The notes below the pieces were generated by a model, which saw only the letters and a program-made list of their open reading frames with translations, was not told where the DNA came from and did not search any database. Positions 1 through 64,000 of a stretch of DNA of 64,000 nt are shown here, one piece after another (within the stretch, counting starts at the first letter, position 1; the number at the start of each line of letters is the position of its first letter). Location: NCBI GenBank assembly GCA_034722055.1, contig JAYENL010000242.1, forward strand, positions 1-64,000, read 5' to 3'. The translations under genes were made by a program, and so were the position numbers. The stretch is from Armatimonadota bacterium (GTDB taxonomy: Bacteria; Armatimonadota; Zipacnadia; Zipacnadales; UBA5352).

Positions 1-1
1 C

Positions 2-361
2 GGACAGTCCATGGCGAAGCTGCTGGAGGCCATCGACGAGCCCAACTGCCGCGCCAACTGGGACCCCGCCAACCACTGGGTCTACCGCCACGAGAGCTTC
101 AGCGCCGGATACGAGGCTCTGCGGAAGCACATCTCGCACGTCCACGTCAAGGATCACCTGCCGGGTGAGGGCCGGCATCAGACCGTGCCGCCCGGCCACG
201 GTCAGGTGGGCTGGCCGGGGCAGGTGCGGACGCTCATTGAAGACGGCTACGATGGGCTCATGGTCGTCGAGACGCACTTCACGCCCCGGATCGCCGGCAG
301 CAGGGCGTGCGTGGAGGCGCTCCGTGACATCCTCCGCGACGTGGGAGAGGTCGTCGAATGA
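2..361 (+). CDS. Sugar phosphate isomerase/epimerase (xylose isomerase-like TIM barrel), 5'-truncated by window edge
   Basis: NWDPAN, HVHVKD, GQVGW and GYDG..VETH motifs; frame is open to the window start. Confidence 0.8.
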   Translation, partial: GQSMAKLLEAIDEPNCRANWDPANHWVYRHESFSAGYEALRKHISHVHVKDHLPGEGRHQTVPPGHGQVGWPGQVRTLIEDGYDGLMVVETHFTPRIAGSRACVEALRDILRDVGEVVE

Positions 362-1173
362 CCCTGAGGTGGCTGCTGGGCCGCGGGCATCGCACGGAGG
401 CCATCGAGGAGGAGCCCACGCCGGTCGGGAAGGACGCCTTCACCGACGTGGCGCCATATTACGACGAGCTGATGTCGGCGGTCCCATACAGGAGTTGGGT
501 GGACTATGTGGAATCCATCCTCGAGCGAGTGGGTCATGAGCCGCGCGAGGTGCTCGATCTGTGCTGCGGTACCGGGCAGGTGGGCGCGGAGATGGCCCGC
601 CGGGGCTATCAGACGGTCGGCGTGGACATCTCCGAGCCCATGGTGCGGCGCTGCTCCCGCCGCCAGCCGCCCCTCTCGGCGGCGGTCATGGACGCCACGC
701 GGCCGGGGCTGGCGCCCGACAGCTTCGACCTGGTGGTGTCGCTGTATGACAGCCTGAACTACATCGTGGATCCCGAGGGCCTGCAGCGCTGCTTTGAGGG
801 CGTCTCCCGGGCGCTGCGGCCCCGCGGGCTGCTGATCTTTGACCTGAACACCGCCCGCGCGCTGCGCATCGGGCTGTTCACTCAGGACAACATCAACTCC
901 CGCGAGCCGCTGGAGTATCAGTGGCGGTCTCGCTGGGACGATGAGCGGAAGCTCTGCAGGATTGACATGAGCTTCAGATGGCGCGGCCCGGGAGAGCAGG
1001 TGCGGTTCTCGGAGACACACTACGAGCGCGCCTACGACGAGGACGAGGTGCGGGAGATGCTGGCACGTGCGGGGCTGGAGACGATGCACGTCTTCGACGC
1101 CTACACCTTCCGCCGTCCAGGCAGCTTCAGCAACCGCGTCTACTACGTGGCGCGCGGGCTGAGGGTGGAATGA
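358..1173 (+). CDS. Class I SAM-dependent methyltransferase
   Basis: VLDLCCGTG motif I, GVDISEPM, DSLNY; ATGA overlap with upstream gene. Confidence 0.9.
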   Translation: MTLRWLLGRGHRTEAIEEEPTPVGKDAFTDVAPYYDELMSAVPYRSWVDYVESILERVGHEPREVLDLCCGTGQVGAEMARRGYQTVGVDISEPMVRRCSRRQPPLSAAVMDATRPGLAPDSFDLVVSLYDSLNYIVDPEGLQRCFEGVSRALRPRGLLIFDLNTARALRIGLFTQDNINSREPLEYQWRSRWDDERKLCRIDMSFRWRGPGEQVRFSETHYERAYDEDEVREMLARAGLETMHVFDAYTFRRPGSFSNRVYYVARGLRVE

Positions 1174-1622
1174 GCATGGCCGATCGGGCAGCAACAAGCG
1201 CCGTCGCGGTGCTCATGGCAGTCATCCTCGCCGCCGGCTGTTCCCCGCCCAAGAGCATCGCTCGCGCCACGCCCAAGGCCACCGCGCAGGCCTTTGTGAA
1301 GGCCATGAGAGTGGCCGACTATGACGCCGTCGCGGCCGGCTTCGACTTCGAGGCGGTGGCCCGTCAGCGCAACCCTGACTGGGACACCTTCGGACAGAGC
1401 CAGCAGAACCTGATCATCGACAAGCTCGAAGAGGACAAAGCCGCCCAGCTTGAGGCGCTGGCCGGGATGATGGCCGGCGAGGGGTGGGTGGGGGAGCCGC
1501 AGATGCAGGATGGACACGCCATCGTGCCGGTGTACGTCGCAGGGAAAACGATCCGCCTCTACATGACCCGGCACGAGGACGAGTGGAAGATCCTGCGGAT
1601 CGTGGAGCACGCCGTCATGTAG
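1170..1622 (+). CDS. Hypothetical lipoprotein (NTF2/DUF4878-like)
   Basis: ATGA overlap at 1170; hydrophobic signal with lipobox LAAGC; TPKATAQAFVKAM...DY and C-terminal EWKI. Confidence 0.7.
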   Translation: MSMADRAATSAVAVLMAVILAAGCSPPKSIARATPKATAQAFVKAMRVADYDAVAAGFDFEAVARQRNPDWDTFGQSQQNLIIDKLEEDKAAQLEALAGMMAGEGWVGEPQMQDGHAIVPVYVAGKTIRLYMTRHEDEWKILRIVEHAVM

Positions 1623-1669
1623 CGCCGAGCACTCGCACACCACCCGCATCGCCTCAGGGAGGGCCGCGT

Positions 1670-4600
1670 ATGTCCATCGATGGCCTGCGCCGAGAGTTCG
1701 CCGATCCGGGCAACGAGTTTCGCTTCGCCCCCTTCTGGTTCATCAACCACGAGCTGACGGAGGAGGAGACACGCTGGCAGGTGCGGGAGATGAACCGGCA
1801 GGGCGTGGGCGGGTTCATCTACCACCCTCGCCACGGGCTGCTCACTGAGTATATGTCCGAACAGTTCCTGGACAACTGCGCCGCCGCCATCGACGAGGCG
1901 AAGAAGCTGGGGATGAAGGCCTACCTCTACGATGAGAACAACTGGCCCTCCGGCCCGGCGGACGCTCAGGTCTTCGAGGGCCATCCCGAGTTCCGCATGT
2001 CCGGCGCGCGTGTGAGCGACTGCTTCGACCTCACGCCCCGCGACAGCGGCGGGCGGGAGCTGCAGATCGATGACGAGCTCATCGCCGTGGTCGCCGTCCC
2101 GCTCGCCGGCGGCAGGCCTGAGGGCTTCCCGGAGAGCGCCGTGAACCTGATGGAGGTGGTTGAGGACGGGATCCTGCACTGGGCCCCCTCCAGGGGCGAG
2201 GGCGACTGGCGCGTCTACGTCATCTCCCGCCTCTGGCATGTGGGCACCTTCTTCGGCTCCTACCTCGACACCCTCAACCCCGACGCCGTGGCCCGCTTCA
2301 TCGAGCTGACCCACGAGAAGTACCGCCAGCGCTTTGAGGAGGAGTTCGGCGCCACCGTTGACGGCATCTTCACCGATGAGCCCACCATGAGCTTCAACCC
2401 GCCGGAGTGTATCCCCTGGACCGCGCGGATGCCAGCGGAGTTCGGGTGGCGCAAGAGCTACGACCTGCTGATGGCCCTGCCGGCGCTGTTCGACGACGTG
2501 GGCCCGGAGACCACCCGGGTGCGCTGCGACTTCTGGGACGTCGCCACCGATGTCTACGTCAATGCCTTCTTCAAGCAGATCTACCAGTGGTGCGACGCGG
2601 TGCGCCTGAATCTGATGGGGCACGTCAACCGCGAGGGCGAGATCACCTACCACTGCCGCGAGCAGGGCCACTGGTTCCGCGGCGCCCGCTACATGCACTG
2701 GGGCGGCTGCGACTACCTCCGGGAGAACACCTGGCCGGTGGGCAACGAGATGTACAACGTGCTGGCGGCCGGCAAGTTCGCCTCCTCGGCGGGGCACCTG
2801 CTGGGCAAGCGCATCGTGGGCAGCGAGTGCTTCGGCCTCGCCAGCCAGTGGGCCATCGACCTCCGCAACCTCAAGTGGATGAGCGACTTCCAGTTCTGCC
2901 TGGGCATCAACCAGCTCGAGCCGCACGCCTTCTACTACTCCATCCAGGGCTTCCGCAAGTGGGAGTGCCCCCCCGGCGAGTTCTACCAGAGCCCCTTCTG
3001 GCCCTACTACGACACCCTGGCGGATTACGTGGGCCGGCTCTCGGCGGTGCTGCGCGACGGCCAGCACATCGCCGACGCCGCGCACCTCTATCCCAACGCG
3101 TCCTTCTGGGCGGAGATGGACCCGTTCGAGAACGAGAAGACCGAGGAGCTGCGGCGCAGCTTCCTGCGCTGCGGCCGGCTGCTGATGAAGGTCAACGCCG
3201 ACTTCGACTACGTCTCCGAGGAGATGCTCCAGCGCGCCGACTTCGACGGCGGCGAGATCGCCGTCAAGTACCCCGATTCGGACGAGGTCGCGGAGCGCTT
3301 CCGCATGCTGGTCATGCCCGCGTGCACCACCATCTCCCGCGCCACCGCCGACGCTCTGCAGCGGTTCGTGGACGCCGGCGGGCGGATCATCGCGCTGGGC
3401 GAGCTGCCCCGCAAGTCCATCGAGCGGGGCGAGGACAGCCACGTCCGGGAGATCATGGCGGGCATCTTCGGGGAGGAGTACGACCTGTCGATGGGCCTCA
3501 GGGACGCCGAGGGCCCGGTGGTGGCGGGTGAGCTGGCGCCCGGCTGGCGGGGCGGGGCGCTGATCGGATACCCCTTCGAGGCCGAGGACGAGGACATCAT
3601 CGACCACCTCGCCCAGGCCCTCTACGCCGCCATCGACCCTGACGTTCGCCTCCGAGACGAGACCGGCCGCTTCATCGAGGACGTGGTGCACTACCACTAC
3701 GCGCGTGAGGGCCGGCACTTCGTGCTGCTGCAGAACACCTCGCGGGAGACCGGCTATGCCTTCGACGTCACGCTGCGGATGACCGGCGATGTGGAGGTCT
3801 GGGACCCCGAGGACGGCTCGATCGCGCCGGCGCTGGTGGCGCGCGGTGAGCCCGGCCACCTGCACCTGCCCGTCCGGCTGGAGCCTGCCCAGTGTCTGCT
3901 GCTGTGCGTCGATCCCCGGGCGCAGTGCCCGTCCACGCCGGTGATCGCCGCCGATCTGCCGCTGGTGTCCGCATCCGGCGACGAGATCGTGGGCCTGGCG
4001 CGCCAGACCGGCAGCTATTCGGTGACCATCGGCTCCCACCAGCGGGAGCCGCGCGTCGTACGGGCCGCCGTGCGGGCCATGCCGAACGTGGTCGAGCTTG
4101 AGGACGAGTGGGAGTTCGAGACCGATAGCCCCAACGCCCTGCCGCTGTCGCGCTGGGAGTACGAGATGGACTACTGGGTGGTCAACACCGACGCGGCCGC
4201 CAACGAGCACATCTACCGGGCGCGCTTCCACTCCGAGATCGTACCCAAGGAAACCCGGCTGCTGCTCGACGGGCTGGCGACCGAGAAGGTCTGGGAGGGC
4301 AGCACCGTCGTCAGCTTCGAGGTGCTGGTCAACGGCGACCGCGTGGGGCGGAGCACCGGCGGGCGGGGCAACCTGGCGATTGAGGGCATGGAGCCCGGAC
4401 ACTACCTGGATCACTACATCTACGAGGCGCCCCTGGACGAGCTCATTATCGAGGGCCCCAACGTGGTGGAGGTCCGGACCCGCGGCCAGCTCTACGAGAC
4501 CCCGAACCTGGGGCACCCGATCATCATCGTCGGCCGCTTCGCCGTCGGTGAGCGGGAGGGGCGACCGGCCCTGCGCGCCGAGCCGGACACCATCGACAGC

Positions 4601-4939
4601 TCGGGCTGGGATAGCCACGGCTACCCCTACTTCTCGGGCATCGGAATCTACCGCCAGAAGGTGAAGCTCACGCAGGCTCAGCGTAACTGTCGGCTGGTGC
4701 TGGAGATGGACCCGCCCGGCGACATGTTCGAGGTGCTCGTCAACGGCCGCTCCTGCGGCGTCCGGGCCTGGGAGCCGTGGGCGGTGGAGATCACCGGGGC
4801 AATCACCGGCCCCACCAACGACATCGAGATCCGGGTGGCCAACTCCCTGCAGAACCTGCTCGTGCAACAGCCCAGGCCCTCGGGCATCCTGGGCGGCGTC
4901 CGCATCGTTCCCCGCAAGGAGCTGCGCTTCAAACCGTAG
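1670..4939 (+). CDS. Large glycoside hydrolase, GH106 (alpha-L-rhamnosidase)-like, with C-terminal GH2-type sugar-binding domain
   Basis: APFWFIN, GVGGF..HPR.GL, YLYDENNWPSG, IFTDEP, GINQ..PHAFYYS, C-terminal GYPYFSG and SGILG; GGAGG upstream of ATG 1670; no signal peptide. Confidence 0.8.
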   Translation: MSIDGLRREFADPGNEFRFAPFWFINHELTEEETRWQVREMNRQGVGGFIYHPRHGLLTEYMSEQFLDNCAAAIDEAKKLGMKAYLYDENNWPSGPADAQVFEGHPEFRMSGARVSDCFDLTPRDSGGRELQIDDELIAVVAVPLAGGRPEGFPESAVNLMEVVEDGILHWAPSRGEGDWRVYVISRLWHVGTFFGSYLDTLNPDAVARFIELTHEKYRQRFEEEFGATVDGIFTDEPTMSFNPPECIPWTARMPAEFGWRKSYDLLMALPALFDDVGPETTRVRCDFWDVATDVYVNAFFKQIYQWCDAVRLNLMGHVNREGEITYHCREQGHWFRGARYMHWGGCDYLRENTWPVGNEMYNVLAAGKFASSAGHLLGKRIVGSECFGLASQWAIDLRNLKWMSDFQFCLGINQLEPHAFYYSIQGFRKWECPPGEFYQSPFWPYYDTLADYVGRLSAVLRDGQHIADAAHLYPNASFWAEMDPFENEKTEELRRSFLRCGRLLMKVNADFDYVSEEMLQRADFDGGEIAVKYPDSDEVAERFRMLVMPACTTISRATADALQRFVDAGGRIIALGELPRKSIERGEDSHVREIMAGIFGEEYDLSMGLRDAEGPVVAGELAPGWRGGALIGYPFEAEDEDIIDHLAQALYAAIDPDVRLRDETGRFIEDVVHYHYAREGRHFVLLQNTSRETGYAFDVTLRMTGDVEVWDPEDGSIAPALVARGEPGHLHLPVRLEPAQCLLLCVDPRAQCPSTPVIAADLPLVSASGDEIVGLARQTGSYSVTIGSHQREPRVVRAAVRAMPNVVELEDEWEFETDSPNALPLSRWEYEMDYWVVNTDAAANEHIYRARFHSEIVPKETRLLLDGLATEKVWEGSTVVSFEVLVNGDRVGRSTGGRGNLAIEGMEPGHYLDHYIYEAPLDELIIEGPNVVEVRTRGQLYETPNLGHPIIIVGRFAVGEREGRPALRAEPDTIDSSGWDSHGYPYFSGIGIYRQKVKLTQAQRNCRLVLEMDPPGDMFEVLVNGRSCGVRAWEPWAVEITGAITGPTNDIEIRVANSLQNLLVQQPRPSGILGGVRIVPRKELRFKP

Positions 4940-4963
4940 GAGCAGGCGGGACAGTCACGGTGC

Positions 4964-4995
4964 GGGGAGGCGGCTCCTGCCGCCTCCCCTTCCTT
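4964..4995 (+). terminator. Hairpin after the GH106-like gene (terminator or REP-like palindrome)
   Basis: GGGGAGGCGGC-TCCT-GCCGCCTCCCC perfect 11-bp stem followed by TTCCTT. Confidence 0.5.
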
Positions 4996-5206
4996 GCGCA
5001 CCTCGAAGACGCCGCCGCTGCTTGCGCGAGGCCAAACAGGTGCCATCTGCGGACGTACTGGAGCGATGGTGCGACGTCCCGGCGCCCGTTGCCAGTCGGC
5101 GACGCGCCCGGAAGGAAACGGCACTGCTGCCACCGAAGTATGCCCCAGACGTCGCGACCGCCCCCGGCGCTCGCCCGGGGACCATCATGGATCGGGAGTA
5201 GTCTGC

Positions 5207-5755
5207 GTGCACAGGTCGCCGTGGTGGGTGATGGAGGCCTTCGATCGCACGATCCGCGGCCTGTTCTGGGACGCTGAGGCCACGGTGGCCCCCTATGTGG
5301 CGTCCGGGGACCGCGTGGCGGACATCGGCTGCGGGGTCGGCTTCCACTCCATTGCTCTGAGTCGGCTGGTCGGTCCGCGAGGCGAGGTCCTGCTGGCAGA
5401 TGTGCAACGGGAGGTGCTCAGGCGCGCGGTAGACCGCTGCCGCCGCGATCCGCTGGCGCGCGCGCCGCTCACTCCGGTGCTCACAGACGTTGGCGGCGAC
5501 CTGCCCATCAACGGCGAGCTGGACTTCGCCCTCGTGTTCTGGGCGCTGCACGAGGTCCGGGAGCCTCAGCGCTTCTGGCGCCAGCTCGTTCCCCACCTTC
5601 GAGCCGGCGCCAAAGTCCTGGTGGCCGAGCCCATACTGCACGTGCGTCGCCAGCGCTATCAGGACGAGCTGCGCCCTGCCGAGGAGCTGGGCCTGGCACG
5701 GGCCGAGGTGGACGACATCGCCTTTACCAATGCCGCCGTGCTGACAGCTCTATGA
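5207..5755 (+). CDS. Class I SAM-dependent methyltransferase
   Basis: GDRVADIGCGVG, GPRGEVLLADVQ, ALHEV; GTG 5207 preceded by GGGAG (start inferred). Confidence 0.8.
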   Translation: MHRSPWWVMEAFDRTIRGLFWDAEATVAPYVASGDRVADIGCGVGFHSIALSRLVGPRGEVLLADVQREVLRRAVDRCRRDPLARAPLTPVLTDVGGDLPINGELDFALVFWALHEVREPQRFWRQLVPHLRAGAKVLVAEPILHVRRQRYQDELRPAEELGLARAEVDDIAFTNAAVLTAL

Positions 5756-5765
5756 TGAGCAGACA

Positions 5766-6707
5766 GTGGGAATGCCGCAGATGAGCGACGATCAGAGGGC
5801 CAGAGAGCGCTCCTACCGGTGGGTGTGGTGGGTGGTGGCGGCGGTGGCGGTCGTGGGCTTCATAGTCTGGGCCAGCACGCGCCCGCCGGAGGTCACCGTG
5901 GCGACCGTGGAGCGGGGCGACCTGTCGGTGACCGTGACTGCCACCGGTGAGGTGGAGGGGCGCGTCGCCGAGGTCTCCCCCATCGTGCAGGGCCAGGTGG
6001 AGGCCGTCTACCGCGAGGAGGGTGACCGCGTGTCCCGAGGGGATCTGCTGTGTCGGATTATCGCCCCTGGCGTTCCCGGCACGCCCGCAGCCGCCGCGGC
6101 GACTCACCAGACCGTGGAGGCGCCCTTCGACGGCGTGGTCAGCCGCCGGTACGTGGATCCCGGTGACGCGGCGGTGCCCGGGCAGCCCGTCTACCAGGTG
6201 GCCGACACCGCCTCGGTCTGGGTCACCGCGCTCATCGACGATATCGACGTCGGCAAGATCCATCAGGGCCAGGCGGTGGAGATCGTCCTTCCCGCCTACC
6301 TGGGCCGCAGCCTGCCGGGGCGCATCGCGCACATCAACGCCACCGCAACGCCTCGCACGCAGTCGGGCATCGGAGGGAAGGTGGTCCGCTCGCGCATCGA
6401 GCTCACCGAGGGCCCCGGTCCCCTGCGGCCGGGCATGGAGGTGGACATGAACGCCGAGGCCGTAATGGCCCGCGACGTGGTGCTGGCGCCTGCCGACGCG
6501 GTGCTGGAGGATGAGACCGGCCGCTGGGTCTTTCTGGTCGTGAACGGGCGAGTGCAGCGCCGCGAGGTCAGCCTCGGCGCGAACAACTACGTGAAGGCGG
6601 AGGTCACCGAGGGCCTGCAGCCCGGCGACGTCGTGGTCGTTGGCGGCAAGGAGGACATCGCCGACGGCGACGCCGTGCGCACCGTGGAGAGGGACGACCG
6701 TGGCTGA
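5766..6707 (+). CDS. Efflux periplasmic adaptor (HlyD/MacA family), lacking the alpha-hairpin
   Basis: N-terminal TM, V.ATGEV, lipoyl halves (EGDRVSRGDLL / APFDGVV), LRPGM, GLQPGD.VV; start could be 5766, 5772 or 5781. Confidence 0.88.
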   Translation: MGMPQMSDDQRARERSYRWVWWVVAAVAVVGFIVWASTRPPEVTVATVERGDLSVTVTATGEVEGRVAEVSPIVQGQVEAVYREEGDRVSRGDLLCRIIAPGVPGTPAAAAATHQTVEAPFDGVVSRRYVDPGDAAVPGQPVYQVADTASVWVTALIDDIDVGKIHQGQAVEIVLPAYLGRSLPGRIAHINATATPRTQSGIGGKVVRSRIELTEGPGPLRPGMEVDMNAEAVMARDVVLAPADAVLEDETGRWVFLVVNGRVQRREVSLGANNYVKAEVTEGLQPGDVVVVGGKEDIADGDAVRTVERDDRG

Positions 6708-7407
6708 GAACGCGGTGCAGGTGAGAGACCTGACCAAGCACTACCAGATGGGCGAGGTTATCGTGCGGGCTCTCCGCGGCACCACCTTCGACGTGGTAGC
6801 GGGGTCCCTGGTGGTCCTCCTGGGCCCCAGCGGCTCCGGCAAGACCACGCTGCTGAACCTCATCGGCGGCCTCGATGTGCCCACCGAGGGCCGCGTCTTC
6901 GTCAACGACCAGGAGGTCTCCGCCCTTCACGAGCCGGAGCTGACGGAGTATCGTCGCGACAAGGTGGGCTTCATCTTCCAGTTCTTCAACCTCGTCCCCA
7001 CCCTCACTGCGCTGGAGAACGTGGAGCTGGTGGGCGAGCTGGCCGACAATACCGCCGAGGCTGCGGACTTCCTCGAGCGCGTCGGCCTCGGCGAGCGCCT
7101 GGATTACTACCCGGCCGAGCTCTCCGGCGGCGAGCAGCAGCGCGTCGCCATCGCCCGGGCGCTCATCAAACGCCCCTACCTGCTGCTGGGGGATGAGCCG
7201 ACGGGGAACCTGGACTACGAGACCGGCCTGCTGGTTCTGCAGCTTATCCGGGACATCAGCGATGAGAGCGAGCTGACGGTGCTGATGGTCACCCATAACG
7301 CCGCCATCGGCAAGATGGCGGACGTCGTGATCTCCCTCCGCTCCGGACAGGTGGAGGGGATCGAGGAGAACGAGAGCCCGGTCCCGCCCTCGGAGCTGAG
7401 ATGGTAG
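6700..7407 (+). CDS. ABC transporter ATP-binding protein (LolD/MacB type)
   Basis: Walker A GPSGSGKT, LSGGEQQRVAIARA, DEPTGNLD, VTHN; GTG start overlapping the adaptor gene. Confidence 0.95.
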   Translation: MAENAVQVRDLTKHYQMGEVIVRALRGTTFDVVAGSLVVLLGPSGSGKTTLLNLIGGLDVPTEGRVFVNDQEVSALHEPELTEYRRDKVGFIFQFFNLVPTLTALENVELVGELADNTAEAADFLERVGLGERLDYYPAELSGGEQQRVAIARALIKRPYLLLGDEPTGNLDYETGLLVLQLIRDISDESELTVLMVTHNAAIGKMADVVISLRSGQVEGIEENESPVPPSELRW

Positions 7408-7429
7408 CTGCGGAGGAAGGGCAAATCTG

Positions 7430-7600
7430 ATGGATTACCCCGACCACTGGAAGGATAAACTTGCGGATGAGGAGGAGCGCAAGCGAATCGCCCGGGAGCA
7501 CTGGCGGCCGAGCCCGTGGCACGTCCTGGCGCTCCTCGCTGTCGCGGCGGCCTTCGCCATCGCCTTCTGGCCGGGCGGGTGCGGCACAGTCGGCCAGTAG
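7430..7600 (+). CDS. Small single-TM protein, 56 aa (not in ORF track)
   Basis: GGAGGAAGG SD, then MDYPDHWKDKLADEEERKRIAREHWRPSPWHVLALLAVAAAFAIAFWPGGCGTVGQ*. Confidence 0.65.
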   Translation: MDYPDHWKDKLADEEERKRIAREHWRPSPWHVLALLAVAAAFAIAFWPGGCGTVGQ

Positions 7601-7697
7601 CCACCTGTGCCTGCTGGCGGTTGCCTGCGGAAGTTGTCGAACCTTCACGACAATCGCAGTCGGTGCGCTCGGTGTCCTACGGATGGGCAGCATTCCG

Positions 7698-7821
7698 GTG
7701 GAGGGGCCGCCTGAGCGCGCCACAAAGAGGCGCGCGAAGTCGGCCCGCGCACTGCCGATAACGACTGGGCCGGCTTCGGCGCGGGTGCTCACGCAACTGC
7801 CCCTCAGGACGGCCCCTCCAC
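7698..7821. repeat. MITE/REPIN-like element with terminal inverted repeats (GTGGAGGGGCCGC family), copy 1
   Basis: GTGGAGGGGCCGCCTGAG (7698-7715) vs CTCAGGACGGCCCCTCCAC (7803-7821, one-base bulge); internal hairpins. Confidence 0.7.
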
Positions 7822-7960
7822 GGCGAGAGCAGCCGCGTTGACGCCACGCGAGGTAATGGGTGACTTTCTGCCACTCAGCACTGCGGCATCACCGTAGTCC
7901 CGGTGGCGCAGGCGCACTCGCCCGGACAGCGTTGAGACGACGACACGAGGAGCCACGTCC

Positions 7961-8992
7961 ATGAAGCTTGTGGAGGCGGCGGGGGACGCGCGCACCGTCG
8001 GCAGGATCACCGGCGAGGAGCTGAGCGAGGAGATCCGCCGGCTCATCGAGATGATCGAGCCGGACAAGCGGCACGCCGACTGGGAGCGCCGCTGGCCGAC
8101 CATCCGCAAGGCCCTCGCGGCGCACGTCCCACTGGTGCTGGAGGAGATGGAGGGCACTGCCGAGGGCGCGGACCTGCCGCTGGAGACGATTTTCAAGATC
8201 AACTGGCCCGGCTACAACACCGACCTCGACCTGCCTGGCGGGTGCACGAATATCGCTTTCAGCGAGGGGCCCGACGGGCCCATCTGGGGCAAGAACAACG
8301 ATGGCGGCGCGCCCGGCGAGCAGCTCCCGCCGGTTGCTCGTCTCATCCGCCGCAATGACGCCATCCCGCAGCTCAACTTCACCTTCTGCGGCATGGTCGC
8401 AACGATTGACGGCATGAACGCCGAGGGCCTGGCGGTCGGCCACTCCTCGGTCGGTAGCGTCTTCGCGCAGAGCGACCGCCACGTGCCCATTCGCCTGTGG
8501 GCCTACGAGGGCCTGATGCGCTGCCACACCACCGAGGAGTTCGTGCGCCACATGTGCTCGGTCCCTACGCGCGGCAAGGGCTATTCCTCGCTGGCGGTGG
8601 ACGCCCATGGCGTGATGTGCTCGCTGGAGTCCCCCTGCCCGCTGACGCAGGTGCGCTGGCCCGATCCCGGCGAGACCTACATGAACTGCTCCAACTACTA
8701 CCAGCTCGCGCCGCTTGCCGAGGCCGATCGACGCCAGCCGGAGGGGAAGGAGAACGCCATCGCGCGGGCGGAGATGCTCGACGGGCGCTTCGGCGGAGGC
8801 GCCGGCGGGCGCGACCTGGCGGCCATGAAGAGCGTGCTGCGCTATCACGGCGATCCCGGCATCTGCCGGCACGGCAGCGAGGACCAGTCGTGGACCGAGT
8901 ACTCCATGATCGGCCTCTGTGCTGAGCGGAAGGCGCTGTTTCTGCACGGGCGGCCCTGCGAGGTGGAGGACTACAGACACGTGCAGCTCTAG
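7961..8992 (+). CDS. C45 family autoproteolytic Ntn-hydrolase/acyltransferase
   Basis: EEMEG.AEGA, GG|CT nucleophile, GKNND, DGMNAEGLAV; GAGGAG SD. Confidence 0.85.
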   Translation: MKLVEAAGDARTVGRITGEELSEEIRRLIEMIEPDKRHADWERRWPTIRKALAAHVPLVLEEMEGTAEGADLPLETIFKINWPGYNTDLDLPGGCTNIAFSEGPDGPIWGKNNDGGAPGEQLPPVARLIRRNDAIPQLNFTFCGMVATIDGMNAEGLAVGHSSVGSVFAQSDRHVPIRLWAYEGLMRCHTTEEFVRHMCSVPTRGKGYSSLAVDAHGVMCSLESPCPLTQVRWPDPGETYMNCSNYYQLAPLAEADRRQPEGKENAIARAEMLDGRFGGGAGGRDLAAMKSVLRYHGDPGICRHGSEDQSWTEYSMIGLCAERKALFLHGRPCEVEDYRHVQL

Positions 8993-9005
8993 CGAGGAGG
9001 AGATC

Positions 9006-10979
9006 GTGGCTCACGATCACGATGCTGTGGCGGAGGACGCACAGGCGGAGGCGGTCTTCCAGGGGCGCTGGTACGCCTATCCGCCTCTGCGCAACGCGCT
9101 GATCGCCGGCCTCATCGCGGGCAGTGCCTTCGCGCTGGCCAAGGCCGGGATCGTCGAGCGAGACATCGAGGTCCGCATCTACGCGGTAGCCATAATCATC
9201 GGCGGCTACCTGTGGGTCATCGAGGGCCTGGGGGCGCTGCTCGCTGAGGGGCGCGTGGAGATTGAGGCCCTGATGATGGCCGCCACCGGCGGCTCGATCG
9301 CCCTGGGCATGTGGGAGGAGGCGGCGGTCCTGGTCTTCCTCTACGGCGCCGCGGAGGGCCTGGAGCACTACACCTACGTGCGCACCCGCCGCTCGATTCG
9401 CAACTTACTGGACCTGGCACCTCCCACGGCTCGACTGGTGCGGCAGGGACAGGAGTGGGTGATAGACGCTGAGGAGCTGGAGGAGGGCGACCTGTTCAAC
9501 GTGCGTCCCGGTGAGACCATCGCCACCGACGGCGTCATCATTGACGGCCGCTCCACCGTCAACGAGGCCGCGGTCACCGGTGAGGCCATGCCGGCCGAGA
9601 AGCAGGTCGGCGACCAGGTCTTCGCCGGCACTCTCAACCGCGAGGGCGCGCTGACCGTCGAGGCCACCGCCGCATTCGAGGACAACACGCTCTCGCGGAT
9701 GATCCACCTGGTCGAGGAGGCCCACGAGCGCAAGGGCCGTCGGCAGGTATTCATCGATCGCTTCGGCCGCTGGTACACGCCCGCCGTGCTGCTGGCGGCG
9801 GTGCTGCTCATGGCCGTGCCGGCAGCGTTGGGCGGGGATATCGACACCTGGGCCACCAGAGGCGTGGTGCTGCTGGTGGCCGCAGCCCCGTGCGCGCTGG
9901 TCATGTCCACGCCGGTGGGCATCGCGGCAGGGATCGGCCGCGCCGGCAGGACCGGGGTCCTGATCAAGGGCGGTGCGCACCTGGAGGACCTGGGCCGCGT
10001 CCGGCTGGTGGCCTTCGACAAGACGGGTACACTCACCGAGGGTGAGCCGGTGGTCACCGATGTGGTTCCTCTCGACGGCGGCTCCGAGCGCGTCCTGCAG
10101 CTCGCCGCCTCCCTGGAGCAACACTCCGAGCACCCGCTGGGCGAGGCCATCGTCCGTCACGCCGACGAGCGGGGGCTGGATCGGCTGGACGTGGAGGGCT
10201 TCCGGTCGATCACCGGGGCGGGCGTCAGCGCGCGGCTTGATGACCGGCTGGCCTATGTCGGCAGCCCTGAGCTGTGCGCGGAGCTGGGGGTGGCACAGGT
10301 CGCCTCCGATGACGCCCTGCGACTGCAGGGCGAGGGCAAGACGGTGGTGTGTGTGACCACCGAGGACGGGCCCGTGGGTCTCATCGCGCTCGGCGACCGC
10401 CTGCGCCAGGAGGCGATCCACGCCATCGAGGACCTGCGCGCCATGGGCATCGAGGTGGTCATGCTCACCGGCGATAACCAGACCACCGCCGAGGCCATAG
10501 GCCGGGAGGCCGGAATCCAGGACGTGCGGGCGGACCTTACCCCCGAGCAGAAGACCGCCGCGGTGGTGGAGCTGACACAGGAGCACGCTGCAGTGGCCGT
10601 GGTCGGCGACGGCATCAACGACGCCCCGGCGCTGGCGCAGGCCACCGTAGGCATCGCCATGGGCGTCGGAGGCAGTGACGCCGCCATCGAGGCCGCCGAC
10701 ACGGCGCTGCTGGGCGACGACCTCACCCTGGTCCCCTTCGCGATCCGCGTGGGCCGCCGGGCGCTGGGCATCGGCACCCAGAACATCGTCTTCGCGCTGG
10801 CGGTGCTCGCGGTGCTCATCCCCGGTGCAGTGCTGGGCCTTGTCAGCGTGGCGTGGGCGGTGCTCATACACGAGGCGTCGGAGCTGCTGGCCGTCGCTAA
10901 TGGCCTGCGGGTTGGCTCCCGGCGGACCCTCATCTGCCCTCAGGGCGAGGCCGGCGAGGGCGTGTGCGTCGTCCGGTAG
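9006..10979 (+). CDS. Heavy-metal-translocating P1B-type ATPase (no N-terminal metal-binding domain)
   Basis: TGE, APCALV, DKTGTLT, SEHP, MLTGDN, GDGINDAPALA; GTG with GAGGAGGAG SD. Confidence 0.92.
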   Translation: MAHDHDAVAEDAQAEAVFQGRWYAYPPLRNALIAGLIAGSAFALAKAGIVERDIEVRIYAVAIIIGGYLWVIEGLGALLAEGRVEIEALMMAATGGSIALGMWEEAAVLVFLYGAAEGLEHYTYVRTRRSIRNLLDLAPPTARLVRQGQEWVIDAEELEEGDLFNVRPGETIATDGVIIDGRSTVNEAAVTGEAMPAEKQVGDQVFAGTLNREGALTVEATAAFEDNTLSRMIHLVEEAHERKGRRQVFIDRFGRWYTPAVLLAAVLLMAVPAALGGDIDTWATRGVVLLVAAAPCALVMSTPVGIAAGIGRAGRTGVLIKGGAHLEDLGRVRLVAFDKTGTLTEGEPVVTDVVPLDGGSERVLQLAASLEQHSEHPLGEAIVRHADERGLDRLDVEGFRSITGAGVSARLDDRLAYVGSPELCAELGVAQVASDDALRLQGEGKTVVCVTTEDGPVGLIALGDRLRQEAIHAIEDLRAMGIEVVMLTGDNQTTAEAIGREAGIQDVRADLTPEQKTAAVVELTQEHAAVAVVGDGINDAPALAQATVGIAMGVGGSDAAIEAADTALLGDDLTLVPFAIRVGRRALGIGTQNIVFALAVLAVLIPGAVLGLVSVAWAVLIHEASELLAVANGLRVGSRRTLICPQGEAGEGVCVVR

Positions 10980-11081
10980 GCCCCTGAGTCCAGCTCTTGC
11001 CCGCAAACCTCCACTCGATGCGTGCAGCCTCAGGCGGAGATGCTGCACAAACCTGCGCATTTGGTGGGATCGGCACAAGTC

Positions 11082-13475
11082 ATGTCGCGGCTGTGGCTGA
11101 AGCTGGTTCGTGACCTGAACGCCTATCGCGTGCAGGCCATCGGCATCACCGTGGTGGTGATGCTGGGTATCTCCATGTACCACAGCTTCTATCTGTCCTA
11201 TCGCTCCATGGCGGCCTCCTACCAGTGGGGCTACGACCGCCTCAGGCTGGCCGACTTCACCATCGAGATGGATCACGCGCCGGAGCACACCGTCACGCGG
11301 CTGGCCGCCATTCCGGGCGTGACGGAGATCGCAGGGCGCATCAAGCACGACATCCGCGTGGAGCAGACGCCCGGTCGGCGCAGGGTGGTGACCGGCCGCA
11401 TCCTCTCGGTGCCCGACGAGGGCCGGGCGCAGGTCAACAAGCTGGTGGTGCTGGAGGGGGAGTACCTGGGACCTCCGGACAGCCGGGAGGTGCTGCTGGA
11501 GCGTGGCTTCGCCGAGGCGCACGAGTACCGCCCCGGCGACACCATCTACCCGGTGGTCCAGGATGTGCGGCGGGCCTTCAGGGTCACCGGCATCGTCTCC
11601 TCCGTGGAGTATCTCTACGTGGTGCGCTCCAAGGAGAGCCTCTTCCCCACCCCCGACAGCTTCGGCGTGATGTGGATGCGGCGGCGGCAGGCCGAGCGGC
11701 TGCTGGGCATGCACGGGCTAGTGAATGAGGTGGCGGTGCTGACCGCCCGCGGCGCGCGCGATCGTGTCATGGCGGCCATGTACGCCGACCTGCGGCGCTT
11801 CGGCGCCCAGCAGCCGGTGCCACAGGAGGAGCAGCCCAGCCGCCAGATGCTCGACCAGGACCTGGCCGGCCTGGGGCAGTTCGCCGTCATCTTTCCGAGC
11901 CTCTTCATCGGTGCGGCGGCGCTGACCGTATACAGCATCCTGGCCCGTACCGTCGAGCGCGAGCGGCGGCAGGTGGGCTTCCTGCGCGCTTCGGGCCTTC
12001 CGGCGTGGCGCGTCGCGCTGCAGTACCTGGCCTTCGCCGGCCTCATGGGCCTCGTGGGCGTCATCCCCGGGGTCATCCTCGGCCAGTGGTTCGCCATCGG
12101 CATCACCCAGATCTACCTCAACGAGCTGGGCATCCCCTACCTCAAGCTCGCCTCCGGCCTGGAGGTCGGGCTCATCGGCGTGCTGGTGACGGCGGCGACC
12201 AGCCTCATCGCGGGATGGCGTCCGGCGCTGCAGGCCGCCCGCCTGCGGCCGGCGGACGCCATGCGCCCCGGGGTCATGGGCGCAGCCCAGCGGAAGCCGC
12301 CGGTGCTGCTGGCCCGCCTGCAGCGCGGTGCGTCCTTCACCACACGCACCGCAATCAGCAGCCTCTTCCGCCAGACGCACCGCACCATGTACACGATCTT
12401 CGGCGTCGGTGCCGGGATCGTGCTGATGATCACCACCATGTCAATGCTCGACGCCACCGAGCACTCCATCTCCTACTACTTCGACAGCGTGCGCAACTAC
12501 GACGTGGATGTAGCCTTCGAGGGCCCTGTCAGCGAGACGGTGGTGTCGCAGGTGCGCACGTGGCCGGGCGTTGAGTGGGCGGAGGGTACGGTCGGCCTGC
12601 CCGTCGCGCTCACGCACGGGGAGACGACCGACGACTTCACCATCACCGGCGTGCCACGGGGCAGCCGCCTGCAGCGCTTTCGCGACGATGAGGACAATCC
12701 CGTGCCCGTGACCGGTTTCGGCCTCTTCCCATCAGGCGGGCCAGGCCGGAAGCTGGGCATCGAGCGGGGCGACGTTCTGAAGCTGGAGTACGCCTACAAC
12801 TCCCGCGACGTGCAGCTCACCCGCCCGATCCGTGTCTCGCAGACGGTGCACCAGCCCATAGGCGCGGGTGTCTACATGTCGGCCGACGCGCTGCGCCAGC
12901 GCTTCGGCTCCCGCCTGGGCTTCCCCCCCGGCACCATCGGCGGCATGGTCATCAAGGCCCGGCCGGGCTATCAGCGGGCGGTTGCCGAACGCGCCTACGA
13001 CCTCCCCAGCGCCACCATGGTGGAGACCACCTACGACATGCGCACGGAGATCGATGAGTCCATGGCCCTCACCTACACCTTCATCGGGGTGCTGATGGCC
13101 TTCGCAGGCGGGCTCACCGGCGCGATCGTCTACAACACCATCAACAGCAACATCCACGAGCGGCGCTCTGAGATCGCCTCGCTCCGAGCGCTGGGCGTCC
13201 GCATGCGCGAAGTCACGCAGATGATCACCATCGAGAACCTGGCCTCGACGACGCTGGGGATCCTCGCCGGCCTTCCTGTCGGCGTCGCGGGGGCTCGGGG
13301 ACTGGTCGAACTGTGGGAGAGCGAGATGCTGGACATCTCCTTCTACATCGCCCCGCGCACGTTCATCATCTCCATCGCCTTCACGCTGGTACTGGTTCTC
13401 GCTTGCCAGGTCCCCGCACTGCGCAGCATCGGCGAGATGAACCTGGCCCAGATGACACGGTTGCATGGGGAGTAA
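11082..13475 (+). CDS. ABC transporter permease with two FtsX/MacB repeats
   Basis: LWLKLVRDL start; ERRQVGFLRASG and ERRSEIASLRALG motifs; multiple TMs. Confidence 0.9.
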   Translation: MSRLWLKLVRDLNAYRVQAIGITVVVMLGISMYHSFYLSYRSMAASYQWGYDRLRLADFTIEMDHAPEHTVTRLAAIPGVTEIAGRIKHDIRVEQTPGRRRVVTGRILSVPDEGRAQVNKLVVLEGEYLGPPDSREVLLERGFAEAHEYRPGDTIYPVVQDVRRAFRVTGIVSSVEYLYVVRSKESLFPTPDSFGVMWMRRRQAERLLGMHGLVNEVAVLTARGARDRVMAAMYADLRRFGAQQPVPQEEQPSRQMLDQDLAGLGQFAVIFPSLFIGAAALTVYSILARTVERERRQVGFLRASGLPAWRVALQYLAFAGLMGLVGVIPGVILGQWFAIGITQIYLNELGIPYLKLASGLEVGLIGVLVTAATSLIAGWRPALQAARLRPADAMRPGVMGAAQRKPPVLLARLQRGASFTTRTAISSLFRQTHRTMYTIFGVGAGIVLMITTMSMLDATEHSISYYFDSVRNYDVDVAFEGPVSETVVSQVRTWPGVEWAEGTVGLPVALTHGETTDDFTITGVPRGSRLQRFRDDEDNPVPVTGFGLFPSGGPGRKLGIERGDVLKLEYAYNSRDVQLTRPIRVSQTVHQPIGAGVYMSADALRQRFGSRLGFPPGTIGGMVIKARPGYQRAVAERAYDLPSATMVETTYDMRTEIDESMALTYTFIGVLMAFAGGLTGAIVYNTINSNIHERRSEIASLRALGVRMREVTQMITIENLASTTLGILAGLPVGVAGARGLVELWESEMLDISFYIAPRTFIISIAFTLVLVLACQVPALRSIGEMNLAQMTRLHGE

Positions 13476-13496
13476 AAGCGAAGCGGGCGCGAATGC

Positions 13497-13651
13497 CGTG
13501 GAGGGGCCGCACGAGCCCGCATGCGCCAGCATTCGGGCGAGGCTGGCCCAACACGGTCCCTGCCTTCCGTTCAAACGCAGAGGTCTGACGACCGAGGTGG
13601 GCCGACCTCGGGCGTCTGCTTCGCAGCCGCACCTCGTGCGGCCCCTCCACG
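13497..13651. repeat. MITE/REPIN-like element with perfect 19-bp terminal inverted repeats, copy 2
   Basis: CGTGGAGGGGCCGCACGAG (13497-13515) and CTCGTGCGGCCCCTCCACG (13633-13651), between convergent genes. Confidence 0.75.
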
Positions 13652-13668
13652 ACTACCTCTCCCGCAGG

Positions 13669-14694
13669 CTATCGCTCGAAGTAGGGCACCTCCATGGGCT
13701 CTCCCCCGGCGGCGATGGACTCCGCGGCCATGATCGTCGGCGCAGCCGAGTTGGCGCCCTCGAAGGCGTCCACCACCGGCTCCGTGTCGTCGATGATGCA
13801 GCGCAGGAAGTGCTCGATCTCCGGCTCGAAGGGATGGCCGGAGTACTCCACTGTCAGGTCCTCCACCGTCGGGTCCGTCTCGTCGCCGGTGATAAGCTGT
13901 CCGCCGCGGATGGTCCCCTCGGTACCGTAGACCTCCAGGTTCAGCCAGTCCGGCCGCGGGCCCACCACGCCGTAGGCCGCGCCCACCTTCGCCACCGCAC
14001 CTGAGGCGAGCTTGAAGACCGCGCACATGCAGTCGTTGTGCTTCATCTCCGGGAAGGCAATACAGTTGCCGTAGCCGCAGACCTCCACCGCGTGTGAGTC
14101 CGCGTACCACCGCAGCAGGTCGAACTGGTGTGCCCCGGCGCCCACGATAGGCTTCTCGTGCTCCAGCCACCAGTTGATGCCCCCGATGTAGGGGTTGATC
14201 CGCTCCGGCGCCGCCTGGCGCACCAGCCGGTGGAAGTAGTCGGCCTCCAGGTAGAAGATCTCGCCCAGCTCGCCGTTCGCGCAGCGCCGATGCACCTCGG
14301 CGTAGACGGGATTGAAGCGCAGGATATGTCCCACCAGCGTCTTCCGGTCAGAGCCTCGCGCGGCCCCGGTCATGCGCTCCAGGTCCTGAATGGTATTCCC
14401 CATGGGCTTCTCGACCAGCACGTGGCAGCCGGCCTCCAGGCCCATGATGAACGGATCGGCGTGCAGGTGATCGGGCGTGTGCACCGAGAGGGCGTCAAGC
14501 TCCTCATGGTCCAGCATCTCCTGCAGGTCGGTGTACCGGGCCGGGACATCGCCCTCCTCTGCGGCAGCCTGCGCGCGCTCGGGGTCGAGGTCGCAGACCG
14601 CCACCAGGTCGCACAGCTCGGTCATGGCGTAGCCGCGGACGAGGGCCCGCCCGTTGCCGCCCAGCCCGACGACGCCGACTCGCACGTCACCCAT
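13669..14694 (-). CDS. Gfo/Idh/MocA family oxidoreductase
   Basis: VGVVGLGGNG, TPDHLH, HVLVEKPM, GHILRFNP. Confidence 0.92.
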   Translation of the reverse strand: MGDVRVGVVGLGGNGRALVRGYAMTELCDLVAVCDLDPERAQAAAEEGDVPARYTDLQEMLDHEELDALSVHTPDHLHADPFIMGLEAGCHVLVEKPMGNTIQDLERMTGAARGSDRKTLVGHILRFNPVYAEVHRRCANGELGEIFYLEADYFHRLVRQAAPERINPYIGGINWWLEHEKPIVGAGAHQFDLLRWYADSHAVEVCGYGNCIAFPEMKHNDCMCAVFKLASGAVAKVGAAYGVVGPRPDWLNLEVYGTEGTIRGGQLITGDETDPTVEDLTVEYSGHPFEPEIEHFLRCIIDDTEPVVDAFEGANSAAPTIMAAESIAAGGEPMEVPYFER

Positions 14695-14833
14695 CGCTGA
14701 TCCCTCCGCTCAGTTGCAGTGGGCCGGCCGTTCGCCGCCCGGCCGCCGGCGGCCTCCGCCGCGCAGAGGATTCACCGGACGAGGGCGCGAAACTGTCATG
14801 TAGCGACGACTCCCAGCAGCAGGGGGCGAGACC

Positions 14834-15724
14834 ATGAGGGTCGCACGCGCGCTGATCCCCGCGTTCCTCGTCGCTGTGTGCCTCGCCGCGCCCGGTCCGG
14901 CTCAGGACGAGCCGCCCATGGACCGCCTGGTGCTCGCCGACGGCGACACCGGCTCGGAGTGGGTGCCGGCCGAGGCTACCATGGAGCCGGATGACCGGCA
15001 CGCCCGCGAGGGGCGGGCCATGCACTTTCACATCGACGTGAACTTCGAGACCGGCCAGCCGGACTACCCCATCGGCTGGCCGCGGACCTACCTCCGTGTG
15101 CCCGGCAGCCAACGCGACTGGACCGACTGGGACTTCATCGACCTCTGGCTCTATGCTGAGACCTCGCGCGAGAGCTTCCCGAGCACAGCGTTGGGATTCA
15201 TCGTGCGCTGCCCCGACCGCAACAACCAGTGGCAGACCACGCTGGAGCCGAAGAAGGGCGAGTGGGTGCACTATCGCTTCCCGGTAGCGAATGCCCCCGA
15301 CCCTACGAACGTGCACGCGGTGCAGCTATTCATCTCCGAGTCCAACTACGCCCATGGCGATGTGCTCGACTTCTGGATCGACGACCTCGCGTTGCTTCGC
15401 TACGCCGAACCTACCATCATCGACGTGCAGCCGCTCAGCCGGGTCGCCTACGCCGACGTGGACGTCCTGCGCGTGCGGATGAAGCTGACGGGCATGGACG
15501 AGGGCGAGACCGTCGAGGCGCTGGCGAGGCTCGTCCATGGTGACGAGACCGTCAGGCAGAGCGCGGCGACGCTCGGGAACGGCACGCATACCATCCCGCT
15601 GCACGTGGGCGGCAAGCTGGAGCCGGGCGACTATGCGGTGCAGGCGCACATCGTGGGCAGCGACAGGACGCTGAGCACGAGCATCCGGATCGTGTCGTCG
15701 CCGTGGGAGGGCGATACGCAATGA
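14834..15724 (+). CDS. Secreted hypothetical protein with galactose-binding/CBM-like domain
   Basis: Signal peptide; RDWTDWDFIDLWLY, GEWVHYRFP, FWIDDLAL. Confidence 0.65.
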   Translation: MRVARALIPAFLVAVCLAAPGPAQDEPPMDRLVLADGDTGSEWVPAEATMEPDDRHAREGRAMHFHIDVNFETGQPDYPIGWPRTYLRVPGSQRDWTDWDFIDLWLYAETSRESFPSTALGFIVRCPDRNNQWQTTLEPKKGEWVHYRFPVANAPDPTNVHAVQLFISESNYAHGDVLDFWIDDLALLRYAEPTIIDVQPLSRVAYADVDVLRVRMKLTGMDEGETVEALARLVHGDETVRQSAATLGNGTHTIPLHVGGKLEPGDYAVQAHIVGSDRTLSTSIRIVSSPWEGDTQ

Positions 15725-18084
15725 TCGGGCTTACCAGAGCACTCGTGGTCATCGTGGCGCTGTCGATGGCGTGCGCGGCCAGCGCCGAGGTCTACTTCTT
15801 CGACATGGGCGGCGCGGACTCCAAGGTCTATGAGGGCGCCACGCGTGTCACCGCCGGGGATGAATACTCCGAGGACCGTGGCTTCGGCTGGGAGAGCGTG
15901 GAGGGGCTTCAGGAGCAGGTCGGCGCCCGGGAGGGGATGGGCGATCGCCGCGGCAGTCCCGCTCCTCCCGTGATGTGGACCAACGCCATCACCGAGGACT
16001 GCATCATCGGCGACACGCAGAATGCATTCATGGCGGACGTCCCACCCGGCGAGTATCGTGTCTACATGTTGTGCGGCACGAGCGAGCGGATGCGCGACCA
16101 GGTGTTCCTCTTCGGCACGACCGCCGCCGGCGTTCCGTACTCTGACCTGCCTGCAGGCTACCCCGGCGCCGGTGTGGAGATGGAGGGCGGCTGGCAGCAC
16201 CGACCGGTGCGCCTGAGCGCCACGGTGAACGAGGGAAGGCTGCACGTCCACCTTGTGCCGCAGAGCTGGTGGGTGGTCAGTTGCATCCTGATCGCCTCCG
16301 AGGACGAGTGGGAGCGTGCCGAGCGGGAGATCATCGAGCCGCTGGAGGAGTGGGTCTTCTTCCTCCCGCCCGAGCAGCAGGAGCGCTGGAAGCTGGATCC
16401 GCCGCCGGAGCCCGAGCCGATGCCGGAGCTGTCGCAGGAGGATCGGGAGCGCGGCTGGGTGGCGTTCAGCCGGCCGTGGCCGGAGGTCATCTGGCACAAC
16501 ACGCGCCCGCGGGCGGAGGAGATCGGCCGGGAGATCCGCGTCTTCGCATCTCCGGGCGAATACGAGCCGGTCACCGTGTGCGTGCACCTGCTGCGGGAGT
16601 TCGACGACTTCGCGGTGGAAACCACCGACATCGGCCCGCTCAGCTATCCCGACGACGTGGACGTCCGCCATGTGCGCTACATGCGCGCGAAGCCCAACTA
16701 CGTGGGCATGGGCATCTACCGCATCGTGCCCGATGTCCTGGAGCCGATGTGGATGTTCCACCAGCGCGAGATCCACAACCCGGCGGCGCCGGTCGGCCTC
16801 GAGGCGGGTATGACGCACCGCTTCTGGCTGACGCTGCACGTGCCGGAGGACGCACAGCCGGACACCTACACGGGCGCGGTGGTCATCAACGACAGCGATG
16901 GCGGGCAGGTCGGCGTGCCGCTGCGCCTGCGCGTGCTGCCCATCGAACTGCAGGACGATCCCGAGAAGATCTACGGCATGTACTACCGCCACCCGTTGGA
17001 CAACTGGAACCGCGCCGAGGACGACGTGTCCAAAGAGCGCTTCCAGCGCAAGGCGCATCTGGAGCACCGGGACCTGGTCGAGCACGGCTTCCGCAACATC
17101 GTCCTCAGCGCCTGGTGCCCGCCGGCCAACGACAACGGCGAGTTCGAGGCGGATTGGACCGTGCTGCAGGCCAAGCTCGACATGTGCGAGCAGTACGGCT
17201 TCACAGGGCCCTACGCCACGCACATCAACGCGGGTGGCATCTACCGCAAGTACGTGGGCGAGAGCTGGGGGCCGCACACCAACAACGCCGCGATCCCGCC
17301 GCCCGAGTACGCCGAAGACCTCACCGCCATGACCCGCTTCATCGAGAGCGAGCGGGAGAAGTACGGCTGGCCGACCTTCCTGTACTACCCCATCGACGAG
17401 CCGGGGCGGGATGAGACGTCCGTGGAGCTGATGCGCATAACACTGGAGGCCATCCGGGAGGCGGGCGCTCCCACCTACGTCACCGCAGCCCCCACGCACG
17501 AGCAGTTCCAGCCGCTGCGGCCCTTCGTCAACGTCTGGTGCACCCAGCCGTTCGAGCCCGATCGCGAGACGGTCCTGGCGGACATGGCCACGCGCGACGT
17601 GCAGTACTGGTGCTACCCCAACAAGGTGGCAGGCGAGAACGATCACACGCCCGTGCGCGGCGCGCGCATGACCTTCGGCTTCGGCTTCTGGCGCTCGGGC
17701 TTCGTCACGCTGATCCCGTGGATCTACTCCGCCACTACCAGCGACCCGCTCAACTACCTCACCGGGAGCACGATGGACTTCATGGTGCGCCATGAGCCCG
17801 ACGGCACCCCCATGCCCGTGACGCTCTGGGAGGCCTACCGCGAGGGCCACGACGACTACCGCTACGTCTACACGCTGGAGCAGCTCATCGAGCGGGCGCG
17901 AGCCTCGGGCGACCCGGAGGCGGTCGCCGCGGCCGACGAGGCGCGGCAACAGCTTGACTTCGTGTGGGACAGTATCGAAGTGCAGCCGATGTATCGCTAC
18001 GAGGGACTGTGGCCGGCCGGCGACTTCAACGTCTACCGATGGATCATCGCCGAGCAGATCATGAGCCTGCAGGAGGCGCTCTGA
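15721..18084 (+). CDS. Secreted putative glycoside hydrolase (DUF4091/GH123-like)
   Basis: Signal peptide; YFFDMG...DEYSEDRGFGW N-domain; ASPGEYEP, YYPIDEP, WEAYREGHDDYRY; ATGA overlap. Confidence 0.7.
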   Translation: MIGLTRALVVIVALSMACAASAEVYFFDMGGADSKVYEGATRVTAGDEYSEDRGFGWESVEGLQEQVGAREGMGDRRGSPAPPVMWTNAITEDCIIGDTQNAFMADVPPGEYRVYMLCGTSERMRDQVFLFGTTAAGVPYSDLPAGYPGAGVEMEGGWQHRPVRLSATVNEGRLHVHLVPQSWWVVSCILIASEDEWERAEREIIEPLEEWVFFLPPEQQERWKLDPPPEPEPMPELSQEDRERGWVAFSRPWPEVIWHNTRPRAEEIGREIRVFASPGEYEPVTVCVHLLREFDDFAVETTDIGPLSYPDDVDVRHVRYMRAKPNYVGMGIYRIVPDVLEPMWMFHQREIHNPAAPVGLEAGMTHRFWLTLHVPEDAQPDTYTGAVVINDSDGGQVGVPLRLRVLPIELQDDPEKIYGMYYRHPLDNWNRAEDDVSKERFQRKAHLEHRDLVEHGFRNIVLSAWCPPANDNGEFEADWTVLQAKLDMCEQYGFTGPYATHINAGGIYRKYVGESWGPHTNNAAIPPPEYAEDLTAMTRFIESEREKYGWPTFLYYPIDEPGRDETSVELMRITLEAIREAGAPTYVTAAPTHEQFQPLRPFVNVWCTQPFEPDRETVLADMATRDVQYWCYPNKVAGENDHTPVRGARMTFGFGFWRSGFVTLIPWIYSATTSDPLNYLTGSTMDFMVRHEPDGTPMPVTLWEAYREGHDDYRYVYTLEQLIERARASGDPEAVAAADEARQQLDFVWDSIEVQPMYRYEGLWPAGDFNVYRWIIAEQIMSLQEAL

Positions 18085-18110
18085 GCGCAGCGCACGAGAG
18101 GAGGGGCCAG

Positions 18111-19100
18111 ATGAGCTGGGCCTGGCGGCTGACGCTTGTGACGCTGGTGGCCGCGCTGGCGTCGATCGTCCTGCTGGGGTACGTCGTTTGGGCGGCGATC
18201 GGCGGGCAAGCGGGCTGGGAGATCATCCAGGCCGAGTTCTCCACCGACGAGGAGGCCGTCGAGCACGCGCGGCGCGCCACGGAGCTGCGCGGCGACGATC
18301 CGGCCATGCACCTGTGGCTGGGCGCGACGCTGGCCGGGGCGGGCGAGACCGAGGAGGCTATCGGCGCCTACCGCCAGGCGGCTCGCCTCGACCCACAGGC
18401 GGTCGAGCCCCACCTGAGGATGGCGCGCCTGCACCTGCGGGAGGAGGAGCTTGCCCCGGCGGAAGAGGCCATCGAGAGAGCGCTGGAGATCGATTCCGAA
18501 TCGGCCTCGGCGCATGTGCTCCATGGGCGGCTGCTCGCCGAGAGGGACGAGCCGGAGGCGGCCGCGGAGGCGTACCGCCGCGCCCTGAAGCTGGGCGGCG
18601 ACCAGCAGGAGATCTGCTATCCCCTGGGCCGCGCCCTGGAGGACGCCGGCGACCGCGAGGGGGCCATCCGAGCCTACCGTCGCGGCGCCGACTCCTGCGA
18701 CAGTCGTTGCCGGGAGCGGCTGGCGGAGCTACAGCACGAACGGGAGGCGTCGGCTGGCGGCGAGGCCGGCACACGCGAGGACGAGGAGTGGACTGAGGAG
18801 CGCGAATGGGAGGATGACGAGGTGGAGACGATAGGACCGGGCTTCGGCGTCGCCATGGTTGGCTTCTGGCTCCTCTACATGATCTTCATCTTCGGCGTGA
18901 TGGCCCTGACCTGGGGCGGATGGGTCGTGGCCGGCCTGGCTATCTACGACTGCGCCCAGCGGGCCTTCGACGGTCCGCGCACGCGCGCCCTGTGGTGCGT
19001 ACTGCTGTTCATCGTGCACTGGATCGGCGCCATCATCTACTACTTCGCGATCTACCGGCCCGATGATCCGCCCCACATAGGGAGGGAGCAAACCGCATGA
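18111..19100 (+). CDS. Membrane-anchored TPR protein with C-terminal PLDc_N-like TM hairpin
   Basis: N-terminal TM; TPRs (AIGAYRQAARLDP, ERALEIDSE, YRRALKL); acidic linker; RALWCVLLFIVHWIGAIIYYF. Confidence 0.75.
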   Translation: MSWAWRLTLVTLVAALASIVLLGYVVWAAIGGQAGWEIIQAEFSTDEEAVEHARRATELRGDDPAMHLWLGATLAGAGETEEAIGAYRQAARLDPQAVEPHLRMARLHLREEELAPAEEAIERALEIDSESASAHVLHGRLLAERDEPEAAAEAYRRALKLGGDQQEICYPLGRALEDAGDREGAIRAYRRGADSCDSRCRERLAELQHEREASAGGEAGTREDEEWTEEREWEDDEVETIGPGFGVAMVGFWLLYMIFIFGVMALTWGGWVVAGLAIYDCAQRAFDGPRTRALWCVLLFIVHWIGAIIYYFAIYRPDDPPHIGREQTA

Positions 19101-19813
19101 GCCGAATGCATCGGCCGGCCCTCGTTGCGCTGGCACTGATGGCTGCCGCCGCAGGCTCCGCCCAGCAGAACCTGGTGGCCAATCCCGGCGTGGAGGTGGA
19201 CGCCGACGGTGACGGCATGCCGGACGGCTGGTCGCTGGCCAGCCCCGCCGACTACCCGGCCGACTGGCACGTCGGCGGTGGGGAGGCCCAGGTGGGCCTC
19301 TCCGAGATCGCCCACAGCGGCGAGCGCTCCATCGTGTACTCCACCCCCACGCCCACCTTCCCGGCCATCGGCAGGGATCGCTGGTGGGACTTCGGCGCAT
19401 GGGATGACCGGCGGGCGGTGGGCGCCGGGCACTGGGCGGTGGCCTTCCGCACCGAGGACTTCCCGGTGAAGGAGTATCACCTCTATCGGGTGCGCTGCTG
19501 GGTCAGGGCCCGGGATATCCTGCGACTGCACATCAAGTTCATCGCCACCTACGTCTATCCCCACCAGGAGGAGCCCGTCGAGCGGTGGATCCATCCCCTC
19601 CTGCACAACCCGGAGCACGAGACACACGCTACCGGCTCCTTCGGGTGGCAGCGATGGGAGGGGCTGGTGGCCGTCCCGGAGTTCGTGGAGCAGGGGCGCA
19701 TCGAGTTCTGGATCCGCGAGTGGGCGGCTCCCACGGCCCTGTGGTGTGACGACATGTCAGTGAAGGAGATCCGGCCCTTCCCCTACTTCAAGAGGAGGCG
19801 CGATGAGTTGTGA
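19097..19813 (+). CDS. Secreted hypothetical protein, CBM4/9-like
   Basis: Signal peptide; NLVANPGVE, DADGDGMPDGW, AHSGERS, WCDDMSVKE. Confidence 0.65.
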   Translation: MSRMHRPALVALALMAAAAGSAQQNLVANPGVEVDADGDGMPDGWSLASPADYPADWHVGGGEAQVGLSEIAHSGERSIVYSTPTPTFPAIGRDRWWDFGAWDDRRAVGAGHWAVAFRTEDFPVKEYHLYRVRCWVRARDILRLHIKFIATYVYPHQEEPVERWIHPLLHNPEHETHATGSFGWQRWEGLVAVPEFVEQGRIEFWIREWAAPTALWCDDMSVKEIRPFPYFKRRRDEL

Positions 19814-21738
19814 GGACGCTCGTGGCAGCGGCACTGCTCACGGCGGCGGCCCTCGCGCCGGCCCTCGGGGAGACCACGGTCACGGAGGCCGGTCGCGGGC
19901 TCGACGTCGCGTTCGGCAATGGCGTGGCCCTTCGCCTTGAGGCGGACGGCGGCCGGCTGATCGGACTGACGGACGTGAAGGCGGAGGGAGTCACGCTCCG
20001 ATCGCCGGAGCTGGCGGCCCATCCCGTCGTGAAGCTGCAGGACGCCGGCCCCCACACCGGCTGCGAGCTGACGGGCGTCGAGCAGGACGGCGAGGCGGTC
20101 GTGCTGCGCTGCCGGCTGCTCCGCGATGACGGCGGCCCCGACGAGCTGACGTGGCGGATCGAGCCGCGCACCGAGACCATCGGCGGCGAGCGCTGGGTGG
20201 GGCTGGCGTGGCGCTATGAGGTCATATCCCCGGACGCGCGCATCGAGCTGATCCGGGACCTGGGCTCGTGGGAGATCGGCGGCGACATCGAGGGCGCGTT
20301 CATGCAGCCCGGTCCGCTGGGGCGGATGACCGGCCCCTGGCGTTCCACTCCAACGTGGACCTTCGCCACCACCCCCTGGTTCCGCTTCCAGGCCTCGGGA
20401 CAGGGCATGCTCTACGATGTGTGGGAGAGCGTCTGCCCGGCGATCTCGTGGGTCGAGCGGCGGGCGGGCAGCCCGCTGCTGCTGACCTTCGACGACGTCC
20501 AGCAAGAGCTGCGCCGGGAGGCGACGACGCCCTTCCGCCGCGTGATGTTCCGCGCCCGCTCCGTCCCCGACGGGCTGGCGCGCGTGGATGCGTACACGCG
20601 CATCTACGACCACCTGGAGCGGCGCGTGCGCGACGAGTTCGGCATCCAGGACCCGGTCTACCGCCCCGTCTGCAAGGCACCACAGCGGCGGGACGAGAGC
20701 TTCCGCGACCGGATTCCGCCGGACCTCGAACTGGTCGAGGATCTGGGCTTCCGCGGGATGTGGATGTGCACCTTCGAGTCGCGCAACACGGCCCAGCGCA
20801 ACCGCCCCATCACCAACGCCGGCGTCTGGAGTCTGGTGCCTGCCGAGCTGCTTGGCGGGATGGAGGCGCTGGCAGAGCTGGCCGGGGCGGCGGGCGAGCG
20901 CGACATCAGCATCTACACCTGGGCGCCGGCGAACAAGATCGTGACCGACTCGCCGGTCTACCAGGAGCATCCCGACTGGCACCTTAAGCTGCCAGAGGGC
21001 CAGGAGCCGCGGCTGGGCGGCTCCACAGATCTGCACAGCGGCTACTACGACTACGCCATCGCGCACTACCGCCGGCTCCACGAGCAGACTGGCATCGACT
21101 CCGCGTGGTTCGACACCTTCAACCTGGCCGCCACCCGCGTGCAGGTGCGAGAGGACGGGACGCGCCTCTTCCAGACCCGCCGAGCCTTCGAGATGGTGGC
21201 CCACACGCAGGGGGCGGGCATCACCACCGTCCAGCTCGAGGGCGAGGGCCCGGCGGGACAGGATGCCCGGACCTCGGGCTACTACTGGAAGGGCGGGCCG
21301 GTTGACTACAACTCGGCGCCCTACATCAACATGGTACGCCCGGCCGAGATTAACTACTACTATCGCTCCATCGCCAACAGGTCCTTCCCCATGGTGCCCG
21401 TGCGCTACGTGCTGTGGACATACGAGTACAAGGCGCTCGATCAGTTCCCTCAGCTTCGCCAGCAGGTGCGGCAGGCGAACCTGGACTGGGCAGCGGTGCA
21501 GGGCCTGATGGTGCGCCGGAGGCTGATTGCCGCCGCCGATGACCCCTGGGAGGACGTGGGCGTGGAGTGGACGAAGCCCGGCGACACGGCCAGGGCCCTG
21601 TTCGCCTACGGTGAGTTCGACTACCCTCTGCCTGAGGCCGCAGAGGTCACCGACGTCACGGCCGGGCGCACCATCGAGACCGGCCAGGCGCTGCGGACGC
21701 AGTGCTGCCACACCTATCGGATCGAGCCGGCCCGCTGA
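19810..21738 (+). CDS. Secreted hypothetical protein with putative TIM-barrel glycoside-hydrolase domain
   Basis: Signal peptide; HPDW and TGIDSAWFDTF resemble clan-D/H GH cores; GTGA overlap. Confidence 0.6.
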   Translation: MRTLVAAALLTAAALAPALGETTVTEAGRGLDVAFGNGVALRLEADGGRLIGLTDVKAEGVTLRSPELAAHPVVKLQDAGPHTGCELTGVEQDGEAVVLRCRLLRDDGGPDELTWRIEPRTETIGGERWVGLAWRYEVISPDARIELIRDLGSWEIGGDIEGAFMQPGPLGRMTGPWRSTPTWTFATTPWFRFQASGQGMLYDVWESVCPAISWVERRAGSPLLLTFDDVQQELRREATTPFRRVMFRARSVPDGLARVDAYTRIYDHLERRVRDEFGIQDPVYRPVCKAPQRRDESFRDRIPPDLELVEDLGFRGMWMCTFESRNTAQRNRPITNAGVWSLVPAELLGGMEALAELAGAAGERDISIYTWAPANKIVTDSPVYQEHPDWHLKLPEGQEPRLGGSTDLHSGYYDYAIAHYRRLHEQTGIDSAWFDTFNLAATRVQVREDGTRLFQTRRAFEMVAHTQGAGITTVQLEGEGPAGQDARTSGYYWKGGPVDYNSAPYINMVRPAEINYYYRSIANRSFPMVPVRYVLWTYEYKALDQFPQLRQQVRQANLDWAAVQGLMVRRRLIAAADDPWEDVGVEWTKPGDTARALFAYGEFDYPLPEAAEVTDVTAGRTIETGQALRTQCCHTYRIEPAR

Positions 21739-21763
21739 CAGCGAGATGAGGAGAGCGGAGACG

Positions 21764-22960
21764 ATGGACCACATCAGGGTCGGAATGGTAGGCGCTGGCT
21801 TCGCCGCCGACTTCCACGCACTGGCCTTCCAGCGCGTGTCGGGCATCGATGCCCGCGTCGTCGCCGTCACCTCGCAGCAAGAGAGGAGCCGCACCCGCTT
21901 TGCCGAGAGACACGGCATCCCGGCGGTCTACCGCAACCTCTCGGAGATGCTCGACGAGGAGGAGATCGACGTCGTGGACCTGTGTGTGCCCACCTACGTG
22001 CACGCGGAGTACATCGTGCAGGCGGCGCACGCGGGCAAGGATGTCATCGTCGAGAAGCCGCTCACCGGCTACACGGGCGAGCTGGGGCAGAACGAGGACG
22101 AGCTGATCGGCGCCACGGTCTCCAGGAGCCGGATGATGGAGTGGGTCCTGGACCAGTGCCGCTACATCGAGATGGAGCTGGAGCACTCCGGCATTCGGCT
22201 GATGTACGCCGAGAACTGGGTCTACGCGCCGGCCATCCAGAAGGCCCGGCGCCTCATCGAGGGCGGCAGCGGCACCATCATGCGCATGGCGGCTGAGGAG
22301 TCCCACAGCGGCTCCCATGCCAGCTACTCCAAGTACTGGAGGCTGGCCGGCGGGGGAGCGCTGCTGCGCACCGGCTCGCATCCCGTCGGCGGGGTGCTCT
22401 ACCTCAAGCAGGTTGAGGGCATGGCCCGCGACGGCGAGCCCATCCGCCCCAAGTCCGTGGTGGCCGACGTCGCCCGCCTGATGGAGATGGAGGCCTTCAA
22501 GCAGGAGGAGCGGAGGTTCCTCACCGGTGACCTCGCCGACTGCGAGGACTGGGGGGCAGTGCTCATCACCTTTGAGGACGGGTCGGTTGCCGAGGTCACC
22601 AGCTCCGACGTGGTGCTGGGCGGCATCTACAACTACGTGAAGCTCTTCTGCTCTCAGGGGCGCATCGAGTGCAACCTTAACCCCAACGATCAGTGCGTGG
22701 TCTACGGCCCCCACAGGGAGGCCTTCGACGAGGAGTACATCGCCGAGAAGATCTCGACCCGCGCCGGCTGGAACTTCGCAGCCCCCGACGAGCACTGGGC
22801 CTCCGGCTATCCGCACGAGATGCAGAACTTCGCCGAGTGCGTGGCCCACGACGCCGAGCCGCTCTCGGGCTGGCTGCTGGCACGGGATGTCGTGGCCGTC
22901 ATCTACGCCGCCTACGTCTCGGCCCAGGAGGGCCGGCGCGTGCCGGTGCCGCTGGAGTGA
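21764..22960 (+). CDS. Gfo/Idh/MocA family oxidoreductase
   Basis: VGMVGAGFAA, VIVEKPLTG, YAENWVYAP, GGGALL. Confidence 0.9.
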   Translation: MDHIRVGMVGAGFAADFHALAFQRVSGIDARVVAVTSQQERSRTRFAERHGIPAVYRNLSEMLDEEEIDVVDLCVPTYVHAEYIVQAAHAGKDVIVEKPLTGYTGELGQNEDELIGATVSRSRMMEWVLDQCRYIEMELEHSGIRLMYAENWVYAPAIQKARRLIEGGSGTIMRMAAEESHSGSHASYSKYWRLAGGGALLRTGSHPVGGVLYLKQVEGMARDGEPIRPKSVVADVARLMEMEAFKQEERRFLTGDLADCEDWGAVLITFEDGSVAEVTSSDVVLGGIYNYVKLFCSQGRIECNLNPNDQCVVYGPHREAFDEEYIAEKISTRAGWNFAAPDEHWASGYPHEMQNFAECVAHDAEPLSGWLLARDVVAVIYAAYVSAQEGRRVPVPLE

Positions 22961-22974
22961 AGGGAGCTGCCCTG

Positions 22975-23625
22975 ATGCGCGTGATTGACGTGACGGGGCC
23001 CATCTCGACGGGCATGTGGACCTACGGTCCCCCCTACCCCGACGTGCTCGTCGAGGAGATCGAGCAGCCGGACTTCATCGAGTACCCCACCTACTCCTGG
23101 CGCTTCGAGCTCGGCGCCCAGACCGGCACCTATCTGGAGACCTCGCTGCACGTGGACCGCGACGGCCCCCAGCTCATCGAGATCCCGGTCCAGGACCTCA
23201 TCATGCGTGACGCGGCGATCCTGCGCGTGCCGGCCGAGGCTGACCACCGCATCGAGCCCGAGGAGCTGGAGGGCTGCGGGGTGGAGGTGCATGCGGGCGA
23301 CGCCGTGATCGTCGCGACGGGGTGGGAAAGCCACTGGAACCGCCCCGACTTCGTGTCAAGCTGCCCATGGTTCTCCTACGACGCCATGCGCTGGATCCTG
23401 GATCGCGACCCCTTCATCATGGCGGGAGACATGCCACGGTTCGACTCCTGGGACGACCCGCAGGGGTTCTTCGGGGAGTTCTTCGACCAGGGCGTGCTGC
23501 TGCTGGCGCCACTGGTGAATCTGGGCGAGGTGAGGGCCGACCGGGTGAAGCTGACCGCGCTGCCGCTGAAGGTCGTCGAGTCCTGCGCCGCCCCCTGCCG
23601 GGTGGTCGTCCACGAGGAGCTATGA
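22975..23625 (+). CDS. Cyclase (kynurenine formamidase-like) family protein with degenerate metal motif
   Basis: VIDVTGPI, QTGTYLETSLH, GDAVIVATGW, ALPLKV...APCRVV. Confidence 0.8.
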   Translation: MRVIDVTGPISTGMWTYGPPYPDVLVEEIEQPDFIEYPTYSWRFELGAQTGTYLETSLHVDRDGPQLIEIPVQDLIMRDAAILRVPAEADHRIEPEELEGCGVEVHAGDAVIVATGWESHWNRPDFVSSCPWFSYDAMRWILDRDPFIMAGDMPRFDSWDDPQGFFGEFFDQGVLLLAPLVNLGEVRADRVKLTALPLKVVESCAAPCRVVVHEEL

Positions 23626-23671
23626 TCCAGGCCTGAGCAGCCGGAGAGAGCGCTACCGGAGAGTGTTGTGC

Positions 23672-24196
23672 TCAGTAGCCAACAACGTGCACCGACGGGT
23701 TGCGAAGACGGTGGAAATCCGCGTCGTTTGTTATGATGCCACATCCCGCAGTCGTCGCCCACGCGAGGTGGCACAGATCGGCCGAGCATAGGCTGTAGCG
23801 ACGCATCAGTGTCGGGATCGCGTAGTAGGCGGTATCCGGGATACCGAGTGCGCGGAGCCACGGCTCGTAGAGGAAGTCCTCGGTCCTGCCGGCCACTTCG
23901 TCCTTTACCGTCCGGAAGGCGTTCTTCTTTGAGGGAGCGGACTGCCAGCTTCCACGTCCGTTGTCCCGATCGTAGATGATGCCGCCGAGCTTCCATGCCA
24001 GCTCGTCCAGGACAAGAGCAGAAACATAGCAGTTGATGGCATTGGCTTCGGCGAGCTGCTTGAGCACAAGCGCGAACCTGCTTGCCGCAGGGTGGTCGCG
24101 GTCACCGCGCCAATGGTAGGCGACGCAGAACTGCGTATCGAGATAGAGGCGCTGAGGGAGCTCTATCTCTCCCTCGTCGCTACTCGTAGCGCCCAT
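23672..24196 (-). CDS. PIN-domain (VapC-like) ribonuclease
   Basis: LYLDTQF, LVLDEL, SADLCH and TNDADF supply the four acidic residues; GAGGAG SD before ATG 24196. Confidence 0.85.
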   Translation of the reverse strand: MGATSSDEGEIELPQRLYLDTQFCVAYHWRGDRDHPAASRFALVLKQLAEANAINCYVSALVLDELAWKLGGIIYDRDNGRGSWQSAPSKKNAFRTVKDEVAGRTEDFLYEPWLRALGIPDTAYYAIPTLMRRYSLCSADLCHLAWATTAGCGIITNDADFHRLRNPSVHVVGY

Positions 24197-24551
24197 CCTC
24201 GTACTCCTCTTGGTCGCCTGCAAAGTCGGTCTGAATGCAACCCGAGTTGCCGATGTCACGCTGCTGCTTTTCCGTCGGCGTGCTTGCCCTATAGATCGCT
24301 ATGAGGCGGTCAACGTCCACAGCGATCCGGCCAGGGCCGCGTCGCCGCACAGCACTTCCAAGCGGGCTTGAGGCTGGCAGTCTGAATGGTCCCTCTCCCG
24401 TTGTGACCTGCGTGCTGATACGCACTACCGGGCTGCTGATATCGATGGCTGCCGTTGCGGTGCCGCTGTGGGGCGGGGCGGTGACACTCGGAGTGACTCG
24501 CGGCAGACTGGCGAAGGTGTCCTCCGTTTCCCACTGCGATTCCTCTATCAA
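24180..24551 (-). CDS. Hypothetical protein, candidate antitoxin
   Basis: TTG start overlapping the upstream TGA with GGAGGGG SD; 3' end overlaps the PIN start; acidic C-terminus. Confidence 0.5.
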   Translation of the reverse strand: MIEESQWETEDTFASLPRVTPSVTAPPHSGTATAAIDISSPVVRISTQVTTGEGPFRLPASSPLGSAVRRRGPGRIAVDVDRLIAIYRASTPTEKQQRDIGNSGCIQTDFAGDQEEYEDGRYE

Positions 24552-24850
24552 GGCTCATCCCCTCCCGCGGGGGAATTGCCCTCCGACAGTTCACTGAGCT
24601 TACTCAACTGCTCGCCGAGCGCCTTGTGTAGTCCCTGCATCACCGAGTGCGGCAGAGCTAGGCGGGCGACTGCGGGGGCATCGACGGTGTCCGCCATCTC
24701 GGCCCCGGACTCAGCAAAGGCGGTTGCGGGGTCAATGCGTGCAAAGGTGATCATCCCCTCATAGGGAGTAAGCTGGACCTTTGCGAAGTTCGCGTAGACA
24801 ATCGGCTGGTTCATTTCGCCAACAACCTGTATTTCTGTTACCTCCTGCAT
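24548..24850 (-). CDS. DUF3467-like protein
   Basis: VYANFAKV..TPYE..ITFARI...VARLALP...L..AL..QL pattern; GGAGA SD before ATG 24850. Confidence 0.7.
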   Translation of the reverse strand: MQEVTEIQVVGEMNQPIVYANFAKVQLTPYEGMITFARIDPATAFAESGAEMADTVDAPAVARLALPHSVMQGLHKALGEQLSKLSELSEGNSPAGGDEP

Positions 24851-25022
24851 AGCACAGTCTCCATTCTTCATGTCTCATCACCACGGCTCCGGCTGCTACT
24901 TTCATGGTCCCGAGTGTTCGGCCTCCGGTCCATCGACTTCAGTGCCGCCATCTACCGATCTGTTCGCTGCTACTGCCTCAGTGTCCTGCCCCAGCGCGCT
25001 GTACCTGCCGTCTGGTCAGTCC

Positions 25023-25841
25023 CTATCGCTTCCCCTGACAGGTCGGGCAGAAGTAGCCAGTGCGGCCAGAGACCTTGATCTCCTCCACCTCACCGCCGCA
25101 GCCGGGGCACTCCTCGCCACCTCTGCCGTGCACTGCGAAGTCCTCCTGCGCGGTGCCCTCATTCCCGTAGAGGTCCACGAAGCCCTCGCCACCGGCCTGG
25201 ATCGCGGCCTCGAAGACATCGCGGATGGCGTGGTAAATGGTGTCGAAGTCCTCGTCGGCCAGCTCACTGGTGGCTGTCTTCGGATGCAGGCGGGCCGCGA
25301 AGAGAATCTCGTCGGAGTATGCGTTGCCGATCCCGGATATGACCTCCTGGTCCATCAGCCGCGGCTTGATCCCCGCACGGCTGCCACCGATGACATCCAT
25401 GAGCTGCTGGCCGGAGTCGATGTCATCCCACGCGTCAGGCCCGAGCTGCCCCAGCGGTCCGTTGGGCTGGTGCACGAAGCTGCTATCGTAGACCTTGATG
25501 CTGCCAAGCTGCCAGCGCTGCGCGTGCATGAACTGGCCGTCCTCGAAGCGGAAGACGAAGGGCGTGTGCTGGGGATCGTGCTCCCCGGTGTCGCTAAGGA
25601 CGAGGCTGCCGCCCATGGCGAAGTGCACCAGTAGCGACTCCTGCCCATCCAGGTGCAACGCGAGATACTTGCCCTTGCGCTCCACGCCCTCGATGCCGCG
25701 CCCCTCGACCCGCTCAGCGTACTCGGGCCGCGAGACGTTGATGGCCTTGGGCTGGTTGACGATCACCTCAGCGATCGTGCGCCCGGGGAGCTCCTTGCTC
25801 GCCTGACGCCTCAGAACCTCAAGCTCCGGAAGCTCCGGCAT
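25023..25841 (-). CDS. mutM: Fpg/Nei family DNA glycosylase/AP lyase
   Basis: MPELPE, RKGKYL, LMDQEVISGIGNAYSDEILF, C-terminal CPGC...CPTCQ zinc finger. Confidence 0.9.
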   Translation of the reverse strand: MPELPELEVLRRQASKELPGRTIAEVIVNQPKAINVSRPEYAERVEGRGIEGVERKGKYLALHLDGQESLLVHFAMGGSLVLSDTGEHDPQHTPFVFRFEDGQFMHAQRWQLGSIKVYDSSFVHQPNGPLGQLGPDAWDDIDSGQQLMDVIGGSRAGIKPRLMDQEVISGIGNAYSDEILFAARLHPKTATSELADEDFDTIYHAIRDVFEAAIQAGGEGFVDLYGNEGTAQEDFAVHGRGGEECPGCGGEVEEIKVSGRTGYFCPTCQGKR

Positions 25842-25883
25842 GTCTGTACCCTCCTTGCGCCATCTCAGTCGAGTGCATTGCCG

Positions 25884-27269
25884 TCAGAGGCCGAGCACGC
25901 GCAGCAGGCCGGTGGCGATGCCGAAGTAGATCAGCAGGGACAAGGCATCGTTCATTGTGGTGACAAACGGCCCCGATGCCAGGGCCTCATCCATCCCGAT
26001 GCGCCGGAACACCACCGGGATCAGACCGCCCACCAGGGTGCCGCTGAGGATGGCACAGAACATGCCGGCGCCGACGATGAGACCGTATCCGGCCTGGCCG
26101 AGCAGCAGAGCACCCGCCCCGTAGGCGATCATACCGCAGATGAGGGCGACGAGTAGAGCAACGGGGATCTGTCGGATGAGGAGACCGCCAAGACTCCTGT
26201 CGTCAATCAGTCCGAGGGCCATCGAGCGCACTGCCACCATGGACGACTGCAGCCCCGAGTTGCCGCTCATGGCGGTGATGACCGGGATGAATGCAGCCAG
26301 CATGACGGCCTGCTCAAGTGTGCCCTCGAACAGGCGGATGACCGCCGCCGAAAGGAGGCTCACGCCAAGGGCAACCAGCAGCCACGGGACGCGGCTGCGC
26401 GCGGCCCGCCACGGCGATCTGCTCAGCAGATCGTCGGGCGTGGCGCCAGCGACGGACGCCATATCCTCAGTCACCTCCTGCTGCAGGGCGTCGATGACGT
26501 CGTCCACGCTGACGGCGCCAAGGAGCCGGTCGGCCTCGTCCACGACCGGGATGGCGATGAGGTCGTACTTGTCAACCAGCCTGACGACCTCCTCCTGGTC
26601 GGCGTCATGGTGGACGCGCACCGGCTCGGGGTTCATGATCTTCGACAGCGGCTGATCGTCGCGAGCGTTGATGATGGAGACCAGATCCGCCGCTCCCAGC
26701 AGGCGGCGATGGTCATCCACCACGTAGACCCGGAGGGCCTCCTCGGGCGTGACGTTGGTGCGCCTGATATGCTGGAGGAGGCCCTGAGCGGTGATGTCCG
26801 GTGGAGAGACCATGACCTCCGTGGTCATGAGCCCGCCGGCGCTCTCGTGTCCGTAGTCCAGCAGCGCCGCCAGCTCTTTGGCCTCGTCGGGTGGGATGCG
26901 GTTGAGGATGCGATGCTTGACATCCTCGGGGAGCACGCCCATGGCATCAGCCCCCGAGTCCGGGGGCATGGCGTCGATGATCTCCGCCAGCTCGGACTCA
27001 TCGGTGGACACCGCGAGGTCGGCGGTGATCTCGTCATCCACCTCCTCGAGCACCACGCCCGACGCCTCCGAGTCCAGCAGCTCGAAGACCTGGGCCCGCT
27101 CGTCGGAGCTCAGCTCCCCCATCGCGAAGGCGATATCGATGGGATGGTAGCCGCTGATGAGACCCTTGAGGGCGCCAGGCACCTCCGAGCGGGCGGCCGC
27201 GCGCATGGCGTCGGCCACGTCAGATGCCCGTTCGCTGCCTCGCCGTTTCCCCCGCACGCCCTCGGTCAC
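25884..27269 (-). CDS. mgtE: Magnesium transporter MgtE
   Basis: SAGGLMT, CBS pair, MSGNSGLQ, ASGPFVTTMND. Confidence 0.93.
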   Translation of the reverse strand: MTEGVRGKRRGSERASDVADAMRAAARSEVPGALKGLISGYHPIDIAFAMGELSSDERAQVFELLDSEASGVVLEEVDDEITADLAVSTDESELAEIIDAMPPDSGADAMGVLPEDVKHRILNRIPPDEAKELAALLDYGHESAGGLMTTEVMVSPPDITAQGLLQHIRRTNVTPEEALRVYVVDDHRRLLGAADLVSIINARDDQPLSKIMNPEPVRVHHDADQEEVVRLVDKYDLIAIPVVDEADRLLGAVSVDDVIDALQQEVTEDMASVAGATPDDLLSRSPWRAARSRVPWLLVALGVSLLSAAVIRLFEGTLEQAVMLAAFIPVITAMSGNSGLQSSMVAVRSMALGLIDDRSLGGLLIRQIPVALLVALICGMIAYGAGALLLGQAGYGLIVGAGMFCAILSGTLVGGLIPVVFRRIGMDEALASGPFVTTMNDALSLLIYFGIATGLLRVLGL

Positions 27270-27288
27270 GATCTCACTCCCGCGCGCG

Positions 27289-28842
27289 TCAGCGCTTCTC
27301 GGCCTCCTCGGCCACCTTGTGCATCAAATCCTTCAGCCGCGGATACGTCTCCACGTAGCGCTCGAACAGGGTGTCGTAGGTGTCCGCCCACAGGTCATTG
27401 GGCTCGATCTCGCGGGTAATGGTAACCATCTGCTCAGAGGCCTGCACCAGGTCGTCGAACAGCCCGGCCCCCACCGCAGCGCATACGCCGGTCCCCAGCG
27501 CCGTGGCCTCCGGCTGCTCGGTGAGGTAGATGGGCACCTGGCAAACGTCGGCGTGGACCTGCAGCCAGAGCTGGCTGCGCGTGCCGCCGCCGCAGGCGTA
27601 GATGCCCTCCGCCTCGTAGCCGGCCCCGGCCAGGTCCTCCAGGATGTGCCGGGTGCCCATGGCCGTGCCCTCGTAGATGGCCCGCATGATGTGCCCCACG
27701 CCGTGGCGGAGGCTCAGCCCGTAGATGCACCCGCGGGCCAGCGGATCGCGCAGCGGCGTGCGATTCCCCTGCCAGTAGTCCAGCAGCACCAGGCCCTCCG
27801 AGCCCGGCTCCACCTCCGCGGCCAGCTCGTCGAGCACGTCGTACTGGCTGCGCCCGCGCTTCTCTGCATCGAGCTGCTCGCGGCAGGCGAAGTTGCCGGC
27901 GAACCACTTCACGATGCTGCCCGTTGCCGTCTGCCCGCCCTCCAGGACCCAGGTGCCCTCGATGAGCGCGTCCGGGAAGGGCCCCCAGACGCTGCTGCCG
28001 AAGCGCGCCTCCCGGCACAGCGCCATGTGGCAGGTGGAGGAGCCCATGACCAGAGCCATCCGGCCGGGCTCCACCACGTCCAGGCCCAGCATGGCGGCGT
28101 AGGCGTCGATCCCGCCCTGGGCCACGGGGGTGCCGGGCACCAGGCCGATCTCCTCGGCCGCCCGCATGGTGATCTCCCCAGCCCTCTGTCCCATGGGCAG
28201 GACCTCCGACGGCCACTTCTCCCGCAACTCCGTCATCTCCACGGCCTGCAGCAGCTCGTCCGGCCAGCCGCCCTCCGGGGTGGCGTAGTTCCACTTGCAG
28301 GTGGCGCAGTTGAGCGAGGCGGTCCACTCCCCGCACAGGTTGTGCATCAGCCAGTCCGTGCCCTCACAGATGACCACCGCCTGCTCGTAGACCTCCGGCT
28401 CGTTGCGCTTCAGCCACATGGCCTTGGGGATCATCCACTCCGGGGACTCCGGGCCTCCAGCGTACTTCAGCACCGGGGCCTCGGTGGCGGTGACCTCCGC
28501 GGCCTCCTCGTGGGCCCGCTGGTCCATCCACAGGATCGCCGGCCGCAGGGCCACGCCGTCCTCATCGCACGCCACGACGGTGCAGGCGGTGCCGTCAACG
28601 CTCACACCCTTGACCTGCTTTGGGCTCACGCCCGCCATCTTGAGCACATCCGGCACCGTCACCCGCACCGCCTGCCACCAGTGGTGCGGCTTCTGCTCCG
28701 CCCACCCCACCTCCGGGTAATCGATCGGGAAGGGATGGGTGTCGGAGGCGAGCATGTTGCCTCTGAGGTCGAACAGCGCGGCACGCAGACTCTGGGTGCC
28801 GCAGTCGATGCCCAGCACGTAGGGTCCGCCCTTGCTGGTCAT
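27289..28842 (-). CDS. FGGY-family carbohydrate kinase (ribulokinase-like)
   Basis: LGIDCGTQS, ILWMDQRA, GGIDAY, DYWQGNRTP, CGGGTRS. Confidence 0.9.
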   Translation of the reverse strand: MTSKGGPYVLGIDCGTQSLRAALFDLRGNMLASDTHPFPIDYPEVGWAEQKPHHWWQAVRVTVPDVLKMAGVSPKQVKGVSVDGTACTVVACDEDGVALRPAILWMDQRAHEEAAEVTATEAPVLKYAGGPESPEWMIPKAMWLKRNEPEVYEQAVVICEGTDWLMHNLCGEWTASLNCATCKWNYATPEGGWPDELLQAVEMTELREKWPSEVLPMGQRAGEITMRAAEEIGLVPGTPVAQGGIDAYAAMLGLDVVEPGRMALVMGSSTCHMALCREARFGSSVWGPFPDALIEGTWVLEGGQTATGSIVKWFAGNFACREQLDAEKRGRSQYDVLDELAAEVEPGSEGLVLLDYWQGNRTPLRDPLARGCIYGLSLRHGVGHIMRAIYEGTAMGTRHILEDLAGAGYEAEGIYACGGGTRSQLWLQVHADVCQVPIYLTEQPEATALGTGVCAAVGAGLFDDLVQASEQMVTITREIEPNDLWADTYDTLFERYVETYPRLKDLMHKVAEEAEKR

Positions 28843-28882
28843 GATGCCACCTCACATCGGCAGTCAGTTCTCGGACGCTCGT

Positions 28883-29401
28883 CTACCAGCTCTCGCGGTG
28901 CACGGCGTCCAGGGGCCCCGCGGGCTTCGGCTTGGATTCACCCCGCGGATGCCCCAGACTCACCAGCCCCAGAACTCGAATGTGCTCGGGGATGCCGAGG
29001 AGCTCGCGAACCATCTCCTCGCGCTCGAAGCCGGGGCCCTCTGGGGCCTCAGAGCCGCGGATGCCGATCCAGCACGTGCCCAGGTCCAGGGCTGCGGCCT
29101 GAATCAGCGCGTTCTCAACCGCCGCGCTTGCGTCCTCGATCCACCAGTGCGGCTGCCGCCTGCCATCGGCGCAGAAGACCAGCACCACCGGCGACTGGGC
29201 GCAGAAGCCAGCCCACCGATGCACCTGCGAGAGCCTGGCCCGCCTCTCGTTGTCGGTCACCACCACGATGTGCCACGGCCGCACGTTGTTGGCGGTCGGC
29301 GCCGAGAGCGCGGCCGCCAGGATCTCCTCCAGGTCATCCTCGGACACCGCCTCGTCAGTGTACGATCGCACGCTGCAGCGCTTCCTGATCGCATCGAGCA
29401 T
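28883..29401 (-). CDS. Nitroreductase family protein
   Basis: IRKRCSVRSY, APTANNVRPW, LGTCWIG, LGHP. Confidence 0.9.
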   Translation of the reverse strand: MLDAIRKRCSVRSYTDEAVSEDDLEEILAAALSAPTANNVRPWHIVVVTDNERRARLSQVHRWAGFCAQSPVVLVFCADGRRQPHWWIEDASAAVENALIQAAALDLGTCWIGIRGSEAPEGPGFEREEMVRELLGIPEHIRVLGLVSLGHPRGESKPKPAGPLDAVHRESW

Positions 29402-29450
29402 CTGCGCATCCTCCCTTTCCCTCGCTCGCAATGTCCGTTGCACCCGCCCG

Positions 29451-30146
29451 TCACACCTCCGCCGGCTCCCGGTCGGCCTTGCGGGCGGAGGCGGCACGCC
29501 TCTCCTGCTCAGCCTTCAGCTCCCGGATGGCGTCCTCGATCTGCCGGGTGATCCGCTGCAGATCCTGCTTACCGGGCTTGGGGCCGAACTGCAGGCTGTC
29601 GATGGGCTCACCGAAGCTCACGGCGACCTTCCCGCGGTGGAACCACCTGGAGCCGATGGGCAGCACGTCGTTCGTCCCCGTCAGCGCGCAGGGGATGATG
29701 GGCACCTCCGCGCGGGACGCGGCCAGAGCGGCGCCGAGGTCGAACTCGCCCACCCGCTCGTCCCGGCTCCGCGTGCCCTCCGGGAACATCGTCAGCAGCT
29801 CGCCGGACCTCAGGAGCCTGACGGCTTCCTTGAGCGCCCGCGTGTCGGCCGACCCCCGCTGCACCGGGAAGGCGTAGCACTTGCGGATGATCCAGCCGAA
29901 GACGGGTACGAACAGCTCGCTCTTGGCGAAGTAGTAGGTCCGACGCCTCAGCGCCGAGCCCACGACCGGAGGATCGAGGAAGCTGAGGTGATTGGAGGCG
30001 ATGACCGCCCCATGGTCCTCGGGGACGTTCTCATGCCCCGTCACCCTCCACCCCCCCAGCAGCCGCAGCATCCGCGGCAGTGTCCACTGCACGAAGCGGT
30101 AGTGCGGCCACGTCCAGCTCCGCGGCGGCTCAGGGGTCCTGTTCAT
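29451..30146 (-). CDS. plsC: 1-acyl-sn-glycerol-3-phosphate acyltransferase
   Basis: NHLSFLD (HxxxxD) and FPEGTRS; follows cmk. Confidence 0.9.
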   Translation of the reverse strand: MNRTPEPPRSWTWPHYRFVQWTLPRMLRLLGGWRVTGHENVPEDHGAVIASNHLSFLDPPVVGSALRRRTYYFAKSELFVPVFGWIIRKCYAFPVQRGSADTRALKEAVRLLRSGELLTMFPEGTRSRDERVGEFDLGAALAASRAEVPIIPCALTGTNDVLPIGSRWFHRGKVAVSFGEPIDSLQFGPKPGKQDLQRITRQIEDAIRELKAEQERRAASARKADREPAEV

Positions 30147-30834
30147 CGCGCTCCTCCAGCCGCCCGTCCAGCAGCTCCATCACGCGGTCAACGACCTGCT
30201 CCACGCTCAGCGGATCGGTGTCGATCTCCACGGCGTCCTCGGCCCTGCACAGAGGGGCGACGGCTCTGTTGCTGTCGCGCTCGTCGCGCTCTCGTTGGTC
30301 CTCGAGCACCTCCTGGAAGCTCACGTCCTCGCCGCGCTCCCGCAGCTCCTCGTATCGACGCCGGGCGCGCTCCTCGGCTGAGGCCGTGATGAAGACCTTC
30401 AGCAGCGCATCCGGAAAGACCACCGTGCCGATGTCCCGGCCCTCCATCACCACCGGCCGGCGACTCGCCATGCGCCGCTGCGCCTCCACCAGGTGCTCCC
30501 GCACCTGTGGAATGGCTGACACGGGCGAGGACAGGTTGCCGACCTCCGGGGTGCGGACAGCGCGCTCCACGTCCTCACCATTGACGAACAGATGCTGCCC
30601 ATCACCGACCGCGCGGAACTCGAAGCGCAGCCCGCCGGCCAGTTCGCCAATGGCGTCGGCGTCCCGTTCCGCGTCGAGGCTCCGGCGCATGGCCATCAGC
30701 GCCACCGCGCGGTACATGGCGCCGGTGTCAATGTAGGTGTAGCCGGCGCGCTTGGCCACCGCGCGGGCCACGGTGCTCTTCCCCGCGCCGGCGGGGCCAT
30801 CAATCGCCACCATGCAGCCGGCCTGCTCGCCCAT
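30130..30834 (-). CDS. cmk: Cytidylate kinase
   Basis: AIDGPAGAGKST, DTGAMYR, MEGRDIGTVVFPDA. Confidence 0.97.
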   Translation of the reverse strand: MGEQAGCMVAIDGPAGAGKSTVARAVAKRAGYTYIDTGAMYRAVALMAMRRSLDAERDADAIGELAGGLRFEFRAVGDGQHLFVNGEDVERAVRTPEVGNLSSPVSAIPQVREHLVEAQRRMASRRPVVMEGRDIGTVVFPDALLKVFITASAEERARRRYEELRERGEDVSFQEVLEDQRERDERDSNRAVAPLCRAEDAVEIDTDPLSVEQVVDRVMELLDGRLEERDEQDP

Positions 30835-30882
30835 CGCCCGGCCCTTCCTCTCCCACTACGCTGCTGGTCTAATCCGTGATCC

Positions 30883-30972
30883 GGTCGGGCAGGATGCCCG
30901 ACCTACGCGAAGAGGACTGATGACCGTGAGTCGGTCGGCAGCGTTAAGTAGTGCAGGCGCCCCCGCCTGCAC
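30883..30972. repeat. Divergent pair of GTAG-type REP palindromes
   Basis: Minus strand GTAGGTCGGGCATCCTGCCCGACC (30906-30883); plus strand GTAGTGCAGGCGCCCCCGCCTGCAC (30948-30972). Confidence 0.75.
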
Positions 30973-31047
30973 GCCGTTTGGGCCCCTCGCCAGATACCTG
31001 CCCTGGGCCGGGGTGGAAGCTTCGGCCCGTTCGCTTCGCTCACAGGC

Positions 31048-31082
31048 CTCACCGGGCGTTGCACGCCCGGCGGCCCCTCCAC
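31048..31082 (-). repeat. GTGGAGGGGCCGC-family repeat with hairpin; homolog at 58425-58459
   Basis: GTGGAGGGGCCGCCGGGCGTGCAACGCCCGGTGAG. Confidence 0.7.
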
Positions 31083-31195
31083 CGAGCTCCTGCGTACCCT
31101 TACAACTACCGGACCCGCAGACAGCACTCGTCGTCAATACCTCAGAACTTGCACAGTGACCACTACCTCGTGCAGCCGCGCAGCTCGACCATCAT

Positions 31196-32503
31196 CTACT
31201 CTTCCTCTTCGACGCACTCGGCCCCCAGCTCCTGCATCGCGCGAGTGAAGCCGGGGAACGAGGTGGCGATGCACTCCGCGCGCTCGACGATCGTCTCCCC
31301 CTCCGCGACGAGCCCCGCCACCGCCGCGGACATGGCCACCCGATGGTCGCCCCGACTGTCCACGGTCGCCCCCCTCAGCGGCGTCGGCCCGGTAATCTCC
31401 AGGCCGTCCTCTCGCTCGGTGATATCGGCCGCCATGGCGGACAGCACCTCGGCCATCGCCGCGAGCCGATCGCTCTCCTTCACGCGCAGCTCCTGGGCGT
31501 CGCTGATGACCGTCGTCCCCTCGGCCTGGGTGGCGGCCACCGCCAGGACGGGCACCTCGTCGATCATCCGCGGGATCAGCTCGCCACCCGCCTCAGTGGC
31601 CGCCAGGTGGCTCGAACGCGCCAGGATGTTGCCCACCGGCTCACAGGCCACCTGTTGCCGATCCCCGACCTCAAGGTCGGCACCCATCGCCTCCAGGACC
31701 TCCAGCAGCCCCGTCCGCCTGGGATTGAGCAGGGTCTCCTCGGCAAGCACCTCACTGTCCTGCGTGAGCAGCGCCGCCACCAAAACGAAGGCGGTGGAGG
31801 AGAGGTCCGCCGGCACCTGCATCGACTGCGCCTGCAGCTCCCGACCCGGCCGCAGCGTGACGGTCAGGTCCTCGACCTCGATGTCGGCACCCATGGCCCG
31901 GAGCATCCGCTCGGTGTGATCGCGCGACGGCCCGGGCTCGATGACTCTCGTCTCGCCCACCGCCTGCAGGCCCGCCAGCAGGATGGCTGACTTGACCTGC
32001 GCGCTGGCCATCGGCGTGTGATACTCGATGCCACCCAGGTCGCCGCCCCGGACGGTGACCGGCGGCAGGCATCGCTCTCCCCGGCCCTGCACGCGCCCCC
32101 CCATCAGCTCCAGGGGCCTCGCGATGCGGTCCATGGGCCGCTGGGAGAGAGACTCATCGCCGGCCAAGGTGACCTCGAAGGGGCGGCCGGCCACCAGCCC
32201 CATCATCAGCCGCATCCCGGTGGCGGAGTTGCCCATCTCCAGCGGCTGGTCGGGCTCTTGAAGGCCGTCGAGGCCTGCGCCGTGGACCTCCAGCGTCTCG
32301 GTGCCGATGGGCTCGATGTGCACGCCCATCGCCCGGAGGGCCTCGGCGGTGCGCAGGCAGTCATCGCACTCGAGAAAGCCCTCGATGCGAGCGATGCCCG
32401 TGGCAATGGAGGAGAGCATCGCCGCCCGGTGAGAGATGGACTTGTCGCCTGGCGGCCGTATTGACCCTGAGAGTCGCTCGCAAGGCCGCACTCGCAGCCT
32501 CAT
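31196..32503 (-). CDS. aroA: 3-phosphoshikimate 1-carboxyvinyltransferase (EPSP synthase)
   Basis: PGDKSISHRA, SAQVKSA, RDHTERML, ELRVKESDR, DHRVAM. Confidence 0.97.
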   Translation of the reverse strand: MRLRVRPCERLSGSIRPPGDKSISHRAAMLSSIATGIARIEGFLECDDCLRTAEALRAMGVHIEPIGTETLEVHGAGLDGLQEPDQPLEMGNSATGMRLMMGLVAGRPFEVTLAGDESLSQRPMDRIARPLELMGGRVQGRGERCLPPVTVRGGDLGGIEYHTPMASAQVKSAILLAGLQAVGETRVIEPGPSRDHTERMLRAMGADIEVEDLTVTLRPGRELQAQSMQVPADLSSTAFVLVAALLTQDSEVLAEETLLNPRRTGLLEVLEAMGADLEVGDRQQVACEPVGNILARSSHLAATEAGGELIPRMIDEVPVLAVAATQAEGTTVISDAQELRVKESDRLAAMAEVLSAMAADITEREDGLEITGPTPLRGATVDSRGDHRVAMSAAVAGLVAEGETIVERAECIATSFPGFTRAMQELGAECVEEEE

Positions 32504-33360
32504 GTCTCAGCCATCCTCTCTCGCCGCCGGCGAGCCTCCGCCAGCAGCGCCGTCAGCGCATCCTCATCCCCGGCGCGCAGCGCCTCCCGGTACCGCTCCG
32601 CCTCCTCAAGGAGCTCATCCAGCGCCGCCAGCACCTCGTCGGCGTTCGTCAGCAGGATCTCCCGCCACACCTCCACCGGGCCGGCAGCGATGCGCGTCGT
32701 ATCCCGCAGCCCGCCGCCCACGAAGGCATGGTCCTCGGCGGCATCGCCCAGCGCCCCGCACAGAGCCGCCGCAACCAGGTGCGGCAGATGGCTGGTGCGG
32801 GCGACGATGCGGTCGTGCGTCTCCGCGTCAACGACCACTGGCCGGGCCCCCAGGGCCTCGACGATATCGCGCATGCGTGTGAGGGCCGCCTCGCCGCCTG
32901 GCTGCGGCGTGAGCAGCCAGGCGCTGCCCCGGAAGAGGTCAGCGCGAGCAGCGGCGATGCCGGCTCGCTCCGAGCCGGCCATGGGGTGGCCGCCCACGAA
33001 GTCAACGCCGTCGGGCAGCCCGCGAGCGGCCTCCATGATCCGCCGCTTGGTGCTGCCGGCGTCCGTCACCAGGCAGCCCTCGGCCACCGCAGGTCCGATG
33101 GCGTTGATGATCTCGGGGATGGCCGCCACCGGGGTGGCGATGAACACCATCTCGGCCTCGCGCACCGCCTCGACGGGATCACGCGTGGTGGCATCCGCGG
33201 CCCCGCAAACCACGGCCTCCCGGAGCGTCTCCGCTGAGCGCGCCACGCCCACGACCTCGCGCAGGATCCCCGCCTCTCGACCCGCCAGCGCAAAGGAGCC
33301 GCCGATCAGCCCGATGCCGATGACAGCCGTGCGGCTGAAGCGCGTGCCCTCCACGGCCAT
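32500..33360 (-). CDS. tyrA: Prephenate dehydrogenase
   Basis: GIGLIGGS, TDAGSTK, GGHPMAGSE, SHLPH, GLRDTTRIA. Confidence 0.95.
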   Translation of the reverse strand: MAVEGTRFSRTAVIGIGLIGGSFALAGREAGILREVVGVARSAETLREAVVCGAADATTRDPVEAVREAEMVFIATPVAAIPEIINAIGPAVAEGCLVTDAGSTKRRIMEAARGLPDGVDFVGGHPMAGSERAGIAAARADLFRGSAWLLTPQPGGEAALTRMRDIVEALGARPVVVDAETHDRIVARTSHLPHLVAAALCGALGDAAEDHAFVGGGLRDTTRIAAGPVEVWREILLTNADEVLAALDELLEEAERYREALRAGDEDALTALLAEARRRRERMAET

Positions 33361-33373
33361 CGGCTCGCCTCCC

Positions 33374-34396
33374 TCATATCTCGCGCCCGACCGCCTCCGC
33401 GACCGTCCGGATCTGCTTCATCAGATCCGCGAACCCCGCCGGGGTCAGGGACTGCGGACCATCGCTGAGAGCCTGATCCGGCCGCGGATGCACCTCCACG
33501 AGCAGCCCGTCGGCGCCGGCCGCCACCGCCGCCAGGGCCATCTGCGGCACCAGGGAGCTGACGCCCACAGCGTGGCTGGGGTCAGCCAGGATGGGCAGGA
33601 AGGTCTCCCGCCGCGCCGCCGCCATCCCCCCCAGGTCCAGGGTGAAGCGCGTGGACGTCTCGAAGGTGCGGATGCCGCGCTCGCAGAGGATGATGTCCAG
33701 CGTCCCCGCGGCGGCGATGTACTCGCAGGCCTTCAGCCACTCCTCGACGGTGGACGAGAAGCCGCGCTTGAGCATCACCGGCCTCCCGGAGCGGCCGGCC
33801 TCCTTCAGCAGGTCGTAGTTCTGCATGTTCCGAGCACCGATCTGCAGGCAGTCGGCCAGCTCCGCCACCCGCTCCACCTGCCGCACGTCCATGACCTCGG
33901 TGACCACCGGCAGCCCGGTCTCCTCCCGGGCCTCGGCCAGCAACTCCAGTCCCTCCGGGCCCAGCCCCTGGAAGCTGTAGGGCGACGTCCGCGGTTTGAA
34001 GGCGCCGCCGCGCAGCGCGGCGGCGCCGGCCTCCGCCACGGCCCGGGCGGTCTGCATGACCTGCTCCCGGCTCTCCACCGAGCAGGGCCCGGCGATCACA
34101 CCCAGGTGTCCCGCCCCGATGCGCCTGTCGCCGAGCATCACCGACGAGGGCCTCGGGTTGTGCTCCCGGCTGATGAGCTTGTAGGGCTTGAGAACCGGCA
34201 CCACGCGCTCGACGCCCGGCAGCACCGAGAACTGGCCCGCCACGACCTCCTTCTCGTGGTCCGGCGCGCCGATGGCGCCGATGATGGTGCGCTCCTCGCC
34301 CCGGGAGATATGGTGGCCGTAGCCACGCTCCGCCAGGCGCTTCACGACCTGCTCCACGTCCTCATCAGTGCTGTCTCGACGCATGACTACGATCAT
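33374..34396 (-). CDS. aroF: DAHP synthase (type I-beta, N-terminal regulatory domain)
   Basis: [44 protein letters not shown]. Confidence 0.96.
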
Positions 34397-34416
34397 GGTC
34401 GCTCAACTGCCCCTCG

Positions 34417-35529
34417 TCACTGCTCGGGGCGCTCCGCCAGCACCTGGCGCAGCGCCGCGATGAAGGTCTCGTTCTGCTCCGGCGTGCCGATGGTCACCCG
34501 GATCCACTCCGGGAAGCCGAAGATCTCGCCGGTGCGCACCGTCACACCGTGGCGCATCAGGGCGTCGAAGCACGCCACGCTGTCCATGCCAACCTCAACG
34601 AAGATGAAGTTCGCCTGCGTCGGGATATACTCGAGCCCCATCTTGTCGAACTGCCCGTAGAGGTACTGCTTGCCGGCGCGGTTGTTCGCCACGCTCCTGG
34701 GCACCTGGTCTGGGTCGCGGAGGCTGGCCAGCGCCGCTGTCTGGGCCACCGACGCGACATTGAAGGGCTCCCGCACCTGCTTGAGCGCGCTGGCGATGTC
34801 CACCGGCGCGATGCCGTAGCCGATGCGCAGGCCGGCCAGGGCGAAGGCCTTCGAGAAGGTGCGCAGCACCGCGCACCGGGCGCCCTCCCGCACGTGCTGC
34901 AGTGTGTCCGGATAGGCCGGGTCATCGACGTACTCGAAGTAGGCCTCATCGAAGACCACGATGCAGGTGTCCGGCACGCGGTCCATAAAGGCCGCAACCT
35001 CATCGGCGGTCACGATGGTGCCGAGCGGGTTGTAGGGGTTGGAGATGAACACCAGCTTCGTGCGCTCGGTCACCGCCTCGGCCATGGCATCGAGATCGTG
35101 TCGGAAGTCCCGAGCAGGCACCACAACCTCCTCGGCGGCCATCAGCCGGGCGGTGTAGGGGTAGATGGCGAAGGCCGGGTCGGAGAAGACCAGGTTGTCG
35201 CCGGGATCGACGAAGGCCAGCCCCAGGTAGTGCAGAATCTCGTCCGAGCCGCGGCCCACGACGATGGTGTCCGGGTCCACGTCCAGCATCTCCGCCAGCG
35301 CCTCCGTCAGCTCCACACACTGCGGGTCGGGGTAGGAGAGCACCTCCGAGGCCGCATCCTGCATTGCCTGCACAGCCAGCGGCGAGGGCCCGAGCGGGTT
35401 CTCATTGGACGCCAGCTTGGTGACCCTCTCGATGCCCAGCTCCGCCATGACCTCCGCGGAGGACTTGCCCGGGGAGTAGGGCACGATGCGCTTGACGGTC
35501 TCGCGGATCAGCTCGTCTGCCTCGGCCAC
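34417..35529 (-). CDS. hisC: Histidinol-phosphate/aromatic aminotransferase
   Basis: KLASNENPLG, NPYNPLG, DEAY, RTFSKAFALAGLRIGY. Confidence 0.95.
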   Translation of the reverse strand: MAEADELIRETVKRIVPYSPGKSSAEVMAELGIERVTKLASNENPLGPSPLAVQAMQDAASEVLSYPDPQCVELTEALAEMLDVDPDTIVVGRGSDEILHYLGLAFVDPGDNLVFSDPAFAIYPYTARLMAAEEVVVPARDFRHDLDAMAEAVTERTKLVFISNPYNPLGTIVTADEVAAFMDRVPDTCIVVFDEAYFEYVDDPAYPDTLQHVREGARCAVLRTFSKAFALAGLRIGYGIAPVDIASALKQVREPFNVASVAQTAALASLRDPDQVPRSVANNRAGKQYLYGQFDKMGLEYIPTQANFIFVEVGMDSVACFDALMRHGVTVRTGEIFGFPEWIRVTIGTPEQNETFIAALRQVLAERPEQ

Positions 35530-35557
35530 GATCGGTCCCTCCTGCGCTATCGGGAGC

Positions 35558-36538
35558 TCACTCGGAGCTCTGGCTGACGATCTCGCTGAGCAGTCGGCTG
35601 ACGGAGCGGTCCTCGTGAATGCAGCGCAGCGCCTCCGCCAGCAGCGGCGCCACGGAGACCACCGTCACGTTGTCAGGCGCCTCAGGGCGCGTGGGGATGG
35701 TGTCGGTGGTGTAGAGCGTCCGGATGTCGGACTTGCCGATCAGCTCCGGGGCGTCTCCACACATGATGGCGTGCGTCACGCACGCGTTGACCTCGGTGGC
35801 GCCCGCCTCCATGACCTCTGAGGCTGCGTTGACGATGGTGCTGCCGCTGAAGATGAAGTCATCCACCAGCAGCGCGCGCATGCCGTCGAGGTCACCGACG
35901 CTCTCGACGGTCCGCGCCACCTCCACGTCCTCGTTTGGATGGCGTTTGAAGACAACCGCAATGTGGCAGCCCAGGCGCTGTGCAATCTCATCGGCCCGAT
36001 CCACGGCCCCGGCGTCGGGCGCCACGATGATGGTATTGGGGCCGGTCAGGCCCTCTCTGCGGAACACGTTGAGAAACACCGGCAGGTGCGGCAGGTGGTC
36101 TACGGGGATGTCGAAGAAGCCCTGGATGGCGCCCTCGTGCAGGTCCATGGTCACGATGCGATCCGCGCCGGCGGCCACAGTCAGGTCCGCCACCACCCGG
36201 GCGGAGATGGGCTCCCGGCCCCGGAACTTGCGCTCCTGCTTGGAGTACGGATACCAGGGGACGACGGCGGTGATGCGGCCCGCCGACGCCCGCTTGGCGG
36301 CGTCGATCATCAGCCACAGCTCCACCAGCCGGTCGCTGACCTGGTCGGGGAAGGACTGGAAGATGAAGACGTCCTTCCCGCGCACGTTCTCCAGAAGCTG
36401 AATGCGGATCTCGTCGTTGGAGAACTTCGAGACGATGGCCTCCGAGACCCGAGTGCCCAGCGCCTCGGCCACATCGCTCGAAAGCTGCACACTCCCGTTG
36501 CCCGTGAATATGCTCATGTCATCGAAAGCCGGACTCAT
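35558..36538 (-). CDS. prs: Ribose-phosphate pyrophosphokinase (some divergent motifs)
   Basis: FSNDEI, ENVRGKDV, DAAKRASAGRITAVVP, DLH..AIQGFFDIPVD, APDAG, SVAPLLAEA. Confidence 0.92.
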   Translation of the reverse strand: MSPAFDDMSIFTGNGSVQLSSDVAEALGTRVSEAIVSKFSNDEIRIQLLENVRGKDVFIFQSFPDQVSDRLVELWLMIDAAKRASAGRITAVVPWYPYSKQERKFRGREPISARVVADLTVAAGADRIVTMDLHEGAIQGFFDIPVDHLPHLPVFLNVFRREGLTGPNTIIVAPDAGAVDRADEIAQRLGCHIAVVFKRHPNEDVEVARTVESVGDLDGMRALLVDDFIFSGSTIVNAASEVMEAGATEVNACVTHAIMCGDAPELIGKSDIRTLYTTDTIPTRPEAPDNVTVVSVAPLLAEALRCIHEDRSVSRLLSEIVSQSSE

Positions 36539-36590
36539 GCCTGTGGACTCCCGTTCATGGATGATCTCGCCGACGGCCGGCCCCCTGACA

Positions 36591-36622
36591 GAAAAAACGC
36601 CGCGGGTTGGCGCCGCGGCGTT
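36591..36622 (-). terminator. Intrinsic terminator in the prs leader (attenuator segments 3:4)
   Basis: AACGCCGCGG-CGCCAAC-CCGCGGCGTT then TTTTCT on minus strand, about 55 nt upstream of the prs ATG. Confidence 0.85.
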
Positions 36623-36646
36623 GGGCTCTCCTGGGCTCGTGCAGTG

Positions 36647-36721
36647 CTAGCAGGACTCCCTCCGCCGCGGGTCAGACCCGTGGTAATAATGATGGCAGCG
36701 ACTGACTTGGTGGATGGCCAT
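36647..36721 (-). CDS. Putative His/Tyr-rich attenuator leader peptide MAIHQVSRCHHYYHGSDPRRRESC (alternative ATG at 36727)
   Basis: GGGGA SD 7 nt before ATG 36721; CAT CAT TAT TAC CAC run; TAG 24 nt before the terminator. Confidence 0.72.
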   Translation of the reverse strand: MAIHQVSRCHHYYHGSDPRRRESC

Positions 36722-36763
36722 CGCCATATCCCCGCGACGCAGGAGTGCAGCACGTTTGACGGT

Positions 36764-36792
36764 AAACTAACATAGCCCAGAGGCGCTGTCAA
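36764..36792 (-). promoter_or_regulatory. sigma70-type promoter for the leader and prs operon
   Basis: TTGACA-N17-TAGTTT with extended -10 TG. Confidence 0.75.
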
Positions 36793-36910
36793 GGCGCCGT
36801 TCGGCGGCAAGCGGACACGCCGAACCGGGGAGTCCGACGGCGCCAGGACGTGCCGGCGGCTCTGAGCCGTGCGGCGTTCGCAGCCCGCCGGTGAGGATCG
36901 AGACTCACAC

Positions 36911-37270
36911 TCACTCCCGCCGCCGGCTGATCTCCACCTCGGCGTGGTCGATGAGCCCGCCCAGCGGGGCGCTCATCTTCCGCACCCGGACCGTGACCTC
37001 CTCCACGGGGAACTCAGCGAGGACCGCCTCGGCAATGTGGTGGGCGAAGGCCTCCAGGAGCCGGAAACGACTCTCCTCCTGAACGCGCGCCACGAGGTCG
37101 TACACAGCCTTATAGTCAACGGTGTCGGCCACGCTGTCGCTCACGCCGGCAGAGTGCAGGTCCAGACCCAGCTCCACATCCACGTGGAAGCGGCCACCGA
37201 GGTCCCGCTCGGACGCATCCACCCCGTGGTAGCCGTAGAAGCGCATGTTGTGAATGCGGATGATGTCCAT
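36911..37270 (-). CDS. folB: Dihydroneopterin aldolase
   Basis: FYGYHGV..SE, DTVDY, LLEA, VRVRK. Confidence 0.95.
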   Translation of the reverse strand: MDIIRIHNMRFYGYHGVDASERDLGGRFHVDVELGLDLHSAGVSDSVADTVDYKAVYDLVARVQEESRFRLLEAFAHHIAEAVLAEFPVEEVTVRVRKMSAPLGGLIDHAEVEISRRRE

Positions 37271-37413
37271 GGCGTCAGCACAGGCGACAAGCTGCAGGCT
37301 AACAGCAAACGAAGGGGGAGGAGAGCCACGGGGCACAGACCGTCACGCGGACGCCGCAGGGGAGACGTGTGGGCTTCACGGCGCAGCTCATGACCGGAGA
37401 TTGGCGAACCGGC

Positions 37414-38907
37414 TCAGTCCTCCGACTGGCGCTTGGGGAGGATGGACCGGAAGGTGCTCCCCTGGCCGACCTCGGATTCGATCTCCATGTGGCCCCCGTG
37501 CGCCTCGGTCACGCGCCGGGTATAGACCATCCCCAGGCCGATACCACCGGCCTGCTTCTTGGACAGGTCGGTGCGGAATCCGGCCTCCTTGCCGATCTTC
37601 TCGACCGCCTCCGGAGGGATCCCGATGCCCTCGTCCGTGACCTCCATGACGACCATGTCGTCATCGGTCTCGTGGACCCGGACCGTAATGGTTGTGCCGG
37701 GGTCGGAATACTTGGCGGCATTCTTAAGGTAGTTGTCCAGAATCGAGGTGATTTTTCCGCGGTCACCCTCCATCATGAGCTCCTCGGGGGCCTCCACGTC
37801 CAGCTCATGACCCATGAGGTAATCCGCCAACTCCTCGAGGATCTGGTTGAGGGCCTCGACGAGGTCGAACTCCTCGACATCCAGCTCCAGCTCCTTGCCG
37901 GCGTGGATGCGGGAGATGTTGAGGGTCTCGGCGATCAGGCGGAACATGCGCGCCGACTGGATGAGGGCGGTGCCGATGAACTCGTCAATGATCTCCTGAT
38001 CCTCGGGGTGAACGCCGCCCTCGGTCATGGCCTCGATGGTCTGCAGATTCCCCTGGATGACCGTCAGCGGGGTGCGCAACTCGTGGGCCACCTGGCCCGT
38101 CAGTTCCTCAGCCGCAGTGCTGAAGGGTGACTGGGTGAAGGCCACGATGATCTGATCTTCCTGCGTTCGCTGAGCGCTGGCCGAGTAGCTCTCGTTGTCG
38201 CGCCCGACGAAGGCCGTGGCAGCGTTGCCCTCAGCGCTGTGCCTGACCTCCGCCACCAGCTCGGCGAGCTGCTGCCGGTAGTCAATGGCCTCAAGGCGCC
38301 GGCCCTGAAGTGGGTCTAGCCCCACCACCTGCATCGCGGCCGCGTTTGCCACAAGGACCTCTCTTGAGGGCCCCACAAGCATCAGCCCGACAGGCACGGT
38401 AGCGAAGGCGGCCTGGATGTCGTCGAACTCGTCAAGCTGCTCCTCGACCAACAGCGCCGCGGCCTGCCCCGAGAGCGTCTCCACCAGCTTGTAGTCGTCC
38501 TCGTCGTAGCGTTCCCCGCGCTTGGCCCACAGCGTGAGCACACCCACGGTGCGCTGGACGGGCTCCTCCTCGGCCTCCAGGGGCTCCCGTTCCCAGATGA
38601 TGGGCAGCACCAGCACGGGCGGATCGACGGTGACCTCGTCGATCCGCGTGCGTTCGGTGAGCACCACAGGGCCCTTCTGGGAGAGCGCATCGCTCACCGC
38701 CGCCGAGAAGGCGCTGGGGGTGTCGATGTCCACATGCCCCAACGAGTCGCTGGTTATCCCATCGCGCCGGCTCACCACCGCTTGGGGGTGCAGCCGGTTA
38801 TCGGCCACCCCCAGCGAGAAGCAGGCGGCACCATCCGTCTGGATGATCTGGGCGACCTTCTGTACGAAGCGGTCAAGTATTGCCGAGCGCACTGCGGTCA
38901 CCTGCAT
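37414..38907 (-). CDS. Cytoplasmic sensor histidine kinase (GAF-PAS-HisKA-HATPase)
   Basis: HELRTPL, DNYLKNAAKYS, DEGIGI, GGIGLGM, GQGSTF. Confidence 0.9.
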   Translation of the reverse strand: MQVTAVRSAILDRFVQKVAQIIQTDGAACFSLGVADNRLHPQAVVSRRDGITSDSLGHVDIDTPSAFSAAVSDALSQKGPVVLTERTRIDEVTVDPPVLVLPIIWEREPLEAEEEPVQRTVGVLTLWAKRGERYDEDDYKLVETLSGQAAALLVEEQLDEFDDIQAAFATVPVGLMLVGPSREVLVANAAAMQVVGLDPLQGRRLEAIDYRQQLAELVAEVRHSAEGNAATAFVGRDNESYSASAQRTQEDQIIVAFTQSPFSTAAEELTGQVAHELRTPLTVIQGNLQTIEAMTEGGVHPEDQEIIDEFIGTALIQSARMFRLIAETLNISRIHAGKELELDVEEFDLVEALNQILEELADYLMGHELDVEAPEELMMEGDRGKITSILDNYLKNAAKYSDPGTTITVRVHETDDDMVVMEVTDEGIGIPPEAVEKIGKEAGFRTDLSKKQAGGIGLGMVYTRRVTEAHGGHMEIESEVGQGSTFRSILPKRQSED

Positions 38908-38953
38908 ACCATGGCATGAACAGCCGGCGCACGCATACGGGAACGCAAGTATG

Positions 38954-38983
38954 AATGTACCCGAAGCTTGCCCGCCGCGTCAA
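38954..38983 (-). promoter_or_regulatory. Possible sigma70 promoter of the kinase
   Basis: TTGACG-N18-TACATT. Confidence 0.45.
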
Positions 38984-39073
38984 GCCTGATGTATCTCCGC
39001 CGGATGCTCCCAGATTAAGATTTCGGTGACTCCCCGGACTGTCTGCCCCGCAGCGGAGGCTGACGTCCGCCGG

Positions 39074-40249
39074 TCAGTCCACGAAGAAACACATGTCCTC
39101 CGCCCGAACCGGCACCGGCCGCCCCAGCCTGATGGACTCGATGGCCCTCAGGCTCAGATAGGTGGCCCGAGCCCCGGACCGCTCGTCGATCGGCGACGGT
39201 CCGTCCTCACCGATGGCCCTCGCGAAGGCCTCCAAGAGCTGGAAGTGGCCCTTGTCCGGGCTGAGGTTCGGCCACTGCGCGCCACCGCTGTCAGCGTGCG
39301 CTCGGGCCCGCACGTTGAGCTTCGCCACGTAGCCCTCCAGCCCGCCCTCGACGCCGACCTCGGGCAGCTCGTCGTACTGCAGGTCGAACTGCCTCACCTC
39401 AGGCTCTCCGCGCCCGAAGACCTGCGTCTCCACGAAGCACAGGTTGCGGAAGAGAGCGTTGTGGTCGGTCAGCTCATACAGCTCCTTGGGGTATCGAAAG
39501 GTGCCGGTAACCGAGAACCAGATGCAGGCGTGAGCGCCGCTGGAAAAGTCCAGCGTGACTATGTGATTCAGCCGGCTGGAGCCGGTGGCGAAGACCCGCG
39601 TGGGCTCCTCATCCAGCAGCCAGCAGGCCAGATCAAGCCAGTGGCAGGTCTCGCCGATGACCTGCCCGCCGCCCGTGAGCCAGTCGATGTGTACCGGCCG
39701 GTAGGTGCTGGACTCGTCGTTGATGCGGATCATCAGCATCGTGGCGTCCTCTTCGGGCAGCCGGGGGCGGTCCGCCGCCTCCACGAACTGACCCGCCCCC
39801 ACCGAGGGATCCGCCCGATGCGCTCGATACGCCTCGCGCATGTAAACTATGGAGGGCGCGAACCGCCGGTTGTAGTCCACGCACAGCTTGACCCCAGCGT
39901 CCTTCACCGCCTTTACCACGCGGTAGGACTCCTCCTGGGTCATCGTCATCGGCTTCTCGGCCAGGACGTGCTTGCCGGCCTCGATGGCCCCCAGCATCAG
40001 CTCGAAGTGCACGCTGTGAGGCACCGAGAGGATAACCAGGTCCACGTCAGCGTCAGCGAAGACCGCTTCGGCGTCGGGCGTGGTGTAGCGCGGCGAGTAG
40101 TGCTCCTCCACCCACGCACGGTTCTCCTCGCTGCGGGAGCATCCCGCGACGAGCTCGATCGCGTCAGATCGCTCGATGTTCGGGAAGTGCTGCGTGCGTG
40201 CGAACGCGCCGCAGCCGATCACCGCCGCCCTGATCGTGTCCATCTCCAT
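39074..40249 (-). CDS. Gfo/Idh/MocA family oxidoreductase
   Basis: AVIGCGAFA, GKHVLAEKPM, YNRRFAP, GETCHWLD. Confidence 0.9.
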   Translation of the reverse strand: MEMDTIRAAVIGCGAFARTQHFPNIERSDAIELVAGCSRSEENRAWVEEHYSPRYTTPDAEAVFADADVDLVILSVPHSVHFELMLGAIEAGKHVLAEKPMTMTQEESYRVVKAVKDAGVKLCVDYNRRFAPSIVYMREAYRAHRADPSVGAGQFVEAADRPRLPEEDATMLMIRINDESSTYRPVHIDWLTGGGQVIGETCHWLDLACWLLDEEPTRVFATGSSRLNHIVTLDFSSGAHACIWFSVTGTFRYPKELYELTDHNALFRNLCFVETQVFGRGEPEVRQFDLQYDELPEVGVEGGLEGYVAKLNVRARAHADSGGAQWPNLSPDKGHFQLLEAFARAIGEDGPSPIDERSGARATYLSLRAIESIRLGRPVPVRAEDMCFFVD

Positions 40250-40434
40250 CTCCTGTCAGCCGGCCTCTGAGGTCTGACCTGCATTGGGGACGCAACCCGT
40301 GAAGGGTGGAGCAGCTTTCTCCGCTCCCGCAGCTTCACCTTCAGCCGCCGCTCCGTATCCACGGCGAAGCGCAGCGCGCACTGGGCCACAACCCATCCGC
40401 CGCCGGCCGTTGTCTTGGGCTCCATCCTTCGCGA

Positions 40435-40568
40435 AGGTCGGGCTTCCGGAGATCGCAAGCGATCTCACCGACAAGGACAGACGGCGCACGCACAGGAGTG
40501 TGCGTGCCACGGAGCGGCGCCGTTTGCCGTGCCATCGAGACCGCTTGCGGTCTCCGGGAGGCCGGCCT
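40435..40568. repeat. Nested inverted repeat (REPIN-like) enclosing a REP palindrome
   Basis: Arms 40435-40466 and 40537-40568, each containing a GAGAYCGCAAGCGRTCTC hairpin; central GCACGCAC-AGGA-GTGTGCGTGC hairpin. Confidence 0.65.
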
Positions 40569-40589
40569 CCGTTCCGGCCAGGCCGTTGC

Positions 40590-41297
40590 TCAGGCCCCAT
40601 CAGTGCCCGCTGTGGCCTCGCTCAGCGTCGCAGGTTCATCCTGCTTCCCCATTTCGCGCCGCCGCGTCCGGGCGAGGTGAATGGCCCCGGCTGCCGCCGA
40701 TCCCACCGCCGTCCAGGCCGCCGCGGAGACGGCCATCGCTGCCGGCGGCGCCGTCAGGGCCTCGCCGGCGACCATCCGCCACGGCAGCTCGGCCAGCGTC
40801 CCCACGGCGCGGAGCGCACCGCCCCCCACCAGCGCCATCGTCCCCAGCAGGCCCTCGTGCATCCAGCAGTGGATAAAGCAGGCGCCGAGGGCCTGGCACA
40901 GGGCCGGGACCAGCCAGCCCAGCAGCAGGCCGGCCAGCGCCCCGCATGTCACCAAGCTCCCCGGCGAGCGCTCTCTCCTGACCGCTCGGACCGCCGCCAC
41001 CAGGGCGCCGGCCACCAGGCCAATGAGCGTCCAGCCGATGGCTGCCACGGCGGCGTCCGAGAGCGGAGGGACGGGGGCGTGAGAGCTGACGTAGACGGCC
41101 GGCGCCTCGGAGATGCTGACCAGCAGCGATCCCGCGCCGATCACTGCATCCGAGACTCGGGGATTGTCTCTCAGCGCGGGCGCCCAGTCCATGATGGGCG
41201 GCCCCATCACGCGCGGGAGCGCCCAGCCGAGCATCAGCCCGGCCAGGGCCCCGATGGCGCCGGGCATGAGAGTTCTGCGCCAGCTACCGGTGCTCAC
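40590..41297 (-). CDS. Hypothetical multi-pass membrane protein
   Basis: Four to five Gly/Ala-rich hydrophobic segments; GGAGAGG SD just after nadA. Confidence 0.6.
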   Translation of the reverse strand: MSTGSWRRTLMPGAIGALAGLMLGWALPRVMGPPIMDWAPALRDNPRVSDAVIGAGSLLVSISEAPAVYVSSHAPVPPLSDAAVAAIGWTLIGLVAGALVAAVRAVRRERSPGSLVTCGALAGLLLGWLVPALCQALGACFIHCWMHEGLLGTMALVGGGALRAVGTLAELPWRMVAGEALTAPPAAMAVSAAAWTAVGSAAAGAIHLARTRRREMGKQDEPATLSEATAGTDGA

Positions 41298-41315
41298 GGG
41301 CCTCTCCAGCCGACC

Positions 41316-42221
41316 TCAGCTCACCGCCATCATGCGGGCCACAGCCTCGCGGGCGCGCTCGGCAATGTCCGGAGCGACGTCGATCTCGTACTGCATCTCC
41401 TCCAGCAAGGCCACCAACTTCTCCGCGGTGGTCTTCTTCATGTTGGGGCACACCGTGTGGGGCACCACATAGAAGGTCTTGTCCGGGTTCTCCTTGCGGA
41501 GCCGGTAGACCAGCCCCTCCTCGGTGCCCACGATGATCTCGTCGGCGTCGGACTCCCTGGCGAAGGTCACCATCCCGCCGGTGGATGCCACCTCGTCGGC
41601 GAGGTCCACCACCTCTCGCCGGGCCTCCGGATGCACGATGAACACCGCATCAGGGTGCTGCTGCTTCATGTACCGCACCGTTTCGGGGCTGATGCGCACG
41701 TGTGTGGGGCAGTAGCCGCCCCAGGCGATGACCTGCTTGCTGACGTTGCGGTCCGTCCAGTCAGCGAGGTGGGCGTCCGGGATGAACAGAACCGGGTCGG
41801 CGTCCAGCGATTCCACCACGCGGATGGAGTTGGATGACGTGCAGCAGATGTCCGACTCCGCCTTCACCTCCGCGGTGGTGTTGACGTAGGCCACCACCGG
41901 CGCGCCGTCGTGCTCGGCCTTGAACTTCCGCACCTGCTCGGGGGTGATCATATCCGCCATCGGACAGCCCGCACCTGGATCGGGCATCAGCACCGTCTTC
42001 TCCGGCGAGAGCAGCTTGGCAGTCTGGGCCATGAAATGCACGCCACAGAACACGATGACGTCGGCGTCGGTCTCGGCGGCCTCCTGGGAGAGCCCCAGGG
42101 AGTCGCCCAGGTAGTCGCCCAGATCCTGGACCTCCGGGATCTGGTAGTTGTGCACCAGGATAACCGCGTTGCGCATCTGCTTGAGCTCAGCAACGCGCTG
42201 CTCGATGTCCGTCACTGTCAT
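41316..42221 (-). CDS. nadA: Quinolinate synthase A
   Basis: ILVHNYQ, GDSLGL, FCGVHFMA, GCPMA, YVNT, HPE, CPNMK; alternative GTG start at 42251. Confidence 0.96.
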   Translation of the reverse strand: MTVTDIEQRVAELKQMRNAVILVHNYQIPEVQDLGDYLGDSLGLSQEAAETDADVIVFCGVHFMAQTAKLLSPEKTVLMPDPGAGCPMADMITPEQVRKFKAEHDGAPVVAYVNTTAEVKAESDICCTSSNSIRVVESLDADPVLFIPDAHLADWTDRNVSKQVIAWGGYCPTHVRISPETVRYMKQQHPDAVFIVHPEARREVVDLADEVASTGGMVTFARESDADEIIVGTEEGLVYRLRKENPDKTFYVVPHTVCPNMKKTTAEKLVALLEEMQYEIDVAPDIAERAREAVARMMAVS

Positions 42222-42247
42222 GGAACCCACAGCCTCGTGGATGATGG

Positions 42248-43399
42248 TCACGTGCGATGATACAGCGGTGACATGTCACGGAGCCGCTGGATGATCGGTG
42301 GCAGGACCTCCAGCACCGTCTCTATCTCCTCTTCGGTCGTGTACCGGCTCAGGCTCAGGCGCAGCGAGCCGTGGGCAATCTCGTGCGGATAGCCCATGGC
42401 CATGAGCACGTGCGAGGGGTCCAGCGAGCCAGATGTGCAGGCCGAGCCGCTGGAGGCCGCGATGTCGTGCATGTCCAGCGACAGCAGGATACCCTCGCCC
42501 TCGATGTAGCGGAACAGGAAGCTGGCGATGTTGGGCAGGCGCTGCTCGGGGTGCCCGGAGAGAATCGTGTCCGGCACGACATCCATGACCCCCTGGATCA
42601 GCCGGTCGCGCAGCTCTCGGATGCGATCCACCGCCTCCTGCCCGTGGCGCTCAAGCAGCTCCACGGCCTTCCCGAAGCCCACGATGCCGGCCACGTTCTC
42701 GGTGCCGGCCCGCAGGCGCCGCTCCTGCCCCCCACCGTGGATCAGCGGCTCGGGCCGGAAGCCCTTCCGGATGTACAAGGCCCCCACGCCCTTCGGCCCG
42801 TGCACCTTGTGCGCCGAGAACGCCGTCATGTCCACGCCCAGCTCATCGACCTGCAGAGGCAGCTTGCCCAGCGACTGCACGGCATCTGTGTGCATCCTCA
42901 CCTCATGCTCCCGCGCGATCTGGGCGATCTCCGAGATGGGTTCGATGGTGCCCACCTCGTTGTTGGAGTGCATGATGGAGATCAGCCGGGTGTCCGGACG
43001 GATGGCCTCGCGCACGTCGTCAGGGTCCACCAGACCGCTCTCGTCCACCGGCAGGACCGTCAGCTCGTAGCCCTGGTCCTCAAGCGCCTTGCAGGTGTGC
43101 AGGACGGCGTGATGCTCGATGGCGGAGGTGATCAGGTGACCGCCATCGTACTTGCGCATGGTGCCCTTGATGGCCAGGTTGTCGGCCTCGGAGCCGCCGC
43201 CGGTGAAGATGATCTCCTCGGGGCTGGCGCCGATGAAGTCCGCGAGCGTCCGCCGTGCATCCTCCACGGCCGCGGCGGCGCGCCCCGCCAGGGCGTAGAT
43301 GCTGCTGGGATTGCCGTACTCGTCCTGCAAGAACGGCGTCATCGCCTCGAAGACTTCCGGGGCGACGCGCGTGGTTGCAGCGTTGTCGAGGTAGACCAC
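42248..43399 (-). CDS. nifS: Cysteine desulfurase (NifS/IscS)
   Basis: YLDNAATT, HTDAVQ, SAHKVHGPKG, SSGSACTS; GTG with GGAGG SD. Confidence 0.94.
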   Translation of the reverse strand: MVYLDNAATTRVAPEVFEAMTPFLQDEYGNPSSIYALAGRAAAAVEDARRTLADFIGASPEEIIFTGGGSEADNLAIKGTMRKYDGGHLITSAIEHHAVLHTCKALEDQGYELTVLPVDESGLVDPDDVREAIRPDTRLISIMHSNNEVGTIEPISEIAQIAREHEVRMHTDAVQSLGKLPLQVDELGVDMTAFSAHKVHGPKGVGALYIRKGFRPEPLIHGGGQERRLRAGTENVAGIVGFGKAVELLERHGQEAVDRIRELRDRLIQGVMDVVPDTILSGHPEQRLPNIASFLFRYIEGEGILLSLDMHDIAASSGSACTSGSLDPSHVLMAMGYPHEIAHGSLRLSLSRYTTEEEIETVLEVLPPIIQRLRDMSPLYHRT

Positions 43400-43465
43400 T
43401 CCGTACCCCTCCGCACCGGCGCGCCCCACACTGCGCCGGAAGCCTCAGCCCACATGTCGATGGGC

Positions 43466-43494
43466 ATATTACGCCCTCCCGGGAGGACCGTCAA
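43466..43494 (-). promoter_or_regulatory. sigma70 promoter of nifS-nadA with palindromic spacer
   Basis: TTGACG-N17-TAATAT; spacer contains CCTCCCGGGAGG. Confidence 0.7.
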
Positions 43495-43531
43495 GGCTGG
43501 GCATGCGAGTAGGCTGCGGCCTCAGATTGCC

Positions 43532-43601
43532 GGTTGCGGGCGAGGGCGCCCGCAACCCAGGTGCTAAGTAGTGGGGCGCGGGCGCCCCCGCCGACGCCAC
43601 C
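43532..43601. repeat. REP-like palindrome pair
   Basis: GGTTGCGGGCG-AGGG-CGCCCGCAACC, then TAAGTAGTG...GGCGCCCCCGCC shared with 30945-30967. Confidence 0.6.
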
Positions 43602-43716
43602 GAGGCCCGGAACTCGCATCCTGCCAGTATGGAATCTGCGGGCGGCGGCCGGCTTTAGCCCCGCGCCAGCGCCCTGGAAGCCTGCGTCACGCCAGGAGGG
43701 TCTGGCGCTCGGAGCG

Positions 43717-44982
43717 CTACTCGGCGGCAATTCCCGAGGGTCTGTCGGCCAGCTCCGCGGCGCCGCTCGGGCGCACGTAGACCGCGAGGAGGATGGCGCT
43801 GACGAGCTGCGCCGCGCCCATGAACACGAAGGGCCAGCGCATGCCCGTCCACGACGCCATCACGCCGCCCGCCAGCGGCCCAAGGGCGAAGCCCAGGCAC
43901 ATCGCCGCTGTGGTGACGCCGAAGGCCCGCCCGTACATGTCGGCCGAGACGCTGGCGCTGATCATAGCGTTCATGGCCGGTCGGCCACCGCCCGCCACCA
44001 GGCCCCAGCCGATGCGCAGCCCGAAGAGCTGCGAGAGCGCCTGGACGATAGCGTGGGGGGCGCTGAAGAGCGCCGAGAGACCCGTGGAGGCGATCAGCAC
44101 ACGGCGGTGACCAATGCGGTCGCTGATCCGGCCCACCAGCAGGCAGCTCAGCCCCGCCGCCAGCCCGCCCAGCCCCATGAGCTGGCCGGTCACCGTCGCG
44201 GCCCTGGCGGTGTCGGCGATGCGCTCCACGAACAGCGGGAAGATCGGCCCCACAAACGTGACCGCGAAGGCGGTCAGGAAGAAGACCAGCAGCAGGGCTC
44301 CCAGGCCCTTGCCGCCGAAGACCTGCCGGAGGCCGTGGTTCCCGCTGGCGCACTGCTCAGGGGGCACGAAGCTCTCCCGGGCCCCAACCACCACCACGAA
44401 CCCCGCCAGCGCCCACATGGCGCCGCAGACGAAGAACGGGATTCGGTAGCCATAGGCGTCAGCGACCGCCCCGCCGATCCATGGCCCCAGGGCGTTCCCG
44501 AGGATAAGCGCGGTCTGCATCACGCCCATCGTGAAGCCCAGTCGGTCCCGAGGCGTCACACTCGCCACGAGGGTGTTGCATGCCGCGCCAGTGCCGGTCA
44601 GGGCGCCCTGGATGAATCGGAGGACCACAAGCTGGGGCACGGTCTGCGCGAAGCCCATCAGCGCGATCATCACCGCGCCGCCGAACATCGCCCGCTCCAG
44701 CATCAGCTTGCGGCCGTAGCGGTCCGCCAGGCTCCCCCAGATGGGCGAGAAGATGGTGAGGCTCAGCCCTGCCGCGGTCATGGCCGCGCCGGCCCACACG
44801 GCCACCAGGCGGTCGTCGGTCACCCCCAGCTCCCGCACGAAGAACGGCAGGAAGGGCATCACGAACGAGAAGCCCACGGCGCTCAGCAGGTGGGCGAACC
44901 AGACAGCATAGACCGTCCGCTGCCAGTGGGGGTCAGGGGGTTCGTCGGACTCTCCGCTCTGGGGTGACGGCTCAGTGGTCAT
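43717..44982 (-). CDS. MFS transporter (MdtG/DHA1-like)
   Basis: PFLPFF, WGSLADRYGRKLML, GRISDRIGHRR, about 12 TMs. Confidence 0.92.
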   Translation of the reverse strand: MTTEPSPQSGESDEPPDPHWQRTVYAVWFAHLLSAVGFSFVMPFLPFFVRELGVTDDRLVAVWAGAAMTAAGLSLTIFSPIWGSLADRYGRKLMLERAMFGGAVMIALMGFAQTVPQLVVLRFIQGALTGTGAACNTLVASVTPRDRLGFTMGVMQTALILGNALGPWIGGAVADAYGYRIPFFVCGAMWALAGFVVVVGARESFVPPEQCASGNHGLRQVFGGKGLGALLLVFFLTAFAVTFVGPIFPLFVERIADTARAATVTGQLMGLGGLAAGLSCLLVGRISDRIGHRRVLIASTGLSALFSAPHAIVQALSQLFGLRIGWGLVAGGGRPAMNAMISASVSADMYGRAFGVTTAAMCLGFALGPLAGGVMASWTGMRWPFVFMGAAQLVSAILLAVYVRPSGAAELADRPSGIAAE

Positions 44983-45193
44983 GCCTACCGTTCGCTATAC
45001 CGACACGGGAACTCCCGCGATCATCTCCACAATCGCGCGCATGATACACCTGCACCGCGAGCAGCGCAAGAGCTGTGCCAGAATGCCCAGGCGCCAGCAC
45101 CTGCCGGTGCAAGCGGCAGGCACGAGGAATCCGCGGCAACCGGGTGAACTATGGTCCGCCGAGTCGATCACCCGGGGACGCATCGGAGGCCCC

Positions 45194-46390
45194 ATGACAG
45201 CCGACATCGAGGTCCGCGAGTACCGCGACGGGGACATCGAGAGCTTCCACGTCCTGCACGATGCGGTCTTCCCGCCGGTGCCGCTGGAGGAGATGCGGCG
45301 GTGGATGAGCCGCGAGGACGTCACTGCCGGGGTGGCGATCCGCGCGGGCGAGGTGGTGGGCGAGATCCCGCTGCACGTCCGGGAGTTCGCGATCCGGCCG
45401 GGCGTGGTCGCCCGCTTCGCGTTCGAGCACTCCGTCTGCGTGCACGAGGACATGCGAGGGCAGGGCATCGGCAGCGCCATCCAGGACGAGATCAAGCGCT
45501 TCATGCCCGGGCGCGCGGAGGTGCTGAGCGTCTACCGCGGTGGCGAGCGTACCCCCGCCTACAACCACTACGACAAGAACGGGCTCAAGGACCTCTGCTA
45601 CATCCGCAACTGGTCGCTGGAGGACCCATCCGCCGTCGCCGAGCCGGTGGGAGAGGCGCAGGCCCTTGAGGCGGTGCTCGAGCGGGCGGAGGCGCTGATA
45701 GCGGTCTTCGAGAGCTCCTTCGGACACGCCGGAGGCTACCAGGTGCGGCGACCCGGCTTCTACGCCGGGGCTATGACGCAGCTCGAGGCCGTGGAGCTGG
45801 GCACCGACTACCGCGTGCTGCTGGTCGGCGACGAGGAGCGACCGGAAGGGCACTGCATCCTCGGCGTACCACCAGGTGAGGGCGCAGTCGCGATCATGGA
45901 GTTGGCAACGCGCACCGGCGACCCGGTCGTGGCCCGGCGACTGCTCCGCGGCGCCTGCCAGGTCGCTGCCGCTGAGGACAGGCCGGTGCGGGCTGAGCTG
46001 CATGACCGTGGGCTCTACCGCCCGGTCTTCGAGGCCCTGGGCTTCGAGCCAGGGGCGCGCGGGGACATGATCATGGCCACGCCGCTGGACTGGACGGGGC
46101 TGGCGGAGATCGTGTGGGCGCCGCAGCCGGAGCTGCAGGGCGTGCGCGTCGAGCTCTGGACGCCGCAGGAGGAGGCCGTGATGCATGACCCGCCCTCCGC
46201 CTCCCGCACGCTGACCGTGGAGATGAAGCACCACCAGGCGGCGCGCTGGCTGCTCTCGCGGCTCGACCTGCGGGCGGGGGTGGAGGGCGAGACGGTGACG
46301 CTCCTCGGCGCCCGGCCGGGCGACGCGGGGGCCCTGGCCCGCGCGATTCCGTTCACCGCCTGGGAGTACCAGGCCATCGATCACATCTGA
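45194..46390 (+). CDS. GNAT family N-acetyltransferase (Eis-like tandem GNAT)
   Basis: VCVHEDMRGQGIG acetyl-CoA motif, YDKNG; GGAGG SD. Confidence 0.8.
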   Translation: MTADIEVREYRDGDIESFHVLHDAVFPPVPLEEMRRWMSREDVTAGVAIRAGEVVGEIPLHVREFAIRPGVVARFAFEHSVCVHEDMRGQGIGSAIQDEIKRFMPGRAEVLSVYRGGERTPAYNHYDKNGLKDLCYIRNWSLEDPSAVAEPVGEAQALEAVLERAEALIAVFESSFGHAGGYQVRRPGFYAGAMTQLEAVELGTDYRVLLVGDEERPEGHCILGVPPGEGAVAIMELATRTGDPVVARRLLRGACQVAAAEDRPVRAELHDRGLYRPVFEALGFEPGARGDMIMATPLDWTGLAEIVWAPQPELQGVRVELWTPQEEAVMHDPPSASRTLTVEMKHHQAARWLLSRLDLRAGVEGETVTLLGARPGDAGALARAIPFTAWEYQAIDHI

Positions 46391-46433
46391 ACCGCGGCGG
46401 CAGCGAGCGCCCGAATGGAGGCGGCACCAAGCC

Positions 46434-46814
46434 ATGCGCATTGCCGAGGTCATGCCGACGCCCAAAGAGATGGACCTGTCTGAGGAGGCCGTGGCAGTCG
46501 TCGATCACACCTGGCATGTCGCAGATGAGTCCGGGCTGCTGGACGTGGGCGCGAAGTACGCCGAGGCATTCTGCATCGGCGTCAACGACGAGCCCCACCG
46601 TCTCCTGCTGCAGCGCGACGGGACGCTCCGCGAGGAGGAGTACCTGCTGGAGATCGAGCCGGGCGAGATTCGCGTGACCGCCGCGCACCGGGGCGGCTTC
46701 CTGCACGCCCTGGCGACGCTGGATCACCTGCGCGACGGGCCGATGCTTGCTGTCGATACCGTCAACGACTGCCGGCCAGCTAACGCCAGACTATCGAGGC
46801 ACACCCGTCGATGA
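46434..46814 (+). pseudogene. Truncated GH20-type N-terminal (GH20b) domain
   Basis: VMPTPKEM...EEEYLLEIEPGEIRVTA...GFLHALATL; frame ends where the catalytic barrel should begin. Confidence 0.65.
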
Positions 46815-46926
46815 AGTCAGGACCGTCACGCATCGGGCCTGCAGAAGGTGATTCGTGCGGGACAGGGAATGCAATCCAATAATGGCCCGCCAGGCATACC
46901 AATGCTCAGCGATGGAAGGTGTCAGA

Positions 46927-47667
46927 ATGCATCGGTTCTACCGGTTGGTCCAGTTGTCTGGCATGCTGATGATCGTCGGTCTCATACTGACCGGATGTGG
47001 CGCTACAAGCACAGGGAACGGCAAAGTCAGTACGCTCCGCGTCGTTCCTGGACAGACGGTCAGAGCACAGGAGTTGGAGGATGGGAGTTTCGTTGTCACC
47101 TCACAGCCACTTCTCGCCACCGGAGGCTCACCGCTATCCGGCTACACCTGGACCCTGGCGAGCGGCTCAGCGTTTCCGCCTGGAACAACGGTCACGGCGC
47201 CCACAGGCGTCTTCCACGGCAGCGGCAAGGGGCTGATTGCGGGCAAGACCTACTCCTTCAATATGCAGGTCAGCGACGGCACACACACGGCGACCGGGAC
47301 GATCAACCTGGAAGTCGAGCCGGCTCCGACTGATGGCATCGTGCCGTTCACGGTTTTCCAGCAGCCAATGGGAATACCTGTGATCAGGCTGCCCAATGCC
47401 CAGGCCAACAGACCCTACGGCGCGTCCCTGCAGGTCTACAGTGGTGTGCCGCCCTACAGTTGGTTCGAGGACACGTCCTACGCCGGGCGTACAGCCTTCG
47501 AGCTCTCGGGCCTGACGATCGACATGGCCCGCGGCGTGGTCCGGGGAACGGTGATGAACAGCGCTGCCGGTAAGACCCTGCGCTTCCGTATCGTCGTCAA
47601 AGACAGCACTGGAGAGACGGCAGCTACGGAGCCTGGTCGCCCGGTTTACGAGATCGTGGTAGAGTAG
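46927..47667 (+). CDS. Lipoprotein with putative Ig (He_PIG-like) domains
   Basis: Lipobox ILTGC; ATGG..YTWTL.SGS.FPPG, YSFNMQVSD, GVPPYSW, FRIVVKDS; lower GC. Confidence 0.75.
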   Translation: MHRFYRLVQLSGMLMIVGLILTGCGATSTGNGKVSTLRVVPGQTVRAQELEDGSFVVTSQPLLATGGSPLSGYTWTLASGSAFPPGTTVTAPTGVFHGSGKGLIAGKTYSFNMQVSDGTHTATGTINLEVEPAPTDGIVPFTVFQQPMGIPVIRLPNAQANRPYGASLQVYSGVPPYSWFEDTSYAGRTAFELSGLTIDMARGVVRGTVMNSAAGKTLRFRIVVKDSTGETAATEPGRPVYEIVVE

Positions 47668-47802
47668 CATCTCCGACAGACCTTCGCGCTCCCCTCGGAA
47701 TGACCGGCGAGGGCTCGCCGCTGTGATACTGTGCTCGCAGCCTCTCACCAGGGCGACTCTCGCCGGTGCCGCGATCTCTTGAGATGAAGATGCACGTGCC
47801 CT

Positions 47803-48004
47803 ACGGCACCGGCGGCGGTGCGCGACGTGAAGGCCGCGGTCCGCGGAAGCCATGCACGGCCGCGGCCTGCGGGCGGAGCTTATCTGTATAGCAGACGCTC
47901 GCCATGGTTTCTTCAACATCGACCCGCACTACGAGAGGGTCTATCAGCACATCGAGGCCTTCATCATGGACGTGCTGCAGCCGGAGGGTGCGCCTTGCCA
48001 ATGA
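47803..48004 (+). pseudogene. Internally deleted alpha/beta-hydrolase (HSL/BD-FAE-like esterase) remnant
   Basis: APAAVRDVKAAVR in one frame, joined by a frameshift to EAMHGRGLRAELICIADARHGFFNIDPHYERVYQHIEAFIMDVLQ...*. Confidence 0.6.
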
Positions 48005-48066
48005 ACACTCACAGGCGCTGCTGAGAGGGCCTCACCGGAGTGCCCCCTGCCTTGATAGCAGCACCG

Positions 48067-50223
48067 CTACTCTGCCTCGGCAATGGCCGCGCGAGCGGCG
48101 CAGACCCAGGAGCTGCCCAGCCGGCGGTCGCCGTCGTGAGCCGTGACCCGGTAGAAGTAGACGCCGCCGGGAGTCACGTTGTCATCATCGTAATGATCGC
48201 CGGCCTCCACGGTGGCGATCAGGTGGCCCTCCTCCGTCCGAGGATCGGCCTCCGGCGAGCGATAGACGCGGTAGCTCAGGCCCGCGGCGGCTTCGCCGCG
48301 GTACTCGTCCCACTGCAGGCGAATTCCGGGATCGCCCGAGCCAGGAACGCCGCCGGTGGCGTGCAGGCCGGTCGGGAAGGGCACGTCGAAGACCGACGCC
48401 CGCAACAGCGCGTGGCCGCGGTAGTAGCTGCACAGGATCGCGCCCGGCTGCGTCTCAATCATGCAGGGATAGGCCCCGCCCGAGATCCACACCGGTTCAC
48501 CCCAGCTCTCGCCACCGTCGTGGCTGAAGGCCAGGTAGACGCCGCCCCGGTTGGCGTGCTTCCCCCACCTGTCATGATAGGCCAGCACCAGCGTGCCCGC
48601 CGGCGGGCCCTGCGTCGTATAGCACAGCGCCGGACACAGGCCCGTCAGCGCGCTCCGCTCGACCGTCCACGTCTCGCCCCCGTCATCGGACACGCCACGA
48701 TACAGCGGGAATCCCGAGTACTGCGTGCGCGACATTGAGACCAGGCGACCGTCCGGCAGCTCCGCGATGTCAGTCTCGTTCAGGCGGGCCGGCCCGCCGT
48801 CCGGGTCCGCCTCAGCCCCGATGAGCGTGTAACCGCCCCAGGTCTGGCCCTGATCGTGGGAGGTCAGGAAGCCGGCCTGGTGGCGGAAACTGCCCCGCTC
48901 CACCGCCCCGTAGCAGTTGAGCAGCAGCCTGCCGTCCGAGAGCTCAACGATGCCGCCGAAGGATGCGGCCGCGTGGAAGGGCGTCTCGACCTCCGGTATG
49001 TCCCAGGTCTCGAGTCCGTCGTCGCTGACCGCCAGGTGGAGCCTGCCCCAGTTCTCCTCCTTCGCCCGCTCCTCGTAGTCGGCATTGAGAATGTAGAACG
49101 GGTGCATGAAGACACCCTCGTCGCTGATGTAGCCGGTGCCGCAGCAGTTCTCCTGCCTGGTCTGGGAGTTCTCGTAGATCAGTTCCGGCTCGGGGCGCCA
49201 GGAGTGTCCCCCGTTGGTGGATCTCGTCCATACGATGGTCTCGTCGCGGACCGTCCAGGGGCTGCCCTCTTCGTCCACCGACCCCACCTTGTAGACGCAG
49301 ACGATCTCGTCACCGCCGAGCCGGGTGAGGCCGCCGTACATGGCGTACCGCCCCTCGGGCGCCTGGCGGACCACCGAGTGCCTCATGTCCTGCTCCAGGT
49401 ACGGCCGGGGCACGTTCTCCTCGATGGCCACCGATGACACCGCCAGCTCCCCCCGGACGTAGTCCGTAACGAGATCGCCCAGCGCGAAGTAGTCCGCCGT
49501 GGCACGGCCGCGGACCTCCGAGACCGGCGCCGCGGCCTCGACGAGCGCTGAGCCCTCGGCGTCGCGCACCCGGGCCAGGAACTCAGTTCGCGTCTTCTCG
49601 ATCTCGACCGTATAGGGGCGATCCTGCTCATACGCCGCGCCGGTCGGCCGCCAGGCGTCGGCCACCCACTCATCGCCCGTCCAGCAGTGGTATCCGCCGT
49701 GCGGATTGAAGCGAATGACGTAGATGCGTTGCGCGTCGTCGTAGTTCTGGAAGACCACGCAGAACTTGCCCTGCGCGTTGACTGCTTCGTTGTCGCCGCC
49801 CCACCGGGCATCAGCCTCGAAGATGCCGAACCGGCAGCCGGTGTCCTCAGTGTTCACGGCGGCAACCCGAACCCTCACCAGGTAGGCCATGGGCAGGTGC
49901 CCTGCCGTCATGGCGAAGGCCAGGTCGGAGGGCTCGGGGGAGGAGAAATGCATGCCGCGCCGCGGGGAAAGCCGCACCTCACCATGGCCGCGGGCAACGC
50001 CGAAGAGGGTCCGAAAGTCCGGCCGGGTCTGGGCCGCGGCCAGGTGGCAGGCCAGCACGATCAGTAGAAGCGCACAGACAAGAAGGGGGTGACGGCGGCG
50101 CGCGGTACAGGCGTGCGTGGCGAGGTCATTGGTCCGGGAGTACGACGGCAGGAAGCGGCTGATCTCTGAGGACCAGATGGGGCGACACCTCGCTCCGGGC
50201 AGATGAGGAGGGCGTCGGTGCAT
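48067..50223 (-). CDS. Secreted sialidase-like (BNR/Asp-box beta-propeller) protein with C-terminal FN3-like domain
   Basis: Asp-boxes STNGGHSW, SDDGLETW, SHDQGQTW, SDDGGETW, SHDGGESW; YRVYRS and YFYRVTA; start codon uncertain. Confidence 0.78.
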   Translation of the reverse strand: MHRRPPHLPGARCRPIWSSEISRFLPSYSRTNDLATHACTARRRHPLLVCALLLIVLACHLAAAQTRPDFRTLFGVARGHGEVRLSPRRGMHFSSPEPSDLAFAMTAGHLPMAYLVRVRVAAVNTEDTGCRFGIFEADARWGGDNEAVNAQGKFCVVFQNYDDAQRIYVIRFNPHGGYHCWTGDEWVADAWRPTGAAYEQDRPYTVEIEKTRTEFLARVRDAEGSALVEAAAPVSEVRGRATADYFALGDLVTDYVRGELAVSSVAIEENVPRPYLEQDMRHSVVRQAPEGRYAMYGGLTRLGGDEIVCVYKVGSVDEEGSPWTVRDETIVWTRSTNGGHSWRPEPELIYENSQTRQENCCGTGYISDEGVFMHPFYILNADYEERAKEENWGRLHLAVSDDGLETWDIPEVETPFHAAASFGGIVELSDGRLLLNCYGAVERGSFRHQAGFLTSHDQGQTWGGYTLIGAEADPDGGPARLNETDIAELPDGRLVSMSRTQYSGFPLYRGVSDDGGETWTVERSALTGLCPALCYTTQGPPAGTLVLAYHDRWGKHANRGGVYLAFSHDGGESWGEPVWISGGAYPCMIETQPGAILCSYYRGHALLRASVFDVPFPTGLHATGGVPGSGDPGIRLQWDEYRGEAAAGLSYRVYRSPEADPRTEEGHLIATVEAGDHYDDDNVTPGGVYFYRVTAHDGDRRLGSSWVCAARAAIAEAE

Positions 50224-50263
50224 CCGGGAGCCTGGGGCGTACGGCGTCGGCCAGCGGCCTGGC

Positions 50264-50764
50264 TCAGCCCGCCTGCCGCCGCGCTTTCTCCAGGGGCCAG
50301 CCGCAGGCGCTGCAGAAAACGCTGCGCGGCGTCTCCTCCCCGCAGTGCGGACAGGTGACGCGATCACGGGAGGCGCCGGCGCTCTCCGCCTCATCCTCGT
50401 CCTCTTCTCCCATGTCCGGCGCACACTTCTCGCACATCAGCATGGCGGCGTTCCAGCACAGGTCGCACACCCACTCGCCACAGCGGGGGCACTGGTGGAA
50501 GTGCTCCTTGACCTCAGCAATGGCCGCCTGCAGAGCCGCCTCGTGCTCGGGATCGCCCTCGGTAGCCCGCACCTCCCCCCGCTCCTCAGTGCCCTCCACG
50601 AGCATCTCACCCATGCCCTCCAGGAGTCCATTCTCGTCCTGAGGACTGCGCGGCTGGAACTCGCTGAGGTAGTCGGCGTCACATCGCTCGCAGTAGAAGC
50701 GGAACTGGTAGCCGAGGTCCGTGCTGAGGTCCTCGTAGTTCTCGGTGAAGTCGATCGGCGACAT
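50264..50764 (-). CDS. Zinc-ribbon domain protein (double zinc ribbon-like)
   Basis: FTENYEDLSTD.GYQF.FYCERC, CPRCGEWVC..CW...CEKCAP, CPHCG...FCSACG. Confidence 0.85.
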   Translation of the reverse strand: MSPIDFTENYEDLSTDLGYQFRFYCERCDADYLSEFQPRSPQDENGLLEGMGEMLVEGTEERGEVRATEGDPEHEAALQAAIAEVKEHFHQCPRCGEWVCDLCWNAAMLMCEKCAPDMGEEDEDEAESAGASRDRVTCPHCGEETPRSVFCSACGWPLEKARRQAG

Positions 50765-50888
50765 CCGCGTCTCACCTGCTCCGCGCGAGGTCTCGGTCCG
50801 TGCTGCGATCTCACAGGCCATGCTACCCGCGCTGCTGTTTTCTCCACACGTTTGCGCGTCCGTGCCGGCGGTTGCAGGTCTGGCGCAA

Positions 50889-50917
50889 AGCATACCCCAC
50901 CAGGTCCATTCACGCAA
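50889..50917 (-). promoter_or_regulatory. sigma70-like promoter of the zinc-ribbon gene
   Basis: TTGCGT-N17-TATGCT. Confidence 0.55.
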
Positions 50918-51202
50918 GCCGCGTGCCAGAAAAACCCTCGCTGATCAGCCTCATTCCAATAGACGTGCGCTGCAGGCTGGAGGTTTTCCATGCGCGCGCG
51001 GCCATACAGACCGGTCCGCACAGACCTCAGCGAGGCCAGGGCACGTCAGGAAAGCTTCTCCCCGCACTCGGAGCAGAACCGCGAGCCCGAAGCTGCCGTC
51101 CATCGTTGTCCAGCATATCCTGTCCATCCGGTTGCCCGTCGTCGCGGTCTGAACCACTCACGGCCGACAGCCTTCCCGGGAGGATGCCGGCGCTGCCGAC
51201 TG

Positions 51203-52048
51203 TCACCACAGGTTGGCCACCTCGGGCAGCTCGGACCGTGGCTTCAGGTCAATCGCATCGTTGGAGCACACGCTGCGACAGACGCCGCACCCGTAACAGG
51301 CGGTCAGATCCACCTCGACCTTCCGGTCGGCCGGATTGAGGCTGAGGGCGCCGAACTGGCAGACCTCGACGCAGGAGCGACACCCGGTGCAGAGATCGGG
51401 ATCCACCGCAGCCACGTACTCCGCCCGCCACATCACCTTGGTGCCGTGCACCACCGTGGCCTGCATGGCTATGCAGCTCGGGCGGTCGCAGTTGCACACG
51501 CCACCAATGAACGGCGCCATGAACGTCCAGACGCTGTGGCAGAACCCCTCCTCTTCGTGCTGGGCGAACGCCGCCAGTGCCTCCTCTGGGGTAAGCTCGT
51601 CAAACTCCGATGTGTCGGGTCCGTGGAGGAAGCTGGGGTCCACCTCATTGACCAGCTGGGCCATCGTCCCGCCCCCCGGTCCCATCGAGATCCCGTAGCA
51701 GTAGCCGACGTCCTCTCCCAGCGTCTCCCGCCGACAGATGCAGGCGACGCGCACGATGGAGTTCACGAACCCGAAGATCTCCCGGATGTCCTCCAGCGGC
51801 ACCACCTGGCCGAAGTGCTGCCTCTTCATGCGCCGAGTGATCACCCCCTTGATGGCGCGCTGGACAAAGGCTGGCGCGCGGCTCAGGCTCTCCAGCTTCC
51901 GCAGGCCCTCGCCCAGGGCCTCGGGATGGCCGAAGAAGTCGGTGACGAACTCTCGTCGGCGCAGATCACTGAGCAGGTCCTCCGCATAGTTCTCGGCCTG
52001 CAGGTACCATTTGCGGCCGTCCCCGTGCTCCACACAGAACTGGCACAT
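51203..52048 (-). CDS. 4Fe-4S dicluster-binding protein
   Basis: CTGCRSCVEVC and CYGCGVCRSVC; extra CICR and CNCDRPSC. Confidence 0.88.
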   Translation of the reverse strand: MCQFCVEHGDGRKWYLQAENYAEDLLSDLRRREFVTDFFGHPEALGEGLRKLESLSRAPAFVQRAIKGVITRRMKRQHFGQVVPLEDIREIFGFVNSIVRVACICRRETLGEDVGYCYGISMGPGGGTMAQLVNEVDPSFLHGPDTSEFDELTPEEALAAFAQHEEEGFCHSVWTFMAPFIGGVCNCDRPSCIAMQATVVHGTKVMWRAEYVAAVDPDLCTGCRSCVEVCQFGALSLNPADRKVEVDLTACYGCGVCRSVCSNDAIDLKPRSELPEVANLW

Positions 52049-52237
52049 CGCAGCCGACCGCCTTCGTGCGATCTGTCTGGTTCGCGCTCGCCCGACGAAC
52101 TCAGTGTGTCGCCCGCCCGATCACCTCCGGGACCTGTGCACTGTTGCTCAGCCGAGATACTCACGCCTCCACAGCCGGACGCGCGGTCGCCTCACCCCCG
52201 GGTCGCCACCACGGACTGTCAGGCACCGTCGACCGGG

Positions 52238-53500
52238 CTACTCGCTCAGGAACATCTCCACCACCGGGATCTCTACCGGCGGCTTCACGATGGGCATCTG
52301 CAGCAGCACGTCGCCATCCTGCTCGGTGAACTGCACCTCGGAGGCGTCGTGCAGAAACTGCGCGTACTCCACCTTCCCCGCCATGCCCGGCAGCCGCAGC
52401 GCCTTCATCGGCCAAGCGAAGATGTGGCAGTAGAGCCGCCGGGTGTCGAAGTTCTGCGTGTAGCGGCAGTCCCGCGGCGCATCGTAGTCCGACATGGTGC
52501 ATCCGTAGATCGAGCGGCTATTGAGCGCCATCCACTCGCCGATGCCGCGCAGGCGGGCCTGCGCGCGCTCATCGAACGTCCCGCGGGCGGTGGGGCCGAC
52601 GTTCAGCAGCAGATTGCCACCCTTCGAGACGCCGTCGATGAGCATGCGCAGGAGCATGGGCACGGACTTCCAGGTGTGCTCGTCGCGATAGTAGCCCCAG
52701 GAGCCGGAGAAGGTCTGGCAGGCCTCCCACAGCACCGGCTTGCCGTCCACCTCATACCAGCCCTCCGGCTGCACCTGCTCGGGCGTCCAGTAGTCCTGCG
52801 CGGTATCGGTGCGGTTGTTGATGAGGATCCCCGGCTGCAGCTCGCGCACCATCTCCACGAGCTTCTCGGACTGCCAGTCGTCCCTGCCCTTCCCGTCGGC
52901 CAGCAGACCCTCGCCCTTCCGCTGGGGGTAGGAGAAGTCGAAGAACACCAGGTCGATCTTGCCGAACCGCGTCATCAGCTCCCGGGTCTGGGCGTGCAGG
53001 TACTCGGCGTACTTGGTGATGTCGCGGTCCTGGTTGGCCCTCAGGAACTCCTCGTCGTTCGACTGCGGATGCACTGCGTCCACGGGGAACTGGGGGTGGT
53101 GCCAGTCGATCAGCGAGTGGTAGAAGCCCACGCGCAGGCCCTCGTTGCGGAAGGCCTCCACCATCGGCGCGATGAGGTCCTGGCCCCACGGGGTATTGGT
53201 GACCTTGTAGTCGGTCTGGTCGGTGTCCCACAGGCAGAAGCCGTCGTGGTGCTTGGTGGTGATGACGAAGTAGCGCATGCCGGCATCCTTCACCATCTTC
53301 GCCCACTCCGCGGGGTCATACAGATCGGGGTAGAAGTGGTCGAAGTACTTCTGGTACTGCTCATCGGTCATCTGCTCGTACTTCTTCACCCACTCGTGGC
53401 GGGCGGCGGAGGCGTAGATGCCCCAGTGGATGAACATCCCGAAGCGGGCCTCGACGAACCATTCGGTATCGCCGGGGGTGGGCTCGATCTCGACAGGCAT
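52238..53500 (-). CDS. Alpha-L-fucosidase (GH29), no signal peptide
   Basis: WF.EARFGMFIHWG, TTKHHDGF, FFDFS, INNR, GGNLLLNVGP. Confidence 0.95.
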   Translation of the reverse strand: MPVEIEPTPGDTEWFVEARFGMFIHWGIYASAARHEWVKKYEQMTDEQYQKYFDHFYPDLYDPAEWAKMVKDAGMRYFVITTKHHDGFCLWDTDQTDYKVTNTPWGQDLIAPMVEAFRNEGLRVGFYHSLIDWHHPQFPVDAVHPQSNDEEFLRANQDRDITKYAEYLHAQTRELMTRFGKIDLVFFDFSYPQRKGEGLLADGKGRDDWQSEKLVEMVRELQPGILINNRTDTAQDYWTPEQVQPEGWYEVDGKPVLWEACQTFSGSWGYYRDEHTWKSVPMLLRMLIDGVSKGGNLLLNVGPTARGTFDERAQARLRGIGEWMALNSRSIYGCTMSDYDAPRDCRYTQNFDTRRLYCHIFAWPMKALRLPGMAGKVEYAQFLHDASEVQFTEQDGDVLLQMPIVKPPVEIPVVEMFLSE

Positions 53501-53647
53501 GATTGTGTCCTCCCGTTGCTTGTGTGGATGACGAGTGACCGTTGCCCATCGGTTCCACGACGGAAGCGAGAGACCTCCAGGCGCAGGACTGGGAGAGAAC
53601 AAGGGGAACTCTGCTGGCGAGTGCATCCGGCTGAGGAGGTGCGCCCG

Positions 53648-56600
53648 ATGCGACGCTCTGGCCCGCTGATCGCCGTGCTGCTGTGTACGTTCCTCGTCCC
53701 GGCCGCCGCTCGCGAGGTCACCATCCCGCTGGAGATCGCCGACGGCGAGGGCTGTCGCTTCGACGCCCGTGGTGCCCAGCTTCTGGCCCGGGTGCCTACG
53801 CCGAACGACGACGGCCTCATCGCCATCGAGGCCGAGGAGACTGTGCGGCACCAGTTCGACCCGAATGTGCGCCACGCCAATACGTCCATGCCTCAGGACC
53901 CGGATTCGTCCGCGGGGAGATACCTCGACCACGCCGTCTACGCCTCGTACCAGTTCATCGCGAGGCAACCGGGCGACTACTGGCTGTGGGTGCGCGTGCG
54001 CACGGGCGAGGGACGCTGGCGCTTCCGCGATGTCGTGAACGGGACTGTCTGGTGGTTCTTCGATGAGCCCGAGCGCAATGAGCCGCCCGACGAGCCCGAC
54101 CGGTGGCACTGGGCCAAACGCCGGAAGGTCACCCTCGGGGAGGGCTTCAACCGCCTGGTGGTCACCGACTACGGCTACGATTTCCCGCAGGTCGATCGCT
54201 TCGTCTTCGCACCGAGCGAGGACTGGCGGCCCGAGGGGATGGGCCCGGAGGTCATCGCAGACATGGCTACGGGCGGCTGGGTCGAGACCTCGCCGCTCAC
54301 CATCCCCGGCCTGCAGCGCCTGGTGCGACTGGAAGGGCTGCCCGGGCAGACGGCTGAGGTTTCGGCCCGGACAGAGGAGTCGGAGCAGTGGCAGCGCGTC
54401 CACCATGGCCTCGTATCCTCCGGCCAGGTGAGGCTCGATGGCACCGCGCCGGCCGGCGACGGCCTGCAGTTCCGCATCTGGCTCTCCGGAGTGAGCTCCA
54501 TGATGCGTGAGGGCAGTCTCGCTGCCGTCGCCGAGGTCGATGAGTCGCGCTACGTCGAGCTTCACAGCGGTCGCACGCGGCTTGTCCTCGATGGCGAGAC
54601 TGCCGGCCTGTTCCTGGTCCAGGACGCCGAGAGCGGCGAGGCCATCGCCATGCCCGGGCGGCCGCAGCCGCTCATCTCCGTGGACTTCAAGCGCGCAGGC
54701 CAGCGCCGGAAGGTGCGCGTCGATCCGGAGGGCGTTACGGAGCTCATCGCCGAGCACGACGAGCGCCGCGGGTGGCTCTGGCAGGAGCAGGAGCCGCAGC
54801 CGGCCATCACCGAGCCGCGCTCGGTCAAGGTCGGCGACAATTCGCTGAGCGCCACCTGGATGTTCGCCATCGAGGGCATGGGCCGGGCTGAGGTGGGCTA
54901 CGCCATCGAGCCGGATGACGCGGGTGGCTTCCGGATGGAGGCACGCGTCAGGCCGCTGGAGGGCCCGGCTGACGTCGTGGCGGTCACCTTCCCGCGCATC
55001 GAGCACTGCCGCCTCGGCCGCAGCGGCCTCGACGACGTCCAGTTCCGCATGCAGTCCTTCGGCCATGAGGCCGTCAACCCCGGCAGCGGACCGATCCGCG
55101 ACGCGTCGTATCTGGGCAGCGTGGTCATGCCCTGGCAGGAGGTCTACGACCGCGACCTCGGCCTTTACGTCGGCGCGCATGATCCCCAGGCCTATAACTG
55201 CCAGTTCGTCTCCGAGGCCGGCGGGCTGGCCGCCGAGCACTTCAGCTTTGCCCTCCGGAAGCTCGACGACATCTCGCCGGGTGCCGAGCGCACATACCCC
55301 TTCGAGCTTGCCGTCCACGGCGGCGGCTGGCACTCCGGCGCCGACCGCTACCGCCGGTGGTTCCGCGAGACCTTCGGCCGAGCAGAGTACCCCGATTGGA
55401 TGCGGACCTTCGACGGCTGGCTGGACCTGCAGGCCGAGAACATGCGGCGGAGGTTCCGCTTCTCGCACCTCCCGGACATCCTGACCCGCGCGCGGGCCAT
55501 CGGCCTGGACTGGACCCAGGTGTGGGGGCAGTTCTCCTACGACGGCGGGCCCTGCTGCCATGACTTCGGCGCCCTCTCGCCCCTGTACGGCGGCCGGCAG
55601 GGCTGGGCGGAGGCGGCCCACGAGATCGTCTCCCGCGGCGGGCACATCGGCGGCTACTTCGTCTACGACCGCCTCGACAGGCTCCCCATCCTCACCGACT
55701 GGTTCCTGGGGCACTTCCGCAAGTCCCAGTACCCGGAGGACACGCCCTGGGTGACTGCCGACTTCTTCACGGACATGATGGTCATCACCGATCCCGGCGG
55801 CGAGCTCCCCGCCTGGCCGCCCCCGCAGGACGAGCTCGACGAGAGGCTGGCGGCGATCGAGGAGCACCAGGAGCTGTACGAGAGTTGGGAGCGCGCCCGG
55901 CCCGTTATCTGGTGGGAGAAGGTCTGGGTGAATGACCCGCAGTGGTGGGAGTATCTGCGCTCATGGATCGTGGACCTTTACGCGCGAGAGTACGGCTGCA
56001 ACGCCTGCTACATCGACGTGCTGGGCTGTGGCGGCGCCATGGAGAGCTACGACCCGCGCCGCGGCCACAACGGCGAGGGCTCGTGGGGGCTCGGGAGGCT
56101 GAACATCGCGCGGGAGGTCGTCGAGGGCGCCCGCGAGGTCTTCCCCGACTACGCGCCCAGCATGGAGGGCATGGGCGACCTGCCCGGCCTCTACTGCGCC
56201 TCGATGTGCAGCGGCGTCTACCGCGGCGCCCGCAACGTCATGCGCTACACCTTCCCCGACCGTATCTTCATCCACGGCCTGGCGAACTCCGGCTCCGGCG
56301 GCTCATCCATCGACCGCTACTGCGAGACCTTCCTGGAGGGCATGCGCTACGACTTCGTCGGCATGCCCGCCGCTGACGGCCTCCGCTTCCTCCGCCTGCA
56401 GCGCTCCTTCACGGCCTGGCTGTATGACGCCCGCTTCATGGACACCCGCGGCCTCACCGTCACCGACCCGCGCGTGAAGGTCCGGCGCCACGACCTGGCC
56501 GACGGCCCGGTCCGCGGCTGCCTGCTGACCATCGTCAACCGCGAGGGCCTCGAGCAGCAGGGGGTAACGTGCGACGAGAGCGCGCTCGGCGGCGTGAGCC

Positions 56601-57484
56601 ACGCCTTCTACGCGACCATCGACGGGAAGGTCGGCCCCCTGGAGCTGAGCCGCCTGCGGGGGCGCTTCGACAGCCTGGTGCGCTTCGAGCCCCCCGGCGC
56701 TCTGGCCTCGCAGGTGCTTCTGGTGAGCCGGGCGGAGGACGCCGCCGCAGTCTGGCCGATCCTGCGCCTGGTCCGCCACGGCGAGCCGCACGTGGCCGTG
56801 ACGCTGCTGAACCTCTCGGCGCAGTCCCAGAGCGGCACCTGCCGGGTCGCGAACCTGAGCTTCCCCGAGCCGCGGGAGGACGAGATTCAGGCGGCACGGG
56901 AGCAGCTTCCCCTGACGCGGAGCGAGGCGCAGTTCGACCTTGAGCCGCGCGAGGCCGGCACCCTGCGCTTCCCGGTCGAGAGCCTGCGGCGGCACTACTA
57001 CACGGTGCGTCTGCAGGCCACGATCCAGCGGGAGGGCAAACCACCGATCCAGCGCGAGTTCCTGGCGCTGCCGATCATGCTCGACGGCTCGTTCGAGGCC
57101 CTGGGCACCGACAGCGACCTGGCGGTGCACGGCCGGCGCGTCCTGGAGCTGGGCCCGTCGATGGAGGGCTACCAGTACGCCCCGCAGCGACTGTGGGTGG
57201 AGCCGGGCCACCGCTACCGGCTGCAGGTGCGGTCGCGGCGGACCGGCTTCGATGCCCGGGTCCACAGCACGGCGCTGCAGGTTCGCGGGGAGAGCTTCGA
57301 GGGCCCCATCGAGCGCGCTGCCGTGGACACCGACCGCGTCGATGAGTGGCAGACGCTGGAGTACGAGTTCGAGACGCCGGATGACCTGACGCGCGCCACG
57401 CTGTACCTCTACAACGTGGAGTCACCCGACACCGCGTGGTTCGATGACGTCTACGTTGAGGACCTGGGACCGGCGGTGCAGTAG
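53648..57484 (+). CDS. Large secreted putative glycoside hydrolase (DUF6259-like) with CBM-like termini
   Basis: GAGGAGG SD; signal peptide; GLYVGAHDP, HGGGWHSGADRYRRW, YIDVLG; C-terminal DGSFE...WFDDVYVE. Confidence 0.72.
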   Translation: MRRSGPLIAVLLCTFLVPAAAREVTIPLEIADGEGCRFDARGAQLLARVPTPNDDGLIAIEAEETVRHQFDPNVRHANTSMPQDPDSSAGRYLDHAVYASYQFIARQPGDYWLWVRVRTGEGRWRFRDVVNGTVWWFFDEPERNEPPDEPDRWHWAKRRKVTLGEGFNRLVVTDYGYDFPQVDRFVFAPSEDWRPEGMGPEVIADMATGGWVETSPLTIPGLQRLVRLEGLPGQTAEVSARTEESEQWQRVHHGLVSSGQVRLDGTAPAGDGLQFRIWLSGVSSMMREGSLAAVAEVDESRYVELHSGRTRLVLDGETAGLFLVQDAESGEAIAMPGRPQPLISVDFKRAGQRRKVRVDPEGVTELIAEHDERRGWLWQEQEPQPAITEPRSVKVGDNSLSATWMFAIEGMGRAEVGYAIEPDDAGGFRMEARVRPLEGPADVVAVTFPRIEHCRLGRSGLDDVQFRMQSFGHEAVNPGSGPIRDASYLGSVVMPWQEVYDRDLGLYVGAHDPQAYNCQFVSEAGGLAAEHFSFALRKLDDISPGAERTYPFELAVHGGGWHSGADRYRRWFRETFGRAEYPDWMRTFDGWLDLQAENMRRRFRFSHLPDILTRARAIGLDWTQVWGQFSYDGGPCCHDFGALSPLYGGRQGWAEAAHEIVSRGGHIGGYFVYDRLDRLPILTDWFLGHFRKSQYPEDTPWVTADFFTDMMVITDPGGELPAWPPPQDELDERLAAIEEHQELYESWERARPVIWWEKVWVNDPQWWEYLRSWIVDLYAREYGCNACYIDVLGCGGAMESYDPRRGHNGEGSWGLGRLNIAREVVEGAREVFPDYAPSMEGMGDLPGLYCASMCSGVYRGARNVMRYTFPDRIFIHGLANSGSGGSSIDRYCETFLEGMRYDFVGMPAADGLRFLRLQRSFTAWLYDARFMDTRGLTVTDPRVKVRRHDLADGPVRGCLLTIVNREGLEQQGVTCDESALGGVSHAFYATIDGKVGPLELSRLRGRFDSLVRFEPPGALASQVLLVSRAEDAAAVWPILRLVRHGEPHVAVTLLNLSAQSQSGTCRVANLSFPEPREDEIQAAREQLPLTRSEAQFDLEPREAGTLRFPVESLRRHYYTVRLQATIQREGKPPIQREFLALPIMLDGSFEALGTDSDLAVHGRRVLELGPSMEGYQYAPQRLWVEPGHRYRLQVRSRRTGFDARVHSTALQVRGESFEGPIERAAVDTDRVDEWQTLEYEFETPDDLTRATLYLYNVESPDTAWFDDVYVEDLGPAVQ

Positions 57485-57490
57485 CCAGGG

Positions 57491-57543
57491 GCACAACGGG
57501 GCGGCTCCCCCGGAGAGATCACCGGGGGAGCCGGTCGTTGTGC
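57491..57543. terminator. Long hairpin between convergent genes
   Basis: CGGCTCCCCCGG-N8-CCGGGGGAGCCG, extended by GCACAACG/CGTTGTGC. Confidence 0.65.
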
Positions 57544-57562
57544 TCAGCCTCGGGGAGGCCGA

Positions 57563-58222
57563 TCAGGGACCCCACTCGACACCGGTCGGCAGGCGCTGCG
57601 GCCCGGGGGCGTTGTTGTAGTTGGTGTCGTAGGGCACCTGGAACCACTTGGAGTGGCCGTCACAGAATCCGAAGTTCGCCCCGCCGTTGTGGCGATCCGG
57701 GATGATGGAGCGGATGTAGCCGTTCTTGACGGGGACACTGGTGTAGATCGAGTAGGAAAGCGAGTACCCCTCGTCGTAGTTGTCGGCGGTGATCATGACC
57801 GCGGCCGGCTTCTCGATCTCGGCCAGCAGGTAGCCATCGACTGCGTTGTTGATGCCGTAAGCCTGGCGGCCGGTGTAGTTCCCGCTCCACTTGTAGCGCC
57901 AGGAGGGGCAGTGGAAGAGCTGGATGTTCTTCACGTACGGGTAGATCGGACATGGCCAGATCATCCCGGCGCTGGTGCGGCCGCCCGGGTACAGAATCGC
58001 ACCACTGACACCAGTGTTGTAATACCGCATGGGCAGCGTCTCGTCGTAGTCCTCTGCGTACATCAAAGTCGCAAGCGTAATCTGCTTGACGTTTGAGAGG
58101 CACGACGACTGTCGCGCCTTCTCCCGCGCCCTCGCGAAGACCGGGAACAGAATTGCCGCCAGGATCGCGATGATGGCGATCACGACCAGCAATTCGATGA
58201 GGGTAAAGCCACTGCGCCGCAT
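57563..58222 (-). CDS. DUF1559 / prepilin-type N-terminal cleavage protein with H-X9-DG domain
   Basis: [64 protein letters not shown]. Confidence 0.93.
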
Positions 58223-58328
58223 CGGTCTACCTCCTTGGATGTGCCTTCACTACCTCGCTTGCTAGTCCTTTCGCGGCGAACGTAAGAACCCCTCTCTCAC
58301 GTTGGCGAAAAGTCCGAGCTCCGCACAC

Positions 58329-58359
58329 ATTGTCCCAGCCAGCGGTCGCTTGCGCAAGC
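58329..58359 (-). promoter_or_regulatory. sigma70-like promoter with palindrome over the -35 element
   Basis: TTGCGC-N17-GACAAT with extended TG; GCTTGCGCAAGC at 58348-58359. Confidence 0.55.
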
Positions 58360-58424
58360 CGGCGCATGTTGACGACCAGGGCACTCGGCGGCTTCGGCTA
58401 TCGTGAAGATGCGCGACGTGCTCG

Positions 58425-58459
58425 CTGGAGCGGCCGCCGGGCGCGCAGCGCCCGGTGAG
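58425..58459 (+). repeat. GTGGAGGGGCCGC-family hairpin repeat, homolog of 31048-31082
   Basis: CTGGAGCGGCCGCCGGGCGCGCAGCGCCCGGTGAG. Confidence 0.7.
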
Positions 58460-58627
58460 ACCGGAGGTCTCCTGAGGTTCCACCCGGGCCCGCGCCACGA
58501 AAAGCCTGGGACGCGGGCGCCTGACGATCCCGCCCCGGCTGAAGTGACAGCGCACCGGCCGAAGCCGGTGCGCTCCTCGCCGATGACGGGCGGCGAGGCC
58601 CGTCCTGGCTCTCCCCGAAGGCCCGGT

Positions 58628-59326
58628 TCAGCCCTGCAACTCCTGGATCCACTGCAGGACCATCTGACGGGCTCTATCGCCCTCCGCCACCAGGTCACCC
58701 TCGGGACCGTAGACCTTGAAGTTCGGGATGCTCTGCAGCTCAAACTGTCGTGCGACCGGCGACTGCCAGTCGATGCCCCGACGGTCAGGGCGGTTGATGT
58801 CCACCTTCACCAGCACGATGTCATCGCGCTCCTCGGCAAGCTGCTTCAGATATGGGTCCAGGCGCACGCACGGGCCGCAGTACTTGCTGGTGAAGTCAAA
58901 GATGACGGTCTGTCCCTCCACGAGGTAATCCTCCAGGTTCACCTGCTCCCCGTGCGAGATGACGCGCACCTCCTCGGTCTTTGACCCCTTCACCCAGTCA
59001 ACCACATCCGTGGCGAACTTGGCCTTCTCGGCGGGCAGGCCGGCCTGCTCGGACATCTCGAAGACCTGCGCCATGAGGTACATGTGGGCCGTCGCGACCC
59101 AGTAGAGCTCCTCCGCGGACCGCTCCTTCAGCGTCTCGCGCGTGCCATCGACGATCTGTCTGGCGTGAGAGTAGACGTCACCCCATTCGCCCTGGTCGGC
59201 GGCCTCTCGCATCGCCTGCCCCACACTGAGGACATCGAGCGCAGCGCCTTCCTCCTCCTGTGCCACCGCGATCCCGCACGTCGTCAGCCCGATCACCACA
59301 GCCGTCGCCAGCGCAAGCTCTCGCAC
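58628..59326 (-). CDS. Secreted thioredoxin-family protein
   Basis: AAGGAGG SD and GTG; signal peptide; DFTSKYCGPC, VKVDIN, SIP. Confidence 0.85.
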   Translation of the reverse strand: MRELALATAVVIGLTTCGIAVAQEEEGAALDVLSVGQAMREAADQGEWGDVYSHARQIVDGTRETLKERSAEELYWVATAHMYLMAQVFEMSEQAGLPAEKAKFATDVVDWVKGSKTEEVRVISHGEQVNLEDYLVEGQTVIFDFTSKYCGPCVRLDPYLKQLAEERDDIVLVKVDINRPDRRGIDWQSPVARQFELQSIPNFKVYGPEGDLVAEGDRARQMVLQWIQELQG

Positions 59327-59383
59327 ATCGCATCCTCCTTCCCCGTCTCTGGGCCTGTGCACCACTGCAGTTCAGGACATCAG

Positions 59384-60253
59384 TCAGACGCCCGACGCTC
59401 CGCCTCTGCCGGCCTCCCGTTCCTGCTGCACCGCGGAGAGCACGCAGCGGAGGTACTCCATCCCCCGGCGCGTTGCCTCCACGTGGTCCATGGCCCCCTC
59501 GTACTCGAAGGCCAGGTGACCGTCGTAGCCGATCTCGACGAGCGCCGAGAGGATCGCGCGATGATCGAGGACGCCCTCGCCGTGAAGTCCGCCGCGGATC
59601 CAGGAGCCGGACGGCAGCCGGATGCGAGCCTGCTGCGGGTCGGGCTCCCAGTCCTTGACGTGGCAGTTCGCGATCGCGTCGGCAAACTCGCGCGCGGCGG
59701 CAACGGGATCGTCCCCGCCCACCAGCCAGTTCCCGTTGTCGAAGGTCAGCCTCAGTCCCGGCACGCCGTCGAGGAGCCGCCTCACCTCCTCAATTGACGC
59801 GTATGGTGCCAGCGGGTTCGGGAAATCCTCGATGGTGACCGTGACATCACGACCCGAGGCGTAGGCCACCGCCTCCCTCAGCCCCTCCGCGATACGCTCT
59901 GCGGCCCGCGGCTTGTCCTCGGGGCCCTCCGCTCGACCCGGGATCAGCATCACTACCGGGCATCCCATGTCCGCGGCTGCATCGATGAGCGCCCGGGCCT
60001 GCACCAGCCCGGAGGCGAATGCCGCATCATCGGACGCCGCCAGATCCGCGGGTCCGTTGATGCACGAGATCGCCACCTCCCGAGCGGCGCAGACGTCGGC
60101 GATCTCATCAGGCGTCCGGCCGGCGAGATCCCTGCCCGACAGCTCCAAGGCCTCGAACTGCAGCTCCCGGGCCAGGTCCGCCATCTCCTCCAGCGTCTGC
60201 AGCCCGCCCGGCTGGCCCGCATGGACCGTGTAGGTCATCAGCGACCATCGCAT
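59384..60253 (-). CDS. Sugar phosphate isomerase/epimerase
   Basis: TIEDF, TFDNGN, CHVKD, GEGVLD, GYDGHLAFEY. Confidence 0.85.
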   Translation of the reverse strand: MRWSLMTYTVHAGQPGGLQTLEEMADLARELQFEALELSGRDLAGRTPDEIADVCAAREVAISCINGPADLAASDDAAFASGLVQARALIDAAADMGCPVVMLIPGRAEGPEDKPRAAERIAEGLREAVAYASGRDVTVTIEDFPNPLAPYASIEEVRRLLDGVPGLRLTFDNGNWLVGGDDPVAAAREFADAIANCHVKDWEPDPQQARIRLPSGSWIRGGLHGEGVLDHRAILSALVEIGYDGHLAFEYEGAMDHVEATRRGMEYLRCVLSAVQQEREAGRGGASGV

Positions 60254-60299
60254 TCGCCCGCCGCCTCTCGGTGAGTATGTCACTCGTGCTGCCCGCGCG

Positions 60300-61166
60300 T
60301 CACAGCGCCCCGAGCTCCCGCAGCAGCGCCCGCCGCATGGTCTCCACGGGCGGCTGCTGGCCGCTCCAGTGCTGCAGCGAGATGGCGCCCTGGTGCACCA
60401 GCATCCCGGCCCCGTCCACGGCCTCGGCCCCGGCGGCCCGCGCCGCCTGCAGCATCACGGTGTCGATGGGATTATAGGTGAGGTCCACGACCACCTGGCC
60501 TGAGCGAAGCCACTCGCCCGGCACCACCGGCTCCACGTCGGTGTTCGGATACATGCCCACCGAGGTGCAGTCCACCACCACGTCCGCCCCCTCCACCGCC
60601 CGTCGGGCCGTGCCGTCCAGCGGACCGGAAGCGACCTCACTCAGCCCGGTCGTCTCCCGGACCAGGTCCGCGAGCTGCTCGGCGCGCTGCGGGGTGCGGT
60701 TGATGATGGTGATGCCGGATGCCCCCTCCCGGGCGCAGGCGTAGGCGACCGAACGGGCTGAGCCGCCGGCCCCGATGATGGTAACGGCCGCGCCCTGCAG
60801 TTCATGGCCCTGCTCTTGCAGCGAGCGCACGAAACCGGGGCCGTCGGTGTTGTGGCCGATCAGGCGTCCGTCCTCGGCCCGCACGATGGTGTTGACCGCG
60901 CCCAGAGCCGAGGCGGTGTCGTCGATCTCGTCGAGATGGTCGATGACCGCGGCCTTATGGGGGATGGTCACGTTCAGGCCCACCAGCCCCAGCGCGCGCA
61001 CGGCCCGCACCGCCTCGCCGACGTGATCGGGCTGCACGGCGAAGGCCAGGTAGATCCAGTTCAGGCCCATCTCCGCCAGGGCCGCGTTGTGCATGGCCGG
61101 CGAGAGGCTGTGCTCCACCGGCCAGCCGATGACCCCCACCAGCCGCGTCTGCGTGTCCGGCCTCAC
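60300..61166 (-). CDS. aroE: Shikimate dehydrogenase
   Basis: HSLSPAMHN, NVTIPHK, GAVNT, NTDG, GAGGSAR, GMLVHQG. Confidence 0.96.
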   Translation of the reverse strand: MRPDTQTRLVGVIGWPVEHSLSPAMHNAALAEMGLNWIYLAFAVQPDHVGEAVRAVRALGLVGLNVTIPHKAAVIDHLDEIDDTASALGAVNTIVRAEDGRLIGHNTDGPGFVRSLQEQGHELQGAAVTIIGAGGSARSVAYACAREGASGITIINRTPQRAEQLADLVRETTGLSEVASGPLDGTARRAVEGADVVVDCTSVGMYPNTDVEPVVPGEWLRSGQVVVDLTYNPIDTVMLQAARAAGAEAVDGAGMLVHQGAISLQHWSGQQPPVETMRRALLRELGAL

Positions 61167-61714
61167 GCCTCATCACCAGCCTCGGGATACGATGGCATCA
61201 GCCCGGCCGCGGTCAACTTCCGTGCGATGTAGGCCTCCAGCCGCCGGTGCACGTGCCGCGTGATCACGAACTCACCGGCGGAGATCGGCTGCACCCAGAT
61301 CGTGTACAGCCCACAGCGGTTGGCGCCCCAGATGTCAGTCATGAGCTGGTCGCCGATCATCGCAGTTCGCTCGGGGGACGTCCCGATCTCGGCCAGCGCG
61401 CGCCGGTAGCCCCCGCTGAGGGGTTTTCGCTGCCAGTGCCAGACGGAGATGCCGGGCACGCCCAGCTCCTCCGACACCTGCCTGACGCGAAGCCCGCGCA
61501 CCGAGTTGCTCAGCAGGCACACGCCGAAGCGCTCGGCCGCTCGCCTCGCCCATGCGAGTCGCTGTGGCTCCATATCCCGGGCGCCGTAGGCCAGCAGAGT
61601 GTTATCCACGTCGATCAGCAGGCCCTCGATGCCACGGTCAGCGAGGGCCCCCAGGTCGATCTCCGTCACGCAGCGCGCCACCTCATCGGGCGCGAAGGCG
61701 GTGAGCATCCCCAT
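61163..61714 (-). CDS. yqeG: YqeG family HAD IIIA phosphatase
   Basis: IDVDNTL, LLSN, KP, IGDQLMTDIWGANR. Confidence 0.9.
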   Translation of the reverse strand: MGMLTAFAPDEVARCVTEIDLGALADRGIEGLLIDVDNTLLAYGARDMEPQRLAWARRAAERFGVCLLSNSVRGLRVRQVSEELGVPGISVWHWQRKPLSGGYRRALAEIGTSPERTAMIGDQLMTDIWGANRCGLYTIWVQPISAGEFVITRHVHRRLEAYIARKLTAAGLMPSYPEAGDEA

Positions 61715-61717
61715 CGG

Positions 61718-62716
61718 CTATCGGCCCCTGATGCGCGCTTTGGCCCGCTCGTGCTCCTCGTTGGTGCGGGTGAAAACGTGCGTCCCGTCCGGCTTCGCCA
61801 CGTAGAACAGGGCATCGGTCTCGGCCGGTCGCAGCGCCGCCATCAGCGACGGCAGCCCCGGCGAGGCAATGGGCCCGGGCGGCAGGCCCGGATGCTGATA
61901 GGTGTTGTAGGGCGAGTCCACACGGGTATCCCTGTTCAGCAGCCGCTGCTTGTGCTCGCCGAGGGCGTACTGCACCGTAGCGTCGATCTGCAGCAGCATG
62001 CCGCGGTCGAGGCGGTTCTGGATGACCCCGGCGATCAGCGCCCGCTCCTCGTCCACCTTCGCCTCGCGCTCCACCAGTGACGCCAGCGTCACGATCTCGT
62101 GCAGGCTCAGCCTCCGCTGTGCGATCTCCTCCCGATTCGGCCTCCAGAAGCGCTCCTGCAGCTCCAGCACCATGCGCCGCACGACCGCCTCAGCCCCATC
62201 GTCGTAGGTGAACTGGTAGGTCTCCGGGAAGAGATAGCCCTCCAGCTTCCCCTCCGGCGGCGGCATCTCGACCTCATCTGCAACCGTGGCCGGAACCGCC
62301 GCCGACAGGAACTCATTACGCCCGGCGATCCCCGCCTCTGCCACCCGATCAGCGATCTGCTCCAGCATCAGACCCTCCGGGATGGTCAGCCGCCGGGTGG
62401 CCACCTCGCCGTTGACCAGCCGCTGCGCCATCTGCCACGGTGTCATCGCCGGCGAGAGGGCGTAATGGCCCGCCTTGAGCTGTGCCGCAGGGCTGCGTAT
62501 CAGCAGCATGACACGGAAGGCCAGGGCGTTGCGGATCAGGCCGTCGCGCTCCAGCTCCCGGGCGATCCGGGCCACTCCCGAGCCCCGCTCAATCTCCACG
62601 ATGCGCTCCTCGGCGTCGCTCGCAAGCGGCCGCAGGCTCTGCCGATACCAGACGCTCGAGGCGCCGACGATGAGGCCGATGGCGAAGATGATGAGCAGCG
62701 GCAGATGCCTACGCAT
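61718..62716 (-). CDS. mltG: Endolytic transglycosylase MltG
   Basis: TIPEG, LEGYLFPETY, LASLVERE, SPYNTY..PGLPPGPI. Confidence 0.95.
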   Translation of the reverse strand: MRRHLPLLIIFAIGLIVGASSVWYRQSLRPLASDAEERIVEIERGSGVARIARELERDGLIRNALAFRVMLLIRSPAAQLKAGHYALSPAMTPWQMAQRLVNGEVATRRLTIPEGLMLEQIADRVAEAGIAGRNEFLSAAVPATVADEVEMPPPEGKLEGYLFPETYQFTYDDGAEAVVRRMVLELQERFWRPNREEIAQRRLSLHEIVTLASLVEREAKVDEERALIAGVIQNRLDRGMLLQIDATVQYALGEHKQRLLNRDTRVDSPYNTYQHPGLPPGPIASPGLPSLMAALRPAETDALFYVAKPDGTHVFTRTNEEHERAKARIRGR

Positions 62717-63140
62717 CGGTATCCGCCCGGTGTCGTCTGCTGTCCAGCCAGCTCTGCAGGATCAGAGCCGCGGCCACCTTGTCCACCTGCCCGCGGCGAT
62801 CGCGTGAGCTGAGGCCCGCGTCGGCCATGCTGCGGTCAGCCGCGGCCGTCGTCAGCCGCTCATCGCAGGTCTCCACCGGCACCGACGCGCGCCGGCGCAG
62901 CTCGTCCACCATCCCCTGCATCTGCTCGGCGGCGGGGCCCACCTCCCCCCGCAGGTTGATGGGCATGCCCACCACGATGCGCTCGACCTCCAGCTCCTCC
63001 GCCCGCGCCAGCACCTCCGCGATGGGATCGCTCCCCTCCTCAAGGCTGATGACCTCCAGCGGCGAGGCGATCAGCCCCGAGCGGTCGCTGACCGCCAGGC
63101 CGATGCGCCTCTCGCCCATGTCAACGCCCAGAGCGCGCAT
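62709..63140 (-). CDS. ruvX: Holliday junction resolvase-like RuvX/YqgF
   Basis: LGVDMGERRIGLAVSD, VVGMP, DERLTT, VDKVAAALIL. Confidence 0.95.
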   Translation of the reverse strand: MRALGVDMGERRIGLAVSDRSGLIASPLEVISLEEGSDPIAEVLARAEELEVERIVVGMPINLRGEVGPAAEQMQGMVDELRRRASVPVETCDERLTTAAADRSMADAGLSSRDRRGQVDKVAAALILQSWLDSRRHRADTDA

Positions 63141-63147
63141 GTCTCTC

Positions 63148-63999
63148 TCAGCCCTCGAGCTGCCTGGCCAGAATCTCGGCCGCGGCGGCGATGGCATCAT
63201 CGAGCTTCGCCGGGCTGCCGCCCCCCGCCTGCGCGAACCTGGGCGCGCCGCCCCCCCCGCCGCCGGCGCGCTCCGCCACCTCGCTGATGAGCTCACCGGC
63301 GTGCGCGCCTCGCTCGATGATGTCATCGGATACCTTCGCTACCAGCGCCACCTTCCGATCCGCGTCCCCGCCCAGCACGGCGGCGCCGGAGTCCAGCTTC
63401 TCGATGATCTCGTCGGCGAGGCTCTTGAGCATCTCCCGGTCCGCGCCATCGATCTTCGCGGCCACCAGCGTCGTCCCAGCGACCTCCGACGCCCCGGCGA
63501 TGAGGTCGGGCACGTTCACGCTGGCGCTCACCTGCCGGGCCTGCTCGACCTCCTTCTCAAGCTCCCTGACCTGCTGGCGAAGGGCACCGATGCGCCCGGC
63601 GATCTCCTCCACCGGGCAGTTCAGCTCCGCGGCCACGGCCTGCAGAGCCTCGTCGGCCTCGCGCGCGTGCCGCACCGCCGGCATCCCGGCCACCGCCTCG
63701 ATGCGCCGCGTCCCGGCCGCCACGGAGCTCTCCCCCAGGATGCGGAAGCTGCCGATCTCACCCGTGCGGCAGCAGTGGATCCCGCCGCACAGCTCGAAGC
63801 TCTCGGTTCCCACCCGCACCGTGCGCACCGTCTCGCCGTACTTCTCGCCGAACAGCGCGATGGCCCCGGCCTCCTCGGCCTCCTCCAGGTCCATGAAGTC
63901 CACATCCACGGGCAGGTCCTGAAGGATCCACTCGTTCACCTGCTCCTCGATCCGCACCAGGATGTCGTGATCTACCGCCTCGTGATGCGAGAAGTCGAA
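63148..63999 (-). CDS. alaS: Alanine--tRNA ligase, C-terminal part (5' end beyond window)
   Basis: ALFGEKYG, ELCGG.H, AAGTRRIEA, GGGGG....AQAGG. Confidence 0.96.
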   Translation of the reverse strand, partial: FDFSHHEAVDHDILVRIEEQVNEWILQDLPVDVDFMDLEEAEEAGAIALFGEKYGETVRTVRVGTESFELCGGIHCCRTGEIGSFRILGESSVAAGTRRIEAVAGMPAVRHAREADEALQAVAAELNCPVEEIAGRIGALRQQVRELEKEVEQARQVSASVNVPDLIAGASEVAGTTLVAAKIDGADREMLKSLADEIIEKLDSGAAVLGGDADRKVALVAKVSDDIIERGAHAGELISEVAERAGGGGGGAPRFAQAGGGSPAKLDDAIAAAAEILARQLEG

Positions 64000-64000
64000 G

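Follow-up and report, generated by a model that had tools for sequence, protein, structure and literature searches.

Upstream of a prs-hisC-aroF-tyrA-aroA operon in an Armatimonadota bacterium, on the minus strand of the 64,000-nucleotide stretch of DNA that we analysed (the window), lies a compact leader of ~170 nt that comparison with related genomes identifies as a real, conserved cis-regulatory element. We conclude that it is probably a leader-peptide transcription attenuator, with more read-through into prs-hisC-aroF-tyrA-aroA predicted when a ribosome stalls at its His or Tyr codons; that a single leader senses both amino acids is likely, given its codons and its cargo. Judged from aligned sequences, the whole arrangement is beyond chance, as it recurs in 18/18 genomes of the family. 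The mechanism is already known; what is new is the pairing of His with Tyr, the phylum in which it is found, and a before-and-after comparison with sister families in which the same operon is run without the leader.

The elements of the leader are compiled, together with the genes of the operon, in Table 1. The promoter had been proposed as TTGACA-N17-TAGTTT, and its coordinates prove to be exact: TAGTTT occupies 36769-36764, a 17-nt spacer separates it from TTGACA, and a TG at 36772-36771, which had gone unremarked, turns the hexamer into an extended -10. The transcript is predicted to start near 36758. A consensus promoter scan gave no call for the leader promoter because its -10 matches at just 3/6 positions; the promoter is supported, on the other hand, by the conservation of both TTGACA and TGnTAnnnT in 18/18 relatives. 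Also in place are the Shine-Dalgarno site and the leader ORF with its His/Tyr run, CAT CAT TAT TAC CAC. The window's own Shine-Dalgarno sequence, GGGGA, is weak. A second in-frame ATG, at 36727, reads ATA in a relative of the same genus, and we therefore take 36721 as the conserved start; one more His codon of the leader sits at 36712-36710. Three other ORFs overlap the leader, two of them plus-strand (278 and 82 aa) and one minus-strand (91 aa), and none has a Pfam match; in relatives, the ORFs of other frames end early.

Downstream of the control codons the leader is built from repeated and complementary elements. Segment 2 equals segment 4 letter for letter, and both are complementary to segment 3, as the original prediction held; we find this identity, and the pairing to segment 3, retained in 18/18 family members. 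A terminator scan recovers exactly the 10-bp hairpin with a U-tract that had been described, as the sole terminator in 800 nt (36622-36596, 10 pairs, T-rich tail; mean for shuffled sequence, 0.2), and the same scan applied to 29300-36600 returned no further terminator-like site.

Table 1. Positions, on the numbering of the window, of the leader elements and of the operon genes.
Feature	Position	Strand	Basis
-35 hexamer, TTGACA	36787..36792	minus	window sequence; same place in 18/18 relatives
Extended -10, TGT-TAGTTT	36764..36772	minus	sequence; TGnTAnnnT pattern in relatives
5'-UTR strand of the long-range helix P1, GUGCUGCACUCC...CGCGG	36732..36754	minus	RNAalifold consensus, duplex energy
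Shine-Dalgarno-like GGGGA, 7-8 nt 5' of the ATG	36729..36733	minus	sequence
Leader ORF, MAIHQVSRCHHYYHGSDPRRRESC*, 24 codons + TAG	36647..36721	minus	ATG at 36721, TAG at 36649-36647
Control codons, CAT CAT TAT TAC CAC (His-His-Tyr-Tyr-His)	36680..36694	minus	sequence
Segment 1 (as originally proposed), CCACGGGU, pairing locally with segment 2 apart from one A.C mismatch	36676..36683	minus	
Segment 2, antiterminator strand, CCGCGGCG, within the ORF, 21 nt before the stop codon	36663..36670	minus	
3' strand of P1: segment 2, GGAGGGAGU and the stop-codon region	36643..36671	minus	duplex folding
Segment 3, CGCCGCGG, terminator 5' arm, common to the antiterminator	36613..36620	minus	invariant in 18/18
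Segment 4, CCGCGGCG, terminator 3' arm + T6 tract (arm, 36605-36598)	36592..36605	minus	
prs, ribose-phosphate diphosphokinase, second paralogue in the genome	35558..36538	minus	Pfam, NCBIfam
hisC, histidinol-phosphate aminotransferase	34417..35529	minus	TIGR01141 (equivalog), 339.8 bits against a cut-off of 276.55
aroF, DAHP synthase with N-terminal ferredoxin-like domain	33374..34396	minus	Pfam, NCBIfam
tyrA, prephenate/arogenate dehydrogenase	32500..33360	minus	Pfam, NCBIfam; single copy by tblastn
aroA, EPSP synthase	31196..32503	minus	Pfam, NCBIfam; single copy by tblastn

Pfam and NCBIfam bear out the gene assignments of the original prediction for all five members of the operon. These genes are tightly packed, with intergenic gaps of 28, 20 and 13 nt from prs through hisC and aroF to tyrA and a 4-nt overlap of tyrA and aroA; beyond aroA there is a 361-nt gap, followed by cmk and plsC. 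The hisC gene is the only copy found in the genome (the next-best tblastn matches are ≤29% identical), while prs and aroF each have a paralogue elsewhere: the other prs, on contig C112, is 40% identical, and the other aroF, on contig C186, is 48% identical and is without a leader. Since the operon thus holds both the cell's only hisC and a gene for PRPP supply, the His codons of the leader have a concrete target. More generally, the codon mix fits the cargo, with hisC and PRPP synthase on the His side and DAHP synthase, EPSP synthase and TyrA on the Tyr side; HisC-type enzymes can also double as aromatic aminotransferases.

When 41 related genomes were searched, the prs copy of this operon proved to have orthologues (66-88% identical) in 17/17 other genomes of the family, besides the window's own; the records of the matching relatives are titled Armatimonadota, candidate division WS1 or Candidatus Zipacnadia. 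The leader precedes the prs orthologue in 18/18 of these genomes, representing 8 genera, and hisC follows prs in 18/18, with aroF next in 15/18 (the loci that reach far enough); as the 18 genomes are kin, all such counts overstate independence. From its 5' end, every one of the 18 leaders has TTGACA, a TGnTAnnnT -10, CACUCCC...GCGGAGA in the 5' UTR, and an ORF of 23-28 codons that begins with ATG; there follow CCGCGGCGGAGGGAG, a stop codon, a spacer of 25-29 nt, and then CGCCGCGG, a loop, CCGCGGCG and a T-rich tail.

Several of these distances are held with some precision. In 16/18 leaders the start codon is preceded, at 6-8 nt, by an SD-like GGAG or GGGG; the stop codon falls at a single alignment column, whether it be TAG (15), TGA (2) or TAA (1), and in 17/18 it is 21 nt from the start of segment 2; the last His codon is 12 nt 5' of segment 2 in 13/18. 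The stop-to-segment-3 spacer keeps its length of 25-29 nt despite its variable sequence. Segment 3 is invariant in 18/18, the terminator loop is 5-10 nt long, and at least 4 T are present in the 8 nt past the stem in all 18 leaders.

We also asked how far the element extends beyond the family. A covariance model (R1) built from the 18 family leaders gave one match per genome in 18/18 family members and matched 0/49 genomes in the six other families of the order; across a 151-genome sample of the phylum, strong scores were restricted to family members. Weak matches to the model elsewhere in the phylum include two that we reject as plain terminators. Two more weak matches in the phylum belong to family f28. 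A pattern scan of species-representative genomes returned 14 loci, 10 of which are leaders of this same family; the remaining 4 (Solirubrobacteraceae, Opitutus, Gemmatimonadales, Oscillospiraceae) are chance matches lacking both the ORF and the T tract. The same approach applied to metagenomes matched at least 120 stretches, and among the 80 loci examined none matches R1: these are chance GC-rich matches that add no diversity for an analysis of covariation. Within the window's own genome, a strict search for ORF-plus-terminator combinations (113 pairs) yielded no other such attenuator, and the other top-scoring pairs that we inspected resemble the 3' ends of genes. A looser genome-wide scan for codon runs was dominated by off-frame ORFs. 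No obvious leader was visible by eye upstream of aroF2, pheA or either copy of hisD.

An open reading frame is, in itself, not discriminating here, because the DNA is GC-rich and other frames are often open: the other two frames are likewise open in 9/18 and 14/18 leaders. It is the codon content that is distinctive. The original prediction had staked itself on conservation of the control codons in orthologous leaders, and each of the 18 leaders indeed has at least two His and at least two Tyr codons, all in the same frame and a short way 5' of the antiterminator segment. Of the 315 codons that these leaders have from the start codon to segment 2, 59 are His (18.7%) and 54 are Tyr (17.1%), i.e., 36% together, compared with ~3.6% His and ~2.1% Tyr in the long ORFs of the genome; in the other two frames of the same stretches, His plus Tyr comes to 6/297 and 8/297 (2-3%). 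The order of these codons varies by genus (HHYYH, YHYRH, HHHYY, YYYGYHSHH, HYRHYAYH, HDHYGCYYH, HGHYYAYYHHH and YYYPHFH), and from this reshuffling we conclude that what is conserved is the codon composition of one frame, rather than an RNA or peptide sequence. Such a frame-specific composition is the signature that would be expected of regulatory codons. Moreover, the rarer U-ending codons are over-used: CAT makes up 26/59 His codons (44%, against 28% genome-wide) and TAT 21/54 Tyr codons (39%, against 16%).

These data bear directly on the most serious alternative, which is that the attenuator is real but that one amino acid alone is sensed, the other codons being passengers or serving merely to slow the ribosome. 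There is a precedent in the aroR leader before aroF of Corynebacterium glutamicum, the nearest Tyr-codon case that we found: as a review summarises the work of Neshat et al. (2014), this leader peptide, which like ours places a Tyr codon before a DAHP synthase operon, reads Phe-Tyr-Phe and responds to Phe, the supply of Tyr being without effect (PMC11802643). A Tyr codon without a Tyr response means that the presence of a codon does not prove sensing, and three of our leaders (L005, L008 and L018) have just two codons of one kind. The aroR leader nevertheless differs from that in the window in having no His codons and no hisC or prs as cargo (PMC11802643). We regard sensing of a single amino acid as unlikely: both types of codon are kept in 18/18 leaders and 8 genera despite their reshuffled order, the two types are intermingled in one and the same region, 12-40 nt before segment 2, and the operon has dedicated genes for both pathways.

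The RNA structures available to the leader are consistent with attenuation, provided that the choice between them is made in time. In the window, the terminator hairpin is computed at -18.2 kcal/mol, the RNA spanning segments 2 and 3, folded with the 2:3 helix, at -31.7 kcal/mol, and the local 1:2 hairpin at -10.1 kcal/mol. We modelled the ribosome as a 30-nt footprint that is forced to be single-stranded, and folded each leader accordingly. With the footprint at the stop codon, the 2:3 helix forms in 0/18 leaders. If the RNA is cut off immediately 3' of segment 3 and the footprint is placed at a His or Tyr codon, the helix is seen for 87/113 stall positions, spread over 17/18 leaders. Without a ribosome, RNA truncated at that point already has 2:3 in its minimum free energy structure (MFE) in 15/18, and the terminator is part of the MFE in 16/18 leaders when these are naked and full-length. 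When the full-length RNA carries a stalled ribosome, the terminator wins at 96/113 positions and 2:3 at only 17/113. Thermodynamics alone, then, gives no switch, and the switch must be kinetic, being decided before segment 4 is made; classical attenuators are likewise understood as kinetic.

It had been suggested that an alignment of the prs upstream regions of relatives would show both conserved codons and covarying stems. The codons are indeed conserved; as for the stems, the 18-leader alignment offers no covariation, for or against, in the terminator and antiterminator cores, because these stem cores never vary. The antiterminator 2:3 is paired in 94.4% of the cells of the alignment. That three copies of an 8-mer remain invariant while loops and spacers drift would fit a three-way pairing constraint, short of proof.

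Two partners compete for segment 2 in the role of anti-antiterminator. The local protector hairpin that was originally put forward (CCACGGGT/ACCCGCGG) is present in the window, albeit pairing at only 7/8 positions with one A.C mismatch; in the alignment, this 1:2 hairpin has just 70.8% of its cells paired, and the A.C mismatch is seen in 14/18 leaders. In the RNAalifold consensus, the partner of segment 2 is instead CGCGG, immediately before the Shine-Dalgarno site. Duplex folding gives, in 18/18 leaders, a helix of three parts that joins the 5' UTR to the region reaching from segment 2 as far as the stop codon, at -19.3 to -38.7 kcal/mol; the window's own copy of this long-range helix has an energy of -33.5 kcal/mol, and its 5'-UTR strand overlaps the beginning of the Shine-Dalgarno site. 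For the 5'-UTR helix plus terminator, 81.3% of alignment cells are paired, with 13 double-changed cells versus 5.9 +/- 2.0 in shuffled alignments, a value that 2/500 shuffles reached. Covariation support for the 5'-UTR helix is thus modest, the alignment being poor for the three most distant leaders. We favour the long-range helix as the better-supported candidate anti-antiterminator, the choice between it and the local hairpin being ambiguous.

The lack of covariation in the helix cores could be cited in favour of a quite different sensor, in which an RNA-binding protein (TRAP- or HutP-like, reading YAY triplets) or a riboswitch sets the switch and the ORF is incidental. UAC and CAU triplets do recur at multiples of 3 nt, and open frames are, as noted above, common in this DNA. 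Yet the spacing of the triplets differs by genus (adjacent in the window, spaced elsewhere), the enrichment in His and Tyr is specific to one frame, and the conserved SD and ATG, together with a stop that is kept 21 nt past segment 2 as TAG, TGA or TAA, point to translation. Nor does Rfam recognise the leader: cmscan of 36000-37400, at E values of up to 10, found no family for it (His_leader, RF00514, and T-box included), the sole match being a chance miRNA match inside prs. We consider a protein- or ligand-operated switch to be very improbable.

His and Tyr codons are both read by tRNAs with queuosine at position 34, and the genome encodes TGT; the leader might accordingly report the queuosine status of NAY-reading tRNAs instead of amino-acid supply, an idea with which the over-use of U-ending CAT and TAT would agree. 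The remaining queuosine-dependent classes, though, show no enrichment in the leaders (Asn 1/315, Asp 5/315), and the operon has no queuosine genes, its content matching His and Tyr synthesis, so that we give this idea scant credence. Scarcely any more credible is the absence of a switch, with a constitutive terminator insulating prs from folB (which lies upstream on the same strand and ends 119 nt before the -35 hexamer) and a small ORF situated upstream by chance: the conserved promoter sits between folB and the terminator, which would therefore kill its own transcript, segment 2 duplicates the terminator arm in 18/18, and both the frame-specific His/Tyr enrichment and the fixed spacings are conserved.

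For the attenuator sensing His and Tyr that we prefer, the following sequence of events can be proposed. When charged tRNA-His and tRNA-Tyr are both plentiful, the ribosome would translate as far as the stop codon, which lies 21 nt beyond the first nucleotide of segment 2, and would thereby cover that segment; segments 3 and 4 would then be free to fold, and RNA polymerase would terminate at the T tract. Poor charging of either tRNA is expected to stall the ribosome 12-40 nt upstream of segment 2, where it would cover the local partner of segment 2 and leave segment 2 itself free just ahead. Segment 2 could then pair with segment 3 once the latter has been made, the terminator would be blocked, and the operon would be transcribed. 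In a leader that is not translated at all, segment 2 is likely to be held by the long-range 5'-UTR helix, which in part covers the Shine-Dalgarno site, and the default outcome would be termination.

Leader-peptide attenuation is textbook material, studied mostly in Proteobacteria and in a few Actinobacteria and Firmicutes, and the leader described here would work like the enterobacterial his, trp, thr and ilv attenuators. Like hisL of the E. coli/Salmonella his operon (RF00514), it combines a short ORF, here predicted to be translated, with His control codons, an intrinsic terminator and alternative hairpins. The His codons of hisL follow one another directly, and His is the only amino acid to which it responds; in the window's leader, which belongs to Armatimonadota and matches no Rfam family, Tyr codons are mixed in among those for His, and the operon behind it serves PRPP, His and Tyr synthesis alike. 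A mixture of codons for more than one amino acid in one leader is familiar from enterobacterial thrL (Thr and Ile) and ilvL (Ile/Leu/Val), in which starvation for any one of these amino acids relieves termination. The amino acids of thrL and ilvL, in contrast, come from linked pathways of one operon; here, His and Tyr are joined by gene content (hisC with tyrA). In Firmicutes the same genes are under RNA-level termination control that is tRNA- or amino-acid-dependent, by T-boxes or by TRAP, the latter acting on the B. subtilis hisC-tyrA-aroE cluster; these systems read uncharged tRNA directly or use a protein, whereas the likely sensor in the window is a translated leader. One published account sets out how his-leader attenuation works and, for Gram-positives, covers leaders specific to His, T-boxes (one of them preceding hisC in Natranaerobius) and HisR (PMC9413887). 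Another attributes tyrosine control to T-boxes and reports that no His or Tyr attenuators were found in Actinobacteria (PMC1262725).

The pairing of His with Tyr had been put forward as undescribed, and our literature search, which took in little of the subscription journals, agrees with this, having found neither a His/Tyr leader nor any analysed leader peptide from Armatimonadota. The present leader would extend leader-peptide attenuation to an uncultured, little-studied phylum and would make tyrosine one of the amino acids that leader peptides sense; its multivalent His and Tyr logic would parallel the linkage between hisC and tyrA, which is widespread. At ~170 nt, it could also be tried as a dual amino-acid biosensor part.

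A comparison with two sister families (12 loci) suggests how the arrangement may have come about. There, the operon begins with hisC, which is preceded by a promoter-like TTGCCA...TGTGnTAnAAGTA, and its 5' UTR is ~30-40 nt long in 11/12 loci; in the remaining one it is longer, without a His/Tyr run. A His/Tyr-rich ORF in front of hisC is absent from all 12 loci, and the ~1.5 kb upstream of hisC yielded no prs in any of them; aroF comes after hisC in 9/12, and tyrA was seen in 5. R1 matches no genome of these families. The prs genes found in the sister families lie behind a tRNA gene or an unrelated hairpin leader, with hisC not next to them; an Rfam scan of a sister family's different prs leaders gave no family match. 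In this unrooted comparison, the older operon would be hisC-aroF-tyrA-aroA, to which this family alone appears to have added the leader and the prs paralogue. We can envisage, at slightly less than even chances, a broader scenario: that the family built a new two-amino-acid sensor by placing a His and Tyr attenuator plus a prs paralogue before an ancestral hisC-aroF-tyrA-aroA, and that this is part of a wider, undescribed class of His/Tyr leaders that arises repeatedly across phyla because HisC serves both pathways. The sister families, which run the operon without the leader, show how an attenuator and a precursor-supply gene can join an existing operon.

A search with the leader covariance model returned weak matches in two genomes of an Armatimonadota family other than the window's own (loci L216 and L217; see table). 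Their layout resembles the leader chassis: an ORF, MPNCAVRLMALVNLITVNYSPRPRGESLL*, ends just past a CGCCGCGGCCGAGGGGAG segment and is followed by a hairpin, GGCCGCGGAG/CUCCGGCGGCC, with a T6 tail. The His/Tyr run is absent from this ORF, and the gene downstream is small and SAM-methyltransferase-like. We hypothesize that these two loci may represent reuse of the leader scaffold with a different sensor.

In the sister families (L204–L215), a conserved promoter-like sequence, TTGCCAGCAGCGCCGATTTGTGTTACAAGTA, lies about 30–40 nt upstream of hisC. Because it has the same TGTGnTA style of -10 element as the window's promoter, the two sequences together suggest that an extended -10 would be typical of the lineage.

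Beyond the window's family, the closest relatives of prs are 46–54% identical and belong to a sister family, f7 (L019–L022), and at these four loci hisC is not the next gene after prs. We also observed upstream of f7 prs a TTGACA...TAGCAT promoter, followed by a conserved GC-rich hairpin leader that is unlike the window's and has no Rfam match. The window's genome carries a second prs; in other families of the order (L023–L030), the prs that was found lies directly 3' of a tRNA gene, in what looks like a housekeeping arrangement. By-eye inspection upstream of both hisD (histidinol dehydrogenase) copies in the window's genome, G000, revealed no obvious His leader.

Coordinates of features in the window, its genome (G000) and other genomes (G158, G200)
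Feature	Location	Remark
Weak leader-model match, L216	G158 C5:305-467	E about 1e-4
Weak leader-model match, L217	G200 C1:1566691-1566853	E about 1e-4
Second prs	G000 C112:3169-4101	40% identical to first
hisD, full-length	G000 C135:15024-16250	above Pfam cut-off
hisD, full-length	G000 C321:8283-9500	above Pfam cut-off
aroA-cmk spacer	window 30835-31195	361 nt, minus strand

In the aroA-cmk spacer, the terminator scan made no call and a T tract is absent. The spacer contains several GC-rich inverted repeats (e.g., CCGGGCGUGCAACGCCCGG and GUGCAGGCGGGGGCGCCUGCAC), which may be REP-like.
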